A DNA stretch of 64,000 bases, from the NCBI RefSeq assembly GCF_963921235.1, contig NC_086108.1, forward strand, positions 73,286,001 through 73,350,000, given 5' to 3'. Of this stretch, positions 1 through 64,000 are shown piece after piece. Under the pieces are notes generated by a model. That model did not search any database, was not told where the DNA came from, and saw only the letters and a list, made by a program, of their open reading frames with translations. The translations under genes and the position numbers were made by a program. Each line of letters starts with the position of its first letter. Within the stretch, counting starts at the first letter, position 1. The stretch comes from Mobula hypostoma. Taxonomy: Eukaryota.

Positions 1-1842
1 AGTGGGAAGAGACAATCTTGAATGAGGTTGGAGGTGACATCAGATGTATGGCAACTCTGGCAGGGTTTGCAAGATATTACTTCCTACAAAGCAAAACCCA
101 ATAGCATGAATGGCAGCGATGCTTCACTACCAGATGAACTCAACAACTTCTATACCCACTTTGAAAGGGAGAACACAACTACAGCTGTGAAGATCCCTGC
201 TGCACCTGATGGCCCTGTGATCTCTGTCTCAGAGGCTGATGTTAGGTTGTCTTTAAAGAGAGTGAACCCTCTCAAGGCGGAAGGTCCGAATGGAATACCT
301 GGTAAGGCTCTGAAAACCTGTACCATCCAACTAGTGGGAGTATTCAAGGACATTTTCAACCTCTTACTGCTACGGGAGAAAGTTCCCACTTGCTTCAAAA
401 AGGCAACAATTATACCAGTGCCTAAGAAAAATAATGTGGGCTGCCTTAATGACCATCGCCTGGTAGCACTTGCATCTAACAGTGATGAAATGCTATGAGA
501 GGTTAGTCATGACTAGACAGAACTCCTGCCTCAGTAAGGACCTGGACCCTTTGCATTTTGCCTATTGCCACAATAGGTCAATGGCAGACACATTCTCAAT
601 GGCTGTACTCACTGTTTTAGACCACCTGGACAACACGGACACCTGTCAGGATGCTGTTAATCGACTATAGCTCAGCATTTAATACCATCATTCCCACAAT
701 CCTGATTGAGAAGTTTCAGAACCTGGGCCTCTATACCTCCCTCTGCAATTGGATCCTCACCTTCCTAACTGGAAGACCACAATCTGTGTGGATTGGTGAT
801 AACATCTCCTCCTCACTGACGATCAAAACTGGTGCACCTCAGGGGTGTGTGCTTAGCCCACTGCTCTACTCTCTATATACACATGACTGTGTGGCTACAC
901 ATAGCTCAAATACCATCTATAACTTTGCTGATGATACAACAATTGTTGGTAGAGTCTCAGGTGGTGACGAGAGAGCGTACAGGAGTGAGATATGCCAACT
1001 AGCAGAGTGGTGCTGCAGCAACAACCTGGCACTCAACATCAGTAAGACAAAAGATCTGGTTGTGGACTTCAGGAAGGGTAAGGCAAAGGAACACATACCA
1101 ATCCTCATAGAGGGATGAGAAGGGGAGAGAGTGAGCAGCTTTAAGTTCCTGGGTGTCAAAATCTCTGAGGATCTAACCTAGTCCCAACAAATCAATGTAG
1201 TTATAAAGAAGGCAAGGCAGCAGCTATACTTCGTTAGGAATTTGAAGAGATTTAACATGTCAATAAATACACCCACAAACTTCTATAGTTGTACCGTGGA
1301 GAGCATTCTGACAGGCTGCATCACTGTCTGGTATGGAGCGGCTGCTGCACAGAACCGAAAGAAGCTGCAGAAGGTTGTAAATCTAGTCGGCTTCATCTTG
1401 GGTACTAGCCTACAAAGTACCCAGGACATCTTCAGGGAGCTGTGTCTCAGAAAGACAGTGTCCTTCATTAAGGACTTCCAGCACCCAGGGCATACCCTTA
1501 TTTCACTGTTACCATCAGGTAGGAGGTACAGAAGCCTGAAGGCTCACACTCAGCGATTCAGGAACAGCTTCTTCCCCTCTGCCATCTGATTCCTAAATGG
1601 ACATTGAACCCTTAAACACTACCTCACTTTTTTTAAATATACAGTATTTCTGTTTTTTGCACGTTTTTTAATCTATTCAATATGCATATACTGTAATTGA
1701 TTTACTTATTTATTTATTATTATTATTTTATTCTTTTTTTTCTCTTCTATATTATGTATTGCATTGAACTGCTGCTGCTAAGTTAATAAATTTCACTTCA
1801 CATGCCGGTGATAATAAACCTAATTCTGATTCTGATTCTGAT
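1..1842 (+). mobile_element. Rex1/Babar-type non-LTR retrotransposon (LINE), 3' part, frameshifted RT pseudogene
   Basis: ORFs 22-498, 470-670, 651-1118 and 1242-1589 carry RT motifs ([32 protein letters not shown]) and the C-terminal FYSCTVESILTGCITVWYG / HPGHTLISLLPSGRRYRS block. AT-rich 3' UTR ends in (ATTCTG)n. Confidence 0.9.
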
Positions 1843-2448
1843 TTTGAGGAGGGATTATTAGAGAAAGAGACAATATTTTTATTTTCAATGGCTATGGTGG
1901 TAGTTAATAGCGTTACTCCTGTGCCACTCAGTCAGCCACTCCCACATGGGAGGAGTTCACATACTATACAAAGAGGGTTATCAATAAAGTTCAGTTGGGT
2001 ATACTGCACGCTGGCATCCTGGTGTGCTCTGCACAATCCCCCAACAAAGTACATAACGTGGTGTCAGAAATTGTTGATTGTCAATGATTGATGCTACAGA
2101 CCTAGTGAGATCCCCAACAAGTAAGAATTTACAGTAAGACTGCTCTTCTTTACGTATATCTCTGCTAAATATCCAGAGACATATCAACCTAAACTGCCTC
2201 TGCTACTTTGTTAATGGCATGTACCATGAGCATGAGCTGAACAGTGCCAGGGTTTCAGGGCAACTCTTTCAAGCTGCAAATTAAAGTGGATACATTGCAA
2301 TAATCTGTGGGCCACTAGCCTGGGGATGTGCACCAGAGACACAGACGAGGCAGAGAATTAGAGAAGTCAGTCAAACTCTCATGGGGAGAAAATAAGATTT
2401 TTGTAGTTGAAATAAATAAAATAATAAATAAACAAACAAACAGGAAAA

Positions 2449-2790
2449 TGGAGCAAATACCTGCAGTACCTACATCTACTTGCCTAATAAAGCCCTCTGA
2501 GGCATTTGGTTTCTCTAAGCTAGGGGACTTTGAGAGATGGTTCAGGCACTTTGAGAGATTTAGGACTCAAGCAATCTCACTCAGATTTCAGAAGAGCATT
2601 AAGTAAGCACATTGATATACTGCATGGGTGACAAAGCAGATGACATCATGGGTGGATTAGGACTGACAGATACTCAGGAAAAGGAGTACAAAACAGTGCA
2701 GTTCAAATTCAACCAATATGCCACAGGAAAATGAAATCTGATGTATGAGAGGGCAAAGTTCAACTCCAGAAAACATGAGCCAGATGCTTG
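2449..2790 (+). mobile_element. Ty3/Gypsy-type gag fragment, decayed
   Basis: Translates PSEAFGFSKLGDFERWFRHFERFR..., STLIYCMGDKADDIM..., YERAKFNSR, resembling the N-terminus of gypsy gag. Interrupted by the Penelope element. Confidence 0.65.
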
Positions 2791-3025
2791 TTCCTGCCCC
2801 ACTGAACTCATATTTGCATACCTTGACTCTGTTTTATTCCCCCCTGATTCAGTCCCTTCCCACCTACATCCATGACACTTCACACACACTTGATCTTTTC
2901 AAGGATTTCAGGTTCCCTGGCCCTCATCATCTCATTTTTCCTACGGATGTCCGGTCCCTATATACCTCCATCCCCTATCAGGAAGACCTCAAAGCTTCCT
3001 GTTTCTTTCTGGACACCAGACCCGA
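2791..3025 (+). mobile_element. Penelope-like element RT fragment (left part, split by the Academ insertion)
   Basis: PLIQSLPTYIHDTSH...PTDVRSLYTSIP (Penelope RT DVxSLYTxIP motif). The sequence resumes at 6187. Confidence 0.85.
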
Positions 3026-6000
3026 TAGTCTGTGAGCCAGGACCCCAAATTTGGGCCACTGATACCATCTGAGGGGAATAATTCTTATAGTGATTTTTGG
3101 CAAGGTAGACACCCCTAGTGCTAGAAAATATGTGATAGCATTGCAGCGGTGGTAGCTTTCTGTGAGAGGGACTGGGATTTGCACCTCCATGCTATAAGAA
3201 CCATGATCCCATGGTGCTTTGCCTATGATAAGATGAATTATGCCAGGTACCTGTCCCCTTACTTTGCTCAGATGGTGAACCTCCCAGAGAAGAATCCTAT
3301 GTATGAGGCCTTCAAGACAGGCCAATTCTCAGTGCAGCTGTCAAGTAACAACCCCTTTGGGCAGATCCCTGTGGACCAGGCTATTGAAGCCACAGTGAAC
3401 AAAGACACACTGACTCCTGGAGGCACATCATGGTTCAGCCTGAATGCTGGAGCTATCAAGCGTTACTACATAACATCTGAGCACCACAGTGCATTCCTGG
3501 GACAGTTAAGGGAGATGGTGCAAGGCAACAAATCAGAGCTTTGTCATGTGGAGCTACAGCGGCCAAGAACCCAGAAAGATGAGGAAGCAGTTTCAGCAGT
3601 GGTTAGCCTCATACATGAATGGGTCAACCCATTTGCAGAGAAGCGGGACCTCATTAGCATCTCTGCAGCAAAGGCAGCCCCCAAGGACATTGCCTCCAAC
3701 CTGATGAAGGCATATGAGATTGGTGAGCAATGCTATGCAACCTTCAAGGATGAGAGACTAGAGGAAGACCCACCAGCAAAGAAATTCCATGACCCAATGA
3801 AAACCAACAAGCTGAAAACATTCAGTGATATGTGTAAAAAGGGATAAGTGAAATCAAATGGGAGGGCGATCATCTTGAAAGCAGACAGGTCTTTGTTTGG
3901 ACGCATCATAGTGATGGCACAAGGGCGCAGTCTACGTATGGAGGATATCCTTTCTGATCCCCTTGGACCATTGCCCTGGGCCCTGTCCACACCAGAAGGA
4001 TTGCTGAGAAAGACAAATAAAGCTATTTTAGCCACAACCTTGCAGAAAAATGTAGCAGTAGAAGAGCAACTCCCAGGAAACTCTGCTATAGTGGTTGATG
4101 GAATGAACTTGGTCCAAAGAGTGAAGGGTGATCAAGTTACTTTCAGAGATGTTGCCACAACAATTCTGTGTATGGCTCTGAGGGAAGGCAGTCAGAGTAG
4201 CAGAATAGATGTTGTGTTCGACACATACAAGGAGAACTCTATTAAGAATAGTGAAAGATCTCTATGGGGTGAAGAGACTGGTCATGAGTTGCAAGGTATC
4301 ATAGGCACACAGATGGTGAGGCAGTGAAGGAGCTTCTGACCAAAGTCAGTAACAAAAATAGTCTCATTAGCTTCATAGTCCATGAATGGAGGAAGGCAGA
4401 GTACAGAGCAAAGCTACAGGAGAAGATTCTGTATGCAACTGTGAATGACAAATGTTACAGAATCACATCTCAAGACAGTGAGGAAGTGTCAGCTCTTCAG
4501 TGTCAACAAGAAGCAGATGGCCGCCTACTTCTCCATGCTGCCCATGCCACAAGAGAGGGATACCAATTTGTTGTGATCTGCTCAGAAGACACGGATGTCT
4601 TTATCATGTCTTTAGCATTTTGTGACAAGATTGAGGCCCCATTGTTCCAGACATGTGGCACTAGAACCCATACAAGGCTTGTAGACATCAGGAAGGTTGC
4701 TGCCACTGTTGGCATAGAGGCTTGTAGGGCTCTCATCGGGTTGCACACATATACAGGATGTGACACTGTAAGTGCTTTTGCAGGCAAAAGGAAGACAAGT
4801 GCCCTAAAACTTCTGACCAGCAACAGGGAAACGCAAGACACATTCTTAGAGTTGGGTCGGGAATGGGACCTCTCCCCAAAACTGATGGACAAACTGGAGG
4901 CATTTACATGTCTTCTGTATGCCCCAAAAGCATCGACCACCAAGGTCAATGAGCTCAGATATCATGTTTTCTGTGCCAAAAAGGAGAAATCGAAAGTCAT
5001 CATCTCCCACCATGCAAGGACTGCTTAACAAAACATGCACAGAGAGCTAACTACCAGGCTGGAATATGGAGAAGATGTTTGGAGAAGGACCCACGAGTGC
5101 CAAGCCCTATTGGCAGAGGATGGAAGATGGAGAGAGAAGAGGAAGCTGAACAGTTGGTGGTGCACTGGATGGAAGGCCAGCCTGCACCGGTGCCGTCCTG
5201 GACCTACTGGCCTGTAACTGTCCAAAAAAATGTTCACTCCCAAGATGTATGTGTGTTGCAAATAGCCTCAGGTGTACTGATCTGTGTAGACTGGCAGACT
5301 GTGAGAACCAGGCATCCACCTCAGAGAGTGTGGAAAATTCAGATGAAGATGTGGAAGATGTGGAAGACTTGGAAAATTATTATGATTATTAATAGGTCAT
5401 GAAAGTATGGAAAACAAAGCATGGAAAGCAGTCTTTGATTAAGTGTATTCATTTTACAGCCAAATGAGGCCTAGGTTATGGCCACGTGGAACCCCACATT
5501 TGAATTATTGTACTGTAATTCTATATGCTATGACAAAAGCTTAAGATTGTTTTGATTTGATACAACAATATGGTAAATATCATGACATTGATAAAACTCC
5601 AGAAATCTTTCCAAGTTAGGTTTTTTACCTTTTGGGAGGTGGGGTAACATTTTCTGCTGTACTGATGTTAATATGGAATATATACAAAAAGTGATTACTT
5701 ACTTGAATTCCTGAATAAATTCTCTACACACCCATGTGATTATATGTGTCCTACGGTTTTTATTGATTTTTCCAAAATAAACCACAGACAAATACTTTTC
5801 TAAAAATGAAATGATTCACTCTACTCAAATTGGGCACTGTACTTCGAGTGCAACCAATGACATAGTTTTCAATGTAGAATTTTATAACAACATTTGATGA
5901 AAAGTGCTTGAACTCAGCTATCATTGTGACAAATTTCAACAATGAGGGATCACTGATGACAAAATACCACTAGGTTGAATATATATGTTGTACTTTATAT

Positions 6001-6186
6001 TGGGCACCTTTCAGAAATGCTCATTTTAGGATAGTGTTATAAAATGCATGATAGCACACATAAAGCTACCACTGGTACAATGCTATCACATATTTTCTAA
6101 CTCTAGAGATGTATACTTTGCCAAAAATCACTATGAGCATTATTCTCCTCAGATGGTACTGACCAACCCTACTGGCTCACGGACTA
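3026..6186 (+). mobile_element. Academ (AcademX-type) DNA transposon, internally deleted, with XPG/PIN-like nuclease and C-terminal Cys-rich domain
   Basis: Imperfect TIRs of about 120-130 bp with TAG...CTA termini (TAGTCTGTGAGCCAG / CTGGCTCACGGACTA). Flanks CGA/CAA form a 3-bp TSD with one mismatch. Broken ORFs 3149-5330 contain FAYDKMNYARY, IPVDQAIE, EADGRLLLHA, SEDTDVF, HTYTGCDTVSAF and a CxC cluster at about 5210-5310. Confidence 0.85.
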
Positions 6187-7447
6187 CAACCAGTTCCCTT
6201 CCACCACCAATCTCCTCCACTTAGCAGAACTTGTCCTCACTCTAAATAATTTCTCCTTTGGGCCCTCCCACTTCCTTCAAACAAAAGGGGTAGACATGGC
6301 CACTCACATGGGTCCCAGCTATGTCTGTCTGTTTGTCGGCTATGAGGAACATTCTTTGTTCCAAGCCTTCACTGGTGACCGTCCTGTACTTTTCCTACGC
6401 TACATCAATGACTGCATTAGTGCTGCTTCCTGAACCCATGCTGAACTCGTCAATTTCATCCACTTTGCCTCCAACTTCCACCCTGACCTCAAATTCACCT
6501 GGTCCGTTTCTGACGCTTCCCTTCCCTTCCTCGATCTCATTATATCTATCTCCAGAGACAGCTTATCCACTGATGTCTATTATAAACCAACGGACTCTCA
6601 CAGCTACCTGGACTATACCTTGTCCCACCCCTGCTACTTGTAAAAATGCCATCCCTTTCTCTCAATTCCTCTGTCTCTGCCGCAAACACTCTCAGGATGA
6701 GGCTTTTCATTCTGGAACAAAGGAAATGTCCTCCTTTTTCAAAGAAATGAGCTTCCCTTCCTCCGCCATGGCTGCTCTCAACCCCATCTCTTCCATTTCA
6801 CGCACCTCTGCTCTTCCCCATCCTCCCGCCACCCTACCAGGGATAGGGTTCATCTTGTCCTCGCCTACCACCCCACCTGCCTCTGCATTCAGCACTTAAT
6901 TCTCTGAAACTTCCGCCATCTCCAAATGGATTCCACCACCAAGCTCATCTTTCCCTCCGCCCATTCTCCGCTTTCTGCAGGGATCACTCCCTACACCATC
7001 TCCATTCATCCCGTTCTACTGATCTACTTCCTGGCACTTATCCTTGCAAGTGGAACAAGTGCTATACCTGCCCCTACACCTCCTCCCTCACTAATATTCA
7101 GGCCCCTAAACAGTCCTTCCAGGTGAGGTGACACTTCACCTGCGAGTCTGTTAGGGTCATATACTGCATTCGGTGCTCCCAGTGTGGCCTTGTATATCGG
7201 TCAGACCCGACATAGATTGGGAGACCGTTTCGCCAAGCATCTATGCTCCATCTGCCAGAAAAAGCAGGATCTCCCAGTGGCCACTCATTTTATTTCCACT
7301 TCCCATTCCCATTCTAATATTTCCATCCATGGCCTCCTCCACTGTTGTGATGAGGCCACACTTAGGCTGGAGGAACAACACCTTATATTCCATTTGGGTA
7401 GCCTCCAACCTGATGATATGAACATTGGTTTCTCAAATTTCCAGTAA
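6187..7447 (+). mobile_element. Penelope-like element RT + GIY-YIG endonuclease (right part)
   Basis: GVDMATHMGPSYVCLFVG-like RT motif near 6290. GIY-YIG region LYIGQTRHRLGDRFAKH...EEQHLIFHLGSLQP in ORF 7184-7447. Confidence 0.9.
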
Positions 7448-7631
7448 TGCCTATCGGTATTCAGCAGAATAATCCATTGACTATGGCCCACTAGCCATTA
7501 CTGCAGCCAAACAAAGGGGTGGACACAAGATTTGAGTTGCAGAACAATCAGTTACTACATTTGACTCTACTGCAAAGTGGAACTGTGATGGTGTTGAAAT
7601 TAATTATTTTGAGCTCTGACTGTGTTGGACA

Positions 7632-7929
7632 CTGATGAAAAATTTTCTTGTGAACAAATAACAACCTTATCAAGGAGTGGAATAGTTTTGTCCATTTCAT
7701 AGCTGAGCTGCTAAGTGACATATTTCACTATAGAATGTAAGAGGAGGGAACAGAAAATTTCATTGGAGATCTTCATTCACTCAGCTTTCAATGAGTTTAC
7801 AAAGTCGAAACTCATAGCAAGCATGGACAGTGTACAGTATTCACAAAACACTACATTCAGTTACTCTGGACAAAACTATTCCACTCCTTGATAAGGTTGT
7901 TATTTGTTTGCATGTAATTTTTTCATCAG
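7632..7929. repeat. Inverted repeat of about 63 bp flanking a spacer of about 170 bp
   Basis: 7632-7694 (CTGATGAAAAATT...AACAAATAACAACCTTATCAAGGAGTGGAATAGTTTTGTCCA) is the near reverse complement of 7867-7929. Confidence 0.85.
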
Positions 7930-8965
7930 CCTAGTCCCATTGACCTGCACCTGGACTCTAGTCCTCCATACCAACGCCTCCCTCCATGCACGTATCTATC
8001 CAAATTTCCCTTGAATATTAAAATCAAAATTACATCCACCACTTCTGCTGGCAACTCATTTCACACTCTCACCACCTGCTGAGAGAAGAAGTTCCCCTCA
8101 TGTTCTTAAACATTTCACCTTTCACACTTAACCCATGACCTCTAGTTCTAGCCTCCTCCAACTTCAGTGGAAAAAGCCTGCTTACATTTACCCTGTCTGT
8201 ACCCCTCATAAATTTAGACACGTCAATCAGATCTCCCTTCATTCTCCTATGCTCTAGGGAAAAAAAATCCTAACCTATTCAATCTTTCACTATAACTCAT
8301 TTTCTCAAGTCCAGTAACATCCTTGTAAATTTTCTCTGCTCTCTTTCAACCTTATTTATATCTTTCCTGTAGGTAGGCAATCAAAACTGCACAATATTCC
8401 AAATTAGGCCTCACTAATGTCTTATACCACTTCAACACAACATCCCAACTCCTGTACACAATACTTTGATATATGGTGGCCAACATACCAAAAAATTTCT
8501 TTATTGAACTATCTACCTGTGACACTATTTTCAAGGAATTATGGATCTGTATCCCAGATACCTGTATTTCACCACTCCTCAGTGCCCTACCGTTCACCAT
8601 GTATATCCTCTTAAAGTGCACCACTTCACAATTTTCTGCATTAAATTCCATCTACCATTTCTCAGCTTATCTTTCCAACTACTCCAAATCCCCTGAAAGC
8701 TTTGATAGTCTCCCTTGCTGTCTACTACAGCCCTAAACTTGGTCAAAATCATTGTCAAATTAAATAATCCACTTTACTACATTATCATCCAGATTGCTGA
8801 TATAGATGGTCAACAACAGACACAGCACTGATCCCTGTGGCACACCACTAGCCACAGGCCTCCAGTCAGAGAAGCAACTATCTACTACCACTTCTGGCTT
8901 CTCCCACGATGCCAATGTCTAATCCTATTTACCACCTCATTTTGAAAGGCAGGCAACTGAACTTT
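7930..8965 (-). mobile_element. CR1 LINE 3' fragment
   Basis: MEFNAENCEVVHF...YKTLVRPNLEYC (CR1 ORF2 C-terminus) and CR1-type 3' UTR. Confidence 0.85.
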
Positions 8966-8969
8966 CTCG

Positions 8970-11900
8970 AACCTGTACAAAAGGGATGGGTTGCACTTGA
9001 ATCTGAGGGAGACCAATAATCTTGCAAGCAGGTTTAATAGAGCTGATGGGAATGGTTTAATCTAATATGGCAGAGGGATGGGAACCAGTATAATAGAGCT
9101 GAGGATGAGCCAGCAGGTGTAAAATGAATGTGAGGAAGGACAAGCCAATGGTTGAGTACAAGTGCAGACAGAGCAAAGAGTTAAATTGTACCACAGGGGC
9201 AAAATTCAAAAGGGCGAAGACTGCAGGACTGAGGAGCTGTATCTAAATGCACATAGCATCTGGAATAAGATGGACGAACTTGTGGCACAATTAGAGATTG
9301 GTTGGTATGACGCTATGGGCATCATTGAGTTGTGGCTGAAAGAAGGCCATAGTTGGGAGCTTAACATCAAAATTCGATACTTTATATCGGAAGGACAGGC
9401 AGGAAGGTGTAGGTGGTGGTGTGATTCTGTTGTTAAGGGATAGAATTACATCTTTGGAAAAAGGTGACATAGGGTCAGAGAATGTTGAATCTTTGTGGGT
9501 GGTGTTAATAAACTGAAAGGGTAGAAAAACCATTATGGGAATCATATATAGGCCTCCAAATAGTGGCCATGGTGTGGGGTTGAGATTGCAAAGGAAGCTG
9601 GAAAAGGCATGTAATATGGGTAATGTCACAATTGTAATGAGGGACTTCAATATGTGAGGGGATAGGGAAAATCAGCTGGCAAGAGAGGGAATTTGTTGAA
9701 TGCCTATGAGATGGCTTTTTAGAGCAACTTGTGCCTGAGCCTACTCAGGGAAAGGCCATCTTAGGTTGGGTGTTGTGTAATAACCCAGATCTTATTAGGG
9801 AGCTTAATGTAAAGGATTCCTTAGGAGACAGTGATCATAATATGATTGAATTCATACTGCAGTTTGAGTGGGAGAAGCATAACTCACATGTATCAGCATT
9901 GCAATGGAATAAAGGGAATTAGAAAGGCATGAGAGAGGAGCTTTCCCAGTGGATTGGAGGAGGATACTGGCAGGGATGACAGCAGAGCAGAGGTGGCTGA
10001 AGTTTCAGGGAATAGTTCACAAGGTGATGAATAGATTTTTCCCACAGAGGAAGAAGCTCTCAAATGATAGGGGTAGGCAACCATGGCTGGCAGAGGAAAT
10101 CAAGGACTGCATAAAAGCCAAGGAAAGGGCATATCTTATATGGGCATACCTAAAGTGAGTGGGAAGTTGGATGATTGGGAAGCTTTTAAAATTCAACAAA
10201 AAGCATCTAAAACAGCTATAAGAAGAGAAAAGATGAAATATGAGGGCAAACTAGCCAATTATATAAAGCAGGATACCAAATGTTTTTTCAGTATATAGAG
10301 AGTAAAAGGGTGGTGAGGGTTGATATTGGTCCATTGGAAAATGATGCTGGTGAGGTTAGTAATGGAGGACAAAGAACTGGCAGATGGATTTATGAGTATT
10401 TTGTATTAGTCTTTACTGTGGATAACACTAGCAGTGTGCCAGAGGTGCATGAGTGTCAGAGAGCAGGAGTGGGTGACATTGCTATTACAAAGGAAAAAGT
10501 GCTAAGCAAACTCAAAGGTTTTAAGGTGGATAGTCATATGGACCAGATGGACTACATCCCAGAGTCCTGAAAGAGGTTGCTGAAGCAATAGCAGATACCG
10601 TTTCTCATGATACTTCAAGAATCACTTGACTCTGGCTTGGTCCTGGATGACTCGAAGATGGAAAATGTCACTCCACCCTTTAAGAAGGGAGGAAGGCAAA
10701 AGAATTTATAGACCAGGTAACCTAACCTCAGTGGTTGGGAAAGTGTTGGAGTCCATTATTAAGGATGAGGTATAAAGTAAGTGAAAGTCAGCATGGTTTC
10801 TGCAAAGGGAAATCTTGCCTGACAAATCTGTTAGAGTTCTTCAAGAATGAAACAAGCAGGGTGGACAAAGGAAACGCAGTGGATGTCATTTATTTGGATT
10901 TTCAGAAGGCATTTGATAAGGTACCACACGTAAGGCTGCTTAACAAAAAAAAATCTTATGGCATTACAGGAAAGATACTGTTATGGATAGAGGAATTGCT
11001 GACGGGCAAGAGGCAGTGAATGGGAATAAATGGGGCCTTTTCTGGTTGGTTACCAGTGATGAGTGGTGTTCTGAGGGGTTAGTATTGGGACCGTTATTTT
11101 TCAAATTGTTTGTCACTGATTTGGATAATGGAATTGATGACTTTGTGGCAAAGTTTGCAGGTGATACGAAGATAGATAGGTAGTGCTGCGGAAGCAATGC
11201 GATTGCAGCCGGACTTAGACAAATTGGAGAAAAATGGGCGAAAAATTGGCAAATGGAATAGTTTTGGGAAGTGTATGATAATGCATTCTGGTAAAAGAAA
11301 CATTAGTGCAGTCTATTATCTAAATGGGGTGAAAATTCAAACATCAGAGGTGCAAAGAGACTTAGGAGTCCTTGTGCAAGACTCCCAGAAGGTTAATTTA
11401 CATGTTGAGTCTGTGGTAAAGAAGGCAAATGCAATGTTGGCATTTATTTCAAGGAGAATAGAATATAAAAGCAAGAAAATAATGCTGAGGCATTATAAGA
11501 CACTAGTCAGGCTGCACTTGGAGTATTGTCAACAGTTTTTGCCCCATATCTCAGTAAGGATATGTTGTCATTGGAGAGAGCCCAACAGAGGTTCGCAAGA
11601 ATGACTCCAGGAATGAAGGGGTTAACATATGAGGAGCATATGACAGCTTTGGGCCTGAACTCACTGGAATTTAGAAGAATGCAAGAGGATCTCATTGAAA
11701 CCTACTGAATGTTGAAAGGATTAGATTGGGTGGATGTGGAGAGGATGATTCCTATGGTAGGGGTAACTAGAACTAGAGAACACAGCCTCAAAATTGACGG
11801 GAGACCTTTTAGAACAGAGGTAAGGAGGATTTTTTTTTAGCCGGGGGTAGCGAATCTGCTGTGTACTCTGCCACAGGCTGTGGTGGAGGCCTAGTCTGTA

Positions 11901-12083
11901 GGTATATTTAAGGTGGAATTTGATCGCTTCCTGATCGGTCAAGTCATCAAAGGATATGGCGAGAAGGCAGGTATATGGAGTTGAGTGGGATCTGGGATCA
12001 GCCATGAGGGAATGGCAAAGCAGACTCAATGGGCTGTATGGCCTGATTCTGCTCCTGTGTTTTATGGCCATATGGTCTTATGG
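8970..12083 (+). mobile_element. CR1 LINE, end of ORF1 through APE-RT ORF2 to tail, decayed
   Basis: LYKRDGLHLN (esterase ORF1 end), LYLNAHSIWNKMDEL (APE), SDHNMIEF, QHGFCKGKSCLTNLLEFF, YLDFQKAFDKVPH. Tail is (TATGGTC)-like. Confidence 0.92.
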
Positions 12084-12368
12084 ACAAGACATATCCCTCA
12101 CTCTGGAGATGCAGAGTAAAACAAAATAATTCAAGCACAGGCTATTAGGGTCAGGACCCAACACAGCACCAGTTCATTTCTGAGCTGAGCAGATGAAGAA
12201 ACGTTGGAAGAACACTTTCTTTCCCAGATTGAGAGAAATTTCTTCTAAGGAGCCCACAGAATCACAATCTGCATTTCAAGCCAAGTGGCCTCCTCCTCCC
12301 AAACATTTTCACCAACACAGCACAGCAGTGGTGAAGTAAGGGAGGCCAGCTGATATGTACCCAGCTCA

Positions 12369-12665
12369 GGCAGCGCAATAGCGTAGTCATTAACACAGCG
12401 CTTTACAGTACCAGTGACCCGGGTGACCTGGGTTCAATTCCCTCCACTATCTATAAGGAGTATGTACATTCTCCCTGTGACCATGTGGGATTCCTCTAGT
12501 GCTGCAGTTTTCTCTCACAATCCAAAGATGTACAAGTTGGCAGGTTAATTGGGCATTGTAAATTGTCCCGTGATTAGACTAGGGTTAAATCAGGAGTTGC
12601 TGGATGGTCTATTCCACGCAGTATATCAATCAAGTAAGTAAGTAAGTAAATAAATAAATAAATAG
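12369..12665 (+). mobile_element. tRNA-derived V-domain SINE (HE1-like)
   Basis: B-box-like GGTTCAATTCC followed by V-domain GGAGTATGTACATTCTCCCTGTGACCATGTGGG...TCCAAAGA and a (TAAG/TAAA)n tail. Confidence 0.75.
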
Positions 12666-13207
12666 AAATCTCTTACGTATTTATATTCATTGAGTTTCTT
12701 TTTTTTGTGCTCCATCAGATCCAGAGAATTATTTCATTCTCCTTTACACTTGTATACTGGAAATAACATTAAACAATCTTTAACCTTGTATTTTGAATCT
12801 TTAAACAACTCAGACCACTGTATAAAATACACTTTCCTGTAAGGACTTCCACTCTGCTGGTTTGAACAGTGGTGTGAAAATCACCTGATATGATTGTGGG
12901 GACGTATCATTTCTTTCCCCTTTGCAATAATGTGCAAAGGTTCCTGCGCCTGGGGGAGAAATGAAGCCACCTCCTGCCAGGTTTTTCTAACCATGGGCTC
13001 AGTGCCTTCTGGAACACAGGACATGTAAATTCTTTGAATGAAAGTTGAAGTTTAAGTTCCTTACTTCTTCGTCATCTGTCTTCTGTGTGATATCCATTTA
13101 TCGTTTCTATGATGCCGATCAATGCCTGTTGCAGATCTGTGGGTGCCACGGGAAGCCTGCCTTTAAGGACTGGGACTCTTCGCTAAGCACTGCACAGGAA
13201 AGCATGA

Positions 13208-14085
13208 GCAACACTCACAACACGCTGCAGGAACTCAGCAGGTCGGGCCGCATCCATGGAAATGATCAGTCAGCGTTTCGGGCCGGAACCCTTCGTCAGG
13301 ACTGAAGAGGGAAGGGGCAGAGGCCCTATAAGAAGGTGGGGGGAGGGTGGGAAGGAGAAGGCTGGTAGGTGCCAGGTGAAAAACCAGTAAGGGAAAAGAT
13401 AAAGGGGTGGGGGAGACGAAGCAGGGAGGTGATGGGCAGGAAAGGTGAAGAAGGAATAGGGGAAAACACAATGGGTAGTAGAAGGAGGCGGAACCATGAG
13501 GGAGGTGATAGGCAGCTGGGGGAGGGGGCAGAGTGAAACTGGGATGGGGGGGGGGAGGGAATTACCAGTAGTAGGAGAATTCAATGTTCATACCAAGGGG
13601 CTGGAGACATCCCAGACAGTATATGAGGTGTTGCTCCTCCATCCTGAGTTTAGCCTCATCATGGCAGTAAAGGAGGCCATGTATGGACATATCCAAATGG
13701 GAATGTGAAGCAGAGTTGAAGTGGGTGGCAACCGGGAGATCCTGTCTGTTGTGGCGGACGGAGCGGAGGTGCTCGATGGAGCGGTCCTCTAATCTGCGTT
13801 AGGTTTCACCAATGTAGAAGAGGCCGCACCGGGAGCACCGGATGCAATAGATGACCCTAACAGACTCACAAGTGAAGTGTTGCCTCACCTGGAAGGACTG
13901 TTTGGGGCCCTGAATGGTGGCAAGAGAGGAGGTGTAGGGACAGGTGTAGCACTTACGCTTACAGGGATAAGTGCCGGGTGGGAGATCTGTGGGGAGGGAC
14001 GTGTGGACCAGGGAGTCACGGAGGGAACGATCCCTGTGGAAAGCGGAGAGGGGTGGAGAGGGAAAGATGTGCTTAGTGGTGGGGA
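13208..14085 (-). mobile_element. Penelope-like element 3' part (GIY-YIG region + pLTR)
   Basis: Reverse complement matches the GIY-YIG region of 7000-7447. The terminal region carries CTGACGA...GAAAC. Confidence 0.85.
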
Positions 14086-14229
14086 AAGTATGAGAAAACT
14101 CCTAAATTCGCACTTTCTGACTATGCTGTCAAATATCAAATAATAGTGTTTCTCCTTTAGCACCTTTTTCTTGTATAAATGACGTGTAAACCTCATAGCA
14201 ACACGTCCTTGCTGATCATAAACACAGGA

Positions 14230-15720
14230 GCACTTCAAGGCTGCATGCTTAGCCCCTGATCTATTCTCTGTGTTCTCTGACTGTGTGCCTCAGGACAGCT
14301 CCAATGCCATATTCAAAATTTCCAATAAAACTATTGTTATTGGACGAGTAACAGGTGGCCATGAGTGAGCTTACCATGCAAGATAGGTGGCCTGGTTGAC
14401 TGGTGCAGCAAAAACAAACTCTCAATGTCAGCAAAACGAATGAGCTGATCATTGACCTGAGGAAGGGGAAGGAGTGTGAATCTGTGCCAGTCTTCATTAG
14501 GAGACTGTCAGCAGAGAGAATCAGCAGCTTTAAATCACTAGGTGTTGACATGTCAGATGACCTTTCCTGGGCCCAATGCATAGATTCAATCATAAGGAAA
14601 GTGTGTCAGTGAGATTAAAGAGATGCAGCTTGTCACTAAATACTCTAACGAACTTTCACAGATGTATTGTTGAAAGTGTCTTGACTGGTAGTACCATTGT
14701 CTAGCCCTAAATTGAATGCATAGGAGTGTAAGAAGCTGCAGTGAGTAGTGCACTCTGCCCAATACATTATCCCCACCAGTGGGGCACATCTCTCCCTACC
14801 ACTGGTAAGATCTTCAGGACTTTATGTTTCAAAAAGGCAACATCCATCATCAAAGATTACCACTATCTGGGACATGCCATCTTTTCATAGCTACCATCTG
14901 TCACGGTCCGGTCCGTTGGCTCGTCATTTCAGTTAATTTCCTTTTCCCCGTGTTCTACTGGGCTCCTTGATTAGGGCACCTGATCCTCATCCGAACCAGC
15001 AGCATAAAATCTCCGGCTTACATCTACTCGGTGCTGGACCGTCACACCGCAACCCGTGTGGCAATGCATGTTCCGGGGCCGCCGAGAATGGTGGATTCTA
15101 AGTGGCTTCGGTGCCTGGGTTGCTTCGGGAATTCTGTCTCTTCGTGTTCAGCTCAGTGATTGCTGGCCATTTGCCGCTTCATGTGCTACCCCGTGTCAAG
15201 ATACGAATTGTCTGTCGTTGTTGGGTTTTCTCGTCTCATGTCCAGCTGAAGATTGCTGGCTGTTTGCCCCTCCTCCGGGCCAAGATATGAATTGTCTGTC
15301 TTTGTTTGGTTTTGTCGTCTTGTGTCCAAGTCCGAGTCCAGGCTCCGAGTCCAGACTCCAAGTCCAAGTCCAAGTCCAGACTCCGAGTCCAAGTCGAGTC
15401 TAAGTCAAGTTCAAGTCCAGGCTTCATATCCAAGTCAAGTCCAAGTCCAAGTCCAGGTTCCATGTCCGAGTCCAAGTCCAGGCTCCGTGGCCAAGTCCAA
15501 GTCCAGATTCCTCCGGTTTGTTGTCCAATGTTTACGCCCAAGTAAGCATCTAATCTTCGATCTACGTCCTTCCTGGTACCTATTAATAAACACTCTTCTG
15601 TTAATGTTACCTTCATGCCTGTGTCCTGCACTTGGGTCTGCTTCACCATTGCAAAACCATCAGGGATGAAGTGCAGAATCCTGAAGTCCCACACAACCAG
15701 AAATAAGAACAGCTGCACAT
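14230..15720 (+). mobile_element. Rex1/Babar-type LINE fragment, old, interrupted by a solo LTR
   Basis: LNVSKTNELIIDLRK...FKSLGVDMSDDLSW. It continues after 15657 (AGGGATGAAGTGCAGAATCCTGAAG). Confidence 0.75.
14899..15656 (+). mobile_element. Solo LTR with internal (CAAGTC)n minisatellite
   Basis: Starts TGTCACGG, TATA-like CATAAAA near 15003, AATAAA near 15585, flanked by the 5-bp direct repeat CCATC. Tandem CAAGTC/CGAGTC repeats at about 15325-15505. Confidence 0.8.
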
Positions 15721-17755
15721 GTTATAATTTATCTAGATATCCAATAGATTCTCAAGAACACAAGATGAGGAATATGAAGCAACAATCAATCTGCTGGAGG
15801 AGATCAGCATCTGTTAGGGAGAAGAAATTGTTTACAGTTTGCTTCAAAACCCTGAATCAAGTTAAATAATTATCATAGCAAAACAACTCAGGAAAGAAAA
15901 CAGCATAGGATTTTAATCCAAATAAAGTTTTTGACATGCACATGTGATGAAATTAAACATAAGGAAATGTGAAAAACGTTTTTTGTATCTTATACACCAA
16001 AAATATGAAGGAATTATACTCCATAGTTGCAAAATTTATTTTCAAGATCAGTTGTTTTCTTTTAGTCAGTAGAAATCATCAAATGCTAATTTTAAAAATT
16101 GCATTGTTCAACATGCCTTAATAATTTCAATTTTTATAGAATTAAAATATGATTTTCACATCAAGTCATTGACTCTGCATTGATTCTATCCGCAAATCAC
16201 TTGAGTGATTTGATTACTGACAACACCTTCCAGTTTTCTGGGTTAAAGTGTATCTGTACAGTGCTGTCCGACACAGTAACATCATTGATCATGGAGATAT
16301 TTGCTGTTGTTAAAACTAGGGATTAAAGAGAATCACATTCAAGTAAAGGCAACAAAGCTGAAAACAAAAGAGTAAGAAACACTAAAGTAAACAATAGGGT
16401 GAAAAGAGGTATTAGATTGTAGGTGTGGAGAACAGCATTTTTCTAGAAATCATTTTGATGCAAGACTATGAGGAATTGTGCAAGTGAAGATTTTATTGCT
16501 GCCTGAGAATTCTATAAGCTATGATCGTTAGGGTGTTTATGGTGTGAATCTCTAGAGGTGCTAAGTATCATACAAACATACCTCTTGAAACATTCCAAAC
16601 TAAACAGTATACATGCATCTATCAGCTCAATCAAAAGAGAGCCTGTAAGAAAATGGACCTCAGGGTGACATACTATATACATACTTTGAGAAAAAATTTA
16701 CTTTAAACTTTTCACTTTGAACTTTGAAGTGGAGGGTAGGTATCTGCTGATGCTTTTGGCTCAGCACAGCTCATTACCAATTAATTTTCTACCAATTAGA
16801 AGTTTCTTGTCCATTAGCAGAAAAGTTGACCCAGTGTCTGCAACATAAAGGCTTTTGAAAAACTTCTTCCTTGTTGGGTTAAATTGCTCAAAATCTAGTT
16901 GGTTGGTGTGGAAATGGGAAAAAACGGAAAAATGGAAAAATAGCAGAGAAGTATTTACATTTTGTGAAGGGAGTTTGGTGTGTGCCTGGTGGTACTGTAT
17001 CTTAACAAGTGTTTGAGGTTGATATAACATCTAAGATGGAAATGGTCCTATTCACAGCAGTGCCATCCTTCATCTTGATAAGCATAAAATGGATAATTAC
17101 CTAAGAAGGAAGCAACAACTTAAAAATGAGCTTTTAAACCACTAAAGTAAATTTGATGCTATGTATGAAGGTTTGAGCATTATGTCTGTTAAACTGGACC
17201 CTCTGGGGAGATTACATCAAAACATCTCAACATCAAACAACATTTCAAACCATAATTATAAAGCTTAAACATGGCAGTTTTTAGTTAAATTGCTGTACTT
17301 TGCTGTCAGTTTTGTGAGAACTTGATGTTGACAAGAAGACTCATTCTACAGATTCAATTGAAATAAGTCCAAAGGGATCTATTCAAAAGTCAAACTACTT
17401 TGAATTTAAGCACATTTAAGTTTTATTCCTCACACTGAAGTATGCTAATAGTAAGACAATTCTTTTTGTGTTAGTTAAGCCAGAACAAATAGCATGTAAA
17501 AATACTGAGAAATACTGAAAAAAAATAAATAGATAAGCAAAATTATTTGAATAGCTGAAACGTAACCTCATGGCCTGATACATCCTTTTTTCCATCATTA
17601 TTATCAGGCCAAAGGATCAATACTTTTCCAATGGAATGCAGCAGGTATAGTTGTAGAGACAAAGAGATACAGCACAGAAACAGGCCCTTTGGCCCACCAA
17701 GTCCATGTCAGCCATTCCTATGTTTGGGGCTGCTTTGGGCATATCTAAAAATAAA

Positions 17756-18660
17756 TGTAAGGGGCTTCTTCTTTAAGGTTACTGCTAAGGCTAATAAAAT
17801 GGCTTCTTTGTTATGTTAAAAATAAAATGGCTTCTCTGTGATGTTAATTGCTGAGACAGTAGTTCTCTCTCTAGCAGCTTGTTTAGGTTATAATTACTGA
17901 TAACGAGAATTGTATTCATTTGCTAACCAATTGGGATAGATGTTTTTTTTCTTGTGTGTCTGTAAACTATGTTTTCGCGGGCTTTGGGCAGAAGGCGCGA
18001 TGGGGACAGAGAGAGGAGATGGGCGATGTTGTAAGCTGGGTGAGGATCAGACCCATGAGGGAGTCCGAGGCCCAGGGCTTTTCAGGAGGAGAACTGAAGA
18101 GGAAGGACGTGCTGGACGCACTCTGGTTGACCACCGTGATTGGTCCCAGGCAGCAGGTCGAGAAGATCGGAGGGGATCGAATGGTGGAAAGAAGACTCCG
18201 CTAATTGTGCTCCTAAGGTTGTGCACGAAGTGGTTGAACTTTGATAAGCCTGGCGCCTTTTACTTTCCTTTTAAATTGTATCTCTATTATCTACATAGTC
18301 AAAGAAATACTTATAAAGTGTAATCATTTAATTGCATATGGTGTACTGTTTGTTATTTGGTGGGGTGGGGACATCATACAGCATCTACACAAACTTGATT
18401 ACCCAGTTTGGCGGGGCCGAAGGCTGCTCCCCCTAGATGAAAGCGAGCTGAGCGAGCCTGAGGCTTACCAGGGGGCTCGTCCAGGATTGGATTCTATGGA
18501 AGCTGTGTGAACGGCCTGTATAAATAATGCATGCTGCGGGGGTGGAAACCTGGTGTACCTCTGTGGGATTGCTGGTTATTACTGCATGTGTGTTGGGTGG
18601 GGTGGCTGTTGGTACCCTGGAGGTCTTTGTTCGAGTTCAGACTAGCGCTTACCAGGGGAC
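17756..18660 (+). mobile_element. LTR followed by tRNA-Pro primer-binding site and truncated leader
   Basis: TGTAAG...CTTACCA (17756-18470) is directly followed by GGGGGCTCGTCCAGGAT (18471-18487), a near match to the tRNA-Pro PBS TGGGGGCTCGTCCGGGAT. Confidence 0.75.
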
Positions 18661-18749
18661 TACATAAAGTTCCTTCCTGGAGGAGCTACCACACAGGACT
18701 AAACAGCAAGAGCAGCATTCCATAGACAGAGCTAAGCAAAGTGAGAACC

Positions 18750-19620
18750 AACAGATCAGTCAAACTTAATAGTGCTGGACAATAAACAGAAGAAGATTGA
18801 ATAATATCCCCAGCCTCAATGATAGTGAAAGCCAGCATGTGAGTGTTAAGCATAAGACTGAAACATTCACAGCTGTTCTGCAGCAATGGATGAATCATCT
18901 CAGTTTCCTTTTGCAATTCCCATCATCACAGGAACAAACCTTTAGCCAATTCAGCTTACACAAGATAACATCAAGAAATAACTGAAGGAGCTAGATATAA
19001 CACCAGACAGCATGCAGTAATAAAGACCAGCAATCCAAAGTTAGCCATGCCTGTAGCCAAGCTGATCCAGTATGATTAGATCTCTGGCAGCTACCTGACC
19101 AATTTGGAAAATTGCCCAGATATACGCTGTCTATGAAAAGCATGACAAATCCAGTCAGGCTAATTATCAACTGAATCAGTCCACTCTTCATCAACAACGA
19201 AGTGATGAACATTTCCGTTGACAGAGTCATCAAACGGTGCTTTCTCAGTATCCACTTTGGTTGCAGAACGGATCAGAGACTAGGGCCAAAAATTGACCGA
19301 AGAGCTGAATTCCAGAGGTGAGATCAGAACAACTGTCCTCGTCAATAGGGCAGCATTTGAGGGACTGTAGCAGCGACAAGAAGATAGCAACGCTAAAATC
19401 AGTAACATCAAGGGGAAAACGTTTCAATGGTTAGAGTCATACCTTGCACAAATGAAAATGGCTGCGGTGGTTAGAGCTCAATCATCCCAGTCTCAAGTTA
19501 TCAAAACAGGAGGAGATCCACAGGATGCTGTCGTTGGCTCCACCTCATTAATGGCACTCTTTCCATCATGAGATCAGAAATGGGGTGCTTTCTGATAGTT
19601 GCAAAGTGTACAATTCCATT
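18750..19620 (+). mobile_element. Highly decayed LINE (CR1/L2 clade) RT remnant
   Basis: Residual motifs, including WKIAQI, GKTFQWLESYL and a PQDAVVG (GVPQGSVLG-like) segment. Confidence 0.5.
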
Positions 19621-20924
19621 TGCAACTCCACTGCAAATGTTGCTATTTTGAATACCCATTACAAAGAAACAGGGATAATAAAAGTGCTCCCAGGAGACCA
19701 GACACTATCTGGATTAATTGTTCTATCTTTGTTAATCTAATGAACAACCTTACACTTTGTCTCAAATACTCATTAAGTATCACAACAGAGCATTTCACCT
19801 GGGCCATCATTTCAACGTACGTTTTTTATCAAAGTACACATATAAAATTCCACTCTGAGATTCATCCTTCTTCACACAGCCACGAAAGAAAGAAACACCA
19901 TGGAACCCATTCAAGACAACATCAAACAATGCGAAAATAAAGAATAAATTGCACAAACGGCAAAAAGCAAGCAAACAACATATAAAATATCAGACATCAA
20001 ACCAGGAGTCCAGTAGTATTCAGTTTAGTTCAGTTCAGTGCTGCACAGCTAGCACACTGCAGGGCGAAGAGCCGATCTTCATCAAGGCACTCATCCGCAT
20101 GAATCGCTCTGGTCAAACTGCTCAAGAACAAGCAAAAAAAAAAGAGCAACTAGAATCCAGAAACAGATATGACATGAACCTCAAAGTCTTCCAAAACAAG
20201 TCCACAGCCTCGTTGATCAACCCTTGCAACATGGATCCCAAGACTGCTGCAGTTTCCTCAACAGCAGCCAGCGAGGAGGAGAGGAAGTTCAGTCGAACGC
20301 ACGCAGACGGTGCCAAACACACGCCCATCCTCCGCTTTCTTCCTCATTGACTTCAACCTTGTTCAACGCCTCAATCTGAGAGAAGCAATGGAGTCGATCA
20401 TGGAATCACGACCTGTCTCCAGGCACACACTCAGCTCCAAACCTCACAGAACGCAGGATACAATGAAATGATTGTCAATGGAGATATGGGCTAATGGTAA
20501 ACTTACCTTGTTCAGCACTACATCCTTGGCTTGGTTTGACCAAACTGTCCTTAAGGCAACAATATTCCATTAACTGTCAATAACTACATGAGAAATCAAA
20601 TATGGCCTGGTCTTGCTTGCCTTCCAATTTTTCACTCTTGTCCCTGACGATTAAATATCTAAAGTACAAATAATATGTGATATTATATGCTCCCACAGTG
20701 CAATAAAAAATTCAGTTTCATGGTGCTGAAGAAGAAAATCTGGTTGTTATTTCCTCTGAGTACCATCAAAGAGCAATCACTACAACAGAAAATGCTGAGT
20801 CTGCATTTCAGTGCATCTCAACAGGCCGAAGCGAAATTCTAACAGAATCACCTCAGGCTGTTCTCTGTTGGCTGTGAAGAGGTATTAGTAGAAATCAAAG
20901 AAGTATTTTTGAATATTTTTGAAT

Positions 20925-22905
20925 GAAAAAGGCATCAGAAGACTAGTTTCGGAAGACAGGAAAATTGCAAATGTCACTCCAAGACGGGAGAGAGCCAGAA
21001 GAAAGGAAACTACAGGCCAGTTAGTCTGGCCTCAGAGGTTGGGAAGGTGTTGCTGTCAATTATTAAGGATGAGTTCCTAGGGTACTTGGAGGCACATGAT
21101 AAAATTGGCCAAAGTCAGCATGGTTTCCTCAAGGGAAAATTTTGCCTGACAAATCTGTTGGAATTCTTAGAAGAAATAACAAGCAGATTAGACAACGGAA
21201 AACCAGTTTATGTTGTGTACTTGGATTTTCAGAAGGCCTTGGACAAGGTGCCACTCATGAGACTGCTGAACAAGTTACAAGCCCATGGTATTACAGTGAA
21301 GTTTCTAGCATAGATAAAGCAGTGGCTGATTGGCAGGAGGCAAAGAATGGGAATAAAGAGAACCTTTTCTGGCTAGCTGCCAGTGACTAGTGGTGTTCCA
21401 CAGGGGTCTGTGTTGGGACCGATTCTTTTTATGACAATGATTTAGATGATGGAATTGGTGGCTTTGTTGCAAAGTTTGCAGATGATACGAAGATAGGTGG
21501 AGGGGCAAATAGTTTTGAGGAAATAGAGAGGCTACGGTAGGACTTAGAGAGATTATGAGAATGGGCAAAGAAATAGCAGATGGAGTACAGTGTTGGGAAG
21601 TATATGGTCAGCCACTTTGGTCGAAGAAATGAAAGGATTAACTATTTTCTAAATGGAGAGAAAATACAAAAAACTGAGGTGCAAAGGCGCTTGGGCGTCC
21701 TTATGCAGGATTCCCTAAATGTTAATTTACAGGTTGAGTCTGCTGTGAGGAAGGTGAAGCACCTTCAATAATTCCAAAAGACTGAAGCAGGGTAAATACT
21801 GAAAGTCTTGTATTCATAGTAAGACGTGACCTCCATGCTCAGTGTCTGCCCAGATCAGCTTTTTCCAACAGCCGCTGGCGCACATACACTGACCTGGTCC
21901 CCGTGATGAAGGCGTCTCTCACTAGGAGCTCTGCATGCTGTACTGCCATCAGTTCTTGGCAATTGCAGGCTCGCACGAACGTCTGTAGGGCCCGGACAAA
22001 CTCAGCACTTGATTCCCCAGGCCGCTGGTGCCGAGTCGCTAAGCGGTGCTGAGCATAGACGCTGTTTATCGGCCGCGGGTATTGTCCTTTGAGTGCGCTC
22101 ATCGCGCCGTCGTAGCTCGGCTGGTCTCTGATCAGCGAGTAGACCTGTGGACTGACCCTGGACAGTAGAACTCTGCGCTACACTACGGGGTCGGTCGCTT
22201 TAATCTCCTCTAGGTACAATTCGAAGCAGGCCAGCCAGAGTTTGAAAGCGTTTCCAGCTTCAGGTGTTTGCGGATCAAGATCTAACTTGTCGGGTCTCAG
22301 TGCATGTTCCATGTTTTAAAATTTACTGCAAATAAAATTGAAGCATCTTCAATAATCCCAAAAGACTGAAGTAGGGTAAATACTGAAGGGCTTTCATTTG
22401 CAGTAAAACGTGACCTCCATGCTGAGTGTCTGCCCCTGGTCTGAGGGGGAGGAGCAGGGCGAAATCGCCTTTATTCAGGGTTCCATGGGAGAAGCCACAG
22501 GGGCAGTCAGCAGAGGGGTGTGTGCAGACTGTTAACCCAGTTGCAACATATATATATATGGTTTACCACAGAAGGTAAATGCAACATAGCACTCATTTCA
22601 AGAGGACTAGAATATAAAAGCAAGGCTGTAATGTCGAGAATTTATGAAGCACCTTTGAGGCCTCATTTGGAGTATTGTGAGCAGGTCTGGGCCCCATATC
22701 TTAAAAATTATGTGCTGAAACTGGAGAGGATTCAAAGGAGATTCGCAAGAATGATTCAGGATTGAATGACTTATCATATAAAGAGCCTTTGATGGCTCTG
22801 AGCCTGGATTCACTGGAATTCAGAAGAGTGAGGGGTGACCTGATTGAATGGTGAAAGGCTTTGATACAGTGGATGTGGAGAAGATGACCAGAGGACCCAG
22901 CTTCA
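20925..22905 (+). mobile_element. CR1 LINE RT fragment interrupted by an LTR element
   Basis: QHGFLKGKFCLTNLLEF, YLDFQKALDKVP, GVPQGSVLGP, FADDTKIG, RPHLEYCEQVWAPY. Confidence 0.9.
21755..22570 (-). mobile_element. Internally deleted Ty3/Gypsy LTR retroelement (5' LTR, gag N-terminus, partial 3' LTR)
   Basis: TG...CA termini. 5-bp TSD GAAGG (21750-54 / 22571-75). LTR 22339-22570 is partly repeated at 21755-21851. Gag reads MEHALRPDKLDLDP...HRLATRHQRPGES...LVRDAFITG...VRQRLLE. Confidence 0.88.
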
Positions 22906-23307
22906 GATGGAATAAGTTATCCTGACAGCCAGAAGGATGATGAAAATGTTCTTCCACAAGATTAATGTTCATTGTTATTTGTACTAGCCAGTACAAAAAC
23001 AAATGGAAAAAACAGGCAAAATAATGTTAAGACAAACAAACACACAGAGCTGCTGTAATGTGTTGCTGCCTTGTACAGCACAGGGAGAAGGAAGGAGATT
23101 GGGGCTGAGAGGAAAATTGGATCAGCCATGATGAAATGGTGGAGTAGACTCGATGGGCCAAATAGCTTAATTCTGCTCCCATATCTTATGATATAATAAA
23201 AACACAAAGCACAACGCATTTCTGAAACACAAAACATAAAGGGCAAAGGATTTTGAAAACACCAGTACAGTACCTATAAGCTAAAAAGGCATACCATGAA
23301 GCAAACA

Positions 23308-23617
23308 CGAGGAATTCTGCAGATGCTGGAAATTCAAGCAACACACATCAAAGTTGCCGGTGAACGCAGCAGGCCAGGCAGCACCTCTAGGAAGAGGTAC
23401 AGTCGACGTTTCAGGCCGAGACTCTTTGTCAGAACTAACTGAAGAAAGAGCTAGTAAGAGATTTAGAAGTGGGAGGGGGAGGGGGAGATCCAAATCTCTT
23501 GCTAGCTCTTTCTTCAGTTAGTCCTGACTAAGGGTCTCGGCCTGAAACATCGACTGTACCTCTTCCTAGAGATGCTGCCTGGCTTGCTGCATTCACCAGC
23601 AACTTTGATGTTTGTTG
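23308..23617. mobile_element. Inverted pair of Penelope pLTR fragments with 17-bp flanking duplication
   Basis: 23340-23460 and 23495-23617 are reverse complements. ATACCATGAAGCAAACA occurs at 23291-23307 and 23618-23634. Confidence 0.85.
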
Positions 23618-23639
23618 ATACCATGAAGCAAACAAGTTT

Positions 23640-25440
23640 TCCAACACAGAAGCCGAAGATGGAGGAATGGATAATAGTTCACCCCATGTCCTTTCCATGT
23701 TTACTCTTGATATTCCTTAACCCATTCCTAATAAGCCTGAATTATTCTCTACATTCATAACCTTTTCTCCATTTGGGTGACTTCACATCCATATTGTATT
23801 TCTTCAGATAGCCTTTCAATAGCAACCTACTGACCTAGAACAGTGAATATCCATCACACACTCCTCTTGCTAAGTGAAGATTTTTAACCCAGCTCCTTCC
23901 TATGGATATCAGCTTCAAAATCAAGACTCCTCTTGAGAACAGAATGTTACTCCTCCATTAGTTCCAGTAGGTTACCAGTGCTAGAAAGGATATCTTCACT
24001 CCGATGCTCAAAGCACTCATTGGGCAATTCTCAACTTCAGGGTTTCGGTGAGATTTTCTCTTTAGACTATTCAGTTCCTCAATCTTAGCTGCACACATTT
24101 CCCAAGCCTCAAACAATTGTCATGATTATAATTTTCCACAAGCATGCAGCAACAATGCATGATAATCTATTTTATAAGTCCATATTACTCCATATTTAAA
24201 ATCTTCTTCCCCACAAACAGTTCTTGCCATTTCCTTGATACAAGTTCACATCACTGCCTCTGTTGCCATTTGTTCATCAGGTCAGCTGGAAATGTCCCTC
24301 AATAAGCTGAAGATAGTTCATCCCTTTCACAGGGGTATTCACTTTGCTTTCAATGCGGTGCACCACTTTGATCAGTTTTTCTGAAAACGGGTCACTGGTC
24401 ATGTACTGCTGTCTTCTTTTGCCTAAAGATTAGTAATCTCACGTTTTAGTTAAGGAAAATCGTAAGCATTAGTCACATGATTTCTCAGTATAATACTATA
24501 CATAAAAGATGAAACGTTTACAAAATAAGGAAGAGTACAGTTCTCCTGTTGAGGATTCTGTCTATACCTTTAATTCTAAACTCCCAGAAAAAAACTGTCA
24601 AAACATAGAAATTGGCTACACTCTGTCTCTCCATTGGGAGTGAGCACTCATTAATATGCTGTAACTTAACATTCTGAAACCAGCTATACCATCTGCATAA
24701 GTTCTCTGTCATTTTTGCGATTCCAGACTCTGTATAATTGTTCAGGTTTCCCCCCTTTACTTTGTTAAGGATTGGGCCTAAATAAGAAGAATTTGACACA
24801 TCTTCTCAAGCTTTGTGTTTTCCCAGAAAACTTTAACTGATCAAGGGCTACTCAGTCTGTTCTGACAAACCATGGGATTTTATTAATCAAATGTACAAAT
24901 TATTCCAGTAATATTAAATATAACACAAACAGCAATATTAATAGACATAGTGGTCTTACTTGTTGCATTGTAGAAGTATCATATATGCAATATATGCTTA
25001 CACCAAAATAATAAACAAATAGCAAACACATTGAAGTAGTCAAAGTCCTTATAGTCGTCAAAGACTCTGGGATTGCATCACCATTTCCAAAGAAATCATA
25101 ACAGAATAGGCAGAAAGGTTATCTGGAGTATAGCATTCCTCAGGAGTAACTATCTCTCTCCTCCTTGTAAGCCTTTCCTTAGTGTATAAAATAATACACA
25201 AAACATATTAAGGCAAATAGTTTTAAAAGTCAAAGGTGTAAACCATGATAGTATAATGCCATCAGAAGCAATGAACAACACACTTACAAAGCAAACTATA
25301 TAAAATCTTAAGGACCACATACTGTATATAAAAAGTTTCCCATCAGAAAGTAAATATGTAATGTTCAAGTAGGTAAGTGAAAAATAATGTTTGTTGACAC
25401 ATCTTTCTGTGGAATTGTCTTATTAGAACAATTGTTCGCA
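23640..25440 (-). pseudogene. Putative accessory-gene region of the endogenous foamy-like virus (decayed ORFs, one strongly hydrophobic)
   Basis: Unique, non-repeat-like sequence downstream of env on the same strand. ORFs 25150-25368 and 24518-24799 plus stop-interrupted frames at about 23990-24420. No homologue recognised. Confidence 0.45.
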
Positions 25441-26040
25441 ATAGCTATATTCTAACCCCCTCAAGATGAGTAGACAATATTAGCGATCAGGGCTAGGAAA
25501 AGGAGAGGAGCAAGGGTAACATGATCAGGGCAGTCCCTGATCTTCACTATTCCAGGGTTGAGGATAGAACAGAGGAATATGTAAAGAGGAGAGTACAGGG
25601 AAGCATGTAGCAAAGCAAACATACGAGAACCTACCCACAGTAGTGCAGGTTAGGTATGGGAGTTACCGAGTCTTGGGGTGGAGCAAAAAGCGGAAGTCAG
25701 AATTCCATCCTTACAGGTTTCAACTTCTCAGCAGAAAGAACAATACAAAAGCAATAATTCCAATGGCTCTGGGTGTTGTCCATTAGAACTCTGCAAAAAA
25801 ATGTCATCTAATTTAAAGTAATGCCAATCTACCTGGAAATCTATTCACTGCTGTGGAAGCTAAGTTTGCAGCAGTTGGAAAGGACTTATTTCTGCCAGAG
25901 TGTTAAGGTAGTCAGGGGCTTAGTATGAGTCTGCAAAGGAAGCTTGTTTAAAAAAAGGTGCTTCACTCATCTAATTATGTCAAGCTTTTACTCGTAATGT
26001 GTAAAAAAAATTCTCTTAATTTGACTGCTAGCCGTTGTTC

Positions 26041-26226
26041 AAAGTTCAAAGTTCAAAGTAAATTTATTATCAAAGTATATATGTCTCCATATACAACCCA
26101 GAGATTCATTTTCTTGTGCGCATACTCAATAAATCAATAATCGAATCAATGAATGACTACACCAACTTAAGCATTCATCCATTGTGAGAAAGACAACAAA
26201 CATGTACAAAAAGAAAGAAACAATAA

Positions 26227-26273
<47 letters not shown>

Positions 26274-26624
26274 GCAATAAATATTGAGAACATGAGATGA
26301 AGAATCCTTGAAAATGAATCCATAGGTTTGAGAACTTTTCAGTAATGGGGCAAGTGAAGTTGGATGACGTTGTCCCCTTTGGTTCAAGAGCCTAATAGTT
26401 GAGGGATAATAACTGCTCCTGATCCTAGTGGTGCGAGTCGCAGGCTCCAGTGTGAGGCTCCTGTACTTTCTTCCTGATAACAGCTGCGAGAAGAGAGCAC
26501 GTCCTGGATGGTGGAGGTCTCTGATGATAGATGCTGCCTTCCTGCAACAATATTTTGTGTAGGTATGCTCAATTGTGGGGAGGGAGGGCTTTACCAGTGA
26601 TCGACTGGGCCACATCCACTACTC
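26041..26624 (-). mobile_element. Rex1/Babar-type LINE 3' end inserted in the viral env
   Basis: CCRKAASIIRDLHHPGRALFSQLLSGRKYRS, (TTTA)n and a (TTTGAAC)n tail. Confidence 0.88.
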
Positions 26625-26654
26625 CATTGTTGGCAAATATCAGGTCTTCTAGAG

Positions 26655-26734
26655 CAGGGGTTCCCAATGTTTTTTATGCTATGGACCCTTACGATTAACC
26701 AAGGCGTCTGTGGACGCCAGGTTGGGAACCCCTG
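26655..26734. mobile_element. hAT-type MITE
   Basis: TIR CAGGGGTTCCCAA / TTGGGAACCCCTG. 8-bp TSD TTCTAGAG / TTCTAAAG. Confidence 0.85.
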
Positions 26735-28296
26735 TTCTAAAGCACTCTTTGTTATATTGATCATAAATTGTTCCTTAAAATTGGGCTTACATTTGTCTTG
26801 AGAGATGCAAAAAAGATTAAATCGTCAAATTACACCAAGAGTAACTTCCTCTATAAATCTTAAAATTTGAGTGATCCTCCAATAACAGGATCACATCAGT
26901 GGTATTATAAGAGTGAGCATTGTCAAGGCATGTATGTACAGCTAGTTTTACTCCAATATCTTTTTTTAAATATCTTGATAATAGTTTAGGCTGAATCAAT
27001 TTTTTCTCTCTGCCTGTTGAAGGCAACACCATGCGACTGAATCCACAGCAATAACAGAAGACTTGTCTATGTATGTAACACTGTCTATTTGAGAAGTAAT
27101 GGTATCAATGTAACCCCAATGTTTAGTATCATTAGATGGACTCTAACAGCAGAATTTGTCATACACTTGTTTTTCAACTTGAAGTTGAAGTCTATGTGAA
27201 ATATAATTGAATTCATAACAACACCAATAGTTCTAAAGTAATTTTCATTGTAATGTATTATTCATACTATAACACAGATTATTCATAACTATTTGATTAA
27301 GGACAAATAAGAAATCTGGATAGATACAATAGTCAATGGGACTTAACTGTTTCAGTTGACTAGGGAGGAAAGCATTTTTGTTTTATCTTAGCTTCTGTTT
27401 CAGTGCATCATTCCGCCTTACCTTCCCAGACAAAATCCAGGGTCAAGAGCTCACTGAACCATTTCGAGCATAACCCAGAAATACAGAAAATTGTCATGTT
27501 ACCTTGACATCTAACAATGGAGTGGAATAGAAGCCTTAGTTGGAGAAATGGAAATATCTAAAATCTTTGTAGTAGTATGTTTTACATACTTGGTAGCCAT
27601 AAAGGGAAAGTGCAATAAGATTTCCTTCTAATGGAGAGCTTTAATGATTTCAATATAATGTTTCTAGGAGTGGGATCATTCAATGACATAACAATGTCTA
27701 TACTTTTCTTCAAGTATAGAGGGATCAATTAGTTCTATCAGTTTACTTCCAATATCTGCGCTGGAGTCCTTCAGTTTTGTTGGGGTATTATTAATAATTT
27801 CTGCAAGTGATTCTTTGCTTTCCCATGTATCTATGTTTATTTCATCTACAATGTAATCAGAGTGAATGTTTAAGTGGATCGGAACCATCACTTTGCCAGG
27901 GGCAAGAATTAAGTGTTCCAGTATATTAGTTCACATATGACCAAAAGGTAAGGGCCATTTAGAGATATTTAAATTAGTATTATCATTGCTCACAGATCCC
28001 CTTAATCTAATTTTCTCTGAGTCATTAAGCTTCAGGGATGTCTGAGCCAGATGAGACAATTTCCATAGTAAATGTGACTTTGTGAAAAAAACAAATGGTA
28101 AGGCAAAAGTGGAAAAAAATAACATTATTAATAAGAACAAATATTAAAAGTAAAGTACAGCAAAAGAAACATTTCTTCCTGAAGTCTGAGTTTGTCTTAC
28201 TCTGTAAACACCGATGTGTCTTAGGTTTATTATCTCTGCTCAAGTGAACGGGAGCTTTTTCATTGCTTTTCAGATCTAAACATCTGTTTTATCTTT

Positions 28297-28890
28297 TCAA
28301 TACATTTCACCCCCTGGTGGACCCATGTATCGGTCTAATATAAAGGCTCCACACTTTCTGGGCTTGATGTTATCTATGGAGACAGCTTTACTTGTAGTCA
28401 GGTTTCACCTCCCAGTCTTGATTACCACAATCCTGTCATTGATAACCTGGGTAATAAGACAAAAAGGTATCCATCTAGGATGGAAAGAAGGGTCAGAATT
28501 ATTTTTATGTAATTCCCTTTCTTGGAATTTGTCCCCTTTTTGTGATCTGAAAGCTGTCTTGTCAGGTTCTTTTGCTTTCTCTTGAATTCCCATAAACTCT
28601 CTCAATTCCTTGAGGAGAGCTCTATCAAGTCTAGGCGATGGTTGGCCTGAGTTATCAATCAGATGTGTATTTAGGTGGACATTGTACATTAAGAAATAAG
28701 GTGTAACATTCTTGTGTACTCCTATTTTAGCAAATAGGCACTTTGTTTACCAAGGGTTGCACTTCAGGGACAAGTGTAGCCTAATTTGCCTCTAGAGTAG
28801 AACAGTTTTTCCAAGCCTTGTATAATCTCTCGATTCTTTCATTCCACCATGCCGCTAGATTGCAACTGGAATGCAGTGCTGTACTCCAAT
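28297..28890 (-). pseudogene. pol: Foamy-virus-like pol (integrase catalytic-core end and C-terminal domain), decayed
   Basis: WSTALH..QSSGMVE*KNREIIQGLEKL..TLVPEVQPLVN..VTPYFLMYNVHLNT..LLKELRE..KGDKFQERE..PSFHPRW..ITQVINDRIVVIKTGR*NLTTSKAVSIDNIKP. This parallels prototype foamy virus IN (recalled): STPYHPQS..VERKNSDI..TPHQLLFG..VGQLVQERV..LRPRW..VLNPRTVVI..TVSIDNLKP. Confidence 0.88.
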
Positions 28891-29127
28891 TATTTGTCTG
28901 TTTACTCCAAGGTTTTCAGAGCACCTGTATTGGTTTATTGTTGTTTAATGAGCATTATTAATTGTTTAGAATTCCTTCTATTTCTCTCTCTTTGTAACAT
29001 GATCTCCTGATGCTTTCTGTTTAAACTTGTTAAGTTTATTTTAATAGGCTCAGGATTCTGTGTTACTTTTATTATTTAAGCAGACGTCCAATTATTTTTG
29101 AGTATGTTACGTCTCGTGGAGTTGTAA

Positions 29128-31440
29128 AGCTTTCCTTACGACCCTATCTACCTATGATGCTACTTTCTACTTTCAAGAAATTGTGGACCTGTATTCACAG
29201 ATCCTTCTGATCTACCGCACACCTCAGTGCCCTACCATCTAAGTTCTACCCTGGTTGGTCCTCCCAAAGTGCAACACCTCACACTTATCTGCATTAAATT
29301 CCACCTTCCATTCTACAGCCCACTTTTTACAGCTGGAACAGAGTCCCACTACAAGCTTTAATACTCTTCTCACTGTCCACTACATCCCCAGTCTTGTTTT
29401 CATTTGCAAATTGGATGATCCAGTTTATCACATTATCATCCCAGATCATTGAAATAGATTACTAGCAACAATGGTCCCAGCACTGATTCCTGCGGCACAC
29501 CACTAGTCACATGCCTCCAGTCAGAGAGGCAACTGTCTACAGCCAATCTCTATCTTCTCCCGCCAAACCAATATCTAATCTAATTTATTACTTCATCTTG
29601 AATACCAAGCAACTGAACCTTCTTGATCAACCTCCTATGTGGGACCTCGTCAAAAGCCTTGCTAAAGACCATGTAGACAACATCCACTGCATTGTCCTCA
29701 TCAACTTTACTGGTAACTTTCTCAAAAAACTCTATAAGATTGGTGAGACACAACCTAACATGCTCAAAACCATGTTGACCATCCCTAATCAATCCCTGTC
29801 TATCCAAATATTAATATATCTGGTCACTTAGAATACATTCCAATCATTTTCCCACCACTGTTTTCAAGTTCACTGGCCCCTGCGATTTCTGCACTAGCCT
29901 CCCACTGGGTCTGAGGGAACACTTTGTCAGGCCCTGAGGATTTATCCTTTCTAATTTGCCTCAAGACAGCAAAACACTTCTTCCTCTGTAATCTATATAG
30001 GGTCCATGACATCGCTGCTGCTTTGTCTCACATCTATAGATTCTGTGCCCATCTCACGAGTAAATAAAGATGTAAGAAATCCATTTAAGATCTCCCCCAC
30101 CTCTTTTGGCTCTGATCTTCCAGAGAACCAATTTTGTCCCCTGCTCAATATATTTGTAGAAGCCCTTAGGATTCCCCTTCACCTTGTCTGCTAGAGCAAC
30201 CTGATGTCTTCCTTTAGCCTTCCTGATTTCTTTCTTAAGTGTTCCCTTGTATTTCTTAAACCTATATTTCTTATTCTTATATGAGGTCACAGACCCTATA
30301 TAGATTAGAGAGGAGGAAGCGTTTTGCACCCCCCCACCCCAGTGAAGTACTAGCAAAGCTTCCTGACATGATATTAGTTCCCCTCCAGTTCAGATGCAAA
30401 CCGCCCCTTCTATACAGGTCCCACCTTCCCTGGAAGAGAGCTTAATGATCCAAAAAATCTGAAGGCCTCTCTCCTGCGCCATCTCCTTAGCCATGTGATA
30501 AACTGAATGATCTTCCTATTTCTGGTCTCACTAGCATGTGGCAGGGGTAACTATCCTGAGATCACAACCCTGGAGATCCTGTCCTTTAACTTGGCACCTA
30601 GCTCCCTGAACTCACTTTGAAGGACCTCATCACCCCTCCTACCCATGTTGGTACCAACGTGGACCATGACCTCTGGCTTCTCACGCTCCCACTTAAGAAT
30701 GCTATGGACCCAATCTGAGATGTCCCTGACCCTGGCACCTGGGAGGTAACATATCATCCAGGGATCTCATTCTTGTCCACAGAACCTTATTTCTGTTCTG
30801 CTACCCAATTAATCACCTGTCACTACAGCTCACCTCTTCTCCCCGCCCCCACCTTCTGAGCCACAGAGTCTGACTCAGTGTCAGAGACCTAACCACTGTG
30901 GTTTTCCTCAGCTAGATCATCCCCCCAACAGTATCCAAACCAGTTGTTGAGCAGAACAGCCACAGGAGTACTCTATACTGGCTGTGTATCCCTTTCCCCC
31001 ACCTGACCGTCACCCAGTTACCTCTGTCCTGCTCCTTGGGTGTGACTACTTCCCTGTATGGCTTGTTTATCAAACCCTCAGCCAGATGACTGATTTGGAT
31101 TTCATCCAGTTCCAGCTCCAGCTCCACAACACAGTTGCAGCTATAGTCATCAGGGAAACTGGAGATCTCCCTGCCTTCCCACATCCCACAAGATGAGCAT
31201 TCCAGCATCCTGCCTGGCATCCTCACTGCTCTAGATGAGAAGAAAGAAAGAAAAAATAAATAATGAAAAAAAAATCTACTTATGGCCTTCCCCTCTCCTC
31301 GCCGAATCCTTGATGAGCCAAAGCTAGAGTCAACTCCCCACTTTAACACTGACCCACCACGCTTAAACCTAACTTCTTTTTATTCAATCTTGCCAATTGC
31401 CTAATTATACGCAATCCAATATCTTCTCAGGAACTGTAGC
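29128..31440 (-). mobile_element. CR1 LINE with ORF1 (Zn-finger + SGNH esterase) and deleted ORF2
   Basis: MLECSSCGMWE..., CYLPGARVRDISD...VMVHVGTN, QHGFEHVRLCLTNLIEFF, FSKAFDEVPH. Confidence 0.9.
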
Positions 31441-32439
31441 ACGTAAAATGTGCTGACTGCCCTCACTCACTTCTTTTAAACTCTTTCTCCCTCTTTGCAA
31501 TTCAATGTCTCTTGGGGAAATGTGGCATGCAATAAAAAAACAAACTAACTAACCTTCACTAAACATTTCTGCAAAGTATTTAATGTTACATGAAATATTA
31601 CTGCTTATACAAGTTCACTGATTTCAGGATCATATCTGAATCATATCTTAATGTTTATAAAGGTAGAAAACTGACAGAATTTCTCTCCTTGGCATTTATT
31701 AATTTAACATTTTCTTGGTTTTATGCTCTTTTGAAATAAACCTTTGACCTATCAAAATGTGTTTCATGTGTTTTGAAACTGTAATCATATAGATAGATTA
31801 TTCCATTATCCTGCATGTGAAATAATTAACTGATCAAAGTCTGTAAGTGATCCTTGAACTCAAACTGTTTTTAAAAAGGCCACTTCCCTCAAATGAACTT
31901 TGTACTTAACTGCAATTTATCTTCCTTTCCTTTCATGCAAACCCTATGGGTTTAATGGTAATGAGTGACAGGGATTGATGATATGCCATGAATACCAATA
32001 GGCAGACTTTTTAATTATGTCTTCAGTGGAGGATACCACATTGTTGGGAGTACATGTTTACCAGACCTGCAGTACACTAGAAATTTTGTTTCTGTTACAT
32101 GTTGCTTTGCTGGAATGGGGTGCTCCTTGATAAGGATTGAAAAACAATGTTTTCAGGGACAGCCATTCTCTGCCACAGTATGAAGGTGGCATAATAACAG
32201 TCAGGATAGCAGACACATGATATGTTTCTGGTCAACACACCAATCAAAATCATATACCTGCCAGGGTCTTCAGAGGGATTTAGTATGGATCAGCAATGCC
32301 CTCCAACTTGGGGAGGCCAACTTGTGAATCCTAGAAACCTACCTTGCTTTTGATTGACCATGTGGAAGGTGAATTTAATACTTCACCTGGAAAACATGGC
32401 ACAAGTGTCCTACCCAATGCAGCTATGAAGAAGGCCAGC

Positions 32440-34540
32440 TCAAAGAACAAGATGGCAGCTTCACCTTCTGCTGGTTTTTTCACCACCAGAAAATTCCATA
32501 ACTAGTTTAATGGGAATAACCAGACAATCCAGGAGCTAGTTAATCATAAATACAAAGTATTCCTGGATTAGAAGTCTCAGGGAATTAAAAAAAATAATGA
32601 TTGCATTATCTGAATGATGAGATGTAACAAAAACATGGCTTGAATAAGAGATGGTGGGTAGAGAGTTTGCAGGAGGTTCAGCAACTTGTCAATAATCACG
32701 ACGTGTGTGGATTCTTCAACTTTGTCAAAAGCACCTGTGGCTCAAGCACTCTAGGGCCCATTCTGCTGAGAGCCGATAACCGAGGAGAGCATATCAAGGA
32801 CACAGATGGAAAACAGTGCCTGCTGGAAGATGTGAGTTCAAGATCAAGTTCACATTCAAGTTTAATTATCATTCAACCATACTTGAATACCCATGAATAC
32901 AGCGAAATAAAACAGCCTTCCTCTGGGGACAAGATGCAAAACATAGTATCAACAGCCACACACAGCACAAAGCGCAAATAAGATCGCAGCAGGCAAGCAA
33001 ACATAGCTAATATATATATGTGTGTGTATATATATATATAGCCCAAGACCCTGAGTGACATGTCCTGTAAACTGAAGATGCATGGGTGCTGTCAGCAGTC
33101 TGCAGACAACCGTACACATGCATGAAATCCAGCTTGTCCTCAACTGAGCGAACACTGAAGGGCAGCACAGATGGGAGAGGCCAGCTCCCAATCCAGAATG
33201 GATACCACACCGCACCGCACGGCCTCTGATGTTCTTTTGTTTTAGCTATAGTGAAGACTCCCTGCTGCTTGCCAACGGGGAAATTTTTCATGTGGATTCT
33301 CTTCAATTGATTCATCCCAGGGTCATTTCCATAGAAATAATTCAGATGCTATTTATCAAGAGATACATCATGCAAGTAATCCAAGCAAGATTATGTTGGA
33401 AAAGCACTCACTACAGTAAATGGTCTTTAGACATTGTAAAAGATTCAAGGATCAGCTTTATTCAGCAAATAAAGTTCCCTGCTGTCGTTACTGCGCGGTC
33501 GGGAATCTTTCGGAGGGAAGGCCTCAAAATCCCCGACTTTGCCTGCTGTTGGTTATCGAGATGGAGGTCGAATTGTTCGGGCAGAGATGGCACTCAGTAC
33601 TCCGTGTCGGAGAGCTGATCAGAGCTCGAAGTTTTCGGATGACTCAGAGTCGGACTGTGGTCGGGCATGGCAGGGAAAATTTTTCTTCCTTCTCCCGTCT
33701 GCATGAGATGTGGGACATTTGAGAAACTTTGAACTTTTACTGTGCTCATGGACTTCTTCATCAAGTGATGGTATCGTTGCACTGTTGTAACTATATGTTA
33801 TAATTATGTGGTTTTGTTAGTTTTTTTTCAGTCTTGGTCTGTCCTGTGTTTTGTGATATCACACCGGAGGAAATATTGTATCATTTCTTAATGCATGCAT
33901 TACTAAATGACAATAAAAGAGGACTGCGCGTCTTCATAATCTAAAAAAAATGCACTCGCATATATTAAGAATTTGCAGTAGTGTATTGGAACAACATTCA
34001 GCAATTGTAAAGAATAAAGAATTATATGAAAAGTAAAGTTAGAGGTTAAAGTCTGGATACAACACTATTAAAATGAGAGGAATTATGTTAAATTCTTTCC
34101 AAATCTGGCTACCTCCAGAAGCTCATTACATTCCATGTCTGCTGCAGGATGGCATGCAAAATGTGACCCTGATCAATGGACCCACTGCAGATGTAATCTT
34201 AGTGCAGATCAGGGTCAAACAGGGCTGTGACTTTGCTCTAACCCTCTTTTCAAGCTTCTTTCCTTGCCCAAGTATGCCTCAGCAACACCGGGTTCTTCAC
34301 TGGAGAACAAGTTGGAAACTTTCCGCACCTTCACTCCAAATCAGCAACATCCTAGGCTCAGTCTTCAGTTCATAATATGTTGGTGATGCTAAAGGGAAAC
34401 CTGTGTCAGTACATTCTTTCAAGACTCTGATCTCAGTTAATCTGTTCCAGGCGGTGGCTATATCAAGAACTGCCCAATGCCATGTCCCCAAAGAGCCACT
34501 CTATTCCAAGTTCCATCATGGCAGGAGATTTCCTTTATGT
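32440..34540 (+). mobile_element. Old RTE-clade LINE remnants interleaved with younger repeats
   Basis: KRWWVESLQEVQQLVNNHDVCGFFNFVKS (32640-32820) and LQDGMQ..RVKQGCDFALTLFS (34140-34255). Confidence 0.55.
33475..33945 (+). repeat. Non-autonomous retro-repeat, second copy at 55560-56245
   Basis: Shared GAAGGCC(T/C)CAAAATCC...AGAGTCGG...GCATGCATTACTAAATGACAATAA..GAGGACTG..CATAATCT. Confidence 0.75.
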
Positions 34541-36894
34541 TACAGGCCAAACACATAAAGGGTGAGCCCTGACAAAGGGTCTTGGCCGGAAATGTCGACT
34601 CGTCATTCCCCTTCATAGATGCTGCCTGACCAGCTGAGTTCCTCCAGAATTTTTTGTGTGTTGCTCTGGATTTCCAGCATCTGCAGAACCTCTTGTGTTT
34701 AACACTAAGGATGTTCCTTGTGAGAACTCTTGGCCCAACACCACTCAAAATGGTGAAGGAGGCTCTGCACAAGCAGCAAAAAGAGAGCCCAACATAGCAA
34801 GTAGCCCACACGCCTGACTTGCCAGGAACTAGTTACACAGAGGTCAGTAGCCAACCAATCTGGAGTATGTTAACTACTCTCTGCCCTAAGGGATTGCCAA
34901 AGAAGAAAAGGCAAGCCTGGACTACAAGTTGGTTTCACTGTCATTCCCTTTAGTCACTTTAAAGTGTGTATAAGTTCTTGCTAGATATGACTAACTGATC
35001 AGATAAGCTTTTTATACTGTCCTGGTCGCTTCTCTGGTCACCAGCACTCTGGGAAGGTTTAGGCTACTCTAGGAGCTGCATGTTGGGCTGGAGTGCTCTG
35101 AAAAGGCAAAACTTTGTATAGCCCTCCTCCTCCCTGCACCGGGAATCCTCTCTCTTCCTTTTCTGCCCACAATACTACCATCTGATGATAAAAAAATCTC
35201 CTTACTGACTGACAACACTGCTGGGGCAAAATGACTGTTGAAAAAAAACCTAAGTACCAAAAGCTCCTACACTTCCCAATGTTTGCTCAGAGGCAGCAGA
35301 AAATCTTCTTAAATATTGTTAACAACTGTTGATTTATAGAGTACATGCTGAAGTTTTAGGGTGGCTGTAGAGTTTTGGCCAGCTCTGGACTGCAATTGTT
35401 AAGGTAATGTTAGCATCAACTAAACAATCCCAGTCAATGCATTGCATTATCCTATACATTAATCCAGCTGTTTAGATTATATATAGCCCAAGACCCTGAA
35501 TGACATGTTCTGTAAACTGATGATGCATGGGTGTTGTCAGCAGTCTGCAGATGACGGTACACACGCATGCAATCTAGCTTATCCTCCACCGAGTGAACAC
35601 TGAAGGGCAGCACAGGTGGGAGAGGCCATGATTGAGGGGTTGAAGGGTAAGGAAAGGACACTACTTGGATCCTGAGGCAACAACTACCAACCTGGTTTTC
35701 ATATATAGTTTCCAGCAGGACCACTATCTCCATAAGTCTAATCATAATGTAGTGCGTGTTATATTAGGGGTTGTGTAACATCAGAGAGGGCTATGACAAG
35801 GTATTTTCATTTATTATTTATGAAGACTGTAGCACAAAGATACCTTGCAGTTCTCATGTTTGAAAATTATGCATTGGAAAGATCTGCTTGTAACAGGGCC
35901 AAGTAATGTTAAGCTGCATGTTGGAAAACAGGTTTGTGTCCTGCAATGTGACTGAAAGCTTCAGACCAGAAAGGATTAAGCAAATTATAAAAACAACCAG
36001 GCTCCTTGACAACTGCTGTGAGGTGATTGATTATAACACAATGTGGCTATTTTATTTTTGTTTTGTTTCAGTCGGAATTTACATGTCAGCTCGACGATGA
36101 AACTGTGTTCTGCAAACAAACACAGGAAAAGTAACATTAGAGAAGTTCAAAGTTCAGGCAGCTGCCTCAGGACACCACAGGCCTTGGCTCTTTGTGGTTA
36201 AAGAGATAGATCCCTCCGCTTTCATCACATTTTGACAGATATGCAATTCTGCATTCCTATCATCCATTGCCTGGAGATATAGCCCATCATACTGGTAACC
36301 TTTGCCCTCTTCCACAGCAGTCTGGTCACCAGAGTCCCCAGTTCCCTGCCACATCATTCAATTAGAGAGCAAAGATTCTTCAAATAATTGATGATAATCA
36401 ATAACATAAAAAAGAGTAAGGTCACACATCTGCAAATGACAGTGCTTTGGTCAGCATTTGGCTACAATTGCTGCAGCAACGTTATCATCCGTTATAAGAT
36501 TTTATCTTGTTCATTCCTCTGCACAGTGCATTAACACTAATCCAAGTGTTTAGTTTCTACCAGTACGGATTGATCTGTGGGTTGGGTAGAGAAGAGAGAG
36601 CACCCTGGTTGTAAAATTGAAGTACAGCATTGTAAGAAATATCCATTAACTTTTATAAAAATAGAGATAGTGGCGCAGTACAAAAGTTGCTGGAAAACCA
36701 AAATAAAATGGAATACATTAGAAATACTCAGCAGGTCAAGTGGCTTTTGTAGAGACATTGAGAGGCCAAACAACCTTATTACATGGATAGGAAAAATTTT
36801 AAAGGACTAACTCACAGGGCAAAATAGTCGACATGGCTGATTTGGGTCGATAGGTCTCTTTCCGTGCTGTATGACTCTAAGCAATAACAGCTTA

Positions 36895-37630
36895 AGGCCG
36901 ATTTATACTTGTGCATACTAGCCTACGCCGCAGCCTACGCAAGTGGCCTACGCCATTGTGAGTTGTGCGTTGGTGTGTCTGCTTCGCTCTGCAACTCACC
37001 GCCAAAACACTAGTTGGCAGTGGGGTTTCTATGCCACTGTGTTAAGTTTCTTCATGTTGAAACCAAACACGAAGGAACTCAAACTCCAAGCAATGGCGAC
37101 TGAAACTGAAGGAGGGTGAATTTTCTGTGCTTGTCTGGCCACTGAGAGACATGGACGAGGAAATGCATTTTAAATATTTTCAGATGTCGGCAGGTAGATT
37201 TGACGATTTAGTTCATCCTCTCCAACCATTTATTTCGCATCAGTGTACGCAGAGTATACTCAGAGACTGGCAATCACCATTCAAGTTTTAGCTTCAGGTG
37301 GAAGTCAACAGGCTGTAGCAGCTAGCTACAAACTGGCATCAAGCACAGGGTCCTCCATAATTTTGGAGGTCTGTAAAGCTTTATGGAAAGCATTGCAGCC
37401 AGAGTTCCTTCCCTGCCCTTCAGTCGCCCAATGGCAAGCTATTGCAGCGTAGGAGGAAATGCGATGGACCGATCACAGTTGTCTCAGTCTGTGTCGCTGT
37501 GACACGTAGTTACATTTTGGGAGAGGTGCGCATTAGGCTATGGCGTAGGGTTTGGCATAGAGTACAGCGTAGGGTACATGGCTACGTTGTACCTACGGCT
37601 TACATTTGACGCACAAGTATAAATCAACCT
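36895..37630 (+). mobile_element. PIF/Harbinger DNA transposon, deletion derivative
   Basis: TIR AGGCCGATTTATACTTGTGC / GCACAAGTATAAATCAACCT with TTA TSD. Transposase remnant [48 protein letters not shown]. Confidence 0.88.
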
Positions 37631-38139
37631 TTAAAAGGAAGAATGAAAGGGAAAGATTGAATGTGAAGGATGAATGGGGCATTAATAAAAGTGATGACAG
37701 AGAAAGACTTGCATCTGTTTTGTGGACTTCTCCGTCCAAAACAGTTTACAACTCATTTCAAACATCGTCATTCTGCACAATGTAGTAAGTTTTCACCAAT
37801 ACCTATATGATAGTCACCAGGTCATTTGATTTTGTTACAGTGACTTGCCCAGACTTAAGGGACAACTCCCACATTTTTCTTTGAAATAAAGCCTCAGAAG
37901 CATTTATGTCCACTTGAATGTGCAGATGAGGTTTCTATATACCACCTCATTCAAAAGACACAATACCTAACAATGCAGCACATCAACAATGTGTTTTGTC
38001 ATCAGCCAAGATATCTGTATTGTAGTGTCCCTTGTAGCTGATATCTCTCACTCATGTGTGAGAGTTGACAGGGTTCCAACTGAAGCACAACTGACAGAAC
38101 CTTCCCATCTTGTCCACTTTCAGCAGCCTATGAATACCA

Positions 38140-38560
38140 ACTTTCATCAAAGTTGCTGGTGAATGCAGCAGGCCAGGCAGCATCTCTAGGAAGAGGTACA
38201 ATCGACGTTTCAGGCCGAGACCCTTCATCAGGACTAACTGAAGGAAAAGTTAGTAAGAGATTTGAAAGTGGGAGGGGGAGGGGGAGATCCAAAATGATAG
38301 GAGAAGACAGGAGGGGGAGGGATGGAGCCAAGAGCTGGACAGGTGATTGGCAAAAGGGATATGAGAGGATCATGGGACAGGAGGCCTAAGGAGAAAGAAA
38401 AGGGGGAGGGGGGGGATAAAAGCCCAGAGGATGGGCAAGAGGTATAATGAGAGGGACAGAGGGAGAAAAAGGAGAGAGAGAGAAAGAATGTGTGTATAAA
38501 AATAAATAACGGATGGGGTACGAGGGGGAGGGGGGGCATTAGCGGAAGTTAGAGAAGTCA
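38140..38560 (-). mobile_element. Penelope pLTR fragment with hammerhead motif
   Basis: Same family as 23308-23617 and 46250-46442. Flanked by ATGAATACCA repeats. Confidence 0.85.
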
Positions 38561-38639
38561 ATGAATACCACCTCACCGTTTTGGCTCTCTTTTTGCACTA
38601 TTTACGTAATTGATTTTTATGTATAAATTTCTTAGGGTC

Positions 38640-39005
38640 ATAGAAAAGTACTGCACAGAACCAGGTCTTTTGGCTCATCTAATCTGTGCCAGGCCATTTA
38701 AACTGCATACTCCCATTGACCTGTACCAGGACCAAAGCCTTCCATACCCCTATTATCCATGTACCTATCTAAACTTCTCTTAAATGTTGAAATCGAGCTT
38801 ACATGCACCACTTGTGCTGGCAGTTCATTCCACACTCTCATGACTCTCTGAGTGAAGAAGCCTCCCCTCATGTTCACCTTAGACTTTTCACCTTTCACCT
38901 TTAATGCGTGGCTTCCAGTTCTAGTCACCCAACCTCAGTGAAACAAGCCTGCTTGCACTTACTCTATTTATACCCCTCATAATTTTGTATACCCTATCAA
39001 TTTCC
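38640..39005 (-). mobile_element. CR1 LINE 3' end
   Basis: TRTGSHALKVKG..FFTQRVMRVWNELP. Confidence 0.85.
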
Positions 39006-39544
39006 CTCTTATTTTAATTTATAGTATTTTTAATGTATTGTATTGTATTGCAGCCAAAAAACAAAAAAAAAATTCATAGCATCTGTCAGTGATAATAAAC
39101 CTGATTCTGATTCTGAAAGAACTGTAAGAAATGGATGCTAGGAAATGGCATTATCATGAAAGGTATCACAGAAATACAAACTTCCTATACTTTGCTCTTT
39201 CTATCACAGCAGAGGCACAGGATATCACAGAGGATTATCACGTTTACGTAGAAGGGAAAGGCAAGGGAAGGGGAAAACAGAGGGACAGAGAAATGAAACA
39301 GACAGAAACCAATCTCTGTTAACTGTGAAGCTCCCCACTTAAGGGAAAAAGAACTGAACATGGACATGTAGATCAGGTGTAGAGGGAAAAGAAGAGCTGG
39401 GAAAATTATACAAAATATTCCAAGACTTAGTTTGAGCAGGCAGCTGTAAAAGTGACAGAGATTCAACTTGTCTGTGTGTGCGTTCTACAGAAAACTCCAT
39501 GAACTCAGAGTATGCTCACTTTGTCTTAGATTGGTGATTAGACT

Positions 39545-42500
39545 GTAAGACCACAAGACATAGGAGCAGAACTAGGCCATTGAGACTGTTCTGCCATTCC
39601 ATCACGGCTGATCTATTGTCCCTCTCAGCTCCATTCTCCTGCCATTTCCTTGTAACCATAATGCCCTAATCAAGAACATATTAACCTCTGCTTTATATAT
39701 ACTCAGTGACTTCACCTCCACAGCCATCTGTTACAATGAATTCCACAGGTTCACAACTCTCTGACTAAAGAAATTCCTCCTTATCTCTGCTTTAAATGGA
39801 TATCCCTATATTCTGAGGCTGTGCCCTCTGGTCCTAGACAAATCCATGAGAGGAATATCCTCTCCACATCCACTATCTAAGCTTTTCAACATTTGATAGG
39901 TTTCAATGATCTTCACTCGTTCTTTGAAACTCAGATGAGTGCAGGCCTAGAGCCATCAAACACTCCTCATATGTTAACCCTTTCATTCCCAAAATCATTC
40001 CCATGAGCCTCCTCTGGACCCTCTCCACTGGCATCTTTTCTTAGATAAGGGGCCCAATAAAGCCTTAGCATTAAATATTTGCTTTTATATTCTAATCCTC
40101 TTAAAACCAATGATAACATTGCATTTATCTTCCTCACCACCAGCTCAACTTGAAAGTTAAACTTTAGGGAATCCTGTACAAGGATATCAAGCCTCTGATT
40201 TTGGAATCTTCTCATCAATTAGAAAATAGTCTATGCCTTTATTCTTTCTACTAATGTGCTTGACCATACATTTTCCTATACTATATTCCATCTGCCACTT
40301 CTTTGCCCATTCTCCAATCTGTCTAAGTCCTCCTGCAGACTTCCTGCTTCCTCAACACTACTTGCCCCTCTACTTATCTTCGTATCATCTGTAAACTGGG
40401 CCACAGAGCCATCAATTCTGTCGTCCAAATCACTGAGAAATAATGGCAAAAGAGGCAGTCCCATACTGAGCCCTGCAAAACGCCACTAGTCACCAGCAGC
40501 CAATCAGAAAAGGCCACCTTTATTACCACTATTTGCCTGATGCCAGTTAGCCAATCTTCTATCCAGTAATATCTTTTCTGTAATACCAAGAGCTCTTATC
40601 CTGATGAGTGGCACCTTGTCGAAGGCCTTCGTAAAATCCAAGTCAACCGGTTCTCCTTTGTCTATCCTGCCTGTTATCTCCTCAAAGAATTCCAACAGTT
40701 ATGTCAGGCAAGATTTCCTTTTAAAGCTACCATACTGACTTTGGCCTACTTTATCAAGTATCTTCAAGTACCTCCAAAATTCATCCTTAATAATGGAATC
40801 CAACATCTTCCCAACCACTAAAGCTAGGCTATCTGGTCTATAATTCCCTTTTTCTGCCTTCCTCCCTTCTTGAAGCGTGGAGTGACATTTGCAATTTTAC
40901 AGTCCTCCAGAAGGGTTCCAGAATCCAGTGACTCATGAAAAATCAGTACGAAGGCCTTAACAATCTCTTCAACTACCGCTTTCATAACTCTTGGGTGTAG
41001 TCCATCTGGTCCAGGTGATTTATCTATTTTCAGATCTTTCAGCTTCCCAAGCACTTAATAATAGCAACTACACACACTTCTGCCCCTGACAATCTTGAAT
41101 TTCTGGCATACTGCTAGCGAAGACCAATGCAAAATACCTACTAAGTTTATCTGACATTTCTTTGTCCTCCATTACTATTTCTCCACCATTATTTTCCAGC
41201 AGTCCAATATGAAATCTCATCATTCGTTTACTCTTTATATATCTGAAAAAATTTTGATATCCTCTTTTATATTATTGGCTAGCTTACCTTCATACTTCAT
41301 CTTTTCTCTCATTATTGCCTTCTTCAGTTGGTTTTTAAAAGCTTACCGATCCTCTAACTTCTGACTAATTTTTGCTATATTTTATGCCCTCTCTTTTACT
41401 TTTATGTTGTCTCTGACTTCCCTTATCAGCCACAATTTTGTCATCTACTCTTTAAAATACTTCATCCTTGAACTGAATCTATCCTGCACTTTCCAAATTT
41501 CCCTACAGAAACTCCAGCCACTGCCGTTCTGCCATCATCCCTGCTAGTGTCCCCTTCCAATCACACTTTGGCCAGCTCTTTGCTCATGCCTCTGTAATTA
41601 CCTTTACTCCACTGTAAGACTGATACATCTGGTTTTAGCTTCTCCTTCTCAATCTGCAGGGTGAATTCTATCATATTATAATAACTAAGTCTCCTAAGAT
41701 TTCCTTTACCTTAAGCTCCCGAATCAAATTTGGGATATTACACAACACCTAATCAAGAAATGCCTTTCTCTTCATGGTCTCAACCACTAGATGCTCTAAA
41801 AAGCCTACTCATAGGCATTCTACAAATTCCATTTTGAGTTTCTCAAAATTTCAACCTCGTTTTCCCAATCTAGCTGCATGTTAAAATTCTATGTCACCTC
41901 TTTCGAAAGATTTGATTTCAGTTTTACCAACAGAGCCACCCCATCCACTCTGCATATCTGGCTGTCCTTCTGCCATAATGTGCATTGTGAGATTTTAAGC
42001 TCCCAATTATGATCTTCCAGCCACAAACTAGTAATGCCCATAATGTCATACTTGCCAATCTCTAACTGCACTACAAGATCATCTATCTTATTCTGTATAC
42101 TGTGTGCATTCAAATATAACAGCTTCAGTGCTGTATTCATCACCCTTTTTGATTTTGCCCCCAGGTTACACTTCAACTCATCCCACTGACTGCAATTTTT
42201 CACTACCATCTGGCTGTCCTTCCTCACAGTCTCACTACACAATGCATCGACATTTACCAACAGCCCCATCCTCAGCCCCAACATTTTGGTTCCCATTCCC
42301 CTGCCAAATTAGTTTAAACCCTCTTCAACAGCTCTAGCAAAGCTGGCAGCAAGTATATTGGTCCCCTCTGAGACATCCTGGGCCCTAGAACCTGGGAGGC
42401 AACACACTATCTTGAAGTCTCTTTTGTAGCCACAGGATTCCCCCTATCAGGTCTCCTATCACTATTGCGGTGCCTGACTTTACCCTTCCCCGCTGAGCCT

Positions 42501-42900
42501 CAGAGCTGGCCACAGTGCTATTGGCCTGGCTACTGCTGCTGTGCCCTGATAGGTCATTCTGTGCCGCCCCCCCCCCCCATACTTGTTGCTAGGAGAATTA
42601 CCACAGACTACTGACAACTTATTCCCTTACTTTTCCTGATGCTCACCTATCAACTCTCCGAAGCCTGCACACTGCATGTGACCACCTCAGTAAAAGGCCA
42701 TCTATGAGGTTTTCAGTCTCCTGGATGATCCTGAGAAAATCCAGCTCCAACTCCAGTTTCCTGAACTCGTCAGTCAGGAGCTGCAGTTGAATGTACTTCC
42801 CACAGATGTAGAAATCAGGGAGATCATTAGGTACCCCGAAATCCCACATCTCACAAGAGGAGCATTCCATTTGCCTATACCTGTTATACCTGTAACTTCT
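39545..42900 (-). mobile_element. Near full-length decayed CR1 LINE
   Basis: ORF1 MECSSCEMWD..CGKYIQLQLL; APE LYLNAHSIQNKIDDL; KSPGPDGLHPRV; DFTKAFDKVP; FTDDTKI; 3' tail. Confidence 0.92.
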
Positions 42901-42944
42901 CAAGCTTAAATTCTAGCCTGCACCTGTGCTTGCAATTATAGAGG

Positions 42945-43232
42945 CCTTAGTCTTAGAATTAGAGGGTACCCAGTTAAAACAGAGATGAGGAGAATTTTTT
43001 TTAGCCAGAGGGTCGTGGATCTATGGAATTTGTTGCCGCATACAGCTGTGGAGGCCCAATCATTGAGGGTGTTTAAGGAGGAGATTGATAGGCATCTAAT
43101 AGTCAGGGTATCAAGGGATATGGGGAAAAAGCCAGAAATTGGAACTAGATGGGAGAATAGTTTAGCTCATGGGGGAGTGGCGGAGCAGACTCGATGGGCG
43201 AAATGGCCTACTTCTGCTCCTTTGTCTTGTGA
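42945..43232 (+). mobile_element. CR1 LINE 3' end
   Basis: RRIFFSQRVVDLWNLLP and the CR1 3' UTR. Confidence 0.85.
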
Positions 43233-45239
43233 TAAACTGCACTAGAAATTATAACGATAAAGCACATATGATTCTGCACAACAATAAACATAATCTCTGA
43301 TCACCTCTTTAAATCTCTCTGAAATTTACTTCAGAATATCTGAAAAATTTGCGTAAGAGATACAGTTGGCACAGATCCCATGGCCTAAAGGCCTCCCTCT
43401 CCTTCTCCCTCTCCCCCCTCCACTCTCAATTTATAACTGTTTAGGAAGGTAGTGTGCAGTTCTCAGAAAAGCTCCACTCACAAATGACAGGAAGTTGATA
43501 TCAACAAGTTACCTCTGAGAGCAATTCCAGAAAATAGTGAGCCATTCCAGGAGAACCTACCATTAACTTCCATTTCTTCCGTACATTCAGCAGCTGGAAT
43601 TCACTGAGTAAAGTATAATTCTATCATGTGTAAGTATTAGAATTACCAGTTTTATTCTGACAGTGCTTATCTACTCACATTTTGTATATATTCATTCGAT
43701 AACTATGGTATAGATGGTTAACGCTTTCGTACTCATTATCTCTTAAATATAATTACTAATATCATATCCAACTTCACCTTCATCTCAAAAGAAGCCAAGC
43801 CACAGTAAAAATTGAGAGCATGCACAGAAGAAGCACTTTTGGTTTGCATCATATAAAAAGGAAGAGCAAATCCTAGAGAGAGAGCTCATCATTGTGGACT
43901 GGACATGTTAAAGTGGGAATATTGATCTCCACTCAAGGTTTCATTGTTGCCTTCTCTTAATATTCTTTTCTTATCCTTCTCTCTCATTTAAACACTGGCA
44001 AGTTAAGATATACAGAAGTACTTAATCATCCTTGTGCAAGTTATATGTGAAGGTCACTCAGACAGTCATTATGAATGGCCATTCAATCCCTCAAGGATAT
44101 CCTTTGATAGACTGATGTAACAAAAATCTATGAGATTCAGTCCTGAAAATTTCAATTGATCCTTTGGGGAAAGAGTTCCGCTTCTTCAATACCTTACGGA
44201 TGAAAAACTGCTTTTACTTTCACTTCTAAATAACAAATAACCTGGTTCTAATTTTAAGATTACACCTCTTTATACTAGATTACACTATTGGTGGAATTTT
44301 TTTTTCTTGCATTTACTCCATCATTCATTCTGGACATTTCAGTTAGATCACCCTGAATCTTCTGGACATCAAGAGAGTATAAGATCTCATAACGTAATTC
44401 TTCAAAATTCCATAAGGAATCTGGTCCTTTCCTGTTCTTTAGCTTGTTCCAGCAATAGTTGAGCCAAGATCACTACATACTCTCCTGTCTATGGAACAAC
44501 TTTGTGTCCATTTATTGGCTCACTAATATGATATTCACCCTTTCAAGATTTTACTGATCTTATTAACTTTGGCATAGCTCCTATAACAATTTCCAATCTA
44601 AGAAATGCTTCAAGTTTTCCTTGTGATTGTGTATTTTTATTCCAGTTGAAAAAGAGGGATTACCTTTAAGGTTGCTCAAAGAATCTTATGTTTCAGATCG
44701 GACATGTTGCCATTTTCTTTCAGAACCACAGGTAACAAAAAATCTGTCAGTTTTCCTTTCACTCTTCCCCACTTAATAAGCTGAGGCATGGGTTTAGTTC
44801 ATTAGATTTCATGGTTGAGTAAGGTTGAGATAACTATAAGATTTTTACAGTTGTGTGATTGGAAGACCAACCTCTGTCCATGAAACCATACTTCAGTGGT
44901 GTGATATTCCTTAAAAAAAAACTAGAAGATTGGGAGACTTTCAACTATATTCAAGGCACACAGTCCTAAATAAGTTAAATTCAACCCAGTTCCCAAGATG
45001 TGAAACCATTGCTGTGGTGATCAAAATATACAGTATAATGGCAGTCAAGTTGTGAAACCCAGCAGATGCAAACCTGACACCAATGTAGTTTTATGAAGTA
45101 TTTACTGTATATTTTCAGAACATAGGACATAAGAAACAAGAGCAGGTATAGGTCACCTGGCCCCTTGAGCCTGAACCACCATTCAATAAACACAAAAGTT
45201 TCCACAGATGCTGGAAATCTTAAGGAACACATACACCAG

Positions 45240-45780
45240 GTTGTATTATGGCCTAGTATAAAGACACCAGTGTCCAGGAATGGAAACAGCCAAATTCATC
45301 ACAGGCAATGCCCTCCCCATTATTGAGCACATTTACAGAGAGCGCTGCCACAAGAAAGTAGCATCCAGCATCAAAGACCCCCATCATCCAGGACATGCTC
45401 TCTTCACTACTGCCATTGGGCAGGAGATACAGGAGCCTTAGGTACCACATCTCCGGGTTCAGGAATTACAACTTCAGGCTCCTGAACCTGCGTGGATAAC
45501 TTCATTCACCTCAACACTAAACTGACTCCACAACCTGTAGACTGACCTTCAAGGACTCTATGACTCATGTTCAATTGTTACTTTCTCACTTTTTTATTAT
45601 TTGTAAGATTCATCTTCTTTGGCTGACTGGTTGTTTGCCAATCTTTGTTGTTTATGTATAGTGAATGTATAACTTTTATTGTATTTCTTAATTTTCCTGT
45701 AAATGTTTGCAAGAAAACTAATCTCAAGGTAGTATCTGGTGACATACAGCTTCTTTGATAATAAATTTACCTTGACTTTG
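45240..45780 (+). mobile_element. Rex1/Babar-type LINE 3' end
   Basis: ASSIKDPHHPGHALFTTA/LLPLGRRYRS-like segment and ATAATAAATTTAC..TGAC tail. Confidence 0.8.
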
Positions 45781-46458
45781 AAATGCTGTAGGAACGCAGT
45801 GTCATTGGAGGGGAATAAACAGTCACCCTTTCAGGCCGAGACACTTTATCATGATGGTATAATGGATGATCCAACAGGGGCTCAGCATATCTTTCCCATT
45901 CCCTCCTTACGCCTCTTGACTACCACAGCGTTTTAAATGTCTTTCAGCTTCCATCTTGGATATCTTCAAAGATTCAGCCTCTGCATTTCTGAGGAAGGTG
46001 ATGTATCACCTCACTATCTTTTACATGAAAAACATACCATTAATATCCTCATAGTTCAACATCATGTGCTCATCATTACCACCATAACAAAGTCATTGTT
46101 TATAACCTTGCAGTCACCCCTTGTGCAAGCTTGAACTGTGGCTAGTGGAGATCTCTCCCTGTTTACAACAGCATTTTGTTCTTGAGGACTGCTTATAACT
46201 CAAGCAAGTCAGGAACGTGGCTGCCTGATAAATAAAATCTCAGTGCCAACTTTCATCAAAGTTGCTGGTGAACGCAGCAGGCCACGCCGCATCTATAGGA
46301 AGAGGTATAGTTGACGTTTCGGGCCGAGACCCTTCGTCTGGACTAACTGAAAGAAGAGATAGTAAGAAATTTGAAAGTGGGAGAGGGAGGGGGAGATCTG
46401 AAATGATAGGAGAAGACAGGAGGGGGAGGGATGGAGCCAAGAGATGACTCTTGTTGAC

Positions 46459-47012
46459 AGTGCCAACTTTATTAGGTATCTCCTGTACTAAATGAAATGG
46501 CCACTGAGTGTATGTTTGTGGTTTTCTGCTACTGTAGCCCATCTATTTCAAGGTTTGATGTGTTGTGCAGTCTGCGATGCTCTTCTGCACACCGCTGTTG
46601 TAATGCATGGTTACTGTCGCCTTCCTGTCAGCTTGAACAAGTCCAGCCATTCTCCTCTGAACTCTCTCATTAACAAGGCATTTTTTCCCCACAGAACTAT
46701 CACTCACTCGATTTCCTTTTTTGTTTTTCGCTTCTTTCTTTGCAAACTCTAGAAACCTGTGTGTGAAAATTCCAGAAGATCAGCCGTTTCTGAGATACTC
46801 AAACCACCCCATCTGGCACCAACAAACATTCCACTTTCTAAGTAACTTAGATCACATTTCTTCTCCATTCTGACATTTGGTCTGAACAACTGAACCTCTT
46901 GACCATGTCTGCATACTTCTATGCATTGAGTTACTGCCACATGATTGGCTGATTAGATATACAGTATGCATTAATGAGCAGGGGTAAAGGTGTACTTAAT
47001 AATGTGGCAACT
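46459..47012. mobile_element. Tc1/mariner-type non-autonomous element(s)
   Basis: TIR-like CAGTGCCAACTTTATTAGGTA ... TACTTAATAATGTGGCAACTG. Minus-strand remnant KKCDLSYLESGMFVGARWGGLSISETADLLEFS resembles the Tc1 N-terminal HTH. Confidence 0.75.
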
Positions 47013-47784
47013 GTATGTATTTAAATACAAACATAGGCCAAACAGGAGTAATGTGTTGTTAAACCAGGGCACCGAGCTCAACGTTTCTGATTTCTCTGCA
47101 AGGCGCAATAATATTGCTATGAACCAAGTTCCCATACAGTAGACGGTGCCTGCAGCCCCACAGCAGTTGGCAACCCAACATGCTTGTCTCCCAAACATTC
47201 ATTCATATGGATATACAGGACCTAACTTGGGTGTTCAAAACCAGGGGAGGATCTATACATTTTATTTTAATTTTAATTTTGACAGAGACCTGCAGGCAAT
47301 GATAGATTACATATAAGATTTCCAGGGAAGATTCCTTGAGCGTGATAATGGTATCCTGGGGCTGAGAGCACTCTAATTCAGCCTAAGTTCACTACTTTCA
47401 GAGTGATGCACCCTTGTTTCATGTGAGTTAATTCTGATCATGGGTTGTGACTGTTTGATCCAAATCCTGCCATTGAGCCATAAAAGTAAGATGAGCACAA
47501 TGATGTTATCATATGCAGGAAACATATAATCAACTGAATTGTAACATGTGATTGGAAGTGCTGGGATTTTTTTTCTGATGGGTGTTATTTCCATCAAAGT
47601 GGATGCAAACAGTTCCAAATAGGCATTTTTTGTTTTTTTGTTATGTTATGGTTTAACATGAAAATAGGCAAAAAATGGGCCCCCAATTCGATGCAATATT
47701 GTATCAACTAGATATGCTATGTCATAAGATGGTTAACCTAACCTTACCTGTAATACATTAGTCTAAGATTTCAGTCTTTCTTAC

Positions 47785-48685
47785 ATTGGTGCTGAGGTCA
47801 AGAGGGTTGAAAGCTTCAAGTTCATAGGAGTGAACATTACCAGTGGCCAGTCCTGATTAAAAAAAAATAGATGCTACAGCCAAGAAAGCTTACCAGTACT
47901 GCTTAAGCACAAGAGATTGTGCAGAAATGGAAATCCAGGGTAACACACACAAAATGCTGGGGGATTAGAGCTGGTCATTCAGCATCTATATAGAAGAATC
48001 AAGTGTCAAAGTTTTTTTCCTTCGTCAGGACCTGATAAAGGATCTCTGACCAAAACATCAACCCCTTATTCCTCTCCATAGATGCCGCCTGACCTCTTGA
48101 GTTTCACCAGCGCTTCTACTTCCTCAAAAGGCTAAGGAAATTTGTGATGTCCCCTTTGACCCACACAAGTTTTTATCAATGCACCACAGAAAGCATTTTG
48201 TCTGGATGCCTAAGAGCTTGCGATGGTAATTGCTTTGCAAGAAACTGCAGAGAATTGTGCACAGTTCAGCACCTCACAGAAACCATCCTCCCCTCTATAT
48301 TTCTCACTGCCTCAGTAAAGCAGCCAGCATAATCAAAGATACCACCCACCCCAGACATTCCCTCTTCTCCCTCCTCCCATTGGGCAGAATATACAAAAGC
48401 CTGAAAGCACGTACTACCAGACTCGAGGACAGCTTCTGCCCTGCTTTTATACTATTGAATGATCCACTAGTAAGATAAGATGGACTCTTGACTTCACAAT
48501 CATTGTTACGGCTTTGCATCTTATTGCCTACTTGTACCACACTCTCTCTGTAGCTGCCACACTTTATTCTGCATTCTGTTACTGTTTTCTCTTTTACTAC
48601 GTCAATGCACTTTGTAAAACAATATGCATGGATGGCATACAAAACAGAAGTTTTTCTTGGTATAAGTGACAATAATAAACCAATT
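47785..48685 (+). mobile_element. Rex1/Babar-type LINE 3' part with a nested Penelope pLTR
   Basis: FYQCTTESILSGC..KAASIIKDTTHPRHSLFSLLPLGRIYKS. pLTR at about 47905-48110. Confidence 0.8.
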
Positions 48686-48729
48686 TATCAATTAACCTAT
48701 CATATTGTGATCTGAATTAAAATTAATTG

Positions 48730-49240
48730 ATTTGAATTTATTTAAATCTTCCGTCCATCCCACAACACGAGGGAGTAAAAACCCTTGTGTTATGACTCCT
48801 TTGCAATGGACAGACATGCAAATTAATAAGTCTAATGGCTTGTAGAAAGAAGCTGTCCCACAGCCTGCTGGTGCTGGCTTTAAAGCTGTGGTATCATTTG
48901 CCAGACAGAAGCAACTGAAACAGTTTCTGGCTGGGGTGGCTGGTGTTCCCAGTGATCTTTCAGGCCTTCTTTACACACCTGCTGCTGTAAATGTCCTCAG
49001 TGGAGGGAAGTTCACATCCACAGATGCGCTGGGCTGTCGGTACCCCTCTCTGCAGTGCTCAGTGATCAAAGTTGATGCAATTCCCGTTCCAGCCAGTGAT
49101 ACAGCCAGTCAGGTTGCTCTCAATGGTGCCCCTGTAGAAGGTCTTGAGGACTTGGGGACTCATACTGAACTTCTTCAGCTGCTTGAGGTGAAAGAGACAC
49201 TGTTGTGCTTTTTTTTGCCGCACAGCCAGTGTGTATGGTG
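48730..49240 (-). mobile_element. Rex1/Babar-type LINE 3' fragment
   Basis: AKKAQQCLFHLKQLKKFSMSPQVLKTFYRGTIESNLTGCITGW-like frame on the minus strand. Confidence 0.75.
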
Positions 49241-49420
49241 TGTAAATGCTTATTATACATCAAATCATAGTTAATATTTAACAGTCTTGTGTTCTTGGTG
49301 AAAAAATAATTAGACTTATTTGCAAACAACAGGAATTCTGCAGATGCTGGAAATTCAAGCAACACACATCAAAGTTGCTGGTGAACGCAGCAGGCCAGGC
49401 AGCATCTCTAGGAAGAGGTG

Positions 49421-49457
49421 CAGTCGACGTTTCAGGCCGAGACCCTTCATCAGGACT
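49421..49457 (-). ncRNA. Minimal type I hammerhead ribozyme motif in a Penelope pLTR
   Basis: Minus strand reads AGTC-CTGATGA-AGG GTCTCGG CCT-GAAAC-GTC-GACT, giving the catalytic core, stem II, palindromic stem III and stem I. Confidence 0.8.
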
Positions 49458-49874
49458 TATTTGCCCTGGTTTATTTTGTGAAGGACCTTCTGGGAACAAA
49501 GAGTTGAGATTTCATTGGTTGGGTTCAACAATAAATGATGTAGCAGCGTGTTAACTCGCCTTTCAGGCTAATCTCCACTTTAAGGCCATCTCATCAAATG
49601 GCAAAAAGCTATTGACATTTTTAAATGATAGCTGTGTGACAGCTTTATCACCTTTCACAGATGTCTGTTCCACAGTGTATCTTTATTAATTAATTCTTTA
49701 TGAACAATGTGGCATATGTATTGCTATATGTAAAGTACAGCAAATGTATCGTTGAACTCTGAAATACAGTGCACATACTGACACATTCAATGAGCAAAGT
49801 AAAAGATTCAAAGTATCACACATCAAAGTTGCTGGTGAACGCAGCAGGCCAGGCAGCATCTCTAGGAAGAGGTA

Positions 49875-49911
49875 CAGTTGACGTTTCAGGCCGAGACCCT
49901 TCGTCAGAACT
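49875..49911 (-). ncRNA. Minimal type I hammerhead ribozyme motif in a Penelope pLTR
   Basis: Minus strand reads AGTT-CTGACGA-AGGGTCTCGGCCT-GAAACGTC-AACT. Confidence 0.78.
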
Positions 49912-50254
49912 CCTGTTGTTTGCAGATTCAAAGTATACTTGTTCTCAAAATATGCATGCAGTGTACAAGCCTGAGATTCATCTTGCTACTGACAGCCATG
50001 AAACAAAGAAACAACATGGAACCTGTTCAAAGTTACATGAGCTGCATTTGAAATGTAATACAGGTGTAATTCCTTGTTAAATCCAGTACATAAATCACAC
50101 CTCAGATTCAGATATAGATAATAAACACTTACAGTGTCTTAAGCTATAACTTATGGAATGCATTGCAGATGTAAATAACGCAATAGCCACTCAGATCTGT
50201 AATGCATACATAGTGTAAGTGTTTAACAATATACACTTTGTTTAATAAGGACCT

Positions 50255-50942
50255 GTCCAGGACCTATCATATAAATGTAATTGCAAAGAAAGCACAGCAG
50301 CACCTCAACTTCCTTAGGAGTCTGCAGAGATTTGGCATGACATCAAAACTTTGAAAAATGTTTATAGATGTGTAGTGGAAAGTGTATTGACTGACTGCAC
50401 TATCGCCTGGTATTGGAACACCAATGTCTTTGAACAGAGAAGCCTATAAGAAGGTAGTGGATTCAGCCCAGTACATCATGGGTAAAGACCTCCCAAACAT
50501 TGAGCCCATCTACATGAAACACTGTTATAGGAAAGCAGAAACCATTATTGAAGATCCTCACCACCCAGGCAATGCTCTTTTCCTGCTGCTGCCACCAGGT
50601 AGAAGATATGAGAGCCTCAAGACTCACCCCACCAGGTTCAGGAACAGTTACTAGTCCTCAGCAATCAGGCTCTTGAACAAAAGAAGATAACTACACTCAT
50701 CAAGTGAGCTGTTCCCACAAACATTGGTCTCACTTTATCTTGTGATTTCATGCTCTCGTTATGTATTGTTATTTTTTTTATATTTGTACAGTTTATTGTC
50801 TTCCATGCTCTACTTGTTCTTTCACTGATCCTGTTTATAGTTAATATTCTATAAATTTGCTGAGTATTCCTGCAGGAAAAAGAATCTCAGGGTTGTATGT
50901 GGTGACATATATGTACTCTGATAATAAATTTCACTTTGACTT
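50255..50942 (+). mobile_element. Rex1/Babar-type LINE 3' end
   Basis: KVVDSAQYIMG..EDPHHPGNALFLLLPPGRRYESLKTHPTRFRNSY. Confidence 0.85.
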
Positions 50943-51574
50943 TGTTATTGTTCCTTCTGAATATTTTTGCGAGTAATAATTTCAGTACTTTTATTTGTTA
51001 ATGATTCTATTTATGTTATCAATGACTAAAAGGCACTAATTTAATAATTGCACCTTTGGAAGTGAAGTACTTTGCAGAAAGTTATGGACCCAAGTGTCTT
51101 TGTTTCATTTCCGTCTCTGCTGTATTGATTACTTTACCTGGGATAGGGATGGAAATTTTCCAAAGAACTTAAAAGACAGAAAGGAACAACCAATGTTTCC
51201 ACTCCTGCATGAGGATCAATGATCTCTACTGGACTCGATTGCTCATGTTGACTCTGAAAGAGCAGTATTGACTGCAATGCTTCCACAGTACAATAGGTTA
51301 TTGACTGTTACTGCGGACATTCGTACATGAAAACAGACCAACTGCATCAAAAAATTATAAAGTTAGCAGGCATGATCAAAACCATAGTCAAGAACAGTGA
51401 GATCTAGGTAACCTTCTGCATGAGGCAAAAAAAAAGGTAGATAAAACAAATATTTGGAAGGCTAATTAAATATATTCCAGAGGGATTAGGTACATAGCAG
51501 GCAAGTTTTGCTATAATTGCACCGGTCCTTGGTGAGTGTGAATGTGAAATGCTACACACAGATTTTCTGTCCAC

Positions 51575-52815
51575 ATCTTGTTGCAATTCTTTGAGGAAAT
51601 ACCAGGCAAGAGAGTCAAAGGAGTCAGTGAATACTGCTTACGGAGATCTTCAGAAGACTTTCAACAAGGTGCCGCACATGATGCTGCTAATTAATATAAA
51701 AGCCTCTAGTATTACAGGAAAGATACTAGCATGGATGGAAGATTGGGTGACTGGCAGGAGGCAAAGAATAGGAATACAGGGGGGCTTTCTGGTTGGCTGC
51801 CAGTGACTAGTGATGTTTGCAGGAGTTGGTTTTGGGACCACTTTTTTTCTCATTATACAGTATGTCAATGATTTGATGGATATGTGGTCAAGTTTGTGGG
51901 TGATACAAAGATAGGTGGAGGGGCAGGTAGTCTTGAGGGAGCAGGGAGACTGCAGAAGGACTTAGGCAGATTAGGAGAATGGGTAATTAAGTGTCAGATG
52001 GAATATGGTGTAGGGATGTTGTATGTTCATGCACTTTGGCAGAAGGAATGAAGACATAGACTATTTTTTAAAGCGGGGGAAAATCCAGAAACCAGAGGAC
52101 CAAAAGAACTTGGGAGTCTTTGTGCAGGTTAAATTGCAGGTTGAGTCAGTCAATGGTGAGGAAGGCAAATGCAATGTTGGCATTCATTTCAAGAGAAGTA
52201 GAATATAAAAGCAAGGATATAATGCCAAGGCTTTATAAGGCATTGGTCAGATTATACTACATGTATTGTGAGCAATTTTGGGCCCTTTATGGATGTGCTG
52301 GCATCAGCAAGGGTCCAGAGGAGGCTCACAAGAGTAATCTCACAAGAAGAATGAAAGGGTTAGTGAATGAGAAGCGTTTGATGGTACTGGGCCTGTACGC
52401 CCTGGAGTTTAGAAGAATGAGGGAAGATCTCATTGAAATCTACTGAATATTGAAATGCCTAGATAGAGTGGACAGGGACAGGATATTTTCTATAGTGGGG
52501 TGTCTAGGAACAGAGGGTATTGCCTCCGAAGAGAAGGATATCCCTTTAGAACAGAGATGAAGAGGAATTTCTTTAGCCAGATTGTGGTGAATCTGTGGAA
52601 TTCATTGCCACAGACAGCCATGGAGGCCTAGTCATTGGATATATTTATAGCAGAGGCTGATAGGTTCTTGATTAGTAAGGGTGTCAAAGGATACAGGGAG
52701 AAGGCAGGAGAATGGAGTTGGCAGGGATAATAAATCAGCCATGATCGAATGGCAGGACAGAATCAACAGCCTAATTCTGCTCCCGTGTCTTATGGTCTTA
52801 TGGTCTATGGTCTTA
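51575..52815 (+). mobile_element. CR1 LINE RT and 3' end
   Basis: DLQKTFNKVPH, VRKANAMLAFISR, EFRRMREDLIEIY and a (TATGGTC)n tail. Confidence 0.9.
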
Positions 52816-53186
52816 ATTAAGGAGAGATATACGCACTTGCATTGGAAACATTCAAAGAAAGTGTAGTAATATGGTTACTAAATTGAAGTCATGAGGAACA
52901 TTTAAGTAAGTTGAGCATATATTTAACGAAGCTTAAAAAATGAGAGAGCTGGTTTTATTGACAAGATAAATGCCAAGAGGTTGCTCCCCAATACAAGAGA
53001 ATCAAGAACTGAGGTATAGTTTCAGAATAAGAAGACATCCACTTTACATAGATTTGAGAAGGAATGTCTTCTCTCAGGGAATCTTTCAAATTTTCTATGC
53101 CTGGATGAAGGGGGAGTCAGGTGGGAAAAATGGGGTATAGGGCAAGGTTAGATGTGGTATGAACTTTCTGAATGCTCAGGAGACTC

Positions 53187-53251
53187 TGTGTGTGTGTGTG
53201 TGTGTGTGTCTGTGTGTGTCTGTGTGTGTGTATGTGTTCATGCGCGTGTGT
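53187..53251. repeat. (TG)n microsatellite
   Basis: Directly visible imperfect TG run. Confidence 0.95.
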
Positions 53252-53469
53252 GGTTTATGTGATAAAATAGAAATAGATAAATGTAGAGCAAATTACTGAT
53301 AAAGAATGGAAAACCTATGTACTCTACAAGAAACAGGCAGATTAAAAACCATATCACATGCAGAAGCACTTTCCCACTTTTAAAAATATTATGATATTGC
53401 AAAATAAGTATGACTAATAATAAGAAAATTTGTAAGAATTTATTAATAGAATATTGGTTGATGAACCAT

Positions 53470-53529
53470 ACTGTGCAAAAGTCTTAGACACCATAGCTAC
53501 ATATACGTGCCTAAGATTCTTGCACAGTG
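53470..53529. mobile_element. Tiny palindromic MITE (related copies at about 57518-57577 and 57974-58035)
   Basis: TACTGTGCAAAAGTCTTAG...CTAAGATTCTTGCACAGT. Confidence 0.65.
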
Positions 53530-53634
53530 CTGTATATTATGCCTTCCAATTACCAAATAACACTTAATACTATTGAGCTAATAGAAAGCTCTTATTTCCG
53601 TTTCCCAACCATCTTCCTATTTTAACCAATATAT

Positions 53635-54900
53635 AGTTGACATCAGAAGTTTACATACACCTTAGCCAAATACATTTAAACTCAGTTTTTCCACAATTCC
53701 TGATATTTAATCCTAGAAAACGTTCCCTGTCTTAGGTCAGTTAGGATCACTACTTTATTTTAAGAATGTTTATACTTTATTTTAATAGTAGAGAGAATGA
53801 TTTATTTCAACTTTTATTTCTTTCATCACTTTCCTAGTGGGTCAGAAGTTTACACACACTTTGTTAGTATTTGCCTTTAAATTCTTTAACTTGGGTCAAA
53901 CATTTTGGTAGCCTTCCACAAGCTTCTCACAGCAAGTTGCTGGAATTTTGTTCCATTCCTCCAGACAGAACTGGTGTAACTGAGTCTGGTTTGTAGGCCT
54001 CATTGCTCGCACACGCTTTTTCAGTTCTGCCCACAAATTTTCTTTTGGATTGAGGTCAGAAAATGATGTCAAGTCTGGTTCATCCTTGAGCGCAATTTCC
54101 AAATACCTAAGGGTACAAACAATAGTACGCAAGTATAAACACCATGGGATCACCCAGCTGTCATACCACTCAGGAAGGAGACGCATTCTGTCTCCTAGAG
54201 ATGAACGTACTTTGGCACGAAAAGTGCAAATCAATCCCAGAACAACAGCAAAGGACCTTGTGAAGATGCTGGAGGAAACAGGTAGACAAGTATCTATATC
54301 CACAGTAAAACGAGTCCTATATCAACATAACCTGAAAGGCTGCTCAGTAAGGAAGAAGCCACTGCTCCAAAACCACCATTAAAAGCCAGACTACAGTTTG
54401 CAAGTGTAAATGGGGACAAAGATCTTACTTTTTGGAGAAATGTCCTCTGGTCTGACGAAACAAAAATTGAATTGTTTGGCCATAATGACCATAATTATGT
54501 TTGGAGGAAAAAGGGTAAGGCTTACAAGTCGAAGAACACCATCCCAACCGTGAAGCACGGGGGCGGCAGCATCATGTTGTGGGTGTTTTGCTGCAGGAGG
54601 GACTGGTGCACTTCACAAAATAGATGGCATCATGAGGAAGGAAAATTATGTGGATATATTGAAGTAACATCTCAAGACATCAGCCAGGAAGTTAAAGCTC
54701 GGTTGCAAATAGATCTTCCAAATGGACAATGACCCCAAGCATACCTCCAAAATTGTGGCAAAATTTCTTAAGGACAACAAAGTCAAGGTATTGGAGTGGA
54801 CATCACTAAGCCCTGACCTCAATCCGATAGAAAACTTGTGGGCAGAACTGAAAAAGCGTGTGCGAGCAAGGAGCCCTACAAACCTGACTCAGTTCCTGCA
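53635..54900. mobile_element. Sleeping Beauty-like (Tc1, IR/DR type) transposon, rearranged
   Basis: 53635-53860 matches the reverse complement of the SB right IR/DR (AGTTGA..CAGAAGTTTACATACACCTTAGCCAAATACATTTAAACTCA...GTGGGTCAGAAGTTTACA). Plus-strand transposase 54070-54895 reads [67 protein letters not shown]. Confidence 0.93.
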
Positions 54901-55416
54901 GTAATCCGAGAAGCAAAGCGAGAGGACATTATCACGGAACATTCCCTCTAAAGGTTCATAAGTTTGCCTCAAATCTAACCTGACTATTTGTTTCCAATTC
55001 TATTATTATGAGTTTTATCTCAGGTTTGTGACTTGGCAAGTTGAACATTATTCAAAGCAGACAAATTTGCATCTTATTACATTCTGGTTGTTCCTTCGTC
55101 CTACACTACTTTATTGAACAGAGCATAAAGCCCTGGGCAACGTATTACTCATCTTTCAAGACTGAAATTAGGTGGATATGCAATATGTTCATAAATCAGA
55201 CTTAAGAAATATGTACACATTTTTCTTGTGACTGATTTGAAGCCTAAGGCTAAAGGGGAAAACACTTTCATGGCCAGCAACATTAATATCTTTGAAAGGT
55301 ACCATGTCACATAAAGCTATCATGAATATTTCCCAAATTACATGACAATGTATCTCCCTATTTTTAGAATTCCATAATTGTTAAAAGATCCATAAAATAT
55401 TACCTACTGTATGAAT

Positions 55417-56578
55417 ACTATTTCCTCTAAGCTGCGCGACTGTGCTGGTGCACAGTAACTGAAATACTCCCATGCACATAGCCTTCGTTGCCACACAGCT
55501 GGAATATTTTTTATATAATGTTAATATAATTTTGAAATCTACAGTTTGTTAATGTGATTGTGAAAGGAGGGGAGGGGAGGAGATGATGGCGACGCGGCAC
55601 ATCGCGCACGGCCGCTCCAAAATGATGTTGTATTTGTTAAATAGGGGCCGTGCACAATCCTGATTTGATGGAGACAGACGTGAAAAGCACAGAGGAACAT
55701 CTGGAGAAACTTCTGAAATGCCAGCTTTGCTGCCGCTGCTACTGTGTGATCGAGAATCTCCAGAGGGGAAGGCCCCAAATCCTCGGTTTTGCCTATTGCC
55801 TGTTGCCGGGTCTGGGATCGAAGCGCTCGGCAGAGATCGTGCTTGGTGATGGTGTTGGAGGGCTGGTTGGAGGCTCGAAGTTTTCGGACGGACTAAAGAG
55901 TCGGCTGTGGTCGGTGCTTCCAGGGTGCTGCATCGGCAAGTTTGCAGCGTTGGAGGTTCATGGCAGGGAGAGTTTCTCCCTTCTACCATCTGCGTGAGAT
56001 GATGGGACTTCCGAGAGACTTTGAGACTTTTTTTTACCGTGCCATGGTCTGTTCTTCATCAAATTACGGTATTGCTTTGCACTGTTGTAACTATATGTTA
56101 TAATTATGTGTTTTTTGTCAGTTTTTTTAGTCTTGGTTTGTCTTGTGTTTCTGTGATATCATACTGGAGGAACATTGTATCATTTCTTAATGCATGCATT
56201 ACTAAATGACAATAAGAGAGGACTGTGTGTCCTCATAATCTAATCTAATCTAACCTAATCTAAATACCCTGTAATTAATTGTTATTGAACATAATCCATA
56301 AATTTTCTAAATAATAAACATACCATAACCCTTACTTCAAAACATTCTACAGCTTCAATGTTCAGTGATTCGACTTACAACACTTACAAATTGTAACAAT
56401 AAACACAGAATGGAAGTTGGTACATTATGGTTAATAAACCGCCAGGCCATTGAACACTGACGCTGCCTATGTAAAAAAACATTTTGAATGCCATGCAGTT
56501 TTCAGTCCGTGTAAAAATTTACTGTTCAGAGCAATAGTTGGTCTGCGCAGCTGTAAAAAAAAATCAGAGAGAACATTC
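55417..56578. mobile_element. Probable non-autonomous hAT element with a nested retro-repeat (55560-56245)
   Basis: Degenerate ends TATTTCCTCTAAGCTGCGC ... GCGCAGCTG..TCAGAGAGAACATT resemble the TIR at 63188. Confidence 0.45.
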
Positions 56579-57199
56579 CCAATGAACTAAAGAAATATTG
56601 CCCAAAGTAGAATTCCGTTTTATATAAATCTATCATCAATACATGAACATCTGTTTATTCATACTGTATTATTAATTTAATTAATCTAGTTTCTGCTGTA
56701 CTTGAATTTCAATGTCACTGAATTTTGCTATTTTACCTTCATTTAATTTGGCACATTGGCCTATAATGTGGATAAATTGGACATGGGAAAGGGCAACATA
56801 ATTTGGCTTAAAACAGCGAATGTTATAATGGCATTTTGTGGAGTGGTATTGCAACTTACACCAGAATACCAGACTTGATCCTCTATTGTGCATAGTAGAA
56901 TAGGTCTTACACCAGTAAATGTATCTGAAGGCCTCTCCTCAATTGTCTCCTGTCATTGTGGGGAGCAGATAGCGGAGTTTGGCATTAGATGAAGGTGGTG
57001 GGAGAAGATTTGTGGGAGAAGTTTAAAAAGATGGTGAAAGAATTATGGTGGAAAGAAGATTAGATGTAATATAAGATAGGTGGGGAAAAGATAAGAGATC
57101 CCATGGTTAGAAGACAATTAGAAAAGTGATGGCACAACTACATTTCTTCTGAGATCATCTTTCAGCTACTGCTGTAAACTGAATGTGTATGACAATGTA

Positions 57200-57495
57200 G
57201 GCAGCACCAGCATTCACAGATCAGGGTTCAATTCCCGCCAATCTCTGTAAAGAGCTTGTATGTTCTCCCTGTGACCACATGGATTTCCTTTGGGTGCTCT
57301 GATTGCCTCCCACATTCCAAAAGACAGATGAGAGTTACTAGGTTGTGGGCATTCTAGGTTGGTACTGGAAGCATGCTGACACCTGCGGGGCTGTCTCCAG
57401 CAGATCCTCAAACTGTGGTGGTTGTTGGAGGCAAAGCACGTATTTCACTGTATGCTTCAATGTTCTGATCTACTTGTGACAAATAAAGCTAATCT
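57200..57495 (+). mobile_element. tRNA-derived V-domain SINE
   Basis: GGTTCAATTCCCGCC..GAGCTTGTATGTTCTCCCTGTGACCACATGG..CCTCCCACATTCCAAA. Confidence 0.75.
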
Positions 57496-60400
57496 TTATC
57501 ATTGTGCTAACATACTGTACTGTGCCATAGTCTTAGACCCACATACAGGTATATATAGCCAAGACTTCTGAAGAGTACTGTAGTAATTTTATGTATTGCA
57601 CTGTACTGCTATAACAAGAAAAAAAACATGACAGTTGTGAGTGATGATAAACCGGATTCTGATATGGGTCTCTGTTGTGGACTGAGAGTGGAAAGGGGAT
57701 AGGGAGAGGAGAATCATGGTTGGGAAAAGGGGAGGGGGCAAGAAGCACCAAATGGACATTCTGTAATGATCAATAAACTAATTGTTTGGAATCAAATTAG
57801 CTTGCCTGGTGCTTCAGGCTGGATGTGTCTGCACCCACTCTAACCCCCACCCCGGCACTCCTCTGCGACCCGTCCCACACCCTTCCCTTGATGCTCCACT
57901 CCCTTCATTCTCGATATTCTTTGCTCCTGCCAGATTTACAAACTCACGGTCCACTCCACATTGACAAGAACAGTACAGTGCAGAGGTCTTAGACACCCAA
58001 GTTCCATGTATGTGCCTAAAAGCTTTGCACGGTACTGTATCTGCTAGCAGATATAACATGTCAACAGAGTCCAACATTAACACATGCAGAGAGAGAACTG
58101 CTCACTCATATTTAATGATACTCGTACATCCGCACTACGCTGATCCCACTTTTTTAAACAACAATGTACTTTCTTGACATGCAAAATTAATGAGCAATAC
58201 TATAAATCTAGTGTAGTATCTGCATTTTGGTTTCTTTGGCAGATTTGATTTTTCACTTCCTGGTGTCTGCACTGGAGTGAACTCATTCAAAATTTCATGA
58301 TCAAGTCATTCGCTATTTGGACTTGGATCACCCCTAGTAGAAATCTTTTAATTTATATGAATAATTTGGACTTTGACCCCAATATCAGCTAAATTGCACT
58401 TGGTTCTACAAACCTTCTCTATATTTCATCCTCCCACTTGTGTGAATTCACTTGCTTCGGGAATGTGCTGGTTTGGCTTGAAACCACATTCTTTCTGATG
58501 TGTGTAAGCTGTTTCTGTTCAACTCTGAAACCACATTTAACTGAACCAGCCTCAAGTGCCTTCTCAGTCTTCACTTCGTCAAGAGTTCTACAAACTCTGA
58601 GGTTACGTGCAGTTTTGTTTGTACTACAGCGACAATTAGCCAAGCAATGTTTCACACTGGGCTTTGGTTATCCTCACAGCACTTGGTGTTTTGACAGCTT
58701 TTCACCAATTCTGAATGATTTCTCAGCTGCTCCAGTTGAAACCAGCAGATATAAAGGAATGAGCATATATTTGACAACATTCCACTTTATAAAGAAAGTA
58801 TATCAAAACTGGGGACCAAGTAAGTCATTCGTTTACTGATCTCAACTCATTCTATCATCTCAACTCATTCCATCAAAGCCTCACTGCTTTGCTTCAATCC
58901 ACTTTCAGTGCCAATCAGTCAGTGCCAGGAAATTATTATTACATTTTTCACAAACATCTACATAATACTCTGCAAAGACACCCACACTATAATTGCAAAT
59001 GAGCTTTAAGTGGCTAGTTTTTACATCCTTGGTAAATATTGCATGTAATTACCTGTGATACAAGGACATTATTGAAACTGGGCCAAGTTTCTTAGAGTTG
59101 CTTCTGTACTAGCAACTCCTTTGTGTTTGGTGTGAAAATCACCCAAAATCACTTCTTTTTCTCAGTGTAGTAGAACTGAAAGGTAATACAATTATACTAC
59201 ACAAAAACCGCATCTTAGCCATTGTAACCAAGTTGCATAGCTAAGAATATCTGGTAGATGTTCTTCTTCTAAAGCAGTACCGCCCTTTGGATCAAGGATA
59301 ATTTACTTCCTAAAAACAAACTGATAAGGAAACACAGTGGATCAAGCAGCATTGATGGGGAGGGGCATTGACAACATTTCAAGTTGAGACACCACGTTTG
59401 GAGATCCTGAAACACTGACAATTCATCTCTTTCCATAAATGCTACTTCACCCATTGCGTACCTCCACTAGTTTGCTTTTTATTAAAGATTCCAATATTAA
59501 CAATCCATTGTGTTTCCAGGATTTACTTCCTCACCTGTTTCCCTTCAGCTAATGAGGCCTATGTGAGAACTGAAGTTTGATGTCTGGTGGGGTAGCTGAG
59601 TGGGTACCTTGTAGGTGGCTCACTTTACCCACAAATTATGTATATTATCACCATGTAGGTTCCTTACTTACAGCCTTGTTCACTTGACATCTCCTTGCAA
59701 CACTGTGGAACTGTTTCAATGTTTTATCTGTACAAAAGTGAAATCCTGCCCATCATACCAAAATCAATTCAGCATTGGGTACTTCTGGGTCTTGCTCATA
59801 ATTTAAGTACTATGACTTGAAGGTATTCATCATATAATGCATAGATCATATTTGTGGTTTCAGAGTCTTATGCCATACGTATTCAATCCTTATACCATAG
59901 CTGCAATAGAGTATCCACAATGGGGCTATGTTCTGTATTCCTGCTTTCAATGGCATCATCAAATACTGATAGAATAGTCTGCTTTTGCATCCATGATGTT
60001 GCCAAACGAAGGATCACTGATTTGGGACCAAATTTTCTTGCCTACCTCTATAGTCATAGAGTCATACAGCAGAAAAATGGACTCTTCAGTCTACCTGAAA
60101 CAAATTTTAAGAAACAGCAGTAGTGGTTTGAAGAAAACAGAGAAAAGTCTATGATATGATGAAAGGAAGGAGAGCTTGATGTACATAGGTGGTGTGATAC
60201 AATTGGCTGAGGATCGTAAAGGCCAGTGAATGTGTATCTATGGGAGATGCAGAAAGGAGGGGATAGAGAACTTCAGAAAAGCCAGAAGGAGAGAAAACAC
60301 AGAAAGCCTGTGAGCTCTAGAAATGTGAGCTAGAAAACTGGAAAAGGAGACTATCTGATTCACTGTTGAGTTCGCTGTTAAGTCCACTGTTGTAATGTGT

Positions 60401-60664
60401 CAGAGCACACGCATGCATATGTTCCTCCTTGAATATACATTGAAATTTATTGGAATTGCACGGAAGGCCAAAGACAGAGCAATTGGAATGAAGTGGAGAA
60501 TGTAATTGGCAGACAGTTGAGTGTTTCCAGCAATTTCATTTCATCTCAGATTTCCAGGACCTGCACTATTTTGCTTTTTGTATTTATGTAACATCTTCCC
60601 AGATAACCCAAAGCACATTTGCTCAGGGTGTAGTCACTGTTAAAATATTGGAAATATAAATTAA

Positions 60665-61961
60665 GTTCAGAATCAGAATCAGAATCCTTTATTAGTCATA
60701 GTCATAGTCATACTTTATTGATCCTGGGGGAAATTGGTTTTCGTTACAGTTGCACCATAAATAATTAAATAGTAATAAAACCATAAATAGTTAAATAGTA
60801 ATATGTAAATTATGCCAGGAAATAAGTCCAGGACCAGCCTATTGGCTCAGGGTGTCTGACCCTCCAAGGGAGGAGTTGTAAAGTTTGATGGCCACAGGCA
60901 GGAATGACTTCCACCAAGTATGTGGACACATACAGGGAACTTGATGCCGGTTTCCCTGAGCTCTCGCTGTACAGAATCAAAAAGCAAACAAAACAATAGT
61001 GCAAATAATCGTGAACTATATACAATGAGGTATACCTGTGTATGTACAGGTGGACTTGGTTTATAATAGATTAAAATTCAAGTGTTCATAAGACTGATGG
61101 CATACGGAAAGAAACTGTTCTTGTACCTATTTGTCCTGGTATACAGTGATCTAAAGCGCCTACCAGAAGGAAGGAGTTGGAACAGGTGATGCCCAGGGTG
61201 TGATGGGTCTACAATGATGCTGCTTGCTCACTTCCTGACTCTAGATACATATAAGTCCTGGACCGAGGGCAGCTTCACACCAATAATTCTTTCCACAGCC
61301 CTGATGGTTCTTTGGAGTCTATTCTTGTCTTGTTTGGTAGCTGATCCAAACCAGACGGTGATGGACGAACAGAGAACAGACTGGATTATTCCTGAATAGA
61401 ATTGAATCAGCAGCTCCTGAGGCAGATTGTACTTCCTGAGTTGACGTAGGAAATACAACCTCTGCTGAGCCTTTTTGATAAGAGTGTCCGTGTTGGGTGT
61501 CCACTTCAGATCCTGGGAGATTGTGACACCCAGAAACCTGAAGGTCTCCACAGCAGACACAATACTGTTGAGTATAGTGAGTGGGGGGAGCACTGGGGGG
61601 CTTCTCCTGAAGTCCACTATCATCTCCACAGTCTTGAGCGTATTTAGCTCCAGATCGTTCTGACCACACCAGCGGGCCAGCCGTTCCACTGCCCGTCTGT
61701 ATGCAGACTCATCACCGTCTCGGATAAGGCCAATGACAGTTGTGTCGTCTGCAAACTTCAGGAGTTTAACAGATGGATCCTGTGAGGTGCAATCATTAGT
61801 GTAAAGGGACAAGAGCAGTGGGGAGAGCACACATCCCTGGGGGGCACCAGTACTGATTGTCTGGGTGCTAGAAATGATGCTCCCCAGCCTCACTTGCTGC
61901 ACTCTGTCAGTCAGGAAGCTTGTGATCCACTGACAGAAGGCGGGGGAGACAGTGAGCTGGG
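60665..61961 (-). mobile_element. Rex1/Babar-type LINE 3' part, relatively young (open RT frame)
   Basis: ORF 61228-62010 contains [56 protein letters not shown]. Tail is (ATTCTG)n. Confidence 0.92.
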
Positions 61962-62275
61962 ACGATTGTGCTCGCCCTGACTTCCCACATACTGCAAGCG
62001 GAGCACTCAACTGCCCTAACTGCTGCCTAATCCATTACCTACTCTTAAGGTAATTAGATTTATTAAAGGAACTTACCAGGCCTTACCTCACTTGGAGTGA
62101 AGTTCTTCCTCAGCTTCTGCTCGCCGAAGCCTCAGGAGCCAAAGCCTTCCTACTCTGTCTCCCTCTACTCCATCACCCGCTCCGTTAATCTTCTCGCTTT
62201 TAAACACTCCCGCTGCCTCACGGTCCGACTTACATGCGTTTGCGCAGTCGTGCCCCGTTCAACCGCCGAAGAAGA
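61962..62275 (-). mobile_element. CR1 5' UTR and ORF1 start
   Basis: Minus-strand frame AVRAVECSACSMWEVRASTIVP is homologous to the CR1 ORF1 starts at about 31200 and 42865. Confidence 0.7.
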
Positions 62276-63187
62276 TCTAGTGTAATTTTTCCAAGCTTGC
62301 TAATGATGTGGAGCCGTATGGCTTGTGAGGAAGATAGAGAAACACCTGGTGAATTGACAAGAACCTGGCAGATGTTTAGTAATGTGGAAATGTGAAGTCA
62401 TTCACTTTGACAGTGAAAATGGAAAGGTTACATTTTTTTTAATAGTGAGAGATTGCTGGGAGGGTTTCTTTGTCTTTTGTGAAAATAAATGCAAAATATT
62501 TGTTTAATTCCTCAGTCATTTTGTTATTCTACAATATAATTTTTCATGTTTCAATCTTTAAAAGACCCAGACTAGATTTAACTAATCTTTTCCTTTTAAC
62601 ATATCTATAAAAGATTTGACAATTTTTGATGCGTCCTCTTTAGCCTACTCTCATACTCCACCTTCCCCTTCTTTATCAATACTTTTGTCATCCACCGAAT
62701 TCTAAAATTTTCCAGATCCTTAAACTTCCTATTTTTTGGACAATGTTATGAGTTATTTTCTTTGATCTTGAAAGCCAATTTTGTGTTGTCTAAAGATATA
62801 TAGTAAATACTGTAAACTATGTCATATTCCTTTCAAGGCAAGCCATTACGTGGTTAATTTCATACATTTAATATAGTTCCACAATGCGTCATAACTAGAA
62901 CTCGCGTCAAGCCTTCATAGACTGCTTCACTCATATTTAAGAATGAATTGGCTTCTTTAGTCAACAAAATCATTTTGCATTTTTCAATTAAATTCAATCA
63001 ATTTATGATCACTAATTTCTAAAGATCCCTTCATTACCCAATCATCAATTAAACTTTTCTCATTAGACAAGTTACTGAAATTAATCTGTTGACTCATGGA
63101 TTCCTGTACATACTGATTTCAAAACCTATCTCTGACATACTTATTTAATTCATTCTCCACAATATTACTGCTAATTTGGTTTACCAG

Positions 63188-64000
63188 CAATGTTCCCTCC
63201 AATTTTTAGTAGTCAGTGTGCACAAAAATCTTATGTTGTGCAAATTTTTTTCCTGTGACAAAAGTATATGCACACTGAATGCACACATGGCACAGTTTAT
63301 GTTGGTTTACAAAATATTTGACATAAAACTGCACAGAATAACAACAAAATAGCATACATATTTAAGTCACTCAGTTATTTTTTCTCTCTCTCCTGTCTTT
63401 GGCATTTACCCCTTCTTTGTAAACTCTATCTCGACTAATAGAACTTCCATCCAATTGATAGCTTTTGATTCTCATTAACATATCCAAATAACATTCACCT
63501 AAACGGTTTCTCAGCTTGTTTTTGAGTTGATTCATTAGGCTAAAACCTCACTCGCCTCCGCACTAGACGCAAGAAAGATTCCCCCAATGTCCATCAACTG
63601 TGCAAGGTCGCAAAACTGTTCATTTTGAAGTACAAATGCCACCATTTGAGCAAAGTTTGAAATCAGTTTGGACTTAATTTTTTTCTTGCACGGAAAATTT
63701 GAAATAATTAAACTATCTAACTATTACAGTATTTTCAGCTAGAAAATCATGATATTTAAGACATAAGGCATTAACTTGTTCATTGCCAAATGTGAAGTCA
63801 CAATCTGCAATTGCGGAGAAATCAAAAGCTGACCATTCTTGTACCTCATCTTTAGGAAACCTTTCTTCTAAATAAACAGAAAGACTATTTATAAAAGTCA
63901 ACAGCGAACCTGCCTCTACTGCGACGTTTTCTTCACATTGTTGGCTTAGCAAAACTTTAACTTCGTCACTCCACAAAATATTGTCTCCCAGATGCTGCTT
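63188..64000 (-). mobile_element. hAT (Tip100/ZNF862-like) DNA transposon, 3' end of transposase and TIR; runs off the window
   Basis: FINSLSVYLEERFP..WSAFDF; FLASSA..GFSLMNQLKNKLRNRLGECYLDMLMRIK (hAT dimerisation domain). Terminal CAATGTTCCCTC at 63188. Confidence 0.85.

Follow-up and report, generated by a model that had tools for sequence, protein, structure and literature searches.

The window, i.e., the whole 64-kb stretch of DNA that was analyzed, contains at 23204-28903 on the minus strand the remains of an endogenous foamy virus, a dead 3' half interrupted by younger repeats. We consider it likely, with a probability of roughly 85%, that this is one 5'-truncated copy of an old endogenous foamy (spuma) virus family of cartilaginous fish, which would have spread in a germ-line burst with helper-dependent copying after a deletion in the founder's env gene. 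Comparisons of integrase, reverse transcriptase (RT) and Env agreed on a foamy-type endogenous retrovirus in which the end of pol is followed by a foamy-related env, as proposed in an earlier reading made from the window's letters (the sequence-only reading).

Layout of the window copy

On the minus strand, the integrase end is followed by env, a stretch of about 1.85 kb, a polypurine tract and a broken 3' LTR (Table 1). The six integrase motifs quoted in the sequence-only reading all lie where it had placed them: QSSGMVE (28862-28842), TPYFLMY (28704-28684), QERE (28524-28513), PSFHPRW (28491-28471), VINDRIVVI (28446-28420) and AVSIDNIKP (28386-28360). The block is indeed rich in AT (63-65% versus 59% in the window), and the viral part indeed lacks a long open reading frame, as none of ≥ 120 codons was found and every frame contains stops or frameshifts. 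It is, however, not the non-repeat-like block it was taken for, being a member of a multi-copy family.

The boundaries had to be revised. Instead of starting at 23640, the element extends through its 3' LTR from 23858 to about 23204; this LTR has lost about 480 nt near 23826 and carries a repeat inserted at about 23297-23620. Instead of ending at 29125, it stops at 28903: homology to other copies ends at 28902-28907, where those copies continue into pol. The CR1 element reported at about 29128 exists, but another high-copy repeat separates it from the provirus. Likewise, the insert given as 26655-26742 is real but extends only to 26734, with its own 8-nt target duplication after it; homology to the other copies resumes at 26735. 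The lost gag-pol part and the 5' LTR were not found elsewhere within the 64-kb window, in which no tRNA genes were found either. Copy number, LTRs, the shortened env and the shared deletions described below had been overlooked in the earlier reading.

Table 1. Features of the provirus and adjoining repeats in the window.
Feature	Position	Strand	Basis or remark
CR1-type LINE piece	from ~29128		RT-like LINE frames
Unrelated high-copy repeat at the provirus cut-off point	28905..29095		75-83% identity, 40 scored of 1481 candidates
3' pol: end of integrase core and C-terminal SH3-like domain	28297..28903	-	stops/frameshifts; 5' side cut at 28903
env 5' part: hydrophobic leader region, surface-subunit start, lower receptor-binding region, transmembrane-subunit start	26735..28310	-	profile matches via mapped copies
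Basic site in env	near 27008	-	putative cleavage site
Small insert with terminal inverted repeats and 8-nt target duplication	26655..26734		probably a hAT-type MITE
Inserted high-copy repeat with TAAA run	26041..26624		other copies lack it at the same place
env 3' end: membrane-proximal stretch and hydrophobic anchor	25700..26027	-	weak profile match, hydrophobic run
env-to-LTR stretch, ~1.85 kb, family-wide; expected position of accessory genes	23876..25699	-	shared by copies; no Pfam match
Polypurine tract, immediately before 3' LTR	23859..23875	-	seen in window
3' LTR, far end missing	23204..23858	-	matches 5' and 3' LTRs of other copies

The same insertion, whose presence in other species the sequence-only reading had suggested checking, was found in four other organisms, in which contigs cross the locus-specific junction at 28904 and the locus differs by 1.5-9%. 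The elasmobranch-like host proposed earlier is consistent with the data.

Pol and the copy family

Before scoring, the integrase piece was read with X at two frameshifts and one stop. In this frameshift-tolerant comparison foamy Pol was preferred, as anticipated: 15 foamy or foamy-like Pol proteins gave scores of 37-51 bits with the piece, whereas no other protein in the set exceeded 12.6 bits. The window frame matched Pfam SH3_11 with an E-value of 8e-4 (20 bits, below the 25-bit cut-off), and its best PDB matches were prototype foamy virus integrase (E 0.0056). The top six of 28 PF18103 matches were examined, and all six loci were family copies above the cut-off; the family integrase is of the foamy type with a C-terminal SH3 domain. 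In the integrase tree, foamy viruses were also the group that the window piece joined (SH-aLRT 99). As queries in word-indexed homolog searches, the decayed integrase gave no match and the decayed RT a single one, which was not useful.

In other copies, a stretch at the gag position, protease, RT and two RNase H domains are present, as are paired LTRs of 1.2 kb and a primer site of the tRNA-Lys type. From one end to the other, the family is arranged as LTR, primer site, gag-position stretch, protease, RT, tether plus RNase H, integrase, foamy-type env, 1.85-kb stretch, polypurine tract and LTR. The RT of copy L044 scored 115-119 bits against foamy Pol in the PDB, compared to 38 bits for Ty3 and 22-26 bits for MLV. 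The best matches among 1.84 billion representatives were feline foamy Pol, a Scyliorhinus torazame gene model and the Gag-Pol protein P0004. PF17917 (E 0.03) and PF00075 (E 1.7e-5) matched on copies L027 and L025; the degenerate tether RNase H and second RNase H, which set Retroviridae apart from most Ty3/Gypsy elements, are both present and align colinearly to foamy Pol. On the decayed copies, the Gag profile reached at best 3.9 bits and the foamy protease profile 5.7 bits, the latter on the correct motif, which is DTG in the family; neither region had a Pfam match. Fish foamy-like elements were also reported without Gag similarity in PMC10699275.

The RT tree comprised 34 rows including seven family copies, the window itself having no RT. 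The seven copies grouped with a support of 100/99 and, together with the catshark row and P0004, of 95/93; the S. torazame row was sister to the family at 90/53. These joined the true foamy viruses and two Pleurodeles-type rows at 90/83, below the starred level, and the wider clade containing the foamy viruses reached 100/98. AU tests rejected grouping with Gypsy rows (p-AU 6e-5), with orthoretrovirus-like rows (8e-5) and with teleost, unnamed and Callorhinchus rows (p 0.0024), whose group labels are uncertain. Both RT and integrase trees, built without coelacanth, named fish FLERV, named lokiretrovirus or CFEFV sequences (see below), put the family beside the true foamy viruses, along with the catshark element.

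The suggested search for paralogs revealed at least about 140 copies in the genome with 70-80% identity, and the region downstream of the integrase accompanies it in other copies. Every copy that was examined is broken, and divergence among the copies is neutral (K2P ~0.23). Differences are spread evenly across codon positions, the in-frame dN/dS is no lower than in off-frame controls, and no purifying selection on env was detected between copies. A gag breakpoint is shared by four of the six RT-bearing copies, with microhomology and no GT-AG. A protease-RT gap was seen directly in one copy and is implied by the coordinates of five more. Foamy viruses make Pol from its own spliced RNA and reverse-transcribe late; spliced pol RNA as the source of the gag deletion was ruled out by the missing GT-AG and the microhomology.

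LTRs are about 1.2 kb long and were recovered as pairs in other copies, and the polypurine tract was seen in the window and two copies. The tRNA-Lys-type primer site was seen in the only copy with a recovered 5' LTR end; of its first 15 letters, 13 are identical to those of the stork element described in PMC6955096. In no copy were both outer LTR ends recovered, and no target-site duplication of a provirus was obtained. The env-to-LTR stretch had no Pfam, Tas or Bet match. Across copies, most of its bins have one frame with few shared stops, which is a tendency only, and accessory genes between env and the 3' LTR are unproven. TATA-like words, examined as a check for an internal promoter, were common to only four of nine copies near 26850 and three of eight near 25330.

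The env gene

The env-like frame that had been placed directly after the integrase was recovered by profile matches mapped from the copies. Colinear foamy Env matches cover window positions 28308-28170, 28065-27667 and 27503-27236. Pfam Foamy_virus_ENV was reached by one of four scanned copies (L009, E 2.4e-6) and not by the window's own env frames. Genome-wide, four of five PF03408 matches lie inside family copies, all at one position. A profile of six viral Env proteins gave 12 matches of ≥ 5 bits, all in sense orientation, 11 of which map in order onto env, and none with the reversed profile. At the env 3' end, foamy Env columns 929-991 matched weakly at about 25919 (4-9 bits). The transmembrane-side anchor is likewise weak, since its 9.2 bits were equalled by the reversed control in another block. 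Two single env pieces did not retrieve foamy Env from the PDB, and structure prediction for a piece of 120 residues gave no usable model (mean pLDDT 40). The similarity, weak but colinear and controlled, supports a foamy-type Env with a leader peptide after pol.

In every copy measured, Env is about 270 codons shorter than in mammalian foamy viruses. Two landmarks are separated by 218-242 codons in four insert-free copies and by 170 in a fifth, versus 498-504 residues in all six foamy viruses. The shortfall apparently lies at two places (about 85 and 190 residues), a split that depends on the putative cleavage site. All 40 scored loci run unbroken across the middle of the short form; this count is biased toward the short form, since the 40 were the top-ranking among 291 candidates retrieved with a short-form query. 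In the one candidate for a longer copy, the extra length was a transposon only. Extra sequence inside env in seven copies was rejected as the missing part: it did not match between copies, five cases match other repeats or differ in their location, and no case was seen again at a homologous site. What is missing corresponds in length to the part of foamy Env that lies between its HRA and HRB segments, located at residues 651 and 845 (PMC11468914); the N-terminal portions of the domains built by this part are retained in the family.

Origin of the family and its relation to known foamy viruses

In the reading we favor, a foamy virus would have entered the germ line, and near-identical genomes would have been copied to a few hundred sites in a single early burst. 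The shortness of env most likely goes back to a deletion by which the founder genome became non-infectious. Copying most likely took place within germ cells, by retrotransposition and with the aid of helper proteins acting in trans, since the gag or the protease-RT deletion is common to groups of copies that were incapable of copying themselves; the shortened env together with these shared internal deletions suggests spread by germ-line copying. After the burst, the window copy would have been truncated by its 5' half and would have received four younger repeat insertions, probably before its host split from at least four other species.

It is unlikely that the short Env is instead the natural envelope of a chondrichthyan foamy lineage, with a reduced receptor-binding part and a transmembrane ectodomain about 150 residues long, the copies having arisen through reinfection in which an infectious helper packaged defective genomes. 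Such an envelope would account for the short form in all measured copies, the 40 unbroken loci, the transposon in the sole longer candidate and a two-place shortfall that one deletion does not explain, if the cleavage site is correctly placed. Against it speak the position of the loss between HRA and HRB, within domains whose N-terminal parts were kept (PMC11468914), the absence of purifying selection on env between copies, and the shared deletions in other family genes. Somewhat more doubtful still is a family distinct from the published CFEFVs with a compact working Env (about 700 versus 985 residues, ectodomain about 150).

A lokiretrovirus or a foamy-like element of the ray-finned fish type, rather than a lineage next to the true foamy viruses, appears improbable. 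The DTG motif and the lack of Gag similarity to mammalian foamy viruses would fit, a catshark element was reported to group with ray-finned fish FLERVs (PMC10699275), and reference rows of these groups are not labelled with certainty. Yet the AU test rejected the teleost/unnamed/Callorhinchus grouping, and env directly follows the integrase without the acc3/acc4 described for AciFLERV (PMC5512871). Moreover, lokiretrovirus Env resembles the paramyxovirus F family (PMC7947760), whereas the family Env matched Foamy_virus_ENV, and PF00523 (paramyxovirus F) had no match on the window or four copies, with a sensitivity lowered by decayed frames. Retention of the window copy or its env for a host function is very improbable: the insertion is common to four other organisms and co-opted foamy env genes were reported in geckos (PMC6669660), but two repeats break env, stops and frameshifts run throughout, the ortholog differences resemble ordinary drift, and the copy shows no sign of present function. 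Scarcely credible is a Ty3/Gypsy fragment joined to unrelated DNA. Gypsy elements are abundant in the genome (long-frame RT matches, one of which falls among Gypsy-type rows), and the window's env frames had no Pfam match; this identity is refuted by the integrase scores and tree, the AU test, the tether plus RNase H and the Env profile matches in a downstream region that moves together with the integrase. Neither outcome named in the sequence-only reading as contradicting it, an integrase in a Ty3/Gypsy or other non-spuma clade or a downstream region lacking Env similarity, was observed.

With mammalian foamy viruses (PFV, SFV, FFV, BFV, EFV; Spumaretrovirinae) the family shares RT, tether, RNase H and integrase with SH3_11, the simian foamy Pol being 31-38% identical. 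Further shared traits are an env directly after the integrase, colinear over the first ~410 residues, the tRNA-Lys-type primer site and an LTR length within the foamy range of 950-1700 nt (PMC6955096). The family differs in its shorter Env, DTG motif and high copy number, and no Gag, Tas or Bet similarity was detectable.

Wang, Chen and Cui (2023) reportedly found cartilaginous fish endogenous foamy viruses (CFEFV) in both rays and sharks, at a position basal to the vertebrate foamy viruses, and several lineages in S. torazame. The S. torazame protein is the nearest named one in our RT tree, but its RT is only 30-39% identical to the family. P0004, a 1687-residue Gag-Pol from a public assembly, falls into the family clade (RT 95/93, integrase SH-aLRT 84) and shares the DTG-type protease; it has an SH3_11 domain. 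Unlike the family, it has one unbroken Gag-Pol frame, and its Gag lacks similarity to the family. None of the viral contigs matched P0004 patterns. Judged by its title, which names CFEFV, the 2023 paper concerns the same type of host and element (J Virol 97:e01816-22, PMC9972966). Other foamy-like endogenous elements of cartilaginous fish are CmiFLERV of Callorhinchus milii, for which PMC5512871 reports detection of pol alone, and the complete catshark element ERV-Spuma.0-Sca, reported to group with ray-finned fish elements (PMC10699275). The single C. milii row in our RT tree lies outside the family clade and may not be CmiFLERV. The supposed rarity and undescribed lineage are not supported, given ERV-Spuma.0-Sca and CFEFV, and novelty is limited, as such fossils were already reported from cartilaginous fish. 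A literature search that did not cover the full 2023 CFEFV paper found no ray element described, and we do not claim absence from print.

Foamy viruses serve as the principal model in the dating of retroviruses. Among jawed hosts, cartilaginous fish are the deepest, and their foamy elements are known from sharks and also from rays; mammals have few endogenous foamy viruses. Because env, LTRs, a primer site and a species-shared insertion are available, the family can be dated and compared. It adds env and LTRs where the ghost shark report had pol only (PMC5512871). It would also represent a foamy element that reached a few hundred copies via defective, helper-dependent forms, versus few in mammals. 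If the short env were natural, the picture of Env evolution would change: a compact Env would amount to a second foamy Env architecture, basal within the subfamily, and would be relevant to the origin of the paramyxovirus-F-like fold of foamy Env.

The retroviral block and its relatives in the genome

All six integrase motifs quoted in the sequence-only reading were found on the minus strand where it had placed them. The window integrase frame matched Pfam SH3_11 at E 8e-4, a match that falls short of the cut-off, and its best relatives among solved structures were prototype foamy virus integrase (E 0.0056). As that reading had noted, no long ORF survives: a search of the viral part for open frames of at least 120 codons gave none. 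Gag, PR and RT, described as not visible, were indeed missing, and neither gag-pol nor the 5' LTR of this copy was found in the rest of the window.

The earlier span of 23640..29125 had to be corrected at both ends. Homology to other copies, which continue into pol, stops at 28903 and is followed by another repeat, and the 3' LTR is traceable to about 23204, with about 480 nt gone near 23826. The CR1 piece said to abut at about 29128 is present, but this other repeat intervenes. The LTR start is the same opening as in the 5' LTRs of three copies. The repeat in the LTR consists of an inverted pair of a very abundant element (23339-23617; 129-nt arms, 91%) with a flanking duplication of about 16 nt. 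Two inserts interrupt env as proposed, but the second does not extend to 26742. LINE-type RT fragments lie at 621-1118 and 61228-62034, and a scan of 14 window ORFs gave no host protein-coding match.

Features of the window copy and its borders
Feature	Position	Remark
Unrelated high-copy repeat	about 28905-29095	CR1 piece next
Env insert 2	26655-26734	8-nt target duplication
Env insert 1	26041 to about 26624	
Polypurine tract		adjoins LTR start at 23858
Repeat inserted in LTR	about 23297-23620	

The proposed search for paralogues showed that the block belongs to a multi-copy family. In the genome that the window comes from (3.48 Gb, 200 contigs), DNA queries 26750-29120 and 23630-26040 gave 69 matches (best 40 of 1902 candidates) and 70 matches (best 40 of 1480 candidates), respectively, mostly with 70-80% identity. 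A short env query in a non-coding frame, which serves as a count of copies only, gave 151 matches (150 scored of 346 candidates, some loci listed twice), and a transmembrane-region query 291 candidates. We set a floor of about 140 copies; about 300 are likely. A second copy lies on the same contig about 70 kb ahead of the window start (G000:C50:73214792-73215409). Three copies on another contig (G000:C91:46942199, 48065247, 45071954) are partly 93-98% identical, which suggests segmental duplication or conversion after insertion.

Placement among retroviruses

With foamy Pol structures, the RT of L044, another family copy, reached 115-119 bits, compared with 38 for Ty3 and 22-26 for MLV. Among 1.84 billion representatives, its top three matches (113-118 bits; next match 82) were feline foamy Pol, the Scyliorhinus torazame gene model P0003 and the Gag-Pol P0004. 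P0003 has a foamy-like RT fused to a PR-domain protein and is probably chimeric, gene prediction having run across an intronic provirus. P0004, the closest unnamed relative of the family, is foamy-like and forms one continuous frame of 1687 residues with a match to the ordinary retroviral protease family.

Trees were built from reading frames guided by a simian foamy Pol; their rows did not include coelacanth or CFEFV sequences, named FLERVs or named lokiretroviruses. A quick RT tree of 72 rows preceded a careful one of 34, from which three unrelated loci of the same genome were left out along with 35 references, most of them of Gypsy or orthoretrovirus-like type. In the careful tree, seven family copies formed one clade (100/99), which joined the catshark and P0004 rows (95/93) and, with these, the true foamy viruses and two Pleurodeles-type rows (90/83). 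AU tests rejected placing the copies with Gypsy (p 6e-5), with orthoretrovirus-like rows (p 8e-5), or with the teleost, Callorhinchus and unnamed rows (p 0.0024). In a quick integrase tree of 38 rows, the window's own piece grouped with foamy viruses (SH-aLRT 99).

The same genome holds other retroviral RT families among the orthoretrovirus-like rows, G000:C63:37880393 and G000:C64:7792600, the latter adjoining a frog element; several of their loci have few or no stops. G000:C66:53877424 and about 25 similar loci belong to a Gypsy-type family that is young and retains open frames of as many as about 1330 codons.

Integrase matches, RT and integrase trees and env profile matches thus bear out the earlier identification of a foamy-type retrovirus: the integrase groups with foamy viruses and not with Gypsy, and copies match foamy Env downstream. 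The window block is a member of an already known kind of element. The cartilaginous fish endogenous foamy virus reportedly occurs in sharks and rays and takes a basal position. It was named by Wang, Chen and Cui (2023), whose text or supplements may already cover this family. A complete catshark element (PMC10699275) and ghost shark FLERVs with pol only (PMC5512871) are reported. PMC7947760, PMC8227577, 10.1101/2021.11.23.469661 and 10.1101/2023.10.17.562709 were also used, the last three contributing little.

Env and the stretch up to the LTR

When the whole genome was scanned with Pfam Foamy_virus_ENV, five weak matches emerged (best E 0.0145), four of them family copies at the same position in the element. 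The fifth (G000:C55:30670919, E 0.4), whose DNA is unlike any copy, is probably a chance match. Scanned individually, one of four copies matched (L009, E 2.4e-6). A profile built from six exogenous foamy Envs and run on 1770 pieces of 20 loci gave 12 matches of at least 5 bits, all in sense orientation; 11 of them were colinear with env, and no such match came from the reversed profile. Weak but controlled in this way, the matches in the copies support the Env-like frame of the sequence-only reading. Evidence on the other side is that the window's own frames gave no env match in Pfam, that single env pieces found nothing in the PDB, and that the profile match at the membrane-end anchor was weak.

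Spacing is as in foamy Env across the first approximately 410 residues. Profile columns 418-929 correspond to 498-504 residues in all six foamy Envs vs. 218-242 codons in four insert-free family copies and 170 in a fifth; of the 12 copies examined, three had transposons in this interval and four were missing a landmark. Of the scored loci, 40/40 covered the middle of the short form unbroken and 30/40 a wider part, in a set biased to the form of the query. Should cleavage occur at the basic site near 27008, as we infer, the shortfall would comprise about 85 residues of the receptor-binding part and about 190 of the transmembrane ectodomain, the latter close to the HRA-HRB segment distance of foamy Env (PMC11468914). 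The short env could be a naturally compact Env, but it is more simply explained by a founder deletion.

The env-to-LTR stretch of about 1.85 kb is common to the family, and one frame is poor in shared stops in most bins, which suggests lost accessory genes, but comparison with Pfam, Tas and Bet gave no match.

Age, decay and spread of the copies

Besides RNase H, other copies carry a degenerate tether and the zinc and core domains of integrase. A DTG-motif protease was present in 3 of 11 stretches scanned, and the RT catalytic motif was YIDD in one of six copies and decayed in five. The family LTR has a length of about 1.2 kb and inverted ends of 8 nt. The 5' LTR end was recovered in a single copy; there the primer site starts two letters past it and shares 13 of its first 15 letters with the tRNA-Lys site of a stork element printed in PMC6955096.

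The K2P between paired LTRs was 0.149 over 582 sites in one copy and 0.17-0.25 in a second one. With the rates given in PMC4422223, 2.2e-9 for mammals and an assumed 2.2e-10 for sharks, this corresponds to 34 to 340 million years, of which the upper end seems too old. The proposed check for orthologous insertions was positive: contigs of four other organisms (4 of 24 listed runs examined) spanned the locus-specific junction at 28904 with 5/334, 17/336, 18/299 and 47/503 differing letters, so insertion and truncation are older than those splits. Exons of a catshark PR-domain gene matched the genome at 73-87%, consistent with an elasmobranch.

Eight copies differed pairwise by a K2P of 0.19-0.27 (mean 0.23, 28 pairs). 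Their tree was nearly star-like, differences were even over codon positions, and in-frame dN/dS of integrase and env (0.58-0.99) was no lower than in off-frame controls (0.58-0.88), which indicates near-identical copies at insertion followed by neutral decay.

In four of six RT-bearing copies, the gag start is joined to protease at one common breakpoint with short microhomology and without splice signals. Protease and most of RT are gone from one copy, and five more have the same gap by coordinates. These shared breakpoints show that copying extended to defective genomes, in keeping with complementation in trans (definition in PMC8922424). The short env, present in every measured copy, is a feature worth follow-up, and the helper-dependent deletion classes are a second.
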